From positions 9,956,728 through 10,020,727 of the forward strand of contig NC_057749.1 in assembly GCF_004010195.1 (NCBI RefSeq): a stretch of DNA of 64,000 bases. The letters run 5' to 3'. The position numbers and the translations under genes were made by a program. Under the pieces are notes generated by a model. The model did no database searches and was not told the origin of the DNA. It was given only the letters and a program-made list of their open reading frames with translations. The DNA is from Chiloscyllium plagiosum (lineage: Eukaryota). Positions within the stretch are counted from its first letter, which is position 1; each line of letters opens with the position of its first letter. Positions 1-64,000 of this stretch are shown one piece after another.

Positions 1-589
1 CCACTTACCCCCACCTCATTGAGGACACAAAAGGGATAGGTAGTAAATGCTGGCTTTGCCAGTAGTGCACACATTCCTGTGATTGAACAAAAAAAAGTAA
101 CTGAGTTGAGTCTTTTTTTAAAAAAAAGAAAGGTTGTAAAATGACAAAGATCAGTAAATTCTGATGGTGCTTACCTCGAATTCCTCTGCCTGATGTTCAA
201 GTAGCAAGAGAGGAATTTCAGACTGATTCATCAGAAACTTGTATTTTATTTTCGAAGAAAGTTACAGGGTACTAAAATGATTGGAAAAACAATGAAATGG
301 GTATTGAAAGAGAGAGGGGTGAAATTGTTAGATTTTTACTTTGGCAAGAATCTTTAGAGTTACAGAACATACAGATTATGTTTAAGGCATAAACCATCCA
401 TGATTGAATTGAATGACAGAACAGGTCTCAGGGACTGCTTAGGCCCCTTCTGCTCCACATTTCTTCCATCCTTTTGCAGAGATAATACTACTTTACAATG
501 AGTTCTATAGCCTTGACCTTCAGAACCCTGTGCTTCAGGTTTAGTACTGAAAGTGCTCAAAAGTAAATAAATATTGTATCTTTTTACAG

Positions 590-626
590 GAATAGAAGAG
601 AAATCAATTCCAAGAAATTTTTCTGA
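590..626 (+). CDS. LMAN1L: Terminal coding exon of an ERGIC-53/LMAN1-family lectin (probably LMAN1L); gene begins upstream of window
   Basis: Acceptor tttttacag|G, then AAT AGA AGA GAA ATC AAT TCC AAG AAA TTT TTC TGA = (R)NRREINSKKFF*. Length, phase and KKFF end match the LMAN1 last exon as recalled (R|SQQEAAAKKFF*). It lies upstream of CPLX3 on the same strand, as in mammalian LMAN1L-CPLX3. Confidence 0.75.
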
Positions 627-684
627 GGGGTTGCACTGGAATCATGAAAATTGTGGGTCGAGATGTTTTTGAAAGGTGTTTATT

Positions 685-1079
685 AATAAATTTCTAAAGT
701 AATTGCGTGCTGTAAGGCTGCCTTATTAGATGGTCTTTACATGACATTCTAAGTCGGGCACATCAAATGGTCAGTAGCTGTGACTACTATCATCATATAT
801 TACTTTCATAGTGAATATTTTTTTAAAAAATAATCTAATTTGAAAGTTGACATTTACATGAAATTACACTGGAACATATTTTCTATTCTAACATAATTCT
901 AATGTAACAATTGTTCAGATTTATACAAAATTTATTCAGTGTTTATATACTAAAACAGTGTTTGTTCAACTGCTCCTTTTTGCATTAACTGAAGTGATGA
1001 TCTCAACAAATGTCCTAATTTATTTCAATCGATTTTTTAAACAAATGGTATGTTGTAACAACTTGTACAATGAAATAAA
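685..1079 (+). other. Candidate polyadenylation signals in the AT-rich LMAN1L 3' UTR
   Basis: AATAAA at 685-690 and 1074-1079, downstream of the stop codon. Confidence 0.45.
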
Positions 1080-1159
1080 TGTCATAAGCAGTCTTTACTT
1101 GGAGTTACTTTTACTTCTATTTGGGATTAAGGGAAAAGATATAAAAGTGACCTAAAGGT

Positions 1160-1568
1160 GTCAGAGGTTGACCTTATCGAAGTTTATAAAATCATAAGAC
1201 CATAAGATATATCATGACGGGCATGGATAGGGTAAATAGACAAGGTCTTTTCCTCAGGTAAGGGGAGCCCAAAACTTGAGGTGAGAGTGGAAAGATAAAA
1301 GGGACTGAAGGGGCAACTATTTTGTATTGAGGATGGTGCGTGTATGGAATGAGCTGGCAGAGGAGGTGGTACAATGACAACGTTTAAAAGGTATCTGGAA
1401 TGGTATATGTATAGGAAGGGTTTAGAGGGATATGGGCCAAGTGCTGGCAAATGGGACTAGATTAGTTTAGTGTTTCCAAGTGCTGGCAAATGGGACTAGA
1501 TTAGTTTAGTGTTTCTGGATGTTTTGGACCAAAGGTCTGTTTCTGTGCTGTACAGCTCTGTGATTATG
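1160..1568 (+). mobile_element. CR1-type LINE 3' fragment with internal 39-bp tandem duplication
   Basis: Decayed RT C-terminal motif region (tggaatgagctg, WNEL); perfect duplication 1437-1475/1476-1514. Confidence 0.8.
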
Positions 1569-1647
1569 AAGGATTTTAAATCCTAAAGCTGACTTACTAA
1601 TGCTTGCTGCTATCTCTGTGAACTAAGTCACTCGGGAACTATTTTTA

Positions 1648-1785
1648 TGACGTCAATACTATCCTGCTCAGCGCTGAAGAGGGTAATTGTTTCCTTTTAA
1701 GAGCCAAGGCCTAAACTGATGACTGGCAAAAGACTGCAAGCATAGAACAAAATCTCCCTAAATATTGCAGTAAATGATGACGTCA
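1648..1785. promoter_or_regulatory. Pair of full palindromic CRE (CREB/ATF) sites
   Basis: TGACGTCA at 1648-1655 and 1778-1785, both in ATGACGTCAA context. Confidence 0.4.
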
Positions 1786-1831
1786 AAGAAACTCAGCCAT
1801 CTTAAAAAGAAGCAAGGTTTCAAAGAAATTC

Positions 1832-2665
1832 AGGGGTCAGTTAAGCTCAATTGGCTGGACAGCTGGTTTGAATTGAATGATTTATTGTCACATATATTTT
1901 GATGGTGGGAAAAACAGTAAAAGCGAAAATCTTTTCCAATGTCGCCATGATCTGGTGCCATTTTGAGTAATTTAAGGAAAAGAAAAAATCGATGTTAAAG
2001 AGAGTCCATCAATTCAGAGCCAGCTCATCACCATCAATGACACCTGTGCTGCCATCCCACCTCCACCACCTCAACACCATCGTTCACACCAGACCCAACC
2101 AACAATTATGTCGCCAATCCTCAGGAGACATCTTTTGCTGCTGGAGCTACGTCACCGACATCATCTCTGCCGATGTAGCAGCCGCCAGCAATGTAGCATT
2201 CTGACACCTGGTCCAATGCTCGGAAAGTAATTAAGGGCCTACTCAAGGTCCGAGCTGGGCCCACTCTCCTCCATGCTGGGCCCACTCGCATCCATGCTGA
2301 GCTTACTTGAGGTCCATTAGGTCTGTTGCTGTTGCCGCCTGAGGTCTAGAGATAAGTAAGGAAAATAAAAAGAGAAAGAAAAACAAAGAGATCCAAAAAG
2401 GAAAAAAGAAACAGTCAGAGCAGACGTGCTCTGTCTCAGGAGCCCTACTGTTCTGCCACCTTGCAAGAAGGTTTATGATATAGAGTGATGCTAACAGTGT
2501 GGGTTCAATTCCCACACTGGCTGAGGTTACCATGAAGGACTGTCCCTCTTGACCTCTCCCCTCTGCCTGAGGCATGGTAACCCTCAGGTTAAACTCAGCA
2601 CCAAATGTGTCTATCTAATGAGAGAGCAGCCATGTGGTCCAGTAGGATTATGGTGACTTTATCTT
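1832..2665 (+). mobile_element. tRNA-derived SINE split by a ~600 bp insertion
   Basis: Head at 1832-1870, continuation at ~2470-2665 (B-box ggttcaattccc; cctcaggttaaac core). Uninterrupted relatives at ~30890-31110 (+) and ~11945-12155 (-). Confidence 0.6.
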
Positions 2666-2814
2666 TAATGACAACATGTTAAGTGAATACAGTGTAAAGT
2701 ATGCATGGAGCAAAGATATGAATGGCAGTTTATCTGGAATTGATTGGGGGAGTTGGTCTTTCAAAAAACTCGCTGTCCTTTTTCAAGTGTTGTTATGTGA
2801 TCTTGAATTTTTAT

Positions 2815-3560
2815 TATTCATTCACTCTCGGGATATGGGTGTTGCTGGCTGGACTAGCATTTATTGCCTATACCTTTGAGAAGATGATGTTGAGCTGCCT
2901 TCTTGAACTTCTGCAGTTCATGTGCTGTAGGTAGACCCACAATTCTGTTCAGGAGGAGGTTCCGTGATAGTGACCCAGCGACACTGAAGGAGTGACAATA
3001 TATTTCCAAGACGGGATGGTGAGTTGGCTCGGAGGAAACTTGAAGGTTGTAGTGTTCCCAAGTACCTGCTGCCCTTGTCCTTCTAGGTAGTAGTGGTCAT
3101 GCGTTCAGCAGGAACTGTCTAAGGATCTTTGAATTTCTGCAGTGCATCTTGTGGATAGCACAAACTAGTGCTAACATGCATTGATGGAGGGAATCAATGC
3201 TTGCGGATGTGATGCCAACCAAGCCGGCTGCTTTGTCCTAGTTGGTGGCACGCTTCCTCGGGGTTTTTGGAGCTGCACTTATCCAGGCAAGTGGGGAAGA
3301 TTCCATCGCATTCCTGACTCAGAGTCATAGAGATGTACAGCACAAACACTTGTATCTTATAGACGGTGGACAGGCTTTTTGGTAACCAGGAGATGAGTTA
3401 CTAGCTGCAAAATTCCTAGCCTCTGTATTTATATGGTTAGTTGTGTTCAGTTTGTGGCCAATACTAATGTTGCCAGTGGGTGTCTCAGAAATACCATTAA
3501 ATGATAATGGGGCAGTAGTTAGATTCTCTCTCGGTGGAGGTGGTCATTGCTTAGCACTTA
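2815..3560 (-). mobile_element. Decayed LINE (CR1/L2 superfamily) 3' fragment
   Basis: Tail similar to the family ending ggcaataaatgctggc...; homologous to 13700-14960 (+) and 46620-47060 (-). Confidence 0.6.
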
Positions 3561-5117
3561 TCCATCAATCTAGAATTAACTAAATAGGTAGTGAAGACCT
3601 TGTTTTAGATTTACAATTGAAAAGTGTCATTCAACAGTGTAGCATTTCCCTAGCATTACCCTTAAATAAAACAATACATCTGGATTCTGTTCTGGTGTTT
3701 TTTCCAATCACAGCTGCCTTTGGTTTGGTTTGATTTATTGCTGTCACATGTACTGAGGTACAGTGAAAAGTGTTCTTTTACACGATTTACAGGCAAAACA
3801 AGTGCATCAGGGTAACAGAGCAGAGTGCAGGATACAGTGGTACAGCTGCCAAGAAGTTGCAGAGAAAGCTTGGAGAGGTCCATTAAAACATTTGATAACA
3901 GCTGGGAAGAAGCTGTTCTTGAAACTGTTCGTATGTGTATTTAAACTTTTATACCTCCTCCCTGACAGAAGAGGGTGGAAGAGAGTATAAACCGGGTGAG
4001 AGGGGTCTTTGTGTTACCAATCAAGCCAAATTGCCGTACAACTGCGAGTCGACAGAGCCACCTGGAAATGCCAACTGTGTTCAAAGAAGAAATAAAATCA
4101 GGAATTGCTGGAAAAACTCAGCAGGTCTGGCAGCATCAGTGGAGTGAAAGCAGAGTTAATGTATCGGATCCAGTGAACCTTCTTAAGAGCTGTATTCTGA
4201 GAAAGGGTCACTGGACCCGAAATGTTAACTCTGCTTTCTCTCCACAGATGCTGTCAAACCTGCTGAATTTCCTGTCAAGATAAGAGTAGTGCTGGAAAAG
4301 CACAGCAGGTCAGGCAGCATCCAAGGAGCGGGAAAATTGACATTTCGGGCAAAAGTCCTTCATCAAGAATGAGGCTGGGAGTCTCGGGGATGGAGAGATA
4401 AATGTGAGGGGGTTGGGGTGGGGGGTGGAAGGTAGCTGAGAGTACAATAGGTGGATGGAGGTGGGAGTAAAGGTGACAAGTCTGAGAGGAGGGTGGAGTG
4501 GATAGGTGGGAAGGAAGACAGACAGGTCAAGAGGGCAGTGCTGAGCTGGAAGGTTGGAACTGGGGTAAGGTGGCGGGAGGGGAAATGAGGAAACTGGTGA
4601 AGTCCATTTTGATGCCATGGGGATGAAGGGTACGACGTCCCACCAGTAACACAAGCCTGACCACCCCGGCCGATCCATTATCTCAGTCTGCTCCTGCCCC
4701 ACCGATCTCATCTCCACCCACCTCTATACTGTCCTATCCCCCCCGGTCCAGGAACTCCCCACATATGTTCAGGACACCACCCACACCCTCCACCTCCTCC
4801 AAGACTTCCGTTTCTCTGATCCCCAACGCATCGTCTTCACCATGAATGTCCAGTCCCTATACCCCTCCATCTACCATGACCAGGGCCTCCCAAGCCCTCC
4901 ATTTCTTCCTCTCCCAACATCCCGACCAGTACCCTTTCACTGACACACTCATTCGTTTGGTTGAACTGGTCCTCACCCTCAACAATTTCTCCTTTGAGTA
5001 GTCCCACTTCCTCCAGATGAAAGAGGTAGCCATGGGCATCCACATGGGCCCCAGCTCTGCTTGCCACTTTGTCAGTTATGTGGAACAGTCCATCTTCTGC
5101 AGTTACACTGGCATCGT

Positions 5118-5340
5118 AGAGTCATAGAGATGTACAGCATGGAAACAGACCCTTCGGTCCAACCCGTTCATGCCGACCAGATATCCCAACCCAATCTAGT
5201 CCCACCTGCCAGCACTCGGCCATATCCCTCCAAACCCTTCCTATTCATATACCTATCCAAATGCCTCTTAAATGTTGCAATTGTACCAGCCTCCACCACA
5301 TCCTCTGGCAGCTCATTCCATACACGTACCACCCTCTGCG
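5118..5340 (-). mobile_element. CR1 3' fragment nested in the Penelope RT
   Basis: TQRVVRVWNELPEDVVEAGTIATFKRHLDRYMNRKGLEGYG plus ctctatgactct tail. Confidence 0.85.
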
Positions 5341-6533
5341 TCAATGACTGCATTGGCGCCGCCTCGTGGGAGCATGAGGCAGTTGAACAGTTCATCAATT
5401 TCACCAATACATTTCACCCTGTCCTTAAATTCACCTGGACCATCTGACACCTTTCTCCCCGTGTCCACCAATGGTGACCGACTCAACACAGACATTTTCT
5501 ACCAACCCACCGACTCCCACCCTATCTCCTGCAAAAATGCTATCCCGTATTCCCAATTCCTCCGCCTCCACTGCATCTGCTCCCAGGAGGACCAGTTCCA
5601 CCACAGAACACACCAGATGGCCTCCTCCTTTAAAGACTGCAATTTCACTTCCCACTTGGTTGAAGATGCCCTCCAATGCACCTCATCCAAGTCCCCCACT
5701 TCCACCCTTGAACCCCACCCCTCTAACCTCAACAAAGACAGAACCCCCGGTCCTCACCTTCCACCTCACTAACCTCTGTATACATCGCATCAGTTACCGA
5801 CATTTCCGCCACCTACAAATGGACCCCACCACTAGGGATATATTTCCCTACCCATCCCTATCCGCTTTCCATAAAGACCATTCCCTCCATGACTACCTGG
5901 TCAGGTCCACGTCCCCTAACAGCCCACCTTCCCCTCCCGGCACCTTCCTCTGCCTCTGCAGGAATTGCAAAACCTGTGCCCACACCTCCTCCCTCACCTC
6001 CATCCAAGGCCCCAAAGGAGCCGTCCACATCCATCAAAGTTACACCTGCACTTCCACACGTCATTTATTGTATCTATCGCTCCTGATGCGGTTTCCTCTC
6101 CACTGGGGAGACTGGACACCTTCTCACAGAGCGCTTTAGAGAACATCTCCAGGACACCAGCACCAATCAACCGCCCCGTGGCCGATCATTTCAACTCCCC
6201 TTCCCACTGCCGAGGACATGCAGATTTTGGGCCTCCTCCATTGCCACTCCTCATCTTCCACCTCGGAACCCTTCAACCCCGTGGCATCAATGTGGACTTC
6301 ACCAGTTTTCTCATTTCCCCTCCTCCCACCTTATCCCAGTTCCAACCTTCCAGCCCAGCACCATCCTCATGACCTGTCCTACTTGTCAACCTTCCTTCCC
6401 ACCTATCTGCTCCACCCTCCTCTCTGACCTATCACCTTTACCCCACCTCCATCCACCTATTGCACCCTTAGCTGCTTTCCCCCCCAGCCCCACCCCCTCC
6501 CATTTATCTCTCTACCCCCGAGGCTCCCAGCCT

Positions 6534-6570
6534 CATTCCTGATGAAGGACATTTGCCCGAAATGTCAATT
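6534..6570 (+). ncRNA. Minimal type I hammerhead ribozyme motif in the Penelope pLTR (degenerate)
   Basis: CTGATGA (6539-6545), A-GGAC attt GCCC, GAAA (6559-6562), T, GTC; inverted copy at ~4337-4370. Confidence 0.55.
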
Positions 6571-7865
6571 TTCCTGCTCCTTGGATGCTGCCTGACCTGC
6601 TCTACTCTTGACTCTAATCTCCAGAATCTGCAGTGCCTACTTTCACCTGCTGAGCTTTCCGTCAATTCCTGACTATGTTTCTGATGTTCACCATCCCCAG
6701 TTCTTTGATTTTTTGTTTTGGATTCAAATAAGGCCTGGTCTTCAAAATGACTTGAACATCCCAGGCTCTGAAATGCGTGAACAGATTCCACCTGCAACTA
6801 TCCATCATCCGACAGGTAAGTAAGTTTCAGAATGTAATGTTGAATCTGTAGAAACCCTGAGTCATAATGCAGTCAGACAAAATCTTCTGCTCCCACACTA
6901 CAATAAGGATGCTGAAACAAAAGTGAATTAAGCGTAAATTGATTAGGATGCTTCCACCTACAGTAACTACACAAAGGAGCATTTGAAAAATTAAAGTCTT
7001 TTTCATTAGACCACAGGATGATACAGGGCGATTTGATATGTGTCTGAAAAGAAAAGGGGAAGACTTGTTTCTGTTGATTGAGCACTGTAGAATGAGGGGA
7101 TGACAGGTTAATTATGAGAAATTCGGGACAATAGCCAGAACCATGTGAATATGTGAAATGTTTCCAATATTGATATTTGAAGTGAAAACCCATGTCAACA
7201 TTTAAGATGGTGATAGGCAGATTTTAATTAGTAACGGGTTGAAGGGTATTGGGGAGCAGGCAGAAAGGTGGAGTTGAGGCCGAGATGAGATCAGCCATGA
7301 TCATATTAAATGATGTAGCGGGCTAGAAGGGCTGAATGGCCTTCTCTACCTCGCCAGTCCCACCCTCCATCTCCCTATTTATCTCTCGTCCCCCTTTCCC
7401 CTCCACATTCCTAATGAAGGACTTAAGCCCGAAACATCGACTCTTTCCTGCTGCTTCCTGACCCGCTCTGCTATTCCAGCACCAGTCTTTTTACCTCTGA
7501 CTACTCCTGTTCTTAGTTCATATATTTTTAAAGGGGGAAAGGGCCGGGGATGGAAAGAACGGGGTCTAAAGTGATCTGGAAATGGGGCAGGTAACCCTAA
7601 CTGTGCTTCCCAAACTACTACTTTTACGATGTAACCCTTTTTTAATGCCAAACTTTGCGGGACCTCAGAGAACAATGAGGGTTGTTGAGTGGGTGGGAGA
7701 TGGAGGAGGGTTTGTGTTGAGTGGAATTGAGGGAAAAGCAGTTTGTACAAAAGCAAACAAGCAACTATTTACAGGTATCTCTTTTTTGGTACAGCAAGCA
7801 GCCCTCAGCGAGCTGGATCTGCCAAATCGAAAAATTGCAAGCATTTTAAAACTACTTCAGCTGTT

Positions 7866-8266
7866 TAGAATCCCTACATTGTGGAAACAGACCTTTCGGC
7901 CCAGCAAAACCACACCAACCCTCCGAAGACTATCCCACCCAAACCCATTCTGCTATTACTGTAGGAGGAAACCCACACAGACACGGGAAGAATGTGCAAA
8001 CTCCAAACACGCAGTCACCCGAGGCCAGAAACGAACCTGGTATGTGTCTAAAAAGAAAAGGAATGGGGGAGGATTGTTTCTGTTGATTGAGCACTGTAGA
8101 ACGAGGGGCTGACAGATAAATTATTAATTGAGAAATTCGGGTCAGTAACCAGAGCAATGTGAATGTGTGAAATATTGCCAATATTGATATTTGAAGTGAA
8201 AACCCATGTCAACATTTAAGGGTCCCTGATGCCGTGAGGCAGCAGTCCTAATCCACCATGCCACCC
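7866..8266 (-). mobile_element. HE1-type V-SINE interrupted by a 180-bp insert
   Basis: SINE body 7866-8040 resumes at 8221 (ggtccctgatgccgtgaggcagcag); the insert 8041-8220 resembles 7037-7206. Confidence 0.7.
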
Positions 8267-8604
8267 CAGTTCTGCCAGTTTGAGCTCCACAGCAACCATC
8301 GCTGTCTTAGAGCTCACAGATCTCATCTCTCAAACCCACATGGGCAATCACATTTTGGCAAGTCTTGCTCAAAGCTAAAGACTACTGCTTGGCTGGAGGA
8401 TAAATAGGAGAATGGATTGTGAGATGAACCACCCATTCTCCTGGTGTATTTGTGCGTGCATTCATTCACACCCAGTTCCTCTCATTTTCCTTGTGTCCAA
8501 TTGTGACCATTGCTGTTTCCCGAAAATGCCACGAAACTCAACAGGAGCACAACACAATCAAATCAATCCCAGGAAGGCTGTTCTGCCACCAGTATTTTCA
8601 AGTC

Positions 8605-9115
8605 AGAGTCATAGAGATGTACAGCATGGAAACAGATCCTTCGGTCCATGCCGACCAGATATCCCAACCCAATCTAGTCCCACTTGCCAGCACCCGGCCC
8701 ATATCCCTCCAAACCCTTCCTATTCATACCCATCCAAATGCCTTTTAAATGTTGCAATTGTACCAGTCTCCACCACTTTCTCTGGCAGCTCATTCCATGC
8801 ACATACCACCCTCTGCGTGAAAAAGTTGGTCTCTCTCTCACCCTAAACCCATGCCCTCTAGCTCTGGACTGTCCCATCCCGGGGAAAAGGCTTTGTCTAT
8901 TTATCCTATCCATGCCCCTCATGATTTTGTAAACCTCTACAAGGTCATCTCTCAGCCTCCGATGCTCCAGGAAAAACAGCCCCAGCCTGTTCAGCCTCTC
9001 CCTGTAGCTCAAACCCTCCAACCCTGGCAACATCCTTATAAATCTGTTCTGAACCCGTGCAAGTTTCGCAACATCTTTCTGATAGGAAGGAGACCAGAAT
9101 TACACGCAATATTTC
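8605..9115 (-). mobile_element. CR1 LINE 3' fragment
   Basis: ORF 8674-9033 MLPGLEGLSYRERLNRLGLFFLEHRRLRDDLVEVYKIMRG; ctctatgactct tail. Confidence 0.9.
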
Positions 9116-12100
9116 TGAAATGCCCTGAAGATGTGTGCTGCCTGATTTCAGATTTTCCCATATGTTAGTTGGAAAGGAGATACTGAGGTTTTATTACAAC
9201 GGTCTGCAGTGTGGGATTCCAGACCTCACTTGGTTTGGGTCAGATGGGGTTTGGTGAGTGTTCCAGCAGTTTGATCAGGACATCCATGGACAAGTCACTG
9301 AGTCATCAACTGCTTTCTTTGGGCTTGCCTCCAGTCAATGGCTGCTTTGGACCAAGATCTAGGCTGAACTCTTGGAATGAAATCGAAAAATCAGGGCATC
9401 CTGCTTTAGCTCTACATATGGTGCAAAGCTGACTTTTTTTTTAAAATGTGGACACTGAGTCTGTTCTGAAAGATGACCAAGACTACAAAATTCTTAAGGG
9501 GATGACGCGATGAATGTTTCCATAATGTAATTCCAGAACAAAGGGGAATTAACTCAGTGTATGGGGCAGGCCATTTTCGATTGTGATTGGGAGGAATTCC
9601 TTAATTCAGAAGGTGGTGAATCTTTGGAGCTCTCTACCCTGGATGAAGTTCAGCCGTTGAGCATGTTCAAGACAGAAGTTGATAAATTCCTGGATGCTAC
9701 TAATGGAATAAAGAGAAATAGCATTGTGGAGGTGACTAGTCATGACCCTGAGTGATGGGCATGCTCAACAAACTGAATAGCCCACTCTTGTTCCTGTTTT
9801 GAGTGTTGGAAAGTTGAAATCTTTTTAGAATTGCACCATTATATGAAATTATATGTGATTTAAAAAAACTATAGTGTTTCCACAAATAGGTGGGGTTTCA
9901 GTTTGAGTTTTGCAAGTATATGTGCTTTTGAATTTAGATTTGTTTAATTATATTTTTAAAATAAAAATCAAAATAGTAAGATGACTCATGCTTTGTGACC
10001 TACTAAAGAATTTTATGAATGTGTATGGACATGTGTATGAATAGACTAATGGCAGGTATAGAGTTACACCCTAAATAAACTTCTGCCTTTGCAAATAATT
10101 TTAACTCAAGGATAGAATTATAGTCTGACAAATTGCTACCCTTCATCTTCAATTATATAAAGGATTTGTAATCCTAGGCTAACATATGAATATTAAAGCC
10201 TAGTGCACTCTTAAAACCCCACTGCCCAGATGGAGAATTTGTATTATGACAGGAACCACCTTGGCTGTTTTCCAATCTATGTTTTGTCCTGTAAACAAAC
10301 ATTAAGAACTACCTGGGAACACAGTGTAATGCAGTTCTGCAACACGTACCCTTGCATATGTAGACATAACTGAAAAAGATTTAGCAACTATTTTTTTCTC
10401 TTTATTCTAGTGGGCATAAGCCCAGCATTGTTGTCCATCCCGAGTTGAACTGAGTGACCTGCAAAGCTATTTCAGAGAACACTTAAAAGTCAACATGTTG
10501 CAGTGGGTCTGAAGTCACCTTATAGATCAGACTAGGTAGGGAAGGCGGATTTCCTTCCTCACAGGATGTTAGTGGGCAAATTGGATCTTTACAACAATGG
10601 TTACATGACCACTGTCAGACCAGCTTTTATTGAATTCACATTTCACCATCTGCTACAGTTAGATTTGAATCCAGGCTTCTGAACATTAGTCTGGGCTCCG
10701 AATTATTTACCTGCTCATTCATTCATTCTATAATTCACACATTATAGAATGATCGTCTGTGACTATAATTATGATCTTGAATATAATTATATTTACTTTT
10801 GCTTTATACAGTTCATCTGTCAACATGTTAAGTTTCAGACAGAATACAGATTAATCCATTCAGAAAAAAATGTGGATTATTATTCAGTTGTTCAAAGTCC
10901 CCCAGCATCTTGTGATAAATGTCTTCTCTTTATGTGCATGTAACATTTTTCATCTTGTGTTGTAACTTGAATGTGCGTTTAGTACTAAGAATAGAGAATC
11001 TAGTGACACTGATGGTGTCATCCAGTGATTGGAGGATGGAGCAGAAGTTTCAACAGGAATGAGAAACATTTTATCATCAAACAACAAAGCAAACAGGGTC
11101 TGTTCAAAAAGTCGCTGAGTTCCAGCAGCAGAGAGCAACTTTTCATCAAAATAAGGAATGTTTGAATGGAAGTTAGTTACATTTCATAAGCTGGTCATTT
11201 CTTTGGAAAAATGCAGTAAACAACAGTATATTAAAATACTGTATACATGTTGATTAAGATTTTGTGATTGATTGTGGTAGTGAAGGTAAATTCACTTATT
11301 GTTATAAAAACAAAAAGAAGTGGAGAAACTCAGTAGATCTGGCAGCACCTGTGGAGAGAGAAAGAGTTATCTAGGGACACTTCTTCGGCAGAACAGGAAA
11401 ACTTTGGGAGAAGACTCACATTGGGCTCAAGATGTTAACTCCATTTCTCCGTCACAGGTGCTGCTGGATATGCTGATTTTTTTCCAGCAATTTCTGGCAT
11501 CTGCAGTATTTTGCTTTTGATCACATACTGTTATTCTGGAGTCAATTGACCAGTCAGAGGTCTGTACACTTGCAGTTGAATATGGAAGTGCACCAATTGC
11601 TATCTGAGTTACTTTGCTGTAAGCTTTGTAACACTGATGTATCATCAGTAAACTCAGCATTGAAATCTATGTAACCATGTGAAGTTGCTGAATTGATCCA
11701 TTATTTATCCACTGAGCAAATAATTAGGAATCCCATAGTCAAGTGTAAAAACATATTTTAATGGCATCATGTTGCAATTGATTTTACACAACCTGTCTGG
11801 CTCTGAATATTTAATTTTACAATCATGTAATTGTTTTCCTTCAGTGCAAGTGTTTGAGATTTTAAAAAAATAAAATGTTTTTAACCTTTTTTTTGTTTAT
11901 CTCTTATCTCTCTCAATTCCATCCATTATTTGCAACCTTTAAAGGCAAATGCCGTCATCCTACAGGACTATAGGGCTGCCCTTTCATTAGACAGAGATGA
12001 CTGACGATGGTTTAACCTGAGGGTCCCCATGCCCCGGAAGAGAGAAACGTCCTTTATGATAACCTCAGCTGGTTTGGGGAATTGAACCCATGCTGTTGGC

Positions 12101-13699
12101 ATCACTCTGGATCACATACCATCCATCCAGCCAGTCAACTGAGCTAACTGACTCTTCTGTACATAATTAGCATTTCAATTCAATGTAATATTTATACACA
12201 CTAGTTTAGATTGTGTTTGTGAGGATTGTTCTATCTCATTAGTCGAAGAAACCTGTCATTATCTGCTTGTAGTGATCACAGACCCTAACAGAGTGCAAAA
12301 ACACAAAATCTAAATCCCATGAGTTGCCACTCAACTATCAACAACAGATCTCTGGGTTGTTGAAAGCATTATGAATGGCAGTCATTATTTCTTTGCTATG
12401 AACTACAGAATCAGGAGAGGGGGGAATGCATGAATACAATTAATCCCAACCATTTATGGCTATGCTACACATGCCAAAATGAGCATTATACAAATAACAC
12501 AACCATGTCTGTTCAAACCAAGAATAGTGACTTAATGTAGCCATTTTAATTACACCTTCAGCGTGTATTTTGAGACCATGCACAATTTCAACTGCACCCC
12601 TAATTTATGTTAAATACTTGTGACAATTGCCTCTAATGAAAAGAAAGGAAAATAAACTTGCATTTATCATGTGGAGTTGGAAAAAGAACTGCATCTAGAA
12701 ACACTTCAAATAGAAGCATTATATTGTGCACACAGCAACATCACACAGGAAACAATGATATAGATGACCAGCTAATCTATTTTTGGTGTTAGTTGAATTG
12801 GAGAGGCATGTTCAACAAGTTTCAAAGAGGATTCTATGGTTATTATTTTATCCTTAAACCCTACCCAAACTACCTGTTGGACATCTTAGATGTAGAATAT
12901 CACCTCTGGCTAAGCAAAGAAATGTCAGCTTATATTGCTTTCTCTTTAATTCGCAAGACTTGAAGGTGCAAATGCACATGTGGATTTTGAGAGGGGAAGG
13001 AGTTTAGAATCAATTACTAAACAGTTATTTATGTAATTTTTTATTACCTTTCTAGTGCTAGAATATTTCATATGCACAGATTAGAGAGCTGGACATATTT
13101 TCTAATTATTAACATTCCTGCTTGTTTTAGTGCTGGTTTAACTGATACATGAGCTACTTGTTCAAAAAGAATGATAACTATTCTTAAAGATACACATGAT
13201 TCTATCTATTTGTCAAATGAATGCTAAATTATTGCAATTTATAAAATTTAAGAAATACATCTACAAACACAGGCTGGTAAATGTTTCAAACATTTCTAGC
13301 ACAAACAGTGACTGATGTTGAATCAATTGTAAATTTTAACCTGAGGTTGGTATATTCTTGTTATTCTAATGTTGAAGGATATTGTAAAAAGGCAGATTTG
13401 TGGAGTTAAATCATAGATCACCAACGATTTTAATTAATAGCTAAACTGGCATGTGGGATTAAATTCCTATTCCCATATATTTCAGTTGTAGTTTTCTGTT
13501 CCAGTTAACGTGGATACATTAAACTTCATCAATATGACCATTGACAATGAGTGGTGGGCAATCTTGTTTGGTTTGTGTATGTGATGTTGTCTTTATTATA
13601 TTTTCACAATACATAGGGTCCCTTACATGACCTTAAGTGAGGAGGTTCCTTGATTGTACAAGTTCAGCACTATTTGCAACTTCTCAGATACTGAAGTAG

Positions 13700-14960
13700 T
13701 TTGTGTCAATATTCAACAAGGTGTGAACAGTGCTCAGGCATGGGCTGAAGAGTGGCAAGTAGGCAATAAGCATTTATAACAAGTGAGAATCTGACCATGT
13801 CAACTTGATATTCAACAACATTGCCATTAGTGAATCCCTCACTGTCAATATCCTGGGGATTACTATTGACCAGAAGCTGAAATAGACCAGCCACATAAAT
13901 ACTTTGGATACAATTTAGGTCAGATTCTGGGAGCTCTGCAGCAACTAACTCACTATCTATCAGTGCATCAGCTGCAGTGCAACCTGAGAAGCTTGACACC
14001 ATCAAGACAAAGCAGACCTTTGAATGACATGCCATTACTTGATACATCATCATAAACATTAACTTCCTCCACTGCCAATGCAGAGTGGCTGCAAAGAGTA
14101 TCATATTTAAGATGCACTACAACAACTCACCAATTCTTCTTTGACAAGCACTTGTGACCTCTATTACTCAGAAGGACAGGCCAGCAGATCATGGAAGCAC
14201 ATGCAAGTTTAATTCTAAGCCACACCTCATACTGGCCTAGAACTGGACCATCATTCCTTCATTGTCTCTGGGTCAAAATCATGGAACTCCCTGCCCAACT
14301 AGAAATCTGCATGTACCTACACCACAAACAGTCATAGAGATGTACAGCATGGAAACAGATGCTTAGGTCCAACTCGTCCATGCTGACCATATATCTTAAT
14401 CGAATCTAGTCCCATTTGCCAGCACTTGACCTATATCCCTCTACACCCTCTTTATTCATATATCCCATCCAGATGCCTTTTAAAAGCTGTATTTGTACTA
14501 GCCTCCATCACTTTGTCTGGCAGCTCATACCATACATGCACCACCCTCTGCATGAACAAGTTGCCCCTTCGGTCCCTTTTATATCTTTCCCCCTCACCCT
14601 AAATCTATGCCCTCTAGTTCTGGACTCCCTCAGTCCAGGGAAAAGACTTTGTCTGTTTATTCTATCCATCCCCCTCATGATTTTATACACTGATATAAGC
14701 CCACCCCTCAGCCTTTGATGCTGCAGGGAAAACAGCCACAGCCTATTCAGCCTCTTCGTATAGCTCAAATCTTCCAACCCTGCCAACATCCTTGTAAATC
14801 TTTTTTGAACCTTTCCAAGTTTCACAACATCCTTCTGATAGGAAGGAGACCAGAATTGCACGCAATATTCCAAAAGCGGACTGGAGTAGTTGAAGATGGC
14901 AGCTGATCTTCTCAAAAACAATATCTGGTGAGCTAGCCAGTGATGATACATACCTCATGA
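13700..14960 (+). mobile_element. Decayed LINE fragment containing a nested minus-strand CR1 (14331-14875)
   Basis: CR1 ORF motifs LEYCVQFWSPSY...LGKVQKRFTRM on the - strand; host LINE tail resumes at ~14876. Confidence 0.75.
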
Positions 14961-15109
14961 AACAAAATATAAATATAACAAGAAGCAGATATTAAATACT
15001 AACCAATTCTCAAATAAACACTTTATTCTCAAGAAGTTCCAAATGCAAGCAGATAAAAGCTGAGGTTGGTACGTCAAGCCAATTAAGGAATCACAGTGCA
15101 GTTACTTCA

Positions 15110-15492
15110 TTCAGAAGATAGTGATTTGAAGTTCCCTTAGAGAGAAGTGAGCTCAGAACTGAGGCTAACACATCAATGGTGTATCAAGGGAGTGCGAGCC
15201 CTACTATTGGGTCATCTTTGCCATGAGACATTAAATCGAGGCAACATCTGTTCTCAGGTGTAGCTATAAGATCCCTTGAGTCCCCAACCCCCAAGAAGAG
15301 CAGACGCATTCATCTAGCCAATATTTATCCCTCCAGCGACACTTAAGAACAAATTATCTGGTCACTACTTTTTGCGGAACCTTGCTGTGCATAAATCTCC
15401 TCCTCCTTCTCCCAAAATAAAGGTATTTTGGCTGTACAATGAGTTGTGACCGCTTGAAGTTGTGAAAAGTTAAATTATAAATGCAAATCTTT
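15110..15492 (+). mobile_element. Ancient Deu-domain SINE (SacSINE1/AmnSINE1-like)
   Basis: Deu-like core gagacattaaatcgagg...tctcaggtg...aagatccc...aagaagagcag...gccaatatttatccctc...ttatctggtca and tail ataaatgcaa; weaker minus copy at ~12650-12860. Confidence 0.6.
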
Positions 15493-16249
15493 TGAAAATA
15501 AGTTGTTTTAAATCAGTGTTGTTCTTTTCCATAGGGCTTCCGTTTTCTCGACTCCCTGCAATCTACTCAGTGGAATGTCAATAACTGCACTTAATGGAGT
15601 TATCCTTGCCTTATTAACCTTCGTAAAAGTAATTGACTTTGAATTGGTAGAAAATGCTGAGGATGCATGAAGGATGTGTTCTACACGGATGGGTCCAGAA
15701 GAGAAAGAAGATGACCCAGAATCCTTTAGACCCCTTCCTCAATTCTCACTCCCTTGAGCAACTGCCTTGTCATTGCAGAAGACAGCTGGTAGAAGACAAT
15801 TTAAAGGTTCATCTGGTGTCACTGCTTATTCCGGCAAATCTTTGGGAAATTCTAGGGTTGAAATAAAGCTCATTTTGGGTCATCAGCACAGGATTTTCTC
15901 ATTATTCTTGCAGAACAAAGAGCAAACGTCGTTTCAGGACATCACTGAAGGATTAGGTTCATGACTCTGCTGCAAGACTGCAAGAGTTTAATTGCAGCAC
16001 ATTGATACCAGAAGCTTTTAATCATGTACATAGGTGTGGAAATGAGAGATTATTAAGTACCCAGCAGGTCAAAATGTAGAATACTAGTGGGACAAAGAAA
16101 AACAAAAGAGAAATCCAAAATAAATCCTTAGATTTTACCGTTTTGCTGAAAAATGAACTTTAGTTTTTAAGCACTTAAAATGTTAGTAAGGATTGGAAAT
16201 GTGCCTGTTGCCTATGCAAGTCTGTTCGTCCTTTTAGTTCCTTCTCAGA

Positions 16250-16638
16250 GGCATCAGTGAGAGCCCAAGCTCCTGCTGTTTGTTCCCGGCAGCGTGCTGC
16301 ACGTGGGGTAGTCTATCGGGTTTTCCAACCAAACAGCAAACTTCATCCAGGTTTGATACCCGCGATGAAGAGCGGTGACTGGCTGCCGGGGCGAGGGTGG
16401 GAGCGAGGGAGGAGAGAGCGGGCTGTCCACCAATCTCCAAGCTGTCCATTCCGAGGAGCGCTGTCCAGGGAGCGTGGTGCTGAAACTTCATCCGACCGCC
16501 CCCACCCACTTCCCAACACATCCACAAACCAACGCAGGCGGACACGCACACACACACACACACACACGGAACACGCTGCGCTGGGAGCTGTTCAACAAAA
16601 GACCTCCTGAAAGCGGGCAACTTCTTTAAGGCGGCGCC
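16250..16638 (+). promoter_or_regulatory. CpG-rich CPLX3 promoter/5' UTR
   Basis: High GC/CpG relative to flanks, CCAAT at 16430-16434, (CA)n at ~16547-16566, strong Kozak GGCGCCATGG. Confidence 0.65.
16457..16484 (-). promoter_or_regulatory. Non-canonical (9-nt spacer) RE1/NRSE REST-binding site
   Basis: Minus strand reads TTCAGCACC-acgctccct-GGACAGCGCT. Confidence 0.6.
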
Positions 16639-16796
16639 ATGGCATTCATCGTCAAGAACATGGTAGGCGGGCAGTTGAAGAACTTGACTGGGGGACTTGG
16701 CGAGGATAAGGGCGAGGGAGAAAAGTCGGAAGCCGCAGCCCAGGGAATGACAAGAGAGGAGTTTGAGGAATACCAACGGCAGCTGGTAGAAGAAAA
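16639..16796 (+). CDS. CPLX3: Complexin-3 coding exon 1
   Basis: [52 protein letters not shown](K); donor AA|GTAAGT, phase 2; N-terminus matches CPLX3 rather than CPLX4. Confidence 0.95.
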
Positions 16797-19700
16797 GTAA
16801 GTGATTTTTTTTTCCCCTTTGGACCCCAGCCAGGAGAGTGCTCCCAACCTGTAATCCCACAGATAACATTCACACAGCAATGGCAATGTAGGGAGCCATA
16901 TGTCCGTTTTATTCGGTTGGAGTTTTAAAACATAGTCGCCTTTCCTGTGTATGGTTTCCCCCTTGTCTCCATTCAACTGGACAGTGAGAAATAATTCAAA
17001 TGTCACCATTGTCCTAACATCAACTGACGCGATTCTAGTCAGTAATGTAAAGGTGTACGAAACGGGTGCTCGAGATTAAGTTTATTTTTACAAACTAAAC
17101 TGCTGGGATTCACCGTCAATCTCCTTCTCCCTGCAATAAACAGTTAATAATCTAAAATGGATGGTTTTCTAATTTGAATTTAACTCATTGAACGTCCGAA
17201 AACTTACCACATGATTTGAGTTATTAAATGGTTAAGTGAAATGATTCAACATTTTTCAAAAGGGTAAACCCCCTCCCTCCTTTTTTGAACTATTTTGCAA
17301 CACTTCGAATGTGTTGCTTTAGTGTCATAGTCTTAACTTTTTTATTCGATAGAGAATCTTCATCAGAAACGCTGTCTCCCAAAGAAGGGGGTATTCAATC
17401 CAACTTGCTCGCTCTTGGAAACGGTTGACTAAATTGCTCTCCTCCAGAACCCCTTTGGTTCATTTGCAGTTGCCCTAAGCTTTTGTGTTCTCGGCCACAA
17501 AACGTTGGATGTAAAAAAAAAGCTCAAATATCCTATCGTGTTTTTTGTGTGGATTATTTTCAGTACATGACTTTTGATACTTGCAGGATTTGCCCCATCA
17601 CAACCCTATCAATATCATGCCCCCAGGCTCCCCACCATCATGAATATTATGTTTCCACTTGGTCCAGTTTGCCCGTAAAGCTGAACCCCTCACCCCTCTG
17701 TGTCCCCTCCAAGGCCTTTACTTCCTTTTAGCGAGCTCAGAGCCAGAAGCTGCAGATGTCTGACTGTTCTTTGGGTGAATGTCTCGCCCCATTCTCATAG
17801 CAAAACTACAGGGGGGGTCTTATCTTTTAGTCATTTCGCCCGTGTCGGGTTTTATGATTCCAGTTTCGTCAATCAAGCCATCACAAGATGCACACTTTTA
17901 AGGTGAAAGGCAGGAGTTTTAGAGGAGATCTGAAGAAAATCACCCAAAGAGTGTTGGGACTCTGGAATGCACAGCCTGGGAGGGTAATAGGGGTGGGTAA
18001 ATTCACAACCTTTGTATGAACACTTGAAACTTCCTAACTTTCAAGGCGATGTGAGTAATGTAGCTTTGGTAGTCTAGACTTGATGGGCCGAAGGGCCTTT
18101 TCAATACTGGACGATTCTGAGCTGTTTCTTTTCCATGTCTCCCAGAGTCCAGGTTAGCAGCTGTTGAAATGTTCAGTAAAGCGTTCCCAAAGATTAGCTC
18201 AAAAACAATTCACGGAATAGGCTCAGCCGGTCTGGCAGCATATGTGGAGAGAAATCAGAGTTCGGATCGAGTGATTCTTCCTCAAAACTGATGGTAGCTT
18301 GGAAAAATTAGCTTCCCAACTCCTTGCGGTGTACTGTATGCTATAGCTTGCAAATAATCGGTGGTTTTACAACTTCTCTTTCAAAACTTTATATTTCATT
18401 ACAATAATCCATGTTGTATATTTCTGCTTTAAGAAAAGGGACTGCTCACATGTACAATGCAAGTAACAGACTTTTAATACGTCATGTTGGCTAAAACAGT
18501 TAACTCCAAATGACATTGAGTTAGTCCAAAAGCCCAAGCTGGGGTTTATTTGATATATTTTCAGCAGACGGCGTTTAAAACGGTAGGTTTGACGTGCACG
18601 GACCCGAGTTACTGTGGGTCACTGTGATTTCATTTGACACACGGATGATCTTTGAATAAATTCCCTGCAGCCTTTGTGCAGCCAAACTGGGCAAACACAT
18701 GCGCTCCATTGACTGTCAGAGAGTCACGGGAAGGGCAAAGTATTTTTTTTTTGAGAAAAGTCTGATTCATTCTGGATGTTTCTGTTTGAATGTAACCATG
18801 TAGTCAGTTCCCGTCTTCCTTTATAACATCACGACCGGGGTTTGACGGCGGGAGTTGAGAAAACAGCTCCTAGTAAATCCAACAAATAAATCCAAGAAAC
18901 AGGGTGAAGGAGACTGCTAGATGAACCAGGGCGGAAAGGTGGAAACGGAAATGTACAGTTAATTTACAGTCAGGGTTGGTTAATCTGAAAGGGACGGGGT
19001 TACTATCAAAGGGGAGTTGGACAAATACTTGCAGAGATGAAAAAAAAATCCATTGAGGAAGGAGCAGAGCAAGCAGATGAGTTGGATAGTTCTTTTGAAG
19101 GGCTGGTACGAGCACGATGGAACGAATGGTCGCGGTCTGTGCTATATTATTTTATGCTTGCTTAGAGCACCCCCTAGGATTTGGTGAATGAATATTGATG
19201 GGCCAATAAATGAAATCTGGGATTGACATTTGCAATGCGTTCCAGGCCAGTGACAAACCACGGGTCAAAAGATAAAACGATTCATAGAATCCCAACAGCG
19301 GGGAAACAGGCCATTCGGCCCATCAGGTCCACACCAAGCCTCCAAAGAGCATCCCACGCAGATCCACTCCTCCACCCTATCCCCTCCATAATCCACCTAG
19401 CCTGCGCATCTTTGGACTTAGATTCACTTAGAACAGTAGACAGGAATAGGGCCCTTCGGCCCACCACGTCTGTGCCATTGCATAAAATCTCGAATTTTCT
19501 CCGGCGTTAACTCAGCTGACTGAGCCAGTAGGGTGTACACAGCAGGAAGGTCTATTGATGGGGAGGGGGGGCGGGGGTCGTGGGTGTGAGATATTAGAAT
19601 TGTCGGCGACCGAGGTGGACACTAACCGAATTGATCACTGCTCCCTGATGGTGATGGACTGAGAGCGGCTGGAGGGGAGACATCACTTGAGTATAGGAGC

Positions 19701-20321
19701 TGGGTGAGAGGAGTTGGGATTCAAACATTTAGCCAACACATTTTGTTTAATGCTCACTGGTGAAGCTCTGGAGATGAGAGGGCGACTGTGGAAGGAAGTA
19801 ATCTGTAAAATGGACCATATGACGTGTTAACCAGTCAAACTATAGACTCTTCAGAAAACAAAAATCAGAGCTCCAGCGTTGTCTTTTTGCTTTCAGCACA
19901 GATTCCAGCATTTGCAGTATTTAGCTCCTATAGACTGTTCAGTGTTGTATGTTACCTTGCTCAACTCAGGAATGGACCAGCAATAAGGCGTAAAAGCAAA
20001 ATACTGGAGGTCTGAGATAAAAAATAGAAAGTGCTGGAGAAACTCAGCAGGTTGCCGGCAACATGTGTGGGGAGAGAAACAGAATTAGTGTTTCGAATGT
20101 GGTGTGGCTTCTGAAACATAAAACGCCAACTCTCTTCAAGGGGATGCTCAGAATAAAGTGTTTGGATCGTGAACGGAAGCCTTTCTATCCAAACCCCCAG
20201 TTAATCCTAAAATATGTAACAAAAAACCCCACAAAATTGCGGATACTGGAAATCAGAAGCAAAAACAGAAATTGCTGGAAAAACTCAGCAGGTCTGGCAG
20301 CATCTGTGGAGAGAAATCAGA

Positions 20322-20357
20322 ATTAACGTTTCGGGCCCAGTCGCCCTTCTTCAGAAC
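20322..20357 (-). ncRNA. Minimal type I hammerhead ribozyme motif with intact core, in palindromic element ~20230-20435
   Basis: Minus strand: GTT-CTGAAGA-A-GGGC gactgg GCCC-GAAAC-GTT-AAT. Confidence 0.6.
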
Positions 20358-20927
20358 TGGGCCCGAAATGTTAACTGTTTCTCCCTCCTCAGATGCTGCC
20401 AGACTTGTTGAGTTTTCCCAGCAATTTCTGTTTTTGCCTCTAAGACATGTGTTTTGAGCATCACCCAGAGTTTCAGTTTGCAGGGTGAGAGAGATTAACC
20501 AATTTCCCCCTCAAGGGAACTGCGCAGAAACTGAGCAGTGGGAGAGGGAATGTGGGTTCCGGGGGGACAGTTCTAGCAGGCTCGGATTGCTACATCTATC
20601 ATTTAAACTTTATCTATTCCACCACTCTTAAATGGTGGTTTACTTGAAGAAGGGCTGGTCAAATCTATTCAGTGCCGTTGCAAGGGTCCTAGGGTGAACT
20701 TAATGCAACGTGTTCTCCAACTCAATTACGCTGGCAAGTTGAAGAGCTTTGTTCTCCACAATAACGTTCGATAGTATATTCCTTCCTTTGGTCCCTACAA
20801 GTGGAGGGGTAATTCACCCCGTTCCTGTCAGAGGGAAGATTACAGGACAGGTCAAAAGCCCTGAAAGAGACGCCCCTGTGCCTCACTGGAGGATATTGTC
20901 CATCAGTTCAGAATTTCTACCATGCAT

Positions 20928-21510
20928 CTCTGGAGCAGGATGCACTTCAACCTGGGTCTCCTGTCCCAGAGGTATGCAATAGAAACTCTGAGTAGTGCAG
21001 TGGTATTGTCCCTACCTCTGGGGAAGTTGACACTTCAACCTGGGTCTCCTGCACCAGAGTATGCGATAGAAACTCTGTGTGGTGCAGTGGTATTGTCCCT
21101 ACCTCTGGAGAAGGTGGCACTTCAACCTGAGTCTCCTGCCCCAGACGTGTGTGATAGAAACTCTGTGTGGTGCAGTGGTAGAGTCCCTACCTCTGAAGCA
21201 GGTTGCATTTCAACCTGGGTCACCTGCCCCAGAAGTGTGTGATAGAAACTCTGTGTGGTGCAGTGGTATTGTCCCTACCTCTGGGGAAGGTGGCACTTCA
21301 ACCTGGGTCTCCTGCCCCAGAGGGTGCGATAGAAACTCTGTGTCGTGCAGTGGTAGTGTCCCTACCTCTGGAGTAGATTGCACTTCAACCTGGGTCTCCT
21401 ACACCAGAGTGTGTGATAGAAACTCTGTGTGGTGCAGTGGTAGTGTCCCTACCTCTGCAGCAGAAGAGCTGGTTCAGGTTCCACCTGCTCCAGAAGTAGG
21501 GACACTACCA
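20928..21510 (+). repeat. Minisatellite, ~6 copies of an 87-88 bp SINE-head-derived unit
   Basis: ttcaacctg anchor at 20946, 21034, 21121, 21209, 21297, 21384. Confidence 0.9.
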
Positions 21511-22156
21511 TTGCAACGCAAGAGGCCCTGTTGAACGATGTTTATTTCAATCGATGACAATGGCAACTTGAAAGAATTTCTGGGTTTATTGTAATTTTTT
21601 TCGGTAAAAAAACAAGTTCCAGCTCTCAATCTGATTCAATGCTCGTAGAATTGCGCCCTCTCCTGTTTGGGTCTGAAGCTTTAAAAACAATCTTACCAGT
21701 GTCAAAACGGAGTGTTGGGATCCATGTATATCCTAGCCCGTATGGCTGCTAATACAAGAATTAAGAGATTAACCGTTCCCCTCTCCACTCCGCCTCCCAC
21801 CCTCACCCCCCACCCCGCACCCCTCCCCTGCCCCCAACAGCTGAGTTCCTTGGGATGGATTACCACTTCTGATATAGTAAACATTAGGGCTGATATTGCA
21901 TTTTCAAAATAGTCGAGTTGTTGCTTCTGTCGACTTCATTAGGCAGAAGGCTTTAACAAGTAACTGAGCTGAATCATTATTGATCAGACCAGCTAAAGTG
22001 CTGCTGCATACAGTACATTAAGGTACAATAAAGAAGAACCACACGCAGAAAGATTATTGCATGTTAGAAAGGGAAACGGTTACTCCCCAGTATCATCATG
22101 AGCATTATTTTAATCATGAAATTGCAGTCAAATCACCTGTTTTCCATGTGGACAAA

Positions 22157-22710
22157 TAGGACATTGGTGAGGTCTCTTCTGCAGTACTTGTCCAGTTCTG
22201 GTTGTCTAGTTATAGGAAGGATTTTATTAAAGCTGGAGAGGGTTCAGAAGAGATTTACCAGGATGTGGTGGGGATGGAAGGTTTGAATAATAAAGAAAGG
22301 CTGAATAGGCTGGGAGGCTTTTCATTGGAATGTTGGAGGTTGAGAGGTGACCTTACAGAGGTTTATAAAACCATGAGGGGTATAGATAGGGTTAATGGTT
22401 GATGTCTTTTCCCTAGGTTGGGGGAATTTCAAGACTTGGGGGCACATTGTTAAGGTGAGAGGAGAGAGAATGAAAAAAGAGATGAGGGAAAAAATTTACG
22501 CAGAAGGTGGTTCGCGTGGAATGAAATTTCCTGAGGAAGTGGTGGATGCAGGTACAGTTTAAAAGACACTTAGGTAAGTACATGAATTGGAAAGGTTTGG
22601 AGGGATATGGGTTAGAAGCAGGCAGGTGGAGTTAGTTTAGTTTAGGATTATGTTCAGCATGGACTGGTTCGACCAAGGGATCTTTTTCCATGCTCTATGA
22701 TTCTATGATT
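22157..22710 (+). mobile_element. CR1 LINE 3' fragment
   Basis: LERVQKRFTRM...ERLNRLGGFSLECWRLRGDLTEVYK; ctatgattctatgatt tail. Confidence 0.9.
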
Positions 22711-22744
22711 AATTGTTATAGCTACACACTGATTTAATTTTGAG

Positions 22745-23840
22745 GAGATACAATCCAAACGTCGGGCCCGCTCTGTGGATGACACCTTTGTCATCACAAA
22801 ATGGAACAAATTAGAAGAAACCTACAATATCACTAGCAACATCCTTACTGGCATAAATGCCACCAAAGAGGAGGAGAATAACAACAGGCTCCCTTTCCTA
22901 GATGTCGCAGTGGAACAAACAGTCAATGGAGAACTGCAGACCAGCATCTATAGGAAAGCAACACACACAAACCAGACACTCAACTTCAGAAACAATCATC
23001 CCAACACCCACAAATGGAGCTGCATCAGGACATTATTTAAGTGGGCCACAACACATTGTAGCACCCAGGAACTACAAACAGCAGAAGAAAAATACCTATA
23101 CAGCATATTCAAGAAGAATGGGTACCCAATAAACACAGTCTGCTGATTCTTAAACAACAAACCCAAACAAATAAGCACAACCCACCCAGAAACTCTCGCC
23201 ACACTACCATACATCAAAGACATCTTGGAAATGGCTACCAGACTGCCCTGACCCCTTGACATTATGGAAGCCCACAAACCTACCAACACACTGAAACAGC
23301 TACTGATGAACTTAAAGGACCCTACACCAACGAAGAGCAAAATGAATGTCATTTAGAAAATACATGCAAGGACTGTAACAAACACTACATCGGACAGACA
23401 GTCAGAAAACTAATCACTAGGATACATGAATACCAACTAACCACCAAAAGACATGACCCACTCTCACTAGTATCCTTACATACAGACAAAGAAGGATACC
23501 ACTTGGATTGGGACAATACATCCATTTAGGACAAGCCAACAGAGACACACATAGGAATTCCTATAGGCTTGACATTTAAACCAGAATAAATACATCAATA
23601 AACACAGTGATTTGGATCACATTTACCAACCTCTGAGAAAAAGAACTGGAAATGATATCACCCACCTTCAGAGACCAATTCAGATAAATAGAAAGCAGGA
23701 CAGAACACCAGCGCTTCACCAGAGGCTCACTGATGATGTTACCTGGCATGGTTACAAAACTTCTGAAAACAAACCTGCCAGCTCAGCAAGCAAACTTACA
23801 ATCTGAACCTCAACATGAGCTACAAATCTTCTCAAAAAGT
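22745..23840 (+). mobile_element. 5'-truncated Penelope (Poseidon-like) element
   Basis: RT VDDTFVI...LPFLDV...IYRKATHT; GIY-YIG remnant NVI*KI..CKDCNKHYIGQT; degenerate hammerhead tcaCTGATGA-TGTTACC..GGTTACA-aaac-ttc-tga at ~23727-23766. Confidence 0.85.
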
Positions 23841-23921
23841 GCAGCTTTGAGGAGAACCTGGAGCACCAGTGACAAAGTTAGTACATTTGTCAGTCAAATG
23901 CTTGAGCCTCTTTATTTCCCA

Positions 23922-24096
23922 GGAGAAAGTGAGGACTGCAGATGCTGGAGGTTACAGTAGAGAGTGTGGTGCTGGAAAAGCACAGCTGGTCAGGCAGCAT
24001 CCGAGGAGCTGGAGAATCGACAATTCAAATCCTGATGAAGGGCTCTTGCCTGAAACGTCGGTTCTCCTGCTCTTCGGATGCTGCCTGACCTGACTT
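23922..24096 (-). mobile_element. ORF-less palindromic Penelope-derived element with hammerhead motif and 11-bp TSD
   Basis: TSD tttatttccca at 23911-23921 and 24097-24107; AATC-CTGATGA-AGGGC tctt GCCT-GAAAC-GTC-GGTT at 24028-24063 (+). Confidence 0.75.
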
Positions 24097-24522
24097 TTTA
24101 TTTCCCATCCAGACTGTACTTTCATTCCTGACAACATGAACTAGAACAGTGAGGCAATTTCCTCATCATATTATCTATTCTGGGGACACGGTTTCAAATT
24201 TTGCCACAGTAGATGGTGAAACTGAATTCAATAAAATGTTGAATTAAGAGTTTAATGATTACAGTGAAACTGTTGCTAACTATTGGAAAAGCTAATCTGA
24301 TTCACTAATGTCCTTCAGGGAAGGAAACTGCTATCCGTACCTGATCGTGTTTACATATGATTTCAGATCCACTGCATAGAGTTGACAGCCCTCTGCGCAG
24401 TTAGGTATGGCCAATAGATGCTGGTTTAGCTAGCAATGCACACATACTTTTAGTGGATTTCTTAAAAATAGATTGAGTTACTCAAAAGAGCTGGCAGCAT
24501 CTGTGGAGAGAAAAACAGAGTT

Positions 24523-25262
24523 AGAACATAGAACATTACAGCGCGGTACAGGTCCTTTGGCCCTCGATGTTGCACCAAACTGTAAAACCAATCTGATGCC
24601 CATCTATCCTACACTATTCCATTCTCATCCATATGTCTATCCAATGACCATTTAAATGCCCCTAACAGTCCACTACTGTTGCAGGCAGTGCGTTCCACGC
24701 CCCTACTACTCTCTGAGTAATGAAGTACCTCTGACATCTGTCCTATACCTATCACCCCTCAATTTAAAGCTATGCCTCCTTGTACTAGCCATCACCATCC
24801 AAGGAAAAAGGCTCTCCCTGTCCACCCTATCTAACCCTCTGATTATCTTATATGTCTCAATTAAGTCACCTCTCAGCCTTTTCCTCTCCAACGAAAACAG
24901 TCTCAAGTCCCTCAGCCTTTTCTCATTGGACCTACTCTCCATACCAGGCAACATCCAGGTAAATCTCCTCTGAACTCTTTCCAAAACTTCCACATCCTTC
25001 CTATAATAGTGACCTGAACTGTACGCAATACTCCAAGTGCAGCCGCACCAGAGTTTTGTACAGTTCCGAAACTCATGGTTCCGAAACTCAATCCTTCTAC
25101 CCATAAAAGCTAACATACCCTATGCCCTCTTAACAACCCTGTCAACCTGGGTGGCAACTTTCAGGGATCTATGTAGATGGACACTGAGATCTTTCTGCTC
25201 ATCTACACTACAAAGAATCTTACCAAGAGTCCAGTACTCTGCATTCCAGTTGCTTCTTCCGA
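24523..25262 (-). mobile_element. CR1 LINE 3' fragment (second subfamily, atgttct tail)
   Basis: ORF 24706-25116 LERVQRRFTWMLPGME...LRGDLIETYKIIRGLDRVDRESLFP. Confidence 0.9.
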
Positions 25263-26253
25263 AAAATATTGAAGACTGTTTTTCTATTTCCACACATGAC
25301 CGGCATACCAAGTATTCCTGATAATTTCTATTACTTCAGATTTCCAACAGCTGAAGTTGCTTTTGTTGTAACTGGAATTCAGTTGCATAGAGGAATAGTA
25401 TCTTAGGTCATAATGATTGATTATGACACAACATAGAAGGTAGGATATAATTTTTATACAAAATGGTACAAGTGCGTAAGTACATGAGTGAGAAATATTT
25501 GGCAGGGTATGGGCCAAATCCTGGCAGTTGAGACTAGTTTAGTTTGGGATCATGATTGGGATGGAGTGGTTGGACCAAAAGGTCAGTTTCTGTGCTGCAT
25601 GATTCAATGCTTATTTTAAATGGCTACATTGAAGATTCTATCTTGATAGTCTGGAAATATATTGTAAGGCTAATGTTCCAGCTGTGCATTAATATTTCTG
25701 CCCTTTATTGTCAGACATCTTATGCAGTCATAAGGATTACATTTTAAGAGGTGCTATGGGGATAAGATGACCGGGAGAAATGCCAACACTTATTTTAGCA
25801 GTGAGTTGCAAGTAATTCATTTCAAGCTATCCTAAATGGAAATGTAATACTTCCTAACTGTTGACCAAATGGCCCATGCGTGGGCTTTGAAATATAACGC
25901 ATCACAGCACCTACCTAATGAGAAAACTGAAGGTATAATATCAAAATTCCAGCATTGATTTATACAGAGTAGAATGATACACTGAACTTCTTCATTGACT
26001 CTGATGAGATTAGTAATTCTTTAAAGAGCTGTTGTGTTAGAATCACACTTATAGTTTTTTGATTAAAGCCAATTGTAAAATGGCTTTGTTGCTCTAAAAT
26101 GATATAGAAAGGGGTCCAAATGGTTGTTCCCTGCCATTTTGAGTGAGTGTCAGTTTATGTAGGTGTGTCTATACTTTACAAATAGATTCAATTTCCATGG
26201 TGATAATGGGCAAATCTTGCTGTCCTTCCTTTATCTTCCTTTATCATCATATG

Positions 26254-26452
26254 GGAGAAAGTGAGGACTGCAGATGCTGGAGGTCAGAGCTGAAAAATGT
26301 GTTGCTGGAAAAGCGCAGCAGGTCAGGCAGCATCCAAGGAGCAGGAGAATCGACAATTTGGGCATAAGAAGGGCTTATGCCCGAAACGTCGATTCTCCTG
26401 CTCCTTGGATGTTGCCTGACCTGCTGCGCTTTTCCAGCAACACATTTTTCAG
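26254..26452 (-). mobile_element. ORF-less palindromic Penelope-derived element with 15-bp TSD
   Basis: TSD ctttatcatcatatg at 26239-26253 and 26453-26467; ~80-bp near-perfect inverted arms. Confidence 0.85.
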
Positions 26453-26774
26453 CTTTATCATCATATGACATTACATCTGATGATCATAATCTGATGATTG
26501 TTAACATAAAGGGTGAGCTACCAAAAATAATTCTCACTTCTGGTTTCAAAAATTAATGTCTGCAAGAAAAATATCTGCATGAGTCTCATTTAATATGTGG
26601 AAAATTGATTGCCATGATTTTTGTGTGTGCACATCGGTTTAGGGCAGGACATGGGTGTAATATGTACATATAGAACCTGGTGATGATATTTTCTCATCAA
26701 ATGGAATTGGGAACTAAACATGAGTAGTAGCAAAGACCAATCTGCATCATCAATTGGAATTAGTATGCTTTTTT

Positions 26775-27400
26775 TAATTGGTCAGAATATTGAGTATGGG
26801 AGTTGGGAAATCATGTTGCGGCTGTACAGGACATTGGTTAGGCCACTGTTGGAATATTGCGTGCAATTCTGGTCTCCTTCCTATCGGAAAGATATTGTGA
26901 AACTTGAAAGGGTTCAGAAAAGATTTACAAGGATGTTGCCAGGGTTGGAGAATTTGAGCTACATGGAGAGGCTGAACAGGCTGGGGCTGTTTTCCCTGGA
27001 GCGTCGGAGGCTGACGGGTGACCTTATAGAGGTTTACAAAATTATGAGGGGCATGGATAGGATAAATAGACAAAGTCTTTTCCCTGGGGTCGGGGAGTCC
27101 AAAACTAGAGGGCATAGGTTTAGGGTGAGAGGGCAAAGATATAAAAGAGACCTAAGGGGCAACTTTTTCACGCAGAGGGTGGTACGTGTATGGAATGAGC
27201 TGCCAGAGGATGTGGTGGAGGCTGCTACAATTACAACATTTAGGAGGGATTTGGATGGGTATAAGAATAGGAAGGTTTTGGAGGGGTGTGGGCCGGGCGC
27301 TGGCAGGTGGGACTAGATTGGGTTGGGATATATGGTCGGCATGGACGGGTTGAACCGAAGGGTCTGTTTCCATGCTGTACATCTCTATGACTCTATGACT
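26775..27400 (+). mobile_element. CR1 LINE 3' fragment (well preserved)
   Basis: ORF 26720-27316 LYRTLVRPLLEYCVQFWSP...FFTQRVVRVWNELPEDVVEA; ctctatgactctatgact tail. Confidence 0.95.
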
Positions 27401-27569
27401 TGAATATGGACAACGCATCAACACCAGGTCTGGAGACTGACATCACCCTGATTGCTATACAAGACTGTATTTGCTTTCCTTGCATCAACTATTGCAAGTG
27501 AAAGGCAGTTTTGATAGTGATTTCTGAAATGTTACTTACTGTATCTTTGTGGAATTATTAATTTTCTTG

Positions 27570-28250
27570 AAAGTGGAGTTGCAGGTAGACAGGAGAGTGA
27601 AGAAAGCATTTGATATGCTTGCCTTTATAGGTCAGTCCATTTAGTATAGGGGTCGGGAGGCCATGTTGAGGCTGTACAGGACATTGGTTAGGCCGCTTTT
27701 GTAATACTTGTTCAATTCTGGTCTCTCTCCGATATCAAGGATGGCATAAAAGTTGAAAGAGTTCAGAAGAGGGTTCAGGACAAGGTTGCTGCCAGGGTTG
27801 GAGGCTTTGAGCTGTAGGGAGAGGCTGAATAGGTTGAGACTATTTTCCCTGGAGTGTTGGAGGCTTAGGGGTGACCTTATGGAGGTTTCTGAAATCATGA
27901 GGGGCATGGGTAGAGTGAATAGCCAAGGTCTTTTTCCCAGAGTAGGGGAGTCCAAAACTAGAGGGCATATGTTTAAGGTGAGAGGGGAAAGATTTAAAAG
28001 GGACCTCAGAGGCAATGTTTTCACGCTGTGGGTAGTGCATGTATGGAATGAGCAGCCAGAGGAAGTGGTGGAGGCTGGTACAATTACAACATTTAAAAGA
28101 CATCCAGGTGGGTATATGAATAGGAAGGGTTTGGAGGGACATGGGTCAAATGCTGGCAAATGTGTCTAGATTAATTTAGGATATCTGGTCGGCATGGATG
28201 AGTGGACCAAAGGCTTTGCTTCCATGCTGTACATCTCTATGACTCTATGA
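27570..28250 (+). mobile_element. CR1 LINE 3' fragment
   Basis: ORF 27753-28169 with the same CR1 motifs and tail. Confidence 0.9.
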
Positions 28251-30530
28251 TAGATTTAATTTTTCACCAACATTTGGTTGTAATTTCTTCCAGTATTTTA
28301 AAATGTTATTTCGATCCAATAATAAAAATCATGTAATTTAATAAACTCATTTACTCATAACACTTACTTACCAAAATATTGTATTTAATGTGCATCATTT
28401 AAGATCCTACCAAAAGAATTGGTTACTTATTTAAAAAAGGAAAGAACTGCTTATTTAAAGGATTTTTATTGGCAGCAGAAAGACACAGTGAGTTGTGACA
28501 CTTGACTTGGTGTGTGCTGCATTGATGGAGGAGAGGTTTATTGGGAGTTTCCTTGTTAATATTTCTATATAACAACAAGTGACGTTTCCCAGAAATTGAC
28601 TTTCATTTGTGATATTAACACTACATTTGATTTCAAGGATGTCATCTAAACACACACACACACACATTAAAGTTCAGAATTGGAAGGTTTTTTGATGGCC
28701 TTGCTACCCTGACATGATTAATGCCAACAAAACGTCTTCAACCTACATCAGCAAGGACAGTCATTAAGCAAGAAGCCTGGAAAGGAATCCTACTTCTGAG
28801 CTACAAATGGAGATCTTCTGTTTGAAGGAACTCTGTTTCTGAACAAGAACAAGGAACTTGTCATCAGAAAGACACTCTCTCAAAGTTCCCCGCCATCACC
28901 AACCTTGCTGCTGATAACCCTCCACCATTCTGTGACCCCCATCCTGCGACCCTCTACCCTTCCAGGACTTCACTTTGGCTTGGAGTCCCTCATTAATCTT
29001 GGTCCTTTGGTGAGTGCAATACCAACAACTTCCACCACTCTTCATGGCACTGTTGAGTAATGGACTGGTTCTCAGTTGGACTCAATGATCTGGCTGTTCA
29101 TTGGTGGCACCATTTGGTAGTTTGTTCTTGCTGGCATCATTTCCACTCTTGATGGTCCTTGATCCGTGTGAAAACCCACTGCCTACTTTTGTGTGAAGTG
29201 ACTGAGAGGCACGTAATACACAGGCCTTTCCCAAGGAAGATGACAAAAGAACACCTGCCCTTTCACCAGCTGACAGGTGAAACTCCCATCACCTGTACTA
29301 AATACACCCTAACAGTGGGTCATTTTGATCATCTGATCAACATATTAAAGAGCAGGAAGCAAAGGGTTAAGTGTTTGCAAGTTGCACATTTGGCATTTTA
29401 GCTGAATAGTGTATGGCAGCAACATGAAGGGGAAACTTTGGGGGGAGAAAGCACATCAAGTTGGTTATTTAACACAAATCTGTGAAATGTGGTTGTCAGA
29501 CATTGAGCTTGTCATAGAGTCATAGAGATATACAGCATGGAAACAGACTCTTCAGTCCAACTCGTCCATGCTGACCAGATATCCCAACCCAATCTAGTCC
29601 CACCTGCCAGCACCCAGTCCATATCCCTCCAAACCCTTCCTATTCATATACCCATCCAAATGCCTCTTGAAGTGTTTAAGGAATGAAGCACACTTTGAAA
29701 ATATAAGCATATTTTAACAGTTGGCTTGGATTCTATAACACAGTCAGACATAAACAAAGCCAGACAACTTTTAGCTCAGTGCTATTGTGCAAAGACTCAT
29801 TGAATCTCCACTTTCATTTCACTGTGTCAAAAAACTTGTTGTAGAATAGAACCAATAATCATAGGGGAAATTGTTCAGACATTCCACTGTATCGCTAAGC
29901 CAGGAGTAAGAAAATAATTTCAAATATAAGCTACATAATCACTTCATTGTTACAGTACTTTGGTGAAAATGGGAATTATTCATGTAGATTGAGATAAAAC
30001 CATGGCCAATGTTGCAAACCTGACCCTCCAACCCTGCGTCAAATGGAAGTTAATTTGCATCTAAAGAGATGTTTGTATAAGTTATTAGAACTGACATTGC
30101 TTTCAGTTAACCTGTTTGTTTCTCTTTTCAATACTTCTTCATCAGTTTTTTAGATGTTTACAATGCTGTTTAATGTACCAGCATTTATACTTGGTTGTGA
30201 CATTTAGCAGCTAGTATGGCCTGTCTTTGTAAGATACAATTTAGGTATTTACAATGAGGAAATGATCTGAAAAGGCCATTGTAGTTGCTTGTATATTCCA
30301 GTCTCTGGGGTCAATGCCAGTTACCCTTCCTCCTTCTTGTGTAGAGCTATTTTGTATCTGTAACATAGTCATGAACACATTCACTCTAAGTGAGTTAACA
30401 ACTCTATTTAAATGCTACCCACTGCAACTTACACAACCCATAAAGATTAGCATATTGTCCAGTTCCATCCTACAAGATTCCTCGATCATTCTCAATTTTC
30501 ACTTACCCTTCTCTGACTGTGAAAGATATT

Positions 30531-30782
30531 GATTAGATTAGATTAGATTAGATTAGGTTAGATTACTTACAGTGTGGAAATAGGCCCTTCGGCCCAACAA
30601 GTCCACACCGATCCTCCGAAGAGCAACCCACCCAGACCCATTCCCCAACATTTACCCCTTTACCTAACACTACAGGCAATTTAGCATGGCCAATTCACCT
30701 AACCTGAACATTTTTGGACTGTGGGAGGAAACTGGAGCACCCAGAGGAAACCCACGCAGACACGGGGAGAACGTGCAAACTC
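30531..30782 (-). mobile_element. HE1-type V-SINE (partial)
   Basis: (GATTA)n tail; V-domain gaggaaacccacgcagacacggggagaacgtgcaaactc. Confidence 0.85.
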
Positions 30783-32353
30783 TTTGGGCTGGATTTCTGG
30801 CAGGGAAAGCAAAGTGGAATGGAAAGGGTGATAGGATTAGCCTGCATCACCATGGTGTCTCTAGTATCAACCCGACCAGTTGGCAGAAAGGTCAGTCAGT
30901 GATATGAGGGCTGGATGGTTGGTTTGTGATCCAGAGTGACGCCAGTAGCCTGGGGTCGATTCCCGCGTCAGGCTGAGGTGACCATGAAGGACTCTCCATC
31001 TCAACCTCTCCCCTCGCCTGAGGTGTGGTGACACTCAGGTTAAACCACCAGCAGTCATCTCTTCCTACTGACAGATCAGCCCCAAAGTCTGGTCAGACTA
31101 TGGCAATTTTACGTTTATGCGAACAATCAGGCATTAAAGGTGGGAATTTAGGCCAGACAGGGGTTACGCCTGAACTGGTAGTTGACCATAGCTCCCACTT
31201 AAAGATCCCCCTACTCTCTACACTGTTGCTGTCTCTATGCTGGCTGAGAAACAGGGAAGATATAAATCCCTCTGACAGGCTTGGTCCCATTGGCAGGCTA
31301 TTGCATCCCCCTTGTGCTGCTTCTTCATACCTGGAGTAAACCACTCCCAAAGTTTTATTTTGTTTCCAGTGCAAATCCCAAAGACGTAAATGGGCAATGA
31401 AAGATTTCTGTCAGTCATAACTCGCTAATTTCATTTTTCAAAATCACATTTGAGCTTCTGATTTTCAGCATGTGTTTCCCTTCCTTATTGTCCCAGACTG
31501 TGCTGGGTGGGATAGGAGAGGTGGAGGACTGCTGTCTGCCAGATTTACCAAATTCAGTCTCAGTCCCTATAGCAGCACAATTCACATACAGGCACTGGTG
31601 AAGAGACATTGCACAAAAGATTATTTGAAATGATACAAAATCTGCAAGGTCATACTAATCAGGATAGCTTCATCAGGCTGTGACTCTATTTTTTGGCTTG
31701 AAAAACTAAGACACCCTCGCTGAAGTCTTTATGATTATTGAAGTCTTTGATAGTGTTGATGTAGACCCCTTTGATCTTTTCATCCTGGTTTGCTATGATT
31801 TGCCTGTATTACTCGCAAAACAAAGCTTCTCACTGTACTTAGGTACATGAGACTACAACAAATCAAATCAAATAAAACAAAATCAAAAAGCGAACTTCAC
31901 TTGCAGGAGAGGCCAGAACTAAGGGCCATACCCAAAGATTGTGAAGACTAACTCTATTATTGAAATTAAAAAAAATGCCTTAGCTAGAAATTCATGAGAA
32001 TGTGGAACGCTATGCCACCCTGATTTGTTGACAGAATGGTATTCATTAATTGAAGGGAAGTGGATAACCACTCAAGGGAAAAAGGAACAAAAGGATTTGT
32101 CGATGGGGTTAAATGTAAAAGGGTTAAGAGTAGGCTACATAGTAGATTTTGTTGGGTGCAATGACTGTTTCTGTGCTTTGAATTATATTAGATTGGAAAC
32201 TTGCCACACAGATGTAAATCTAGATTTAATGCTAGGGCATAGTCTAAATTGTTACATCGGAGCACCGTACCAAATCCTCCTTATACTTACGATAAACTGT
32301 CGGCTCTGCTAACTATGGATATCAAGTGGCTCTAAATATATATTTAATTACAG

Positions 32354-32441
32354 GATGGAGCGTGATGCCAATTTTGCTCAAAAAAAGGCAGAACGAGCAA
32401 CATTGAGAACACATTTAAGGGACAAGTACAAGCTCCCAAAG
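32354..32441 (+). CDS. CPLX3: Complexin-3 coding exon 2
   Basis: ttacag|G ATG GAG... [29 protein letters not shown] |gtaagc; SNARE-binding central helix; phases 2/0 fit the neighbouring exons. Confidence 0.95.
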
Positions 32442-32772
32442 GTAAGCTGTTTATTTTTGTTTTGATGTTAACATCAGTATGATATTTTATCCAGCTTTTC
32501 TCAAAGTTTTTAGGATAGTGTTGTTGCTGTTGTTATTATTCTATCATTGGCTTTGGGCTATATTTTACTGATTAATTTTACCGCATCTTAAATTTTCCTG
32601 CACACTGTTTTAATGTGGAACTTTGTTCACTCCAGTCCAAGACCGGCACCTGCGGATATTAACTGGGACTGTAGAAAACTACAACTCCACAAATCCTATT
32701 TCTATCATTCCTGGAGTAATGACAGATTCTTGTTTTACATTTATTGAGCAGTGCACATCATGATAAGAATAT

Positions 32773-33800
32773 AGAACATAGAACATAGAACATTACAGCG
32801 CAGTACAGGCCCTTCGGCCCTCGATGTTGCGCCGCCCTGTCATACTAATCTGAAGCCCATCTAACCTACACTATTCCATGTACGTCCATATGCTTGTCCA
32901 ATGACGACTTAAATGCACTTAAACTTGGTGAATCTACTACCCTTGCAGGCAAAGCATTCCATACCCTTACTACTCTCTGAGTAAAGAAACTACCTCTGAC
33001 ATCTGTCTTATACCTAACTCCCCTCACTTTAAAGTTGTGCCCCCTCGTGTTTGCCGTTCCCATACTTGGAAAAAGGCTCTCCCTGTCCACCCTATCTAAC
33101 CCTCTGATTACCTTGTATGTCTCTATTAAGTCACCTCTCAATCTTCTTCTCTCTAACGAGAACAGCATCAAGGCCTTCAGCCTTTCCTCGTAAGACATTC
33201 CTTCCATACCAGGCAACATCTTACCACTAGCCCAGTACTTTGCATTCTGATTACTCTGTCCAAAGTGTATCACCTCACACTTGTCCACATTAAACTCCAT
33301 TTGCCACCTCTCAGCCCAGCTCTGCATCCTATCTATGTGTTTCTGCAACCTACTACATCCTTCGTCACTATCCACAACTCCACCAACCTTAGTGTCGTCC
33401 ACAAATTTACTAACCCACCCTTCTAAGCCCTCATCCAGGTCATTTATAAAAATGACAAACAGCAGTGGACCCAACACCGACCCTTGCGGCACGCCGCTAG
33501 TAACTGGACACCAAGATGAACATGTTCCATCAGCTACAACTCTCTGTTTTCTTTCAGCAAGCCAATTACTGATCCAAACTGCAATGTCTCCCACAATCCC
33601 ATTCCTCTGCATTTTGTATAATAGCTACTGTGGGGAACCTTATCGAACGCCTTGCTGAAATCCATATACACCACATCAACCGGTTTACTCTCATCTACCT
33701 GTTTGGTCACTTTGTCAAAAAAGTCAATAAGATTCGTTAGGCACGACCTACCCTTCACAAAGCCATGCTGACTGTCCCTGATCAGATTATTCTTTTCTAT
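32773..33800 (-). mobile_element. CR1 LINE RT fragment with internal deletion
   Basis: ORF 32866-33612 [21 protein letters not shown]...FVDDTK; YMDFSKAFDKVPH; (ATGTTCT)n tail. Confidence 0.95.
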
Positions 33801-34013
33801 TGTGAAAAGAATGTGTGAAAAAAATTAAAGAAATTTGTGTCAATCCCTTTGATTGTCACTACTGGCACCTGATGGTATGTGCCCCTCTGTTGGTACATGG
33901 CTGAGAGTAAGACTTGTTTAAGATATGTTGATGACACCAGACCTCTTTGTCTACACTTAATCTATGGCCTGTCTAATGATCAGTGGTACAGGATACACCA
34001 CTATGGAGTATTC

Positions 34014-34640
34014 TGTTATGGACCAGACCAGACCCCCTCAAAATATATTAAGGAGGTAGCCTTGATGCTAACTTTTTCTTATTTTAAAGGTAAATGTAAA
34101 GTGAGTGTTCCAGATGCAATTTCATTGGTCAGACTACTTGATGTTAAGCAAAACATAATTTATTCAAAACATTTATTCAAAATACAACAAAAGAAAGAAG
34201 AACTTAGAATAACTTAAATCTATTGGAAAACTTAATAGAATAATAAATACAGTAACTATTCCTAATTAACTGTTCTAATACAGTAACATCCCATAAACAC
34301 ACCTTGTGGCGCAAAGGTACATTCAGAAAATAGGTTTTGTCTCACATGTAATGCAGCACCTTGGAAGAACATACCCAGCTTTTGGATGGTATTGAGAGAG
34401 GGAAAAATAGCTTGCATGTCTTCAACCCCACAACAGCAACTGCTGAAATTGAAACTAAACATCCTGGATCTGTGAGAACCTGACCACACCATTCAGGCTG
34501 CTTCTATTGTTCCAACTTAAAAGAAGAACACAAGGCCTCACAAGTTGTTTATCTTCTTACAGACTGCTCAGTATTTGCCCCCAACCTCTCTCTAAAATAA
34601 GCCAGAGCAAAACATGTCTTAAAGCCCCAGCATTATCACG
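34014..34640. mobile_element. Possible solo LTR
   Basis: ~630-bp block starting TGTTAT and ending ATCAC(G), i.e. imperfect TG..CA termini; no clear TSD. Confidence 0.3.
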
Positions 34641-36266
34641 CTTTATAGAACAGAAAATATTAAATAATTTATTGCATGAGAGCAATTATATTACCAGTTA
34701 GGCAGCATTACTAGAATTGTTGGGAATTGTACAAAGTCCACTCCTTATGAAGATTACTGTTGAACTCTCAGATCCCACTTATAGAGAGTGTAATAAGTGG
34801 CACTCAATGTAACATGAATATTAACTCCTTCAGAACCATGATCTTATACATCTCCCACTGAGATTTAACCAAACAGTTAAGCCATTTACCTACATGTGTA
34901 TAACTGAATTAAAATTTACCACAACTTCATATCAAACTCCCCTCCCCCCATCACCACCACCTTTCCCACCACCCCCAATCCTGACTTCTCAAACACAGGC
35001 AGTCTGAGCATTTCACAATTCTCACAGATTGCATTCCCTTTGCACTTGGAAGAGTGTTCAGTCTGCTACTGGAGGTCTATTGACTTTGGTTCAGAATTAT
35101 GGGTATCATTTATGCCACTCATTGTGTGGTCTGCCACTTCTGCCCAGAATGTGATTCAGAGTAAGTGGCGTTTGAGGTAGTTTGTGTCCATCAACCTTCC
35201 TTTCTCTATCCTTTGTCTAGGGCCTATCTAATGATGATTGGTAAAGGATTGCACCACTTTACAAAGTCTTTACAAAAATTTACTGTTGTTATTTCACAAT
35301 AGTTTTGGACAAGAGCAACAAGCACAAAACTACATTAAAAGTCAGGCATTATTACCAGAACTGAGGGCTGCACAGAATACATCTTCCTCTGAAGTTTAGT
35401 GTTGAACTCATTGTGTCCACCCATGAAGATCACCTGACTGTGTGGAGCTCAATGTACTGTAGTCATGAACTCCTTCCAAACCATGACATTGTACAACACT
35501 CGGGGTCATTCAGCCCCTCATTCATTCCGTCAAGGTCCAAGCAACTCCATACTGAATTTCAGGATTTTCCTTGTTCCATTTCCTGACAGGTTATTCCAAA
35601 TGTTTATGGATGTTTGAGGATTGAGGAATTTTTTAACCAAGTAAATATTAACTAATCTCTTCACTAATTCATTCTGCCATCTCCTTGTCCTCCTGGCCTG
35701 TCTTCCCTTGAAGTATTAATCTTCATTTTTTGCTTAATATATGGTACTCCTGGATGAGGTCCTTCCTTAATCTTCTTCTATGGCATTTGTTTGTGTTAAT
35801 CTGACCTCTCCTCAGAGCCAGTTGGGGGATTACTCTTGTTGCTGATCTACATCCTCCTCAGTATATCTGCATCGCATTTCTTCTGATGGACGGATCTGTA
35901 TGCAGTGATAATGCATTGAAGTCTTTCCCATTAATTTGAGAAGCATTATGATTTCTTTATACCCTTAGAGTATACCCTTTCTTTAGAGTACAAGAAGTAA
36001 CCTCTATTTGTTCAGATATACTCATAAAAATAACACGAATACAAAAATAAACATAAAAACACTTTTTTAAAAATGAGGAGAGAGCCACATGTTCCCTTAA
36101 GGTTCTGCAAGCGTTTACCAAATCTATGGCCAAATTGATCTTTGCCTTACCCACTTTTTGACCCATTCTCCGTGAAGTACCTGCACCTGATTATCTGCTG
36201 CCTGACATGAAGATTGAATTCAGATACACACTTCAGAATAATTAGTTTCTAGGCATGGGGAATAAA

Positions 36267-36440
36267 TTAGATTAGATTAGATTAGATTACTTACAGTGTG
36301 GATACAGGCCCTTCGGCCCAACAAGTCCACACTGACCTGTCGAAGCGCAACCCACCCAAACCCCTACATGTACCCCTTTTTACCTAACACTACGGGCAAT
36401 TTAGCATGGACAATTCACCTGACCCGCACATCTTTGGACT
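36267..36440 (-). mobile_element. HE1-type SINE 3' half
   Basis: (ATTAG)n tail, cacactgtaagtaatc end. Confidence 0.85.
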
Positions 36441-36542
36441 AAATCAATCACAATGGTTGTTGAGAAAGGTAGCAAGATGCTTCTCGGTTTGTCTGAGATG
36501 TTTCTGTTATTTCAGTAAAGAATGAACCCGTTCTAATCTAAG

Positions 36543-36806
36543 TGGGTGACACGGTGGCACAGTGGTTAGCACTGCTGCCTCACAGCGCCAGAGACCCGGG
36601 TTCAATTCCCGCCTCAGGCGACTGACTGTGTGGAGTTTACATATTCTCCCCGTGTCTGCGTGGGTTTCCTCCCACAGTCCAAAAATGTGCAGGTTAGGTG
36701 AAAGGGTAAATGTAGGGGAATGGGTCTGGGTGGGTGTGCTTCGGCAGGTCGGTGTGGACTTGTTGGGTCGAAGGGCCTATTTCCACACTGTAAGTAATCT
36801 AATCTA
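36543..36806 (+). mobile_element. HE1-type V-SINE
   Basis: A box ggcacagtggttagc, B box gggttcaattccc, V-domain, (TAATC)n tail. Confidence 0.9.
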
Positions 36807-37965
36807 AGAGATGCAATTTCTGTTGTAATCTAATCTAATCAGTTAAATTAAACAGATTACTTAAATGAGAGACAAAGGATTTTATATAAAGGCATAGCAC
36901 CTTTGTTACTGATACCATGCACGATGGTCACAGCCTGTGGATGTTGGGAACAAATTACTGCAGATGCTGGAATCTGAACTGAAAGCAAGAAGGGCTGGAG
37001 ATCACAGCAGGTCAGGTAGCATCCATGGGGAGAAAGCAAGCTAATATTTTGAGTTTTGATATCTCTTCAGCTCTGTGAGGTGTCATCTTGACTTGAAACA
37101 TGAGCTCGCTTTCTCTGTGGATGTCAGCTTAGGATGGAAGAGAAGATAAACATAGGTGCCTCTCTGAGCTGCATAAGAAAACCCTGGGCAACTCTAGCTC
37201 CAGAACTCCATCCATATAATAATAGTCATCTCTAGATTACTTTCTCCTCCTGAGTTCACAGGGGTAAAGTTACAGAAGAGTGTCCTGGGACAATGTAGGT
37301 GACACTGAGAAAGAACATTAGCCACAACTCTAACAGAGAGAAAGAAAGAATAAACTTTTCCAAGTTAAAAATGTATCAGAACAATTGAAGGAGCTGAAAG
37401 TGTAAATTTGCTTGAGTGCTGTTGCAGGCAGGTTTGATGTGTTGTTAAGGGGGTGGTTTCAGGATCCTGCAATTAAGAGATTAATTAAAAGGTAATCCAG
37501 AACCTGAAGTAGAAACAAGCTCAACCTTGTAATTTGACCTTGACTGTCAAGTGGAGTTGTTGTGGTTAGTAATTTACTGAATTTAATCCCTTGTCAAAGC
37601 TACTGTTTGCCTTATTTCTTCTATTAATAACCAAGACAATGAGCGTTTTTCTATTGCTTACAGCTGTTTATATGTTGTCATGTATGTTTATGCATAAGAA
37701 CAGAAAGTGCTGGAGAAATTCAGCAGGACTGGCAGCACCTATGGAGAGAGACACAAAGTTAATGTTTCAAGTCCAAGGGGTTGGAGTGAGTTTCTCCAGC
37801 ACTTTCTGCTTTTCTTTCAGATCTCCAGCATCCACAGTATTTTCCTTTTAAGCATTGCCTGTGTTAAATTAGCCAAGGTGTGATTTCTGAGACAGCCACA
37901 TATTTGGTGGATCGATCAGGCTTCAAAGCACTGTGGATATTACTATGAATTTTTGTTCTTCCCAG

Positions 37966-38190
37966 AGCGAATTGGATGAAAACCAAATCCAGTTGGCCGG
38001 CGGGGATGTGGAACTGCCAAAGGAGTTGGCTAAAATGATCGAAGAGGATAACGAAGAGGAGGCAGAGAAGGACTCGGTGTTGGGGCAGCTGGCCAACATT
38101 CAGAACCTTGACCTTGACCATTTGAAAAACAAAGCTCAAGCAACTCTGCAAGACTTCAAGCAAACGGCAGAGAAGTGTTGCCTCATGTGA
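37966..38190 (+). CDS. CPLX3: Complexin-3 coding exon 3
   Basis: ttcttcccag|[78 protein letters not shown] end; spliced CDS 471 nt = 156 aa; AATAAA at 38291-38296. Confidence 0.95.
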
Positions 38191-41100
38191 GAGAAGGGGA
38201 GCGATTTCCACAACACTCGCAGTGACATAATGGATAACGAGAATTATAGACTATGAGACAGTGACCTGGAAAAAGCAAAAGGTCATGATGAATAAAATGC
38301 AATAATTGTTTAGACAAAAATCAGCTACAGTTTGACTGTACAATTTACACACCATTGAGATTTTCTGGCTTACTCCAATCTCTGGTTTCTTTAGCTTTGA
38401 GTATATTATTTTGTGAGATATTGGCTTGAGTAACCGAACGTGGAGCCTGGTGAATCAATGTTTCTCCTCTCAATGACACTGGTGTATTTTACTGTCCAAT
38501 AAGGGTCATTGGGAGAATTATGAGAACATGACCAAATTGACCTAGTCTGCAAATTGCTTTGTTAATTTGCACTGTAAATGAAAACACTTGTTATGTAGTT
38601 GATGCTCCAACTAGATGACGCAGAAAGTGCAATGGGTCCAAATTTGACAACCAGTCAATTATATAATTAAATGATTTTCTTTAAATTATTACTCATTGTG
38701 GGTGTCTCTGCAATGACTGCATTAATCCTCAGAATTACACTAACAATGAAGATTATCAGCTGTGCTTGCTTGCACAGCAACCCTGCAATACGGAACAAAA
38801 GGAACATGTCCAATCTGAATTAAACAGAAGCATGGGGGAGCAACAGATCCTTGGTGCATTCTCCATGGCAATCCCTCGACCAATAAGTGTCAACTTACCA
38901 ACTGGTCCAGCCCCTTTTCTCATGCAGTATAAATTGTTGTTCTTGTTAAAATTTGGAATTCTTGTGTCTGTCCTGATGAGTGCAAGACAAAAAAAATTGA
39001 CAGCATGCCTCTTTGTTCAACAAAACTGCTTTAATTGTCCGAATCTAGATAACTAAATGGCTTCCTTGGCTTCTTCAGCAATAAGCTAGCAGTCACAATA
39101 AGCCAAACTAGGTAAAGGTGATAAGCCTCCTTCTCAAAAGGACATTATTTAACCCAGTGGGATTTGACTAATATCGACTTGCTATTTCCAGTTTTTTTTC
39201 TATCTAATTTGAGTTCAAATTGCCATCCTTGTGATGTTTGAATTCAGAGTTTCTGGATCATCAATCTATGACTTCGTATAGTCTACTAATATAACCATTT
39301 CACTACCTTAGCTGAATTATGATGCTTCATGTTAACATTCAGTCACGTGACTTCAACAAATTAACTTTGCACTTTTTTTCTTTATTCTTTCACGGGATGA
39401 CAGCATTACTGGCAAAGCCTTAAAAACATAGGAGCAGCATTAGGCCATTTGGCCCACCAGGTCAGCTCTATCATTCAATCATTCAATCCACAGTCGTCTG
39501 TGGCAATGATTTCCAAAGATTCATCTTCCTCTGGGCTGAAGAAATGCCTCCTTGTCTTAGCCCTAAAGTGTCGTCCCTTCACTCTGAGGCTGTGCCCTCA
39601 GGTTCTAGTCTCTCCTACTAATGGAAATATCTTCTCCACTCTATCCAGGCCTCTCAGTAATGCAGCATTCAAGAAGCATGTGGATGAATACATGAATAGG
39701 AAGAGAATAGAAGGATACAGATCCTGTAAGTGAAGACAGTTTTAGTACAGCAGGGCAAAGTGTGTCAGTGCAGGCCTAAAGGGCCGAAAGGCCTGTTCCT
39801 GTGCTGTATTGTCCTTTGTTCCATTTTGTGAGTTTCTATGAGATTCCCCTCACCCTTTGAAACTCCATCGAGTACAGACCCAGAGTCTTCATTGATCCTC
39901 ATTTGACAAGTTCCTCATGCTGGGATCATTCTTGTAAACCTCTGCTGGCCCTCTAACACCAGCACATTCTTTCTTAGATACAGGGCTTAAAACTGCTCAC
40001 AATATTCCAAATGTGGTCTGACCAAAGCCTTATACAGCCTCAGCAATACATCTCTGCATTTGTATTCTTGAAATGAAGCCTAAAATTGTATTTGCCTTGT
40101 TAATTTCCATCTGAAACTGCACTTTAACCTTAAGAGAATCCTGAACCAGGACTCCTAATTTAAGAGGGCAGTTAACAGTCAACCCCAACCACAGATCACA
40201 TGTAGGCCAGACTGAGTAAGGATGGCAGATTTCTAACCCTAAATGGCATTATTGAACCAAATGGTCTTTATAACAATTGATTATAATTCCCATGATCACC
40301 ATTACTAAGACTAGCTTTACATTTCCAGATGCATTCAAAGTGAGTTTGAGGTAAAAGATTTTCAAATCAGCGTGTGTAGAGATGTTATTACACACCGCAG
40401 GAGGAGCTGGGACTTGAATTCAGGCCTATAATTGACTTCTGCTTTTGAATTTAGGGATTAGGTGGGAAGTGGAAGGCTGATGGTGATGCTAAGAAATTCA
40501 GACAGGTATAAATGATTATATCTCAATCAATTGAAAGGTACTTTATAGAATTCATTATTTGTCAAACTTACTTTGTTTACTTACTTTGGTATTTTTGCCT
40601 ATAGCACCTTCCTGCTTTTACTGAGAGAGCAGTGGATCTGAAATTGCTTAATGCCAACGCTGCTTTCAACCTTAGTCGAGAATCAATGGGCCTATGCACC
40701 GCCCTGTAAATTTCTTTGCTCTTAGAATACAAAACCAGTGGGATACTATGCGAGGAAAGCCAATCCCTGGACACTACTTGGGAACTGCTACTTGATGAGC
40801 AAAAGGTCATATTCAATGTCAGGCAGAGTCTAGGACAATGGTTTCCAAACTTTCTCCGGGTGTGACCCCCTTTAATGACTTAGACTTTCTGTGACCTTCA
40901 GACTGAAATGTTTGAAGGTAGGTACTTGTGGCAGGGTTAGTTCAAGACTGGAGGTGGTGTGGATGACTGGAGTTAAGTGTGGTTGTGTTGATGAAATGGT
41001 GATTTCTCCATGTGAATATCTATCTACTTACTGGCTGTTTTTGAAGCAGCAATCCACCCTGAGCAGTCTATTGGGCCACGCCCAGCAGTGAAAAACTGCA

Positions 41101-41323
41101 AGCTTTTAAAGGGACCTCACCACTGCTAGCAATCAGTCTGACCTCCACAGCTGCTACTGCTTCCAAAGAGCTTGTGACACCAAACACCATCCTCTGACTG
41201 AGTTTGACCCATTTTGGGAGGTCCTGGTGTTGAGATGAACATATATCCAACTATCTTGGCGAATTAACACTTTTCATACAGTGCACAATGCAAATCACCA
41301 ATTAAGAGCAAGATTTTCTTCAA

Positions 41324-41595
41324 GTCATAGAAATATACAGCACGAAACAGACCCTTCGGTCCAACTCATCCATGCCAATCAGTTATCCTAACCTAATCTA
41401 GCCCCATTTGCCAGCACTTGGCCCATATCTCTCTACACCTTCCCTAGTCATATCCCCATACAAACATATTTTATGTGCTGTAATTGTACCAGCTTCCACC
41501 ACTTCCTCTGGCAGCTCATTCCATACACGTACCACCCTCTGTTTGGAAAGGTTGCCCCTTAGGTCCCTTTCATATTATTCCCCTCTCACCCTAGG
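41324..41595 (-). mobile_element. CR1 3' fragment
   Basis: Same tail and WNELP region as other copies. Confidence 0.8.
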
Positions 41596-41749
41596 TTTTG
41601 CCTGAACTTTCTCTCTGAAATCTCTCCTGCCTGTAAGAATCTATGTTTGAATTTACCATTTGCCATGGGGTGTGTTTAAGGGATGTTGTGGGTATTAGGA
41701 CAGCTCCTTTGTTAAGTTGTGATTGAGTTGGTTGGGTATTCAAATAAGA

Positions 41750-41958
41750 GTCAGAAAGTGTGGTGCTGGAAAAGCACAACAGGCCAGGCAGCACCCGAGG
41801 AGCAGGAGAGCTGATGCTCCGGGCACAAGCCCCTCCTGATGAAGGGCCCATAACCAAAACATTAACCCTCCCACTCCCCGGACACCACTCAACCAACTGT
41901 GCTTCCCCAGCGCCATACCCCTTGACTATGATCTCCAGCATCTGCAGTCCTCAATTTC
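41750..41958 (+). mobile_element. Palindromic Penelope-derived element with heavy T>C divergence
   Basis: Arms homologous to 26254-26452; CTGATGAAGGGC core; tail gatctccagcatctgcagtcctca. Confidence 0.8.
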
Positions 41959-42004
41959 CTGTTCCAGTAGTAAATAAAGACTCTGGGTTCAAGTATCACT
42001 CCAA

Positions 42005-42476
42005 GACTTTGTACAAGATATTGGGTTTGGCCACTTTTGGAATACTGAGTTCAATGCTGGTCTCCCTGCTAAAGGAAAAATGTTGTTAAACTTGAAAAGA
42101 TGCAGAAAAGGTTTACAAGGATATTGCCAGGGTTGGAGAGTTTGAGCTGCAGGGAGAAACTGAACAGGCTGGGGTTATTTTCCCTGGAGCGTCAGAGGCT
42201 GAGGGGTGAGAAGGTTATAAAATCATAAGGGGCGTGGATAGGGTGAATAGCCAAGGTCTTTTCCCCAGGGTAGGGGAGTCCAAAGCTAGAGGGCATAGGT
42301 TTATGGTAAGAGGGGAAAGATATAAAAAGGACCAAAGGGGCAACTTTTTCATGCAGAGGGTGGTGCACATATGGAATGAGCTGCCAGAGGAAGTGGTGGA
42401 GGCTGGTACAATTACAACATTATGGACGAGTTGTACCGAAGGGTGTGTTTCCATGCTGTACAAATCTATGACTCTA
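42005..42476 (+). mobile_element. CR1 3' fragment
   Basis: ORF 42234-42500 DRVNSQGLFPRVGESKARGH...WNELPEEVVEAG. Confidence 0.9.
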
Positions 42477-43537
42477 AAGCTAAGGAAGATGTGTTCATAG
42501 ACAATAAAATAATTTGAATATCAACCTGCAAATCTTTCCAATACTTACTAATGGCAGGCAGCAAGAGGGGAAGAGATTCCTGGTCAGCTATGCAACAGAT
42601 CAAAATTAGACACTCGTTTATGACTATCTACAGCTATAGAGTACCATGCACATGTAAAAGTGTATATTATTGTAACAACGTGGAATCCATGAAGAGCTCA
42701 TCAGCTTGGCAGCCAGTGTGGACCAGGCTGGTTCAATACTCACTCTGACTGTGATTGATTTGTGAACTACCCCCTTGCCCCTACCCATGGTCTATCACAC
42801 TTGCCTTTGGGCAAAGGAGTGAAACACACTCCTTTTTAATCTAAGTGAATGAATGATCTTAATTCCTTCTTGATTAAATAAACTCCATAGTGTTGTGGGG
42901 CAAGAGGGTGCTCCTAAGGTGCAGTGGTAGTGGAGCCAGAAGACCCATCTGCTCCAGCAGTGTGTTATAACATGTGTGAACATATTGATTCATAGGCGTG
43001 CAGCTGGGAGTCAGGACCAAAGTTTTAAGGCCTCCTACCCTGCGAGCACTCCTGCTAGCCATCCCCACGCACTGAGGCTCAAGAGACGGAGTGGAATGGG
43101 TGTACCCCCTGCCGATAATGATCCTTCACAGATTCGCCTATGGAAACCTTGTTAAAACATTTTCTTCCTCGAGATGGTATAGTTTGATCGTCTTCTCAGC
43201 ACTCTGCCAATCTGAAGTCCCATGTCTAGTAGGCTTAGACCCAGAGTTTTGAAACCTAATTGGGCTATTAGTCATTGATTGGGAACTCAGAGTAGTACAT
43301 GTCAGGTCATGCACCAGAAGATTTGTCATTGTTCATTCCCTAGGGAACTGAGACAGAGACAATCTCTTTCTTTAAGACCTTTGAATGCAGGATAGTGGTG
43401 TACAGGCAACTTGCATGGACCACAGTGAGGGAATTAAAACAAAGTTGGTGCAGAAGTTATTTTTTCTTTAAATGATGAGACAGTTCACAACACAGAGTGT
43501 TCAGACATTTCGCTATTCATTGCAAATGAATTCGACC

Positions 43538-43543
43538 TTTATT
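43538..43543 (-). other. Candidate DUOXA polyadenylation signal
   Basis: AATAAA on the - strand followed by a GT-rich element (ctctgtgttgtg), at the end of a repeat-poor AU-rich block. Confidence 0.4.
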
Positions 43544-46029
43544 TATATTGACACTTGTGAACCAAAGAAAAATTTTAAAAAGTAAACATTCTTTATGTAC
43601 ATATACCTTATACTGAAAGAGCAATATTCATATTCGTCTTCCCACTAAGAAAATTATTGTTAAATATTTCCTTCATGTTGCAAATATTTAAAATATTACT
43701 CATCTATTGCACAAGCTTTAAGTAAACTGACTTCTTTTCAAACAAATCAAAGTACCAGATCTGACAATACAGTGAATGTGTCCTGTTTCTCTATCTGTCA
43801 AACGTCTTCTCCATTTGAGTAATTGTCAAATTCCTGCAGAACAAGAAGGAGTTGAATGCCACCCAGTTTTGAGCGCCGCTTAGTCACTTACACATGATTG
43901 TTTTCCAGCAAGATAGACCATTTCACCAATTTACAGGAAGAAGGTGTTAGGATTGAGAATGCTGGTGAAGAAAAAAATGCAGCAAATTGGGTCTAAGTCC
44001 TGGTGAAAGAGGCGATGCCAGCTCTTCTCAAGCAATCTTTGACAGAGTCCAAGTCCCCTTGTTTATGTTTCCTCACAGTGGAGCAGCCAAGCATCAAGGC
44101 AACTGGGAGAAAGGTGACAAGAGGAGGTTGGGACGCGTACGTTCACCAATGGCTCAACACTCATGGGTGGAATGAAAAGCAGCAACTACAGTTTGTCTAA
44201 AGCTGTGCATGAACGACAACAGGAGATTCATTACCCAAGTCGAGATCAACAAGATTAGGAGGAGTAACCCAAGGGTCGGTCAGTGTTTTCCATTCTGTTA
44301 TAAGGCCTCAGCAAAGGTCCATTCATACAAAGAGAAAAAGCTGGAAATACTTGCTCATTAGAGTGGATCAGAATGAAGTTGCAAAACAAGATGTTCTCCA
44401 GTCCCTCCCCCATCTCCCTCCTCTTCCTCCCCTCTCAATCCTGTGCCTTTTCCTGCTTCCCAATGAAGAAGAGTTTGGGAGAAGGGATTTAGGAGACTCA
44501 ACACATGAGAGCCAAACTTTGGAATTTCAAACCACAGTTCCCAGAAAGCATGAATCAGAGTAAAACACAGACATTACACAGAAGAAACAGAAGCTGCTTT
44601 AGGAGAGATGAAATAATGAGATTATGTCTGCATTGCAGGCTTGTGTGAGGCTTGGTTAACTGTCAGGGGAAAGTGGTGAATGATGTTGGATTCAAAGGCA
44701 TTGTTGCATTTCTACAAATATACCTTTATGAACTCTGTCTCCCTTCCACCCATCTTCCTTCATATGGATCATGCATTTATTAAATGTGATGTTACATGTA
44801 TCCAAACCAAAATTTGCAACAATGAGCATTTCAGTTTCAAAGTCACTGGATGTATGGTTTGTAGAGAAAATATATTATCAAGCTGAAACAAATTACAAAT
44901 GTTTTAGCCCTAATCTCTCCCTCCTTCCTCAAGGACTATGAACTCTGATAACTGCAGGACCCTAAAGTGTTTCTCTGAATGAATCCATTCCTGACTTCTA
45001 ATATCCCAAGTTAGATGGCGGACTCACACCCTGGAAAGGATTTTAGACTTTGGATTTGATCAGTGGAGTGGAAACTTCTTTCTATGCTTTCTACCTGTGC
45101 ATTTACAAAATGGGTTAATCAGGTAGAGAGACTGGTATAATTCAACTCAGCCTTAATTTCAGCATACAGTATAAACACTGAGCAACACACTACTGTATCA
45201 CAGCTCTGGCCTGCAGAACAAATGCCGGATCCCAATGATTTGGGATGCTCACCCATTATCATTTCGCTTCAAAATTTAGCCATTTGCTTAAATGAATGGA
45301 CATTTTATTCACAACCACATGCAACTGTATTTGATTTAATCCTCAAGCAAGCATAGGAAATTGAAGCAGGTAGAGGCCATGAAACCCCTTGATCCTGTTC
45401 CACACCATTCCATTAAATCATGGCTGATTTCCATTTGGATGAGATTTTCCAGCACTGTTTTCACACCCTTTGATAACGTTCGCATCTGGAAATCTATCAA
45501 CCTCTGTCTTGAGCATATTCAACTATTAACTCTGCATGGCCTGATGTAAAATGAGTCAGATAGTGTCCACATTCTTGAAGTTAGCTTTCAGCAGCTGTGC
45601 ACTCGATTTCTCCTGAGCAGACCAGTCACCTGTCGAGTGCTGCTGTGGTCACATCTTTTTTTTTGTATGAAAACAATTACAAGGACAGAACTAAAAAAAA
45701 TAGTTGTGATTCTCTATTAGGTGGTGATCTCTAGTGTTAGAATTTGAAAGGGACTAGATGCACGAACATGGTTAAAACTCCTACGTCCTGAAAAAGCAAA
45801 CAAGTCTTGTGTTTACTGGGCAGAAGAAGTTGATCACGGGGGGATGATAGTTCATGGCAGATTTTCTCCCTCGATTATACAGCTTTTTCTATGTTCTGGA
45901 AAGGAAAGAAACAAGAATTTTGTTTATATTTGAAATATTGGTAATGCTTTATAGATAGTCTCTGGGTGGGGGGAGGTATGTGGTGTAGGAAGGCGTATTG
46001 GAATTAAGAAATGGATCTTATCAGGTGTA

Positions 46030-46578
46030 TATTTCTGGTTGTCCTTCGAGAGGAAAGATATTATTAAATTGGAAAAGATGCAGAAAAGACTTGCAAGGAT
46101 GTTATTGGGACTAGAGTGCTTGAGTTATAAGGAGAGGCTGAATAGGCTGGGACTTTTTTCACCAGACTGTAAGAGACTGAGGGGTGACCTTGTAGAGATT
46201 TATAAAATCATGAGGGGCCTAGACGTGGGTGGCACAGTGGCTCAGTGGTTAGCACTGCTGCCTCACAGTGTCAGGGACTCAGCTTTGATTCCACTCTCCA
46301 GCAACTGCCTGTGTGGAGTTTGTACATTCTCCCCGTGTCTGCGTGAGTTTCCTCTGGGTCCTCTGGTTTTCATCCCACAGTCAAAAGCTGTGTAAGTTAG
46401 GGTGGGATTGGCCATGGAAAATTGCTCATAGACTCCAGGGATGTGCAGGCTAGGTCAATTGGCCATGGGAAATGTAGGGTTACAGGGCTAGAGTGGGTTT
46501 GGGTGGATGCTCTTCAGTGGGGTAGGGTGGGGTGGAATTCATAGGCTGAATGCCTTGTGTCTACACTGTAGGGACTTA
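46030..46578 (+). mobile_element. CR1 fragment (46030-46220) followed by HE1 SINE (46226-46578)
   Basis: KLEKMQKRLARMLLGLECLSYKERLNRLG..., then ggcacagtggctcagtggttagcactgctgcctcacag head. Confidence 0.85.
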
Positions 46579-47226
46579 TAAGGTGAATTGCAAGAGAATG
46601 GAAGGTCATAGATACATTAGGAAGGCACTCTAGGATTTTGACCCAGTGATGGTGGTACATTTCCAAGTCAGAATGCTGAGTGGCTTGGAGTGGAACCTGC
46701 AGGGAATGGTATTCCCATGTATCTTCTGCCCTTGTCCTTCTCGATCAAAGTGGTCATGAGTTTGGAAAGTGCCATTTAAGAAGCCTTAGAATTTCTGCAG
46801 CATGTCTTATAGATGGTACACACTGCGTCAGTGGTGGAGGGAATGAAGGTTGAAGATGTTCGAGTGGCTGTCAAACTTTCAATGTTGCTGGAGCTGCATT
46901 CATCCAGGCAAGTGGAAGGTATTCTGTCACACCCTGACCTGTGACTCGAAAGTGATGGAAATGCTCTGGGGAGGCCAGTTACTTTCTCCAGTGTTCCCAG
47001 TCTCTGACCTGTTTATATCAACAGTTTTTATACGGCTGGTATAATTCAGTTTCTGCCTAACAGTTATCGCCTGGCTTGATAGCAACTATCTTGTATTATA
47101 TAGTTCCTTGCATTATATAGATGTTGGGGTCGTGTGGTCAAAGATTTTTGTTAGATCCAAAGATGAAGAGGGATAGGGAGAAAAGTCCACCTAAACCCAT
47201 GTTTGCCAACAGTGGAACCATTAAAA

Positions 47227-47477
47227 TCAGCGATGCACAATTGAGCAGGGTTTGAAGATTGCAGGAACTCTGAGGGGTTTGCGGCTTTGTGTACTTACTT
47301 CCAATGGCAAGCTCTGATTCATCTTATCATCATCACAGTAAGTCTGGTTATAAAAGCTAGTCTCGTACATGTCCTCTTCATTATTGCTGGCATTCAACAA
47401 GAAGACCTTGCTCATCCTGGTCGGAGCGAAAAGGCTCATGACTACAATGGTCATTCCAATAATCAAACAGAGCAAAG
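47227..47477 (-). CDS. DUOXA: Dual oxidase maturation factor coding exon 6 (may end at 47299 if spliced again)
   Basis: Acceptor ttttgtctttccgttgttgcag|; (A)LLCLIIGMTIVVMSLFAPTRMSKVF... = TM5 plus acidic tail; read-through stop at 47227 gives a 1020-nt CDS (339 aa). Confidence 0.8.
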
Positions 47478-48299
47478 CTGCAACAACGGAAAGACAAAAG
47501 AAAAGATCAAGTATCTCCAACATTCGGAGCTTCATGTCTTTAAAAGACCCCTATGGAGTTCAACCATTTGCTGTCCTCGAAATCTGCAACTTCTACTAGC
47601 TATGAGGATAAGAGCAGCAGATACGGGATCACCATCACCTGCAAGCTGCCTTCCAAACCCTGACTTGGTTTCCTTACTGTCACTGGGTCAAAACCCTGGT
47701 GCACTCTCCCTAGCAGCACTGTGGGGGTAGCGGTTCAAGGTGGCAGCTCCCTTCCATTTTATCCAGGGCCTTGAAGAATAGGCAACAAATGCTGGCCATG
47801 CCAGTGATGCCCACATGCTGTGAATGAATTTTTCAAAATAAAAACGAAATTGCAACCTCCCCATCCCCTGCCACCCCATTTATCCTTCTCTACAGTACAG
47901 CCATCCCCTGAACCGATTGCAGATTACCTAATAGTGCAGGGGACAGAATGTGTTCAAGTTGGGAGCTTATTCCAGGTAGAAGTCACAATCTGAAGTTAGA
48001 TATCTGTAAGTGGTTCTTTTCTCAGGGAACACTGGAATCTGGAATAGCTCTTACAGTCGGCTGCGACTCACTGAGTTGCTCCAGGTATAAGCCTTAGAAC
48101 TGTTGCTTCCAAGTGGAGCACAGGCGACCGTGTACAATGGGTATTTATGTTGTGAGATCATACAGGATTTCAGCAAACACCTGGTCTGATTCCAATCACT
48201 TCTAGAGGCTGAAGAGGGATCAGATTCCTCCAATTCCCATTCCTCAATGGCCTGGATCATTAGCTCGAGTATTACTTCTTCCAGAGATCACATACAATC

Positions 48300-48655
48300 A
48301 TAGAATCCATTAGTGTTGAGGCAGACTATTCTGCCCATCGAGTCCTCACCAACCCTCCAAAGAGCATCCTATCCTGACGCACTCCCTTACCCTATTACAC
48401 TGCATTTCCCATGGCTAATCCACCTAATCTGCACATCCCTGGGCACCATGGGGAAATTTTCCATGGCCAATCCACCTAACCTGCACATCCCTGGACACCA
48501 TGGGGCAATTTCCCATGGCCAATCCACCTAACCTGCATGCCTTTGAACTGTGGGAGGAAACCCACGTAGACACAGGAAGAACGTACAAACTCCACACAGA
48601 CAGTCAGTCACCTGAGGCTGAAATAGAACCCGGGTCCCTAGCACTGTGAGGCAGC
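48300..48655 (-). mobile_element. HE1-type SINE with internal ~53-bp tandem repeats
   Basis: Repeated ccatggccaatccacctaacctgca at ~48405-48540. Confidence 0.8.
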
Positions 48656-49228
48656 TGAGCATGCACATCCACACACAAGAGGAGATTAAACTACACTCGG
48701 GACAATGGCTCAGTTGTGCCTGCTCCATCTGTTCATCCTCCTCTTCTGCCCTATACCCTTACTCCCCACCCTTTACCTTGGCTTTGCTCTGATTTACAAA
48801 ACACCAGGTCTGATAACAGGTGGCCTGAAACATTAACTGCTTTTCATTCCAGAGATACCATCTGATCTGTTGAATGTTTCCAGTATATTGTTTGAATTTA
48901 CTTTGGGTAACATGCACATATATGGGGATTAGAAGTCACTGCGCCACAAGTGTAGGTCATATAGATGTTTCATGGAGTTAGCAAGTTTATGAGCAATGGA
49001 AAGAATAGCCAATCAAACCTTTGGATTCATCTGCTCTCCAAAGGACTGTGTTGCAACATACACCTTTTACCACAATGTTACTATGTAACTAATAGTGTCT
49101 GATGATTAATGTTGCATGAGTTATTAGTTTTTCCACTGAATTAGTCTACAGTAGAATTAAATGGATTGACATCCTTTTGGATCCCCTTCCAACCCCATCC
49201 CTAGGAATGGCTGTGCCTTGACACTTAC

Positions 49229-49443
49229 CCGTTGCTAAAGTTAGCCAAAAGGATGGCCCAAGGGAACTCTGTAATTTCATATCATCAAACTGCATGACGC
49301 AGAGTGGAGCATGTCTTGTGGTACCAAATGAGATCAGTGAGAAAATCATGAAGAAGCCGGTTACTAGGATCATGTACCCTCCATATAAAAAGACCATTAG
49401 CCACAGAAGGATATTGGAAAGCATCCAAGCACACAAGGCCACC
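49229..49443 (-). CDS. DUOXA: Dual oxidase maturation factor coding exon 5
   Basis: ttccag|G VALCAWMLSNILL...YGGYMILVTGFFMIFSLISF...LGPSFWLTLAT G|gtaagt; 215 nt. Confidence 0.95.
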
Positions 49444-50906
49444 CTGGAAAGGAAGAAAAACATTTTTAAAAACTCTTCCACAACCTTTTAAATCATTGTG
49501 CAGATGGGACTGAGAGCTTAAAATGGTGATGATTGTTTGCATCAACTAGATTTCCATTCCTAAGTACAGAAGATTTACGGGTGATCTAATCATTGCATTT
49601 CAAATGATAGAAGGATACAATATAATAAACACAGAGAAAAGATATCCTTTGGTGGAAATGATAGATCAAGGGACAGAACCTGGTAAGAGCTAAGACGTTC
49701 AGTGGTGAAATCAGGAAGCACATCTTCAGATATAGGTGGCATGCTGCCTCACAGTGCCAGGGACCCAGGTTCGAATCCAGCCTCGGATGACTGTCTATGT
49801 GGAGTTGACACATTCTCCCTGTGTCTGTGTGGGCTTCCTCCCACAGTCCAAAAATGTGCAGGTTATGTGGATTGACCATTGGAAAAATAGGGTCGTAGGT
49901 CTGGTTGGGATGCTCTTTGGAGGTTCGGTGTGGACTCAATGGTCTGATCTTACACCATAGGGAGGCTATGATTCAAAAGGATGGTGAAAATTAGGAGTGC
50001 CTTCCTCAAAAGAGTATATATGTTGCGGAAGAAGTGAAGCCTTTATTACTGAGATTTTGTTTTTAAGGATATGATATGACAAGGAAACAAGGTGGTTAAG
50101 TGGGTTGAGGTACAGATCAAAACTGACCCAAATGAAGGGCAGAGGAGGCTCAAGGGGCTGAATGGCCTCTGCCATTCTCTAGTTCCTACGGGCACAAGAG
50201 TGTTGAGTTCTTCAAAGTAAACAGTAGAAAACATCCATCTCTCTAGCAGCGGACAAAACAACTAAGCACAAGATGTGAATTTGTAAAGCTCCACACTGTA
50301 TTGAAATCATCTCCTAGTGTTTCCCTCAGAAGGGCTGATTTCCTGGTCAGGTGTTCCTAGTGAGTGACAGTATTTTCCAGGAGCATAAACCCAAAGTCAA
50401 AAACTTGGACGGCCTGGTCATAGCAACAAATTGACAGACCATCGGGGAGTAGTAGATCACTTCTCTCTGTGACTGCAGTGTACATGGCATTTGGTTTTAG
50501 CACACAACCAACAGTCAGAGTTAAACTTGCAGAGTCATCAGGAGAATTTTTATAATTCATATCCAATCTAAGAAAGTAACAAAAACTTATTTGAAGGGCA
50601 CAGTCAACAGGCAACATGTCCAACCCCACAACAAGACTGGTTGGGAAGGCCTTTGTTTGGCAAAATTATGAACTGATGGAATGATGTTCTGTTTTGTCAA
50701 CTTGACACTTTTGTGCTAAGTTCAACTGGCTGCTGGACTAGACACCAATATAACCCATCGCAACTCCATCACTAAGTTAGCCAACATGGTTTTGACAACT
50801 GAGTCTTCAGAAGACAAGGCTAAGCCTTAAAATGTAGTCGGAGCCTTGGACACTATGTGACAGCATTTCACTCTTAACACACTAACTGTTTGTTCTATAA
50901 ACTCAC

Positions 50907-51120
50907 CACATTGTGGCAGAGGCATACTGTCCAGAGACCCTGTACTGCGAATACACACCACATGGGCTGGCATGAGTAAACTTCTCTGCTACGTACAGAA
51001 TTGGGTTCGGAAGGCCCCTCTCTAGCCCTTTGCGATACTGGTTGTCATAGTTCAGTCCAAACTGCCAAAGAAACTCTTCGTTGTAGTTGATGATTTCATT
51101 TAGTTGAGTCTCGGGGAGTC
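50907..51120 (-). CDS. DUOXA: Dual oxidase maturation factor coding exon 4
   Basis: ctgcag|(G)LPETQLNEIINYNEEFLWQFGLNYDNQYRKGLERGLPNPILYVAEKFTHASPCGVYSQYRVSGQYASATM(W)|gtgagt; 214 nt. Confidence 0.95.
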
Positions 51121-52161
51121 CTGCAGAGACATTATGGCTTATTAGCTCTCATTAGCATTTTCTTCCTTACATTAAGAGTTCTGACATGCAATTAAGTGGT
51201 ATGGGTTATTTAATGGTCCAGTACATGAGCCAGAGCATAAACCTATTGATCGCTTTAGACATTGCAAAGCTTGTTCTTCTTTATGGATATTTTTAACCAG
51301 CCCCTTTAGATGTTATGATACGCCTCTGGAGCAGGTAGGACTTGAACCAGACAATCTTGTTCAGAGATAGGGACAATACTATTGCATCATCAGATCCCTA
51401 GATCTATCCTTCATTCATATACACCTCTTGGAGTGTGCCTGATTACGGAACAAGTTTATGATTGAGAGACTGGGAGATTGAGAGATTGGAAAGGAAAGGG
51501 TCGGGGAATAAGGAACCTCTGTGGATCAGCTCAAAAGGAAACTGAAGGCCAAATATTTTAAAATGCATTTGTCCCTGGGCTGCATTGCCAAGGCTGTATT
51601 TATTACCATCACTCATTTTCTCAAGGTTCCCAAATTAAGTATATTCAAAGCTGCGATAGACAGACAGATTTTTAATCCGTAAGGGAATCAAGGGTTGTGG
51701 GGAAAAGGCAGGAAAGTGGAGTCGAGGTTTATCGGACCAGCCATGCTCTCATTGAATGGTGGAGCAGACTCAATGGGCTGAATGGCCTACTTCTCCTCTT
51801 ACAAGGCTTTATAAGGTGACATTTTGCTGTTTACCTTTGTTTCTGTGACAGAGGAGCTTGCTAGACCATGTCAGAGAGCATCAAGAGTCACCATGTGGTG
51901 TGGGATTGCAATTGCATATTGGCAGGCTGTGTAAGATTAGTTTTCTTTTCCATGTTAGATTCTTACAACCATCTTCCAGCTTCTGCAACCAATCTTCTCT
52001 TGCCTTTGCATCAGTCCACAAAATTGGATCTTTTGAATTCACCATCACAGCCTTCCACAGCAGGATTTCAGTTCACGGTCCAACCCCACAGCCATTGCAC
52101 TATCACACACACAACAATACAGGGGCCGGGGGGGGGACAGGGGGAATAAACAAAACTCTAC

Positions 52162-52296
52162 CTTTCAGAGTTACATTTACTCCTTTTAACCCAATGTGAA
52201 TCCCAACTTCTGCTTTGACATTCTCCTTGCTGAAGGATTTGTACGTTGTATTCACTGTGACATAGCCTCTCTCCCAGTCATTGGTGAAATTGACAG
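52162..52296 (-). CDS. DUOXA: Dual oxidase maturation factor coding exon 3
   Basis: ctttcag|(A)VNFTNDWERGYVTVNTTYKSFSKENVKAEVGIHIGLKGVNVTLK G|gtagag; 135 nt. Confidence 0.95.
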
Positions 52297-52417
52297 CTGA
52301 AAGAGAAATACAAAGGAAATTATTTGGCTTGCTCTCCATCAAAATGGGAAGAAATACTTTGCTGATCCTTGTCTTCAAAGTGCATTCAACAACCCGAATC
52401 ACAGCCATAAGCGACCT

Positions 52418-54990
52418 AAACATAGAACATAGAACAGTACAGCACAGAACAGGCCCTTCAACCCACGATGTTGTGCCGACCACTGATCCTCATGTATGCA
52501 CCCTCAAATTTCTGTGACCATATGCATGTCCAGTAGTCTCTTAAATGCCCCCAATGACCTTGCTTCCACAACTGCTGCTGGCAACGCATTCCATGCTCTC
52601 ACAACTCTCTGTGTAAAGAACCAGCCTCTGACATCCCCTCTATACTTTCCTCCAACCAACTTAAAACTATGACCCCTCGTGTTAGTCATTTCTGCCCTGG
52701 GAAATAGTCTCTAGCTATCGACTCTATTTATGCCTCTCATTATCTTGTATACCTCAATTAGGTCCCCACTCCTCCTCCTTTTCTCAAATGAAAAAAGTCT
52801 GAGCTCAGTCAACCTCTCTTCATAAGATAAGCCCTCCAGTCCAGGCAGCATCCTGGTAAACCTCCTTTGAACCCTCTCCAAAGCATCCACATCTTTCCTA
52901 TAATAGGGCGACCAGAACTGGACACAGTATTCCAATGCGGTCTAACCAAAGTTTTATAGAGCTGCAACAAGATCTCACGACTCTTAAACTCAATCCCCCT
53001 GTTAATGAAAGCCAAAACACCATATGCTTTCTTAACAACCCTGTCATTTGGGTGGCCATTTTAAAGGAGCTATGTACCTGCACACCAAGATCCCTCTGTT
53101 CCTCCACACTGCCAAGAATCCTATCCTTAATCCTGTACTCAGCTTTCAAATTCGACCTTCCAAAATGCACCACTTCGCATTTATCCAGGTTGAACTCCAT
53201 CTGTCATCTCTCAGCCCATCTCTGCCTCCTGTCAATGTCCCGCTGCAGCCTACAACAGCCCTCTATACTGTCAACGACACCTCCAACCTTTGTGTCGTCT
53301 GCAAACTTGCTGACCCATCCTTCAATCCCCTCATCAAAGTCATTAATAAAAATTACAAACAGTAGAGGCCCAAGGACAGAGCCCTGTGGACACCACTCAC
53401 CACTGACTTCCAGGCAGAATATTTTCCTTCTACTACCACTCGCTGTCTCCTGTTGGCCAGCCAATTCTGTATCCAGACAGCTAAGTTCCCCTGAATCCCA
53501 TTCCTCCTGACCTTCTGAATGAACCTACCATGGGGAACCTTATCAAATGCCCTGCTGAAGTCCATATACACCACATCCACAGCTCGACCCTCATCAACTT
53601 NNNNNNNNNNNNNNNNNNNNNNNNNNNNNNNNNNNNNNNNNNNNNNNNNNNNNNNNNNNNNNNNNNNNNNNNNNNNNNNNNNNNNNNNNNNNNNNNNNNN
53701 NNNNNNNNNNNNNNNNNNNNNNNNNNNNNNNNNNNNNNNNNNNNNNNNNNNNNNNNNNNNNNNNNNNNNNNNNNNNNNNNNNNNNNNNNNNNNNNNNNNN
53801 NNNNNNNNNNNNNNNNNNNNNNNNNNNNNNNNNNNNNNNNNNNNNNNNNNNNNNNNNNNNNNNNNNNNNNNNNNNNNNNNNNNNNNNNNNNNNNNNNNNN
53901 NNNNNNNNNNNNNNNNNNNNNNNNNNNNNNNNNNNNNNNNNNNNNNNNNNNNNNNNNNNNNNNNNNNNNNNNNNNNNNNNNNNNNNNNNNNNNNNNNNNN
54001 NNNNNNNNNNNNNNNNNNNNNNNNNNNNNNNNNNNNNNNNNNNNNNNNNNNNNNNNNNNNNNNNNNNNNNNNNNNNNNNNNNNNNNNNNNNNNNNNNNNN
54101 NNNNNNNNNNNNNNNNNNNNNNNNNNNNNNNNNNNNNNNNNNNNNNNNNNNNNNNNNNNNNNNNNNNNNNNNNNNNNNNNNNNNNNNNNNNNNNNNNNNN
54201 NNNNNNNNNNNNNNNNNNNNNNNNNNNNNNNNNNNNNNNNNNNNNNNNNNNNNNNNNNNNNNNNNNNNNNNNNNNNNNNNNNNNNNNNNNNNNNNNNNNN
54301 NNNNNNNNNNNNNNNNNNNNNNNNNNNNNNNNNNNNNNNNNNNNNNNNNNNNNNNNNNNNNNNNNNNNNNNNNNNNNNNNNNNNNNNNNNNNNNNNNNNN
54401 NNNNNNNNNNNNNNNNNNNNNNNNNNNNNNNNNNNNNNNNNNNNNNNNNNNNNNNNNNNNNNNNNNNNNNNNNNNNNNNNNNNNNNNNNNNNNNNNNNNN
54501 NNNNNNNNNNNNNNNNNAGGTTCCAATCAATATTGGGAAAGTTAAAGTCACCCATTACAACAACCCCACTACGTCCACACTTTTCCAAAATCTGCCGACC
54601 TATGCTTTCTTCCATCTCCCTGCTGCTATTGGGGGGCCTGTGGCAAACCCTCAACGAGGTGACTGCTCCCTTGCTGTTCCTAATTTCCACCCATACTGAC
54701 TTGGTAGGCAGATCTTTCTCGACAATGGAAGCTTCTGTAGCTGTGATACCCTCTCTGATTAGTAGTGCACACCCCCTCCTCTTTTACCCCCCTCCCTATT
54801 CTTTTTAAATGCTCTAAACCCTGGAACATCCAGCAACCATTCCTGCCCCTGAGAAACCCATATCTCTGTTATGGCCACAACATCATAGCACCAGGTACTG
54901 ATCCATGCTCTAAGTTCATCACTTTTATTCCTGATACTCCTTGCGATAAAGCAAACACACTTTAACTGATCCCTTGGTTCCTTCCCAGGA
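52418..54990 (-). mobile_element. Long CR1 LINE (endonuclease + RT) spanning the assembly gap, in DUOXA intron 2
   Basis: APE motifs ARSIRNK...DVVAITE.W and MGDFNFPNIDW right of the gap; [29 protein letters not shown] left of the gap; frameshifted. Confidence 0.9.
53601..54517. other. Assembly gap (917 N)
   Basis: Run of N. Confidence 1.
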
Positions 54991-55215
54991 AAGCTTCCTA
55001 TTTTCTTACTTCCCCAGCAGCATTTCTCCTGTAACTTTGAATTGCCTTCTATAATTTTCAATGTTATTTAATTTTCAAGTTTTTGCAACTTTTTTTCTAT
55101 TTATTCACAGGATGAGGGTGTTGTTGGCTAGGCCAGCATTTATTGCCCATCCTTAATTGCCCAGAGGGCAGTTAAGAGTCAACCAACTAGAATCACATGA
55201 AGGCCAGACCAGCTG

Positions 55216-55385
55216 AGAAGCCACACAACACCAGGTTATGGGCCAACAAGTTCATTTAAAGCCACAAGTTTTTGGAGCACTGCCCCTTCATCAGGTGAAG
55301 TCTGATGAAGGAGCAGCATTCCGAAAGCCTGCAATTTTAAATAAATCTGTTGGACTATAATCTGTTGTTGTGCGACTTCTGACTT
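55216..55385. mobile_element. Palindromic element with back-to-back hammerhead-like motifs (separate family)
   Basis: CTGATGA-AGGAGCAGCATTCC-GAAAGC at 55302-55328 (+) and its inverse tcatcag at 55288-55294; inverted arms agaagccacacaacacc / tgttgtgcgacttct. Confidence 0.65.
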
Positions 55386-56664
55386 TATCCACTCCACATT
55401 ATGATCAAGTCAGGATGGCGGTTTCCTTCCCTAAAGGACATTAGTGAACCTGTGATGGGTTTTTCCAACAATGGACAACAGCTTCCTGGTCATCATTAGA
55501 CTCTTAATTCCAGATTTGTTTTTGAATTCAAACCTCACCATCTGTATCACGATAGGTTTCAACCCTGGGTCCCCAGACCATTACCTGGGTCTCTGGATTA
55601 ATAGTCTAGCAATAATTCTACTAGGTCAACACCTCTTTATGGCTAATGTGCCATTTATCGATGTCAAATTTGTACTGATGTTTTATACTATTAAAATTAT
55701 TGTTGCTGACAAAAGCCTATTTGTAAACAAGTGGTCCTAGAATTAAACTTTACTCAGTATAATATTTAATTACAAATTGAAATATCATAAGCATATACCT
55801 CCTATCTTGATGATATCTAGTTTTGGTAGATTTGCTCAAGTAAAAAACTATTATTAGCCCTTTGCACTTTTAAACATATTCAGGTTGTGAAATTGCTTTG
55901 TATCTAAATATTATAGTTCACAAAGGGGCCAATTGCCCCATTACCTTGTTCCGCTGCTTTAGCTTTTTAAAGGTTTCACTCATGGTCTGCATTTGGCTTT
56001 TGTACGCCAGACAAAGAATAACTACATTTCCAGGTTGAGTGGGCAACTTCCTAATATCTACTGTTCCTGACCAGATACCAACATCCTGAAACTCCTGGGC
56101 TTGGGAGAGACAGAGAAGGATGGCATTCTGTTGGATTCTGAGGCAATTGGTTTCCCTCCTGAAATAACTGCACGGAGGCCAGTATCCAATCACCAAGTCT
56201 CCCTTTATTTACACTTGCACTGTACATGGACTCTGCCCAGCAGGCTCAGTGCAAGGGTGAAGAGACTCTCTAATTCTCCTGTTTATATCTGTCAGCCAGG
56301 CCTCCTGATTAGCCCAGGGTAACAACTCCAGTCATGACCCTCATACCAATCACTACACCTACCCTTCTTTTTTAAAATCACAATAGGAAATGTCTTGTGC
56401 CTGCATCCAGCACCCCATCTCTGTCTGTTCTGATTTAATGAGGCAAGATGAACTTAGATTAACCTCGCACTACCCCCTTTACTGTAGTTGGATGATTACT
56501 GAATTCAATTGTAGATCAAACAATTCTACAATAACCACTTTAAAATACTGGTTATTGGAAAAAAGGCTTGGCATCCACTCTGAGGCACCATTCACCTTCA
56601 CATTCCTAAGCAGAGTAAATACACATGAGGATCAGTAGTAATCACAGGACCCACTCTTTTGTGT

Positions 56665-56953
56665 AGATTAGATTCTATAGTGTGGAAACAGGCCATTTGG
56701 CCCAACAAGTCCATGCTGCCCTCCAAAGAGTAACCCACCCAGACCCATTTCCCTCTGACTAATGTACCTAATACCATGGGCAATTTAGCATGGCCAATTC
56801 ACCTAACATGCACATCTTCAGACTGTGGGAGGAAACCCACACAGCCATGGGGAGAATGTGCACACTCCACACAGACAGTCACCCTAGGTTAGAATCTAAC
56901 TTGGGTCCCTGGTGCTGTGAGGCAGCAGTGCTAACCACTGAGCCACTCTGCCG
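56665..56953 (-). mobile_element. HE1-type V-SINE
   Basis: Head, V-domain and tail all present. Confidence 0.85.
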
Positions 56954-57270
56954 TACTGAAGACTCTAGCTCCAGAACAAGTACTTCCTATTGTACTTAAC
57001 TGGCAATAAAATCCTAGTATTTCACTGTCCTTTCACTGGTCATTCCTTCTCAACATTACATTCTGGCTTGCTCCTCTCTTACCAAAGCATTATGCCGGCC
57101 AAGTTAACGTTGTACAGTTTCAACTGTTCCTTCGGTGAAATTTGTGGCCATAACTTGACTCAGAGCAGGACTGAGTGATGCAGCACATTGCTGCACTGTT
57201 GGGCTCTCCTGGAAGGTGTTTTTTTTTGGCAATGGAAAGCAGCCTTAAGAGTGGATACTGAGATACTCAC

Positions 57271-57328
57271 CAACAATGATGGCACCGATGAAGAGACTCA
57301 GGGTAACCCTTATGAACCAGTGTAGTTT
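57271..57328 (-). CDS. DUOXA: Dual oxidase maturation factor coding exon 2
   Basis: ttttccag|KLHWFIRVTLSLFIGAIIV G|gtgagt; 58 nt. Confidence 0.95.
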
Positions 57329-58648
57329 CTGGAAAATGATCAGACAGCATCCATTAGTAAAGAAAAGAGACATTGTAAGCACTGTGCCTCACCAATATTT
57401 CATCCATAAGACCATGAGATGTAGATGCAAACACAGGCCATTTGGCCCAACAAGTCCACTCTGCTTTTTAGTGCCAAGGTTGAGCCATTGTCCGTTCACC
57501 ATGAGGTTGCCTGGGCTATCATATGCAAGCACATTGAAATGGTACTTAAAGAAACAAACTGGTGTTACTTCTTGCATTCCATACATTCAGTGTTTCCAAT
57601 TCTCAATTCCCAGCACTTTTGACTATGAAGCCAAGGAAGTTGTGATCTGGGGTTTGAGATTCATGTAAACTTATTGACTAAAGGCAGAAAAGCTTGATTT
57701 GAGAAGAGGCACAGTCACACAACATGGGTCTAACTCCAAATGAACCACGTCTGAGTAGTGTAATAAAGGAATGGCAGTGTAATACAAAGTTTTTAGGGTT
57801 GATGCAGAGAGGTGTTACTTCTTGTGGAACAGCCGAGGGACAGAGGGCAGTTTCTCAGAGTAAGGGCTCACTCAGTTAAGACAGAGATGAGAAATCATTT
57901 CTTCTATCAGAGGGTAGTAAATCTGTGGAATTCTTTGCAACAGAGCCGATAGAGGCTGGATTGTTAAGAGTATTCAAGGCTGAGACAGAGATTTCTAATC
58001 GGACAGGGAACCAAGGGTTATGGGGCAAAGGCAAGAAAGTGGAATGGAGGATTATTGGATCAGCCATGATCTCATTGAATATCAGGGCAGATTCAACGGG
58101 CTGAATGGCCTTTATCCTACATCTTACGGTCTTAAGTTTCAATCAAGTGGAATTAACCATTAATGTTGTTAATCTATTGTAGAACTAATTTCAGGTAAGT
58201 GTGAATTTGTAGCACAAGGACATTAGGAAACATTTTCTCCCCACTTCTCTTGTGGACAATTTTAAAATGGGCAATTTTTCTTTTTATTCATTCACACCAT
58301 GAGGGCTGGCATTTATTGCCCATCCCAGAGGATACAAGTCAACCACACTGCCGTGGGTCAGGAGTCACACGTAGTCTAAGGATGACAGTTTCCCATCTTC
58401 AAGGACATTAGTGAACCAGATGAGCTTTTTCAAAATTGACCATGGAATTCATGCTCATTATTAGACTCTTAATTCCAGACTTGAAGCCAGGACCCCAGAA
58501 CATTAGTTGGGTCTCTGGATTAACACTCTTGCTGATAATACTGCTAGGCCGTTGCCTCACCATGTGGGAGCTAGGATGCCAACTGCATTTTGAACAAAGT
58601 CCTTCATGATTTGGGATCCAAAGGGCATATTTAAGTTGGGTTTTTTTT

Positions 58649-58944
58649 TAGATTACTTACAGTGTGGAAACAGGCCCTTCGGCCCAACAAGTCCACACCA
58701 ACCTGCCACCCACCCATTCCCCTATGTTTACCCCTTTACCTAACACTGTGGGCAATTTAGCACGGCCAATTCACCTGACCTGCACATCTTTGGACTGTGG
58801 GAGGAAACCGGAGCACCCGGAGGAAACCCACGCAGACACGGGGAGAATGTGCAAACTCCACACAGTCAGTCGCCTGAGTCGGGAATTGAACCCGGGTCTC
58901 TGACGCTGTGAGGCAGCAGTGCTAACCACTGTGCCACCGTGCCG
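58649..58944 (-). mobile_element. HE1-type V-SINE (full length, well preserved)
   Basis: Near-identical inverse of 63491-63793. Confidence 0.9.
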
Positions 58945-59071
58945 GGTTAGGGAAAGAAAAAAATATGATGTTACATAGAAAAGTAATTCTTCAGTTGGTT
59001 GTACTCTCAGAAGATGATATTGAAAATGCAATTATGGTCTGCATTTGTGCTGGGCTGAGTGCATCTAGATA

Positions 59072-59280
59072 CAGTCTGTTCTGATATAAGTTCTGTTCCC
59101 ATGTGATTCTACATTATAAGTTCATGGAATAACAGCACCATTTAAACCAATGGGTCCAAAATCGTGTTATAGCCAATACAGGTAAGGAAAGCTTGCATTC
59201 TATAAATAATAGCCTTAATTCGTCAATCACATTATAGCCAATTCGCATTGAAGAAACACACATTAATGCAGAACCAACTG
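59072..59280. mobile_element. Tc1/mariner-pogo (Tigger-like) MITE
   Basis: TA|CAGTCTGTTCTGATATAA ... TTAATGCAGAACCAACTG|TA: imperfect TIRs beginning CAGT, with TA duplication. Confidence 0.65.
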
Positions 59281-59731
59281 TATTGGTGATGTAGAATTAT
59301 ATGGACAGAGGACGCCACTTGGCCCATCAAAACAGTGCAGAAAGAGCTATCCAATTAACCTTTCTCTACCCTGCTCCTTCCCATACACCAGTGAGTTTTA
59401 TTTTATTGCTCTTTGAATTCTCCCTTGAAAGTTAATATCAAATCTCCTTCCAGATCATAACAACTCAAGGAGTTAAAAACATAGTTGCGCCATATTTTAT
59501 CTTAATTCTGCTTACCAAACTTGCTGCTGAGAGATTAAATTTCTCTTTGCTTAATCTATCAAAGTTTCTCCATTTTCAGCATTTCTATTAAAACTTCTGG
59601 AAACCTTCTCTGCTCCAAAAACTCATTTATGAACCCACCTAAACACATTTATTGAAACCATTTTTATTATTATACATTTTCTGGTGATTGCAATGCTCTA
59701 AAGTTAAACTGCAGGTAAAACAAGTACTTAC

Positions 59732-59878
59732 TTCTATCCCACGAATGCCTATCAATATGACAAGAAAGGCCGCTAGGAAGACCAAAAAGATAATGATGAC
59801 CACAATTTGGATGGTGTTGAGCACCACTGGTGTCCTGGATGTTGGATAGAAGGGGAAAATGCCATCATAAAAAGTCAT
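59732..59878 (-). CDS. DUOXA: Dual oxidase maturation factor (DUOXA1/2 family) coding exon 1
   Basis: MTFYDGIFPFYPTSRTPVVLNTIQIVVIIIFLVFLAAFLVILIGIRGIE|gtaagt; 147 nt. Exon sizes 147/58/135/214/215 match recalled DUOXA structure. An acceptor at 59901-59903 implies an upstream non-coding exon. Confidence 0.95.
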
Positions 59879-62702
59879 CTCTGTTGTCCTTTGTGTAGAC
59901 CTGAAAATAAAAGTTGAAAATGTTACAGTTTGGAGTGTACCCAGAGTGAAACAGCTAAAAGAAATTACCTTGATTAGGAATGCTATTACTTGGAGCCATC
60001 TTACAGAGGAATATGGGACAAGCTAATATTCGATGGATTATGCCAGGAAGCATAATGGAATTTCTCTCAATGATATAATTGAAAAACATCGTAAAACTGA
60101 AGTATGTAAGAGTCAAACACATTTTGAAAAGGAATCAAACTTGTGGATTGGTAGTGCAGACTTGCATTTTCAGTGCAAAGCTTGTCCAATCAGAATCAAC
60201 CCGTTTGATTTAAAGTTTAGACAAAACCTTGCAGCTAATTATCAATCATCACAAATGGTGCCTTCTTGATGACAATGCCTCTGTCAATCAGTCAAATGTG
60301 TCAAACAGTTGGCACTCTCCTGTCATAGAGAATAATTAATGGTTCAGCATCATTCAGAGGGAAATGGGACTGGATGGGTTACTATTTGGAGGGTCGGTGT
60401 GGATTTGTTGGGCCGAAGAGTCTGTTTCCACGCTGTAGGGAATCCAATCTAATCCTTTAATTGGTATACTTATGAATTATCCTGATTAGAACAGGATGAA
60501 AGGCTTTGACAAGATGAGCGGTTTTCTTTTCAGCAATTTTCTCAAATGTGTTGAATTCTTCCATGAAACAACAGAAGGGATAACGTGGTACATGTAACTG
60601 TATCTGTATTTTCAATCAACCTTCAGAAAAGATACTGCAGGGTGTATTAATGACTAAGGTAGGGATGTGAAGTAAGGAAGCAAGAAGCAAGCTGGTTCCA
60701 CAAGCAAAATTATAAAGCAAGAAGCAAAGAGTAACGATTAAGCGTGGTTACTCAGACTAGAAATAGAAAGCAGGATCAATGGTGGAACCACTGCTGCAAG
60801 CTAATTACATAAACCATTGTGCTCAGCAATCAAAGCGCAATTTTAATATTTGTGGATGACATCAAAGAGAAGCTGTACTTAATAACAAGGTGGACTGGGA
60901 CAAGATACAGGATTACAACATTAATAAACTTGCAAAGTCTGTGCATAATTGGCAAATATAGATAAGTAGGAGCTGTGGTTTTTAAAATTGCTTAATGAGA
61001 TGTAGGTGTCAGTGGCATGGCCAGCCATTTGTTGCCCATCCCAAATTATCATTGACCTGAGTGGCTTACTAGGCCACTTCAGAGGGAAGTTATGAGTAAA
61101 CCACATTGCTGTGGTGCTGGAAACACATGGAGGCCAGGTAATGATGACAAATTCCCTTCCCTTAAAAAGGATGCTAATGAACCAGTTCGGTTTGGACAAC
61201 AATTGATTGTAGTCTTAATGTCACCATCGCTGAAATTAACTTTCAATTCCAGGATTATTAATCAAATTCAAATTCCACCACTCTTGTGGTGGGATTGAAC
61301 ACATACCTATAGACTTTTTAGATTACTAGCCCAGTGACATTACTACTCTTCCACCAACTCTCCCATCTTTGCTCCCTCAACATCCCCAAATATTTGACTG
61401 AAATGATAAAGGAGGCTGAAATACTCAAAATGATGTGTAGAACAGAGGAATACAGGGATTAAAGATAAACTATTAAATGTAAGGAGTTGTGCAGCAGAGT
61501 CATATCAGATTCGAAATGTTAACTCTGTTTCTTCACAGATGCTGCCAGGCATGCTGGGTTTCTACAGCACTTTCAGTCTTTGTATTAAATGTAGTGCTAC
61601 AGGTTAATAGGGACATAAAATTACTTCTAAAAAAGGCAGTGTGATTCATTTAGAATTTAAAACTGAATAAGGTATGGTAAACCTGAGTAAAGACTTGGTC
61701 AGATCAGACATGGAGTGATGACAGTCTTAACTAAATGATTATACTTTGCCAGAAAGAGTAAACAAGTTGGGATTCAATGGTCTAAAAACAATCAGAAGGA
61801 TGAAGTATGGCCTGATTTAGCTTTTCAAGATTCTTTGTGATTCTAAGGAGTGTGATAATAAATCATGATGAGGTTTCCTCTGGTGGGAGTTTCCAAAACA
61901 AACACTTATTAAAAATAATAGTGAGCAATAAATCAAACAGGGAAGCCAGGAGAAACTGCTTGACAAACAAGTTTTAGACTGTGGAACTGGCTGCTACAGG
62001 AGGGAGAGAAGGAGCTGGGAAGTATGAGAGGAGGCTTGTGAGCAGCATAACCACTGAATTGTAGAATTTGGGATTGTTGGTCTTTTTCACTGCTGCAGCT
62101 TCCGTATGATTCTGTGAAGAATGACACTTAGGAATCAGGAAACAAAGTTATTTCTCAATCCAAGAAGGATATTTCTCTAGAAATGTGGAGGCCAATGAGG
62201 GTGGTGGGTGGGGGGAGCGACCTGTTAAAACTCGTGAATATAATCCAGTACGTGTAGGCAAAGGAACAGCCTTTTACAGTATCAATGCCACTGTAACTTC
62301 AGATTGTGACAATGCTAGAGAGACACACCATTTAGCTTCACTTTCAAAATTGGAAGAAACAAAACTAATTTGTTGGTCGGGTCTGTACCTGGAGAGATAA
62401 GCTCTTGTCTATGTTAATACCCACATGTGTGACTGGCTTGCTGCTCTAGCTCTCACTTTCATAATTTCTACATGACCCCAATTTTCATCGATTCCTTTAT
62501 GAAGTTGGTTACATCTCACTCTCAACGCTTCTCCTCAACAGGTATCAAAAACTGAGGAAAAGTGGTAAAATAGCAAGGTCTCATATGGGTATATTTCCAC
62601 TACTATTGTCTCTTTTTCAGCCTTGGAGTCTAATTCTATTTGCCTTTTGCAATAGCTGGAATTAGTCTAGATTTGAACATAAGCATAACCAATAAAACAC
62701 AA

Positions 62703-63090
62703 ACAAAAACAGACATTGCTGGAAAAGTTCAGCGCGTCTGGCAGCATCTGTGGAAAGAAATCATAGAGTTACAAAGTCATAGAGATGTACAGCATGGAAA
62801 CAAACCCTTTGGTCCAACTCATCCATGCTGACCAGGTATCCTAAATTCATCTAGTCCCATTTGCTAGCATTTGGTCCATATCCCTTTAAACCCTTCTTAT
62901 TCATATACCCAACCAGATCCTTTTAAATGTTGTAATTGCACCAGCCTCTACCACTTCTGAGGAAGGGTTATTCAACGTGAAACATTAACTCTGATTTCTC
63001 TCCACAGGTGCTGTCAGACCTGCTGAGCTTTCCCAGCAACTTCTGTTTTCATTTCTGATTTACAACATCAGCAGTTCTTTCAATTTTCAA
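62703..63090. mobile_element. Palindromic hammerhead-family element interrupted by a CR1 3' fragment (~62775-62957, -)
   Basis: Left arm gctggaaaagttcagc..ggcagcatctgtgga; right arm CTGAGGA-AGGGT..GAAAC..ctgctgagctttcccagc. Confidence 0.7.
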
Positions 63091-63490
63091 TGAGACACAA
63101 ATTCCACACTAAACTGCAAACCCATAATGTTCATCTACCCTTCTTTAAAGTTTATAGACAATTGTGGAATGTGCAAGAACATAAGGGCAATGAGGATTAG
63201 ACCATTCAGCCCATCAAGTCTGCTTTGCTATTCAATATCAGCATGGCTGATATCCCCCTCCTGGAATACTACCTAATTCAAATCTGTCTCTTCTGTTGGA
63301 TTTACTGCTTTCATAAGAACTTTCCAGTTTACAGCCTGTGCAGGTTTTATCAGTACTGCAGAAATCTGAAACCCTCCCGTCCCATGCTTCCAGCCATTAT
63401 GCTGACAATCCCAATCCTGCTCCCCACATTACAGTCCAATGGTTGGCATCATCCAGGATGAATTGTTTTTAATATTCAATCACATGTATG

Positions 63491-63793
63491 GGGGGCACAG
63501 TGGCACAGTGGTTAGCACTGTTGCCTCACAGCGCCGGAGACCTGGGTTCAATTCCCGCCTCAGGCGACTGACTGTGTGGAGTTTGCACGTTTTCCCTGTG
63601 TCTGTGTGGGTTTCCTCTGGGTGCTCTGGTTTCCTCCCACAGTCCAAAGATGTGCAGGTCAGGTGAATTGACCATGCTAAATTGCCCATAGTGTTAGGTA
63701 AGGGGTAAATGTAGAGGTATGGGTGGGTTGTGCTTCGGCGGGTCGGTGTGGACTTGTTGGGCCTGTTTCCACACTGTAATGTAATCTAATCTA
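63491..63793 (+). mobile_element. HE1-type V-SINE
   Basis: A/B boxes, V-domain, (TAATC)n tail. Confidence 0.9.
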
Positions 63794-64000
63794 GGTGTGG
63801 CTGAAAAGGACAACATATTTTGCTCATCCCAATTGTCCTCGATAAGGTGGCATTGAGCTGATGTCTTGAACTGCTTGCATTTCATCTGGTATGGGTACAC
63901 TCTCAGTATCGCAGAGGTGCATACTCCTTACTCTGGTACTTCTCAATCTCTTAAGAGCCTCAATCCTACTCATACCCTGGTCTATCTACTCTGGGTGTGC

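Follow-up and report, generated by a model that had tools for sequence, protein, structure and literature searches.

How did a single copy of a fold-back repeat come to carry T>C changes on one strand throughout both arms of its stem, with the adjoining unpaired tail left as it was? The question is raised by positions 41750–41959 of the window (the whole stretch of Chiloscyllium plagiosum DNA that was analysed, 64,000 nt in length). This segment is one copy of a very abundant repeat with a unit of about 220 bp; the fold-back copy spans about 41747/41750–41959 on the + strand, and its centre is near 41834–41846. A preliminary description had interpreted the locus as a hairpin retroelement whose minus-strand RNA was edited by ADAR before reverse transcription, so that the edited bases became fixed in the genome. 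The features on which the argument below depends, including two sister copies oriented opposite to the 41750 copy, are the following.

41742–41749, no strand: putative left target-site duplication AAATAAGA, AT-rich, matching AAATAAAGA at 41972–41980
41750–41835, + strand: left arm, an inverted copy of the right arm (profile alignment)
41784–41921, + strand: hypermutated zone, containing 21 of the 22 T>C changes together with G>A changes at CpGs, both original ones and those created by T>C (profile counts)
41836–41860, + strand: decayed hammerhead-like core by the palindrome centre, recognized by eye (CTGATGA, stem II, and AAAAC, which is GAAAC in the family)
41846–41929, + strand: right arm; its homologue is the 3' terminal stretch of a Penelope-like element (profile alignment)
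41930–41959, + strand: unpaired tail of the Penelope-like element, about 30–35 nt, unchanged (T>C at 0 of 10 positions)
41972–41980, no strand: putative right target-site duplication AAATAAAGA, read from the sequence
26254–26456, − strand: young sister copy whose stem is nearly perfect, with 76 Watson-Crick pairs; the duplication TTTATCATCATATG borders it on both sides (alignment and folding)
23922–24107, − strand: sister copy, 5'-truncated at insertion, with the duplication TTTATTTCCCA (alignment)

The duplication pair AAATAAGA/AAATAAAGA is short and diverged, so the borders of the 41750 copy are approximate. The flanking segments 41477–41600 and 42100–42210 are high-copy repeats, with a contig depth thousands of times that of unique parts. 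Elsewhere in the window, positions 53601–54517 are a run of 917 N.

The anatomy of the family was deduced from 30 young copies that are 93–97% identical to the copy at 26254. In these copies, two inverted arms separated by a small centre form a stem of about 80–85 bp, and only one end bears an unpaired extension, about 35 nt long. The border is precise at the tail end and ragged at the other, and the target-site duplications are variable, at roughly 10–16 bp. The family consensus folds with about 86–90 pairs. The tail is located 3' of the right arm, and almost all of the 106 tail matches in the DNA examined are preceded by a right arm; many copies are 5'-truncated with the tail retained. No LINE partner with the same tail was found in this material, and a LINE as the source of the tail was rejected. 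One of the 30 young copies (L030:1467–1700) has a tail at both ends and forms a full palindrome of about 234 bp, as would be expected if both cDNAs started at the outer site, or if a cDNA snapped back.

A pattern search showed that a second sequence is often present directly upstream of the right arm and tail. The reverse complement of this sequence is, in locus L072, a fragment of an open reading frame; in some copies the antisense ORF piece is joined to the right arm at variable points. In L072 itself, a 76-aa ORF piece containing a ...YIGETG... motif lies in the same orientation as the right arm and tail, about 300 nt upstream of them. The piece matches the Pfam GIY-YIG family weakly (E=0.0056, 17.4 bits, under the cut-off of 22.6), and the assignment of the repeat to Penelope-like elements (PLEs) hangs on this match; the DNA further upstream in L072 is masked, and a PLE-type RT was for this reason not seen. 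Its atlas neighbours are eukaryotic GIY-YIG clusters at 0.94. The order of segments in L072 is the GIY-YIG ORF fragment, about 300 nt, a hammerhead-like core (CTGATGA...GAAAC), the right arm, and the tail. A separate neighbour element, a LINE-type RT fragment on the minus strand (L072:758–1423, Pfam RVT_1, E=3e-22), starts right after the PLE tail of this locus. Boxes of the hammerhead core were seen by eye in older copies, and the young subfamily is without the CUGAUGA box. In searches of 2.8 kb of the window and 10 loci, Rfam hammerhead models produced no match at E<=1, and the Rfam matches otherwise obtained were weak, sub-threshold, and miRNA-like. Visual inspection of the element head gave no convincing pol III A or B box.

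One account of PLE insertions (PMC8557442) describes frequent 5' truncation, an adjacent inverted and 5'-truncated copy, and a 30–40-bp tail at one end. In the PLE layout, the hammerhead is followed about 100 nt on by an AC-rich region where reverse transcription starts (PMC11167929). In the same study, a purified PLE protein cut both target strands and extended them, and it started reverse transcription at two neighbouring internal sites, one on either side of the tail. Judged from its sequence, the 41750 copy is the fold-back end piece of a Penelope-like element, consisting of an inverted arm, a sense arm, and the tail. On the same grounds, the strand with the tail at its 3' end is taken as the PLE sense strand; in the 41750 copy this is the + strand of the window. 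The assignment follows from the orientation of the GIY-YIG ORF in L072, and is in agreement with truncations that come from the other side with the tail kept. The supposed hairpin retroelement is thus of a known kind; its layout is that of a PLE end piece with a tail.

Base changes in the 41750 copy were counted relative to a profile composed of its 29 nearest genomic relatives and the young-copy consensus. Because the 29 relatives were chosen by likeness to the 41750 copy, the profile is biased against counting T>C. On the + strand of the stem (41750–41929), 22 of 43 T's are changed to C, while only 1 of 37 A's is changed to G; the 22:1 ratio corresponds to a binomial p=2e-5. Other changes in the stem are C>T (5/47), G>A (11/50), and 4 transversions. 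The two arms are affected to a similar extent, with T>C at 8/15 and A>G at 0/22 positions of the left arm, and T>C at 14/26 and A>G at 1/13 positions of the right arm. The T>C positions extend from 41784 to 41921, plus one at the ragged 5' end. None of the 10 T's in the tail is changed to C (stem vs tail, Fisher p=0.003). By comparison, ordinary copies (n=86, with at least 140 aligned stem positions each) have 2.79 +/- 1.33 T>C changes (maximum 10) and 1.76 +/- 0.95 A>G changes (maximum 4). At 18 of the 22 T>C sites, C is found in at most 10 of 92 other copies; four sites (profile positions 4, 36, 123, and 178) are polymorphic in the family, which leaves about 18 private changes. The comparison by eye with sister copies, which had suggested roughly 18 T>C changes in both arms, one or two A>G changes, and an unaffected tail, is therefore in good agreement with the counts.

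The changes are also one-sided. In 21 of 22 cases only one partner of the stem position is altered, and compensatory changes number 0. Since the changes are one-sided and both arms are hit at a similar rate, the arms were altered independently, on one strand.

The bases of the 41750 copy were confirmed in contigs of an independent run, X2; these are Logan contigs rather than the raw reads that had been suggested for this purpose. The X2 contigs differ from positions 41782–41953 by 1 substitution and 1 gap, and show 0 differences from the flanks at 41644–41776 and 41929–42109. Contigs of X5 match the flanks of the copy, and among the pieces listed none crosses the core. A contig of organism B (X13), which has a second species label, aligns with positions 41765–42104 with 16 substitutions and 9 gaps. 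Among the differences listed for organism B, 41886 is the sole one of the 22 sites that has T there. The T>C event is older than the split from the second species label. In organism B the flanks have 4–6 differences in 136–150 bases, about equal to the stem region of the 41750 copy (16 in 340). The stem has thus diverged since the split about as much as the flanks have, which implies that nothing is ongoing in situ.

Some of the changes in the right arm appear as TG>CA, and had been interpreted as T>C followed by CpG decay. Four TG dinucleotides of the right arm are now CA, and of the CpGs that T>C changes would have made in the 41750 copy none survives, which bears this interpretation out; of the 8 original CpGs, 3 survive. 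The hypermutated copy L097 of the young subfamily (T>C 11 vs A>G 1) still has its new CpGs, which supports an order in which T>C came first and CpG decay later. Separately, APOBEC-type G>A editing was considered for the 11 G>A changes and rejected: most of them are located at original or T>C-made CpGs, and the G-rich left arm has 1 G>A.

Six other hypermutated copies were found, and both polarities exist among them, four being of the T>C type and two of the A>G type on the tail strand. The T>C-type copies, in each of which the tail is spared, are L043 (T>C:A>G, 16:1), L051 (14–15:1), L098 (17:3), and L097. When these four and the 41750 copy are pooled, 80 of 207 T's in the stem are changed vs 1 of 54 in the tail (p=4.5e-9). 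The A>G-type copies are L062 (A>G:T>C, 19:3), which has an unedited sibling, L091, and L082 (9:2). L043 and L051 were obtained with a query that included the tail, L097 and L098 with a T>C-specific pattern, and L062 and L082 with a stem-only query; since the four T>C-type copies came from T>C-biased queries or patterns, the numbers 4 vs 2 give no polarity ratio. The hypermutated sample comprises seven copies, drawn from the examined loci and eight short stretches. A search with the L062 hairpin returned unedited relatives of its subfamily, and no further edited copies. Mirror-image patterns, representing the T>C and the A>G form, were also counted. The strict pair gave 4 vs 0 matches, and 2 of the 4 are hypermutated, both already known. 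The loose pair gave 205 vs 116 matches, which have different denominators and are not comparable, so that no ratio is claimed; roughly a third or more of the listed matches are the antisense ORF piece of the PLE, which is another sequence. Among 93 full-length copies, none of the mirror type (T>C in the left arm and A>G in the right arm at paired sites) was found.

Several of these loci have peculiarities of their own. L062 (1414–1652) and L091 (71–312) belong to a subfamily with about 30 nt inserted between the right arm and the tail; L062 is heavily A>G hypermutated and L091 is not, making them a clean edited/unedited pair. L098 (G000:C2:5700395–5700725) has 4 G>C transversions in its left arm (e.g., GAGCAGG to GACCACG), which are unexplained by an editing model. 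In L043, a tail variant, TTTCTAC, and about 10 flank bases are repeated about 740 bp away on the other strand (725–775 and 1460–1500). The second TTTCTAC tail is preceded by unrelated sequence, and could be either an inverted local duplication or a tail-only insertion. Within the window, an old and weak family copy at 11321–11489 has T>C 10 vs A>G 1 along with many transversions. It could represent another hypermutated copy, of greater age, and with profile scores of 25.3 vs 22.5 its orientation is uncertain.

What process could leave such a record? RNA folding was calculated for both strands of the 41750 copy. The minus-strand RNA folds with 78 pairs (51 Watson-Crick and 27 G-U) at −112.9 kcal/mol, and the plus-strand RNA with 53 pairs at −68.9 kcal/mol. 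The neighbours of changed adenosines were tabulated for the strand on which the changes read as A>G. In the 41750 copy alone, the fractions changed by 5' neighbour were A 8/13, C 4/14, G 7/11, and U 3/3, and 5' G was not depleted. In the seven copies pooled, where 107 of 267 A's are changed, the corresponding fractions were U 11/15, A 43/76, G 30/82, and C 23/94 (chi-square p=1e-5). A 5' A or U was preferred over G (54/91 vs 30/82, p=0.004), with the same trend in both polarity classes. The low value for 5' C may be due to reversion of newly made CpGs. Sorted by 3' neighbour, the pooled fractions were G 34/92, A 38/79, U 19/42, and C 16/54 (overall 107/267), and no preference for 3' G was seen. 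Thus, the depletion of 5' G that had been put forward as a mark of ADAR fails in the 41750 copy taken alone, where 7 of 11 such sites are changed, and is seen when the seven copies are combined.

Four features argue for an ADAR-type process: 40–50% of the sites are changed, the changes are of one type on one strand, they stay within the stem, and they arose independently in both arms. We consider it probable that an RNA stem of ~85 bp was hyper-edited in an ADAR-type manner, that the product was fixed by PLE retrotransposition, and that CpG decay followed. ADAR would be the agent, and the element would have existed as RNA at the moment of change; the cluster would then put both arms on a single RNA molecule at that time, in line with the earlier proposal that the whole palindrome moved as one RNA. 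The proposal that a minus-strand hairpin RNA was edited fares less evenly. The changes are strand-pure, stem-confined, and non-compensatory, and affect about half of the sites, as expected for promiscuous A-to-I editing of a long duplex. A minus-strand template, on the other hand, is not the natural reading, since the + strand has the orientation of the PLE ORF, with the tail at its 3' end. It would require an antisense RNA whose two ends coincide with the borders of the element.

The events leading to the present copy may have been as follows. An earlier genomic fold-back copy would have been transcribed, and its RNA would have formed a stem of about 85 bp with nearly perfect pairing. In both arms, roughly half of all adenosines would have been deaminated to inosine by an enzyme of the ADAR type, with the single-stranded tail spared. 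PLE reverse transcription would have written the inosines as G:C pairs into a new AT-rich site, and the CpGs created by the changes would have decayed later to yield the TG>CA pairs.

The polarity of the changes calls for a further step. Editing of sense RNA followed by ordinary target-primed reverse transcription should result in A>G on the tail strand, and the 41750 copy has the reverse. A>G changes on the RNA-template strand are present in L062 and L082 and absent in the 41750 copy, where T>C occurs on the PLE sense strand. On the other target strand, a cDNA that began at the inner site may have given rise to the stem of the 41750 copy, and the outer-site cDNA to its tail. The palindromic stem would let the two cDNAs anneal, giving a scarless copy with canonical borders, in which the strand swap would be visible via the editing marks only. 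When the inner-site cDNA copies the stem, the stem should be the complement of the edited RNA, with T>C on the tail strand; when the outer-site cDNA copies it, the A>G type should result. Both polarities could thus be explained by priming of PLE cDNA from both target strands. The same route also predicts mirror-type copies, of which the 93 full-length copies contained none, and this counts against it. Asymmetric positions between the arms, which could reveal inversion of the stem relative to the tail, were sought, and none was usable: the two arms match too closely, and at the sites that would have been informative the base has itself been altered. We tentatively suggest that ADAR marks on palindromic Penelope fold-backs act as natural strand barcodes, and that the integrated stem may come from either of two PLE cDNAs in vivo; we regard this idea as somewhat less likely than not.

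Alternatively, an antisense transcript, i.e., one of the window minus strand, could have been edited by ADAR and used as the template, with reverse transcription proceeding from the stem end through the stem and the complement of the tail. Canonical family borders at both ends, with the target duplication adjacent, are seen in the 41750 copy, in L043, and in L051, which makes such a template unlikely, even though T>C on the tail strand would follow from it directly and the minus-strand RNA of the 41750 copy still folds well. A read-through RNA would need a 5' end exactly at the tail end, or else the source flank would have been carried along, and no such flank is seen. The antisense palindrome RNA does contain a sequence that resembles the right arm, with the AC-rich stretch in which PLE reverse transcription starts internally (PMC11167929). 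The strand with the 3' tail is nevertheless the PLE sense strand, and truncations occur on the other side.

Processes other than the editing of double-stranded RNA are less probable still; they include deamination of deoxyadenosine in the cDNA of an RNA:DNA hybrid at the time of integration, copying of the palindrome by an error-prone polymerase, and an in-situ process acting on cruciform DNA. The polarity, with changes on the side of the first-strand cDNA, fits deamination of cDNA adenines, yet a hybrid would include the tail, which is spared in the five pooled copies, and copies of opposite polarity exist. A 5' A/T is the motif of polymerase eta errors, which the pooled 5' A/T preference resembles, and the 3'-G preference of ADAR is absent in the pooled data. 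Error rates of polymerases are, however, far below what is needed to alter half of all sites in one event, as would have to be assumed here. An in-situ process acting on the cruciform is contradicted by the comparison with organism B, where the stem has diverged no faster than the flanks. A subfamily with C at these sites, GC-biased gene conversion, simple age, and errors of sequencing or assembly, several of which the preliminary description had itself raised, are very improbable: while 4 of the 22 sites are polymorphic in the family and the stem motif CACAACAGGCC is common to the 41750 copy, L036, L047, and L056, the nearest relatives (40 scored of 2834 candidates) are only 73–77% identical, an exact genome scan for a two-change motif plus the tail gave 4 places of which only the 41750 copy and L043 are hypermutated, the 22:1 imbalance and the lack of compensatory pairs are unlike GC-biased conversion or a compensatory subfamily, just 4 transversions indicate a copy that is not very old, and the independent contigs agree on the bases of a locus that is also present under the second species label.

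Penelope-like elements are the least understood class of retrotransposons, and the only biochemical clue to their integration is one in vitro study (PMC11167929). The long perfect RNA stems formed by their fold-back copies are ideally suited to promiscuous A-to-I editing. Should edited RNAs now and then return to the genome, every copy made in this way would record the nucleic-acid strand from which it originated, and the occurrence of both polarities hints that the record is readable. If true, marks across hundreds of thousands of copies could resolve the PLE integration pathway. Under the ADAR-type reading, the germline of a non-mammalian vertebrate would also carry heritable traces of host RNA editing, and the abundant hairpins would be, or would have been, a large source of dsRNA.

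Fold-back PLE copies have been described before, and a return of edited retroelement RNA to the genome has been proposed before. A literature search that joined Penelope-like elements and ADAR retrieved, by titles, unrelated subjects only, and a search on A-to-G hypermutation of genomic retrotransposon copies found none on PLEs. Genomic write-back of edited retroelement RNA is said to have been treated by Knisbacher and Levanon in 2015. Hyper-editing of long dsRNA by ADARs is described by Porath et al. 2014 (PMC4365171), and write-back of edited retroelement RNA into genomes was proposed and searched for by Zaranek et al. 2010 (PMC2873906). The copies described here resemble ADAR hyper-editing in their dense, strand-pure clusters of A>G or T>C within a duplex, in the proportion of sites affected (about 40–50%), and in the pooled preference for 5' A/U over G. 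They differ in that the host sequence is a PLE fold-back in a non-mammal, in that the 41750 copy has the opposite polarity with respect to the element's sense strand, and in the absence of a 3'-G preference.

In LINE-1 twin priming, reportedly described by Ostertag and Kazazian in 2001, two cDNAs that are primed on the two target strands and copied from a single RNA produce an insertion with its 5' part inverted and its 3' part in sense orientation. The PLE enzyme itself extends both strands in vitro (PMC11167929), and a palindromic template, in contrast to twin priming, leaves no inversion scar.

PLE pseudo-LTRs contain minimal hammerhead ribozymes (Cervera and De la Pena 2014, PMC4209133), and that report also describes paired hammerhead motifs on opposite strands, about 100–700 bp apart. 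In the family studied here, CUGAUGA, stem II, and GAAA can likewise be recognized by eye on the sense strand, close to where the right arm begins. Unlike those ribozymes, the family has no Rfam hammerhead match in the sequences searched, the GAAA box is mutated in the 41750 copy, and the young subfamily is without CUGAUGA.

The closest likeness is to insertion units of EN+ PLEs (Craig et al. 2021, PMC8557442; Frangieh et al. 2024, PMC11167929), whose tandem and inverted insertion structures are termed "still undefined" in the former. The shared features are a fold-back of the 3' terminal stretch, a tail, about 35 nt long, that is confined to one end, variable AT-rich target duplications, frequent 5' truncation, and a hammerhead-like core upstream of the AC-rich stretch and tail, with a putative GIY-YIG ORF upstream in the same orientation in L072. 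In contrast to those units, the fold-back here is minimal (about 185 nt plus the tail) and extremely abundant. Moreover, the loop of the young subfamily is inherited, and the hairpin itself seems to be copied as a unit, rather than only remade at each insertion.
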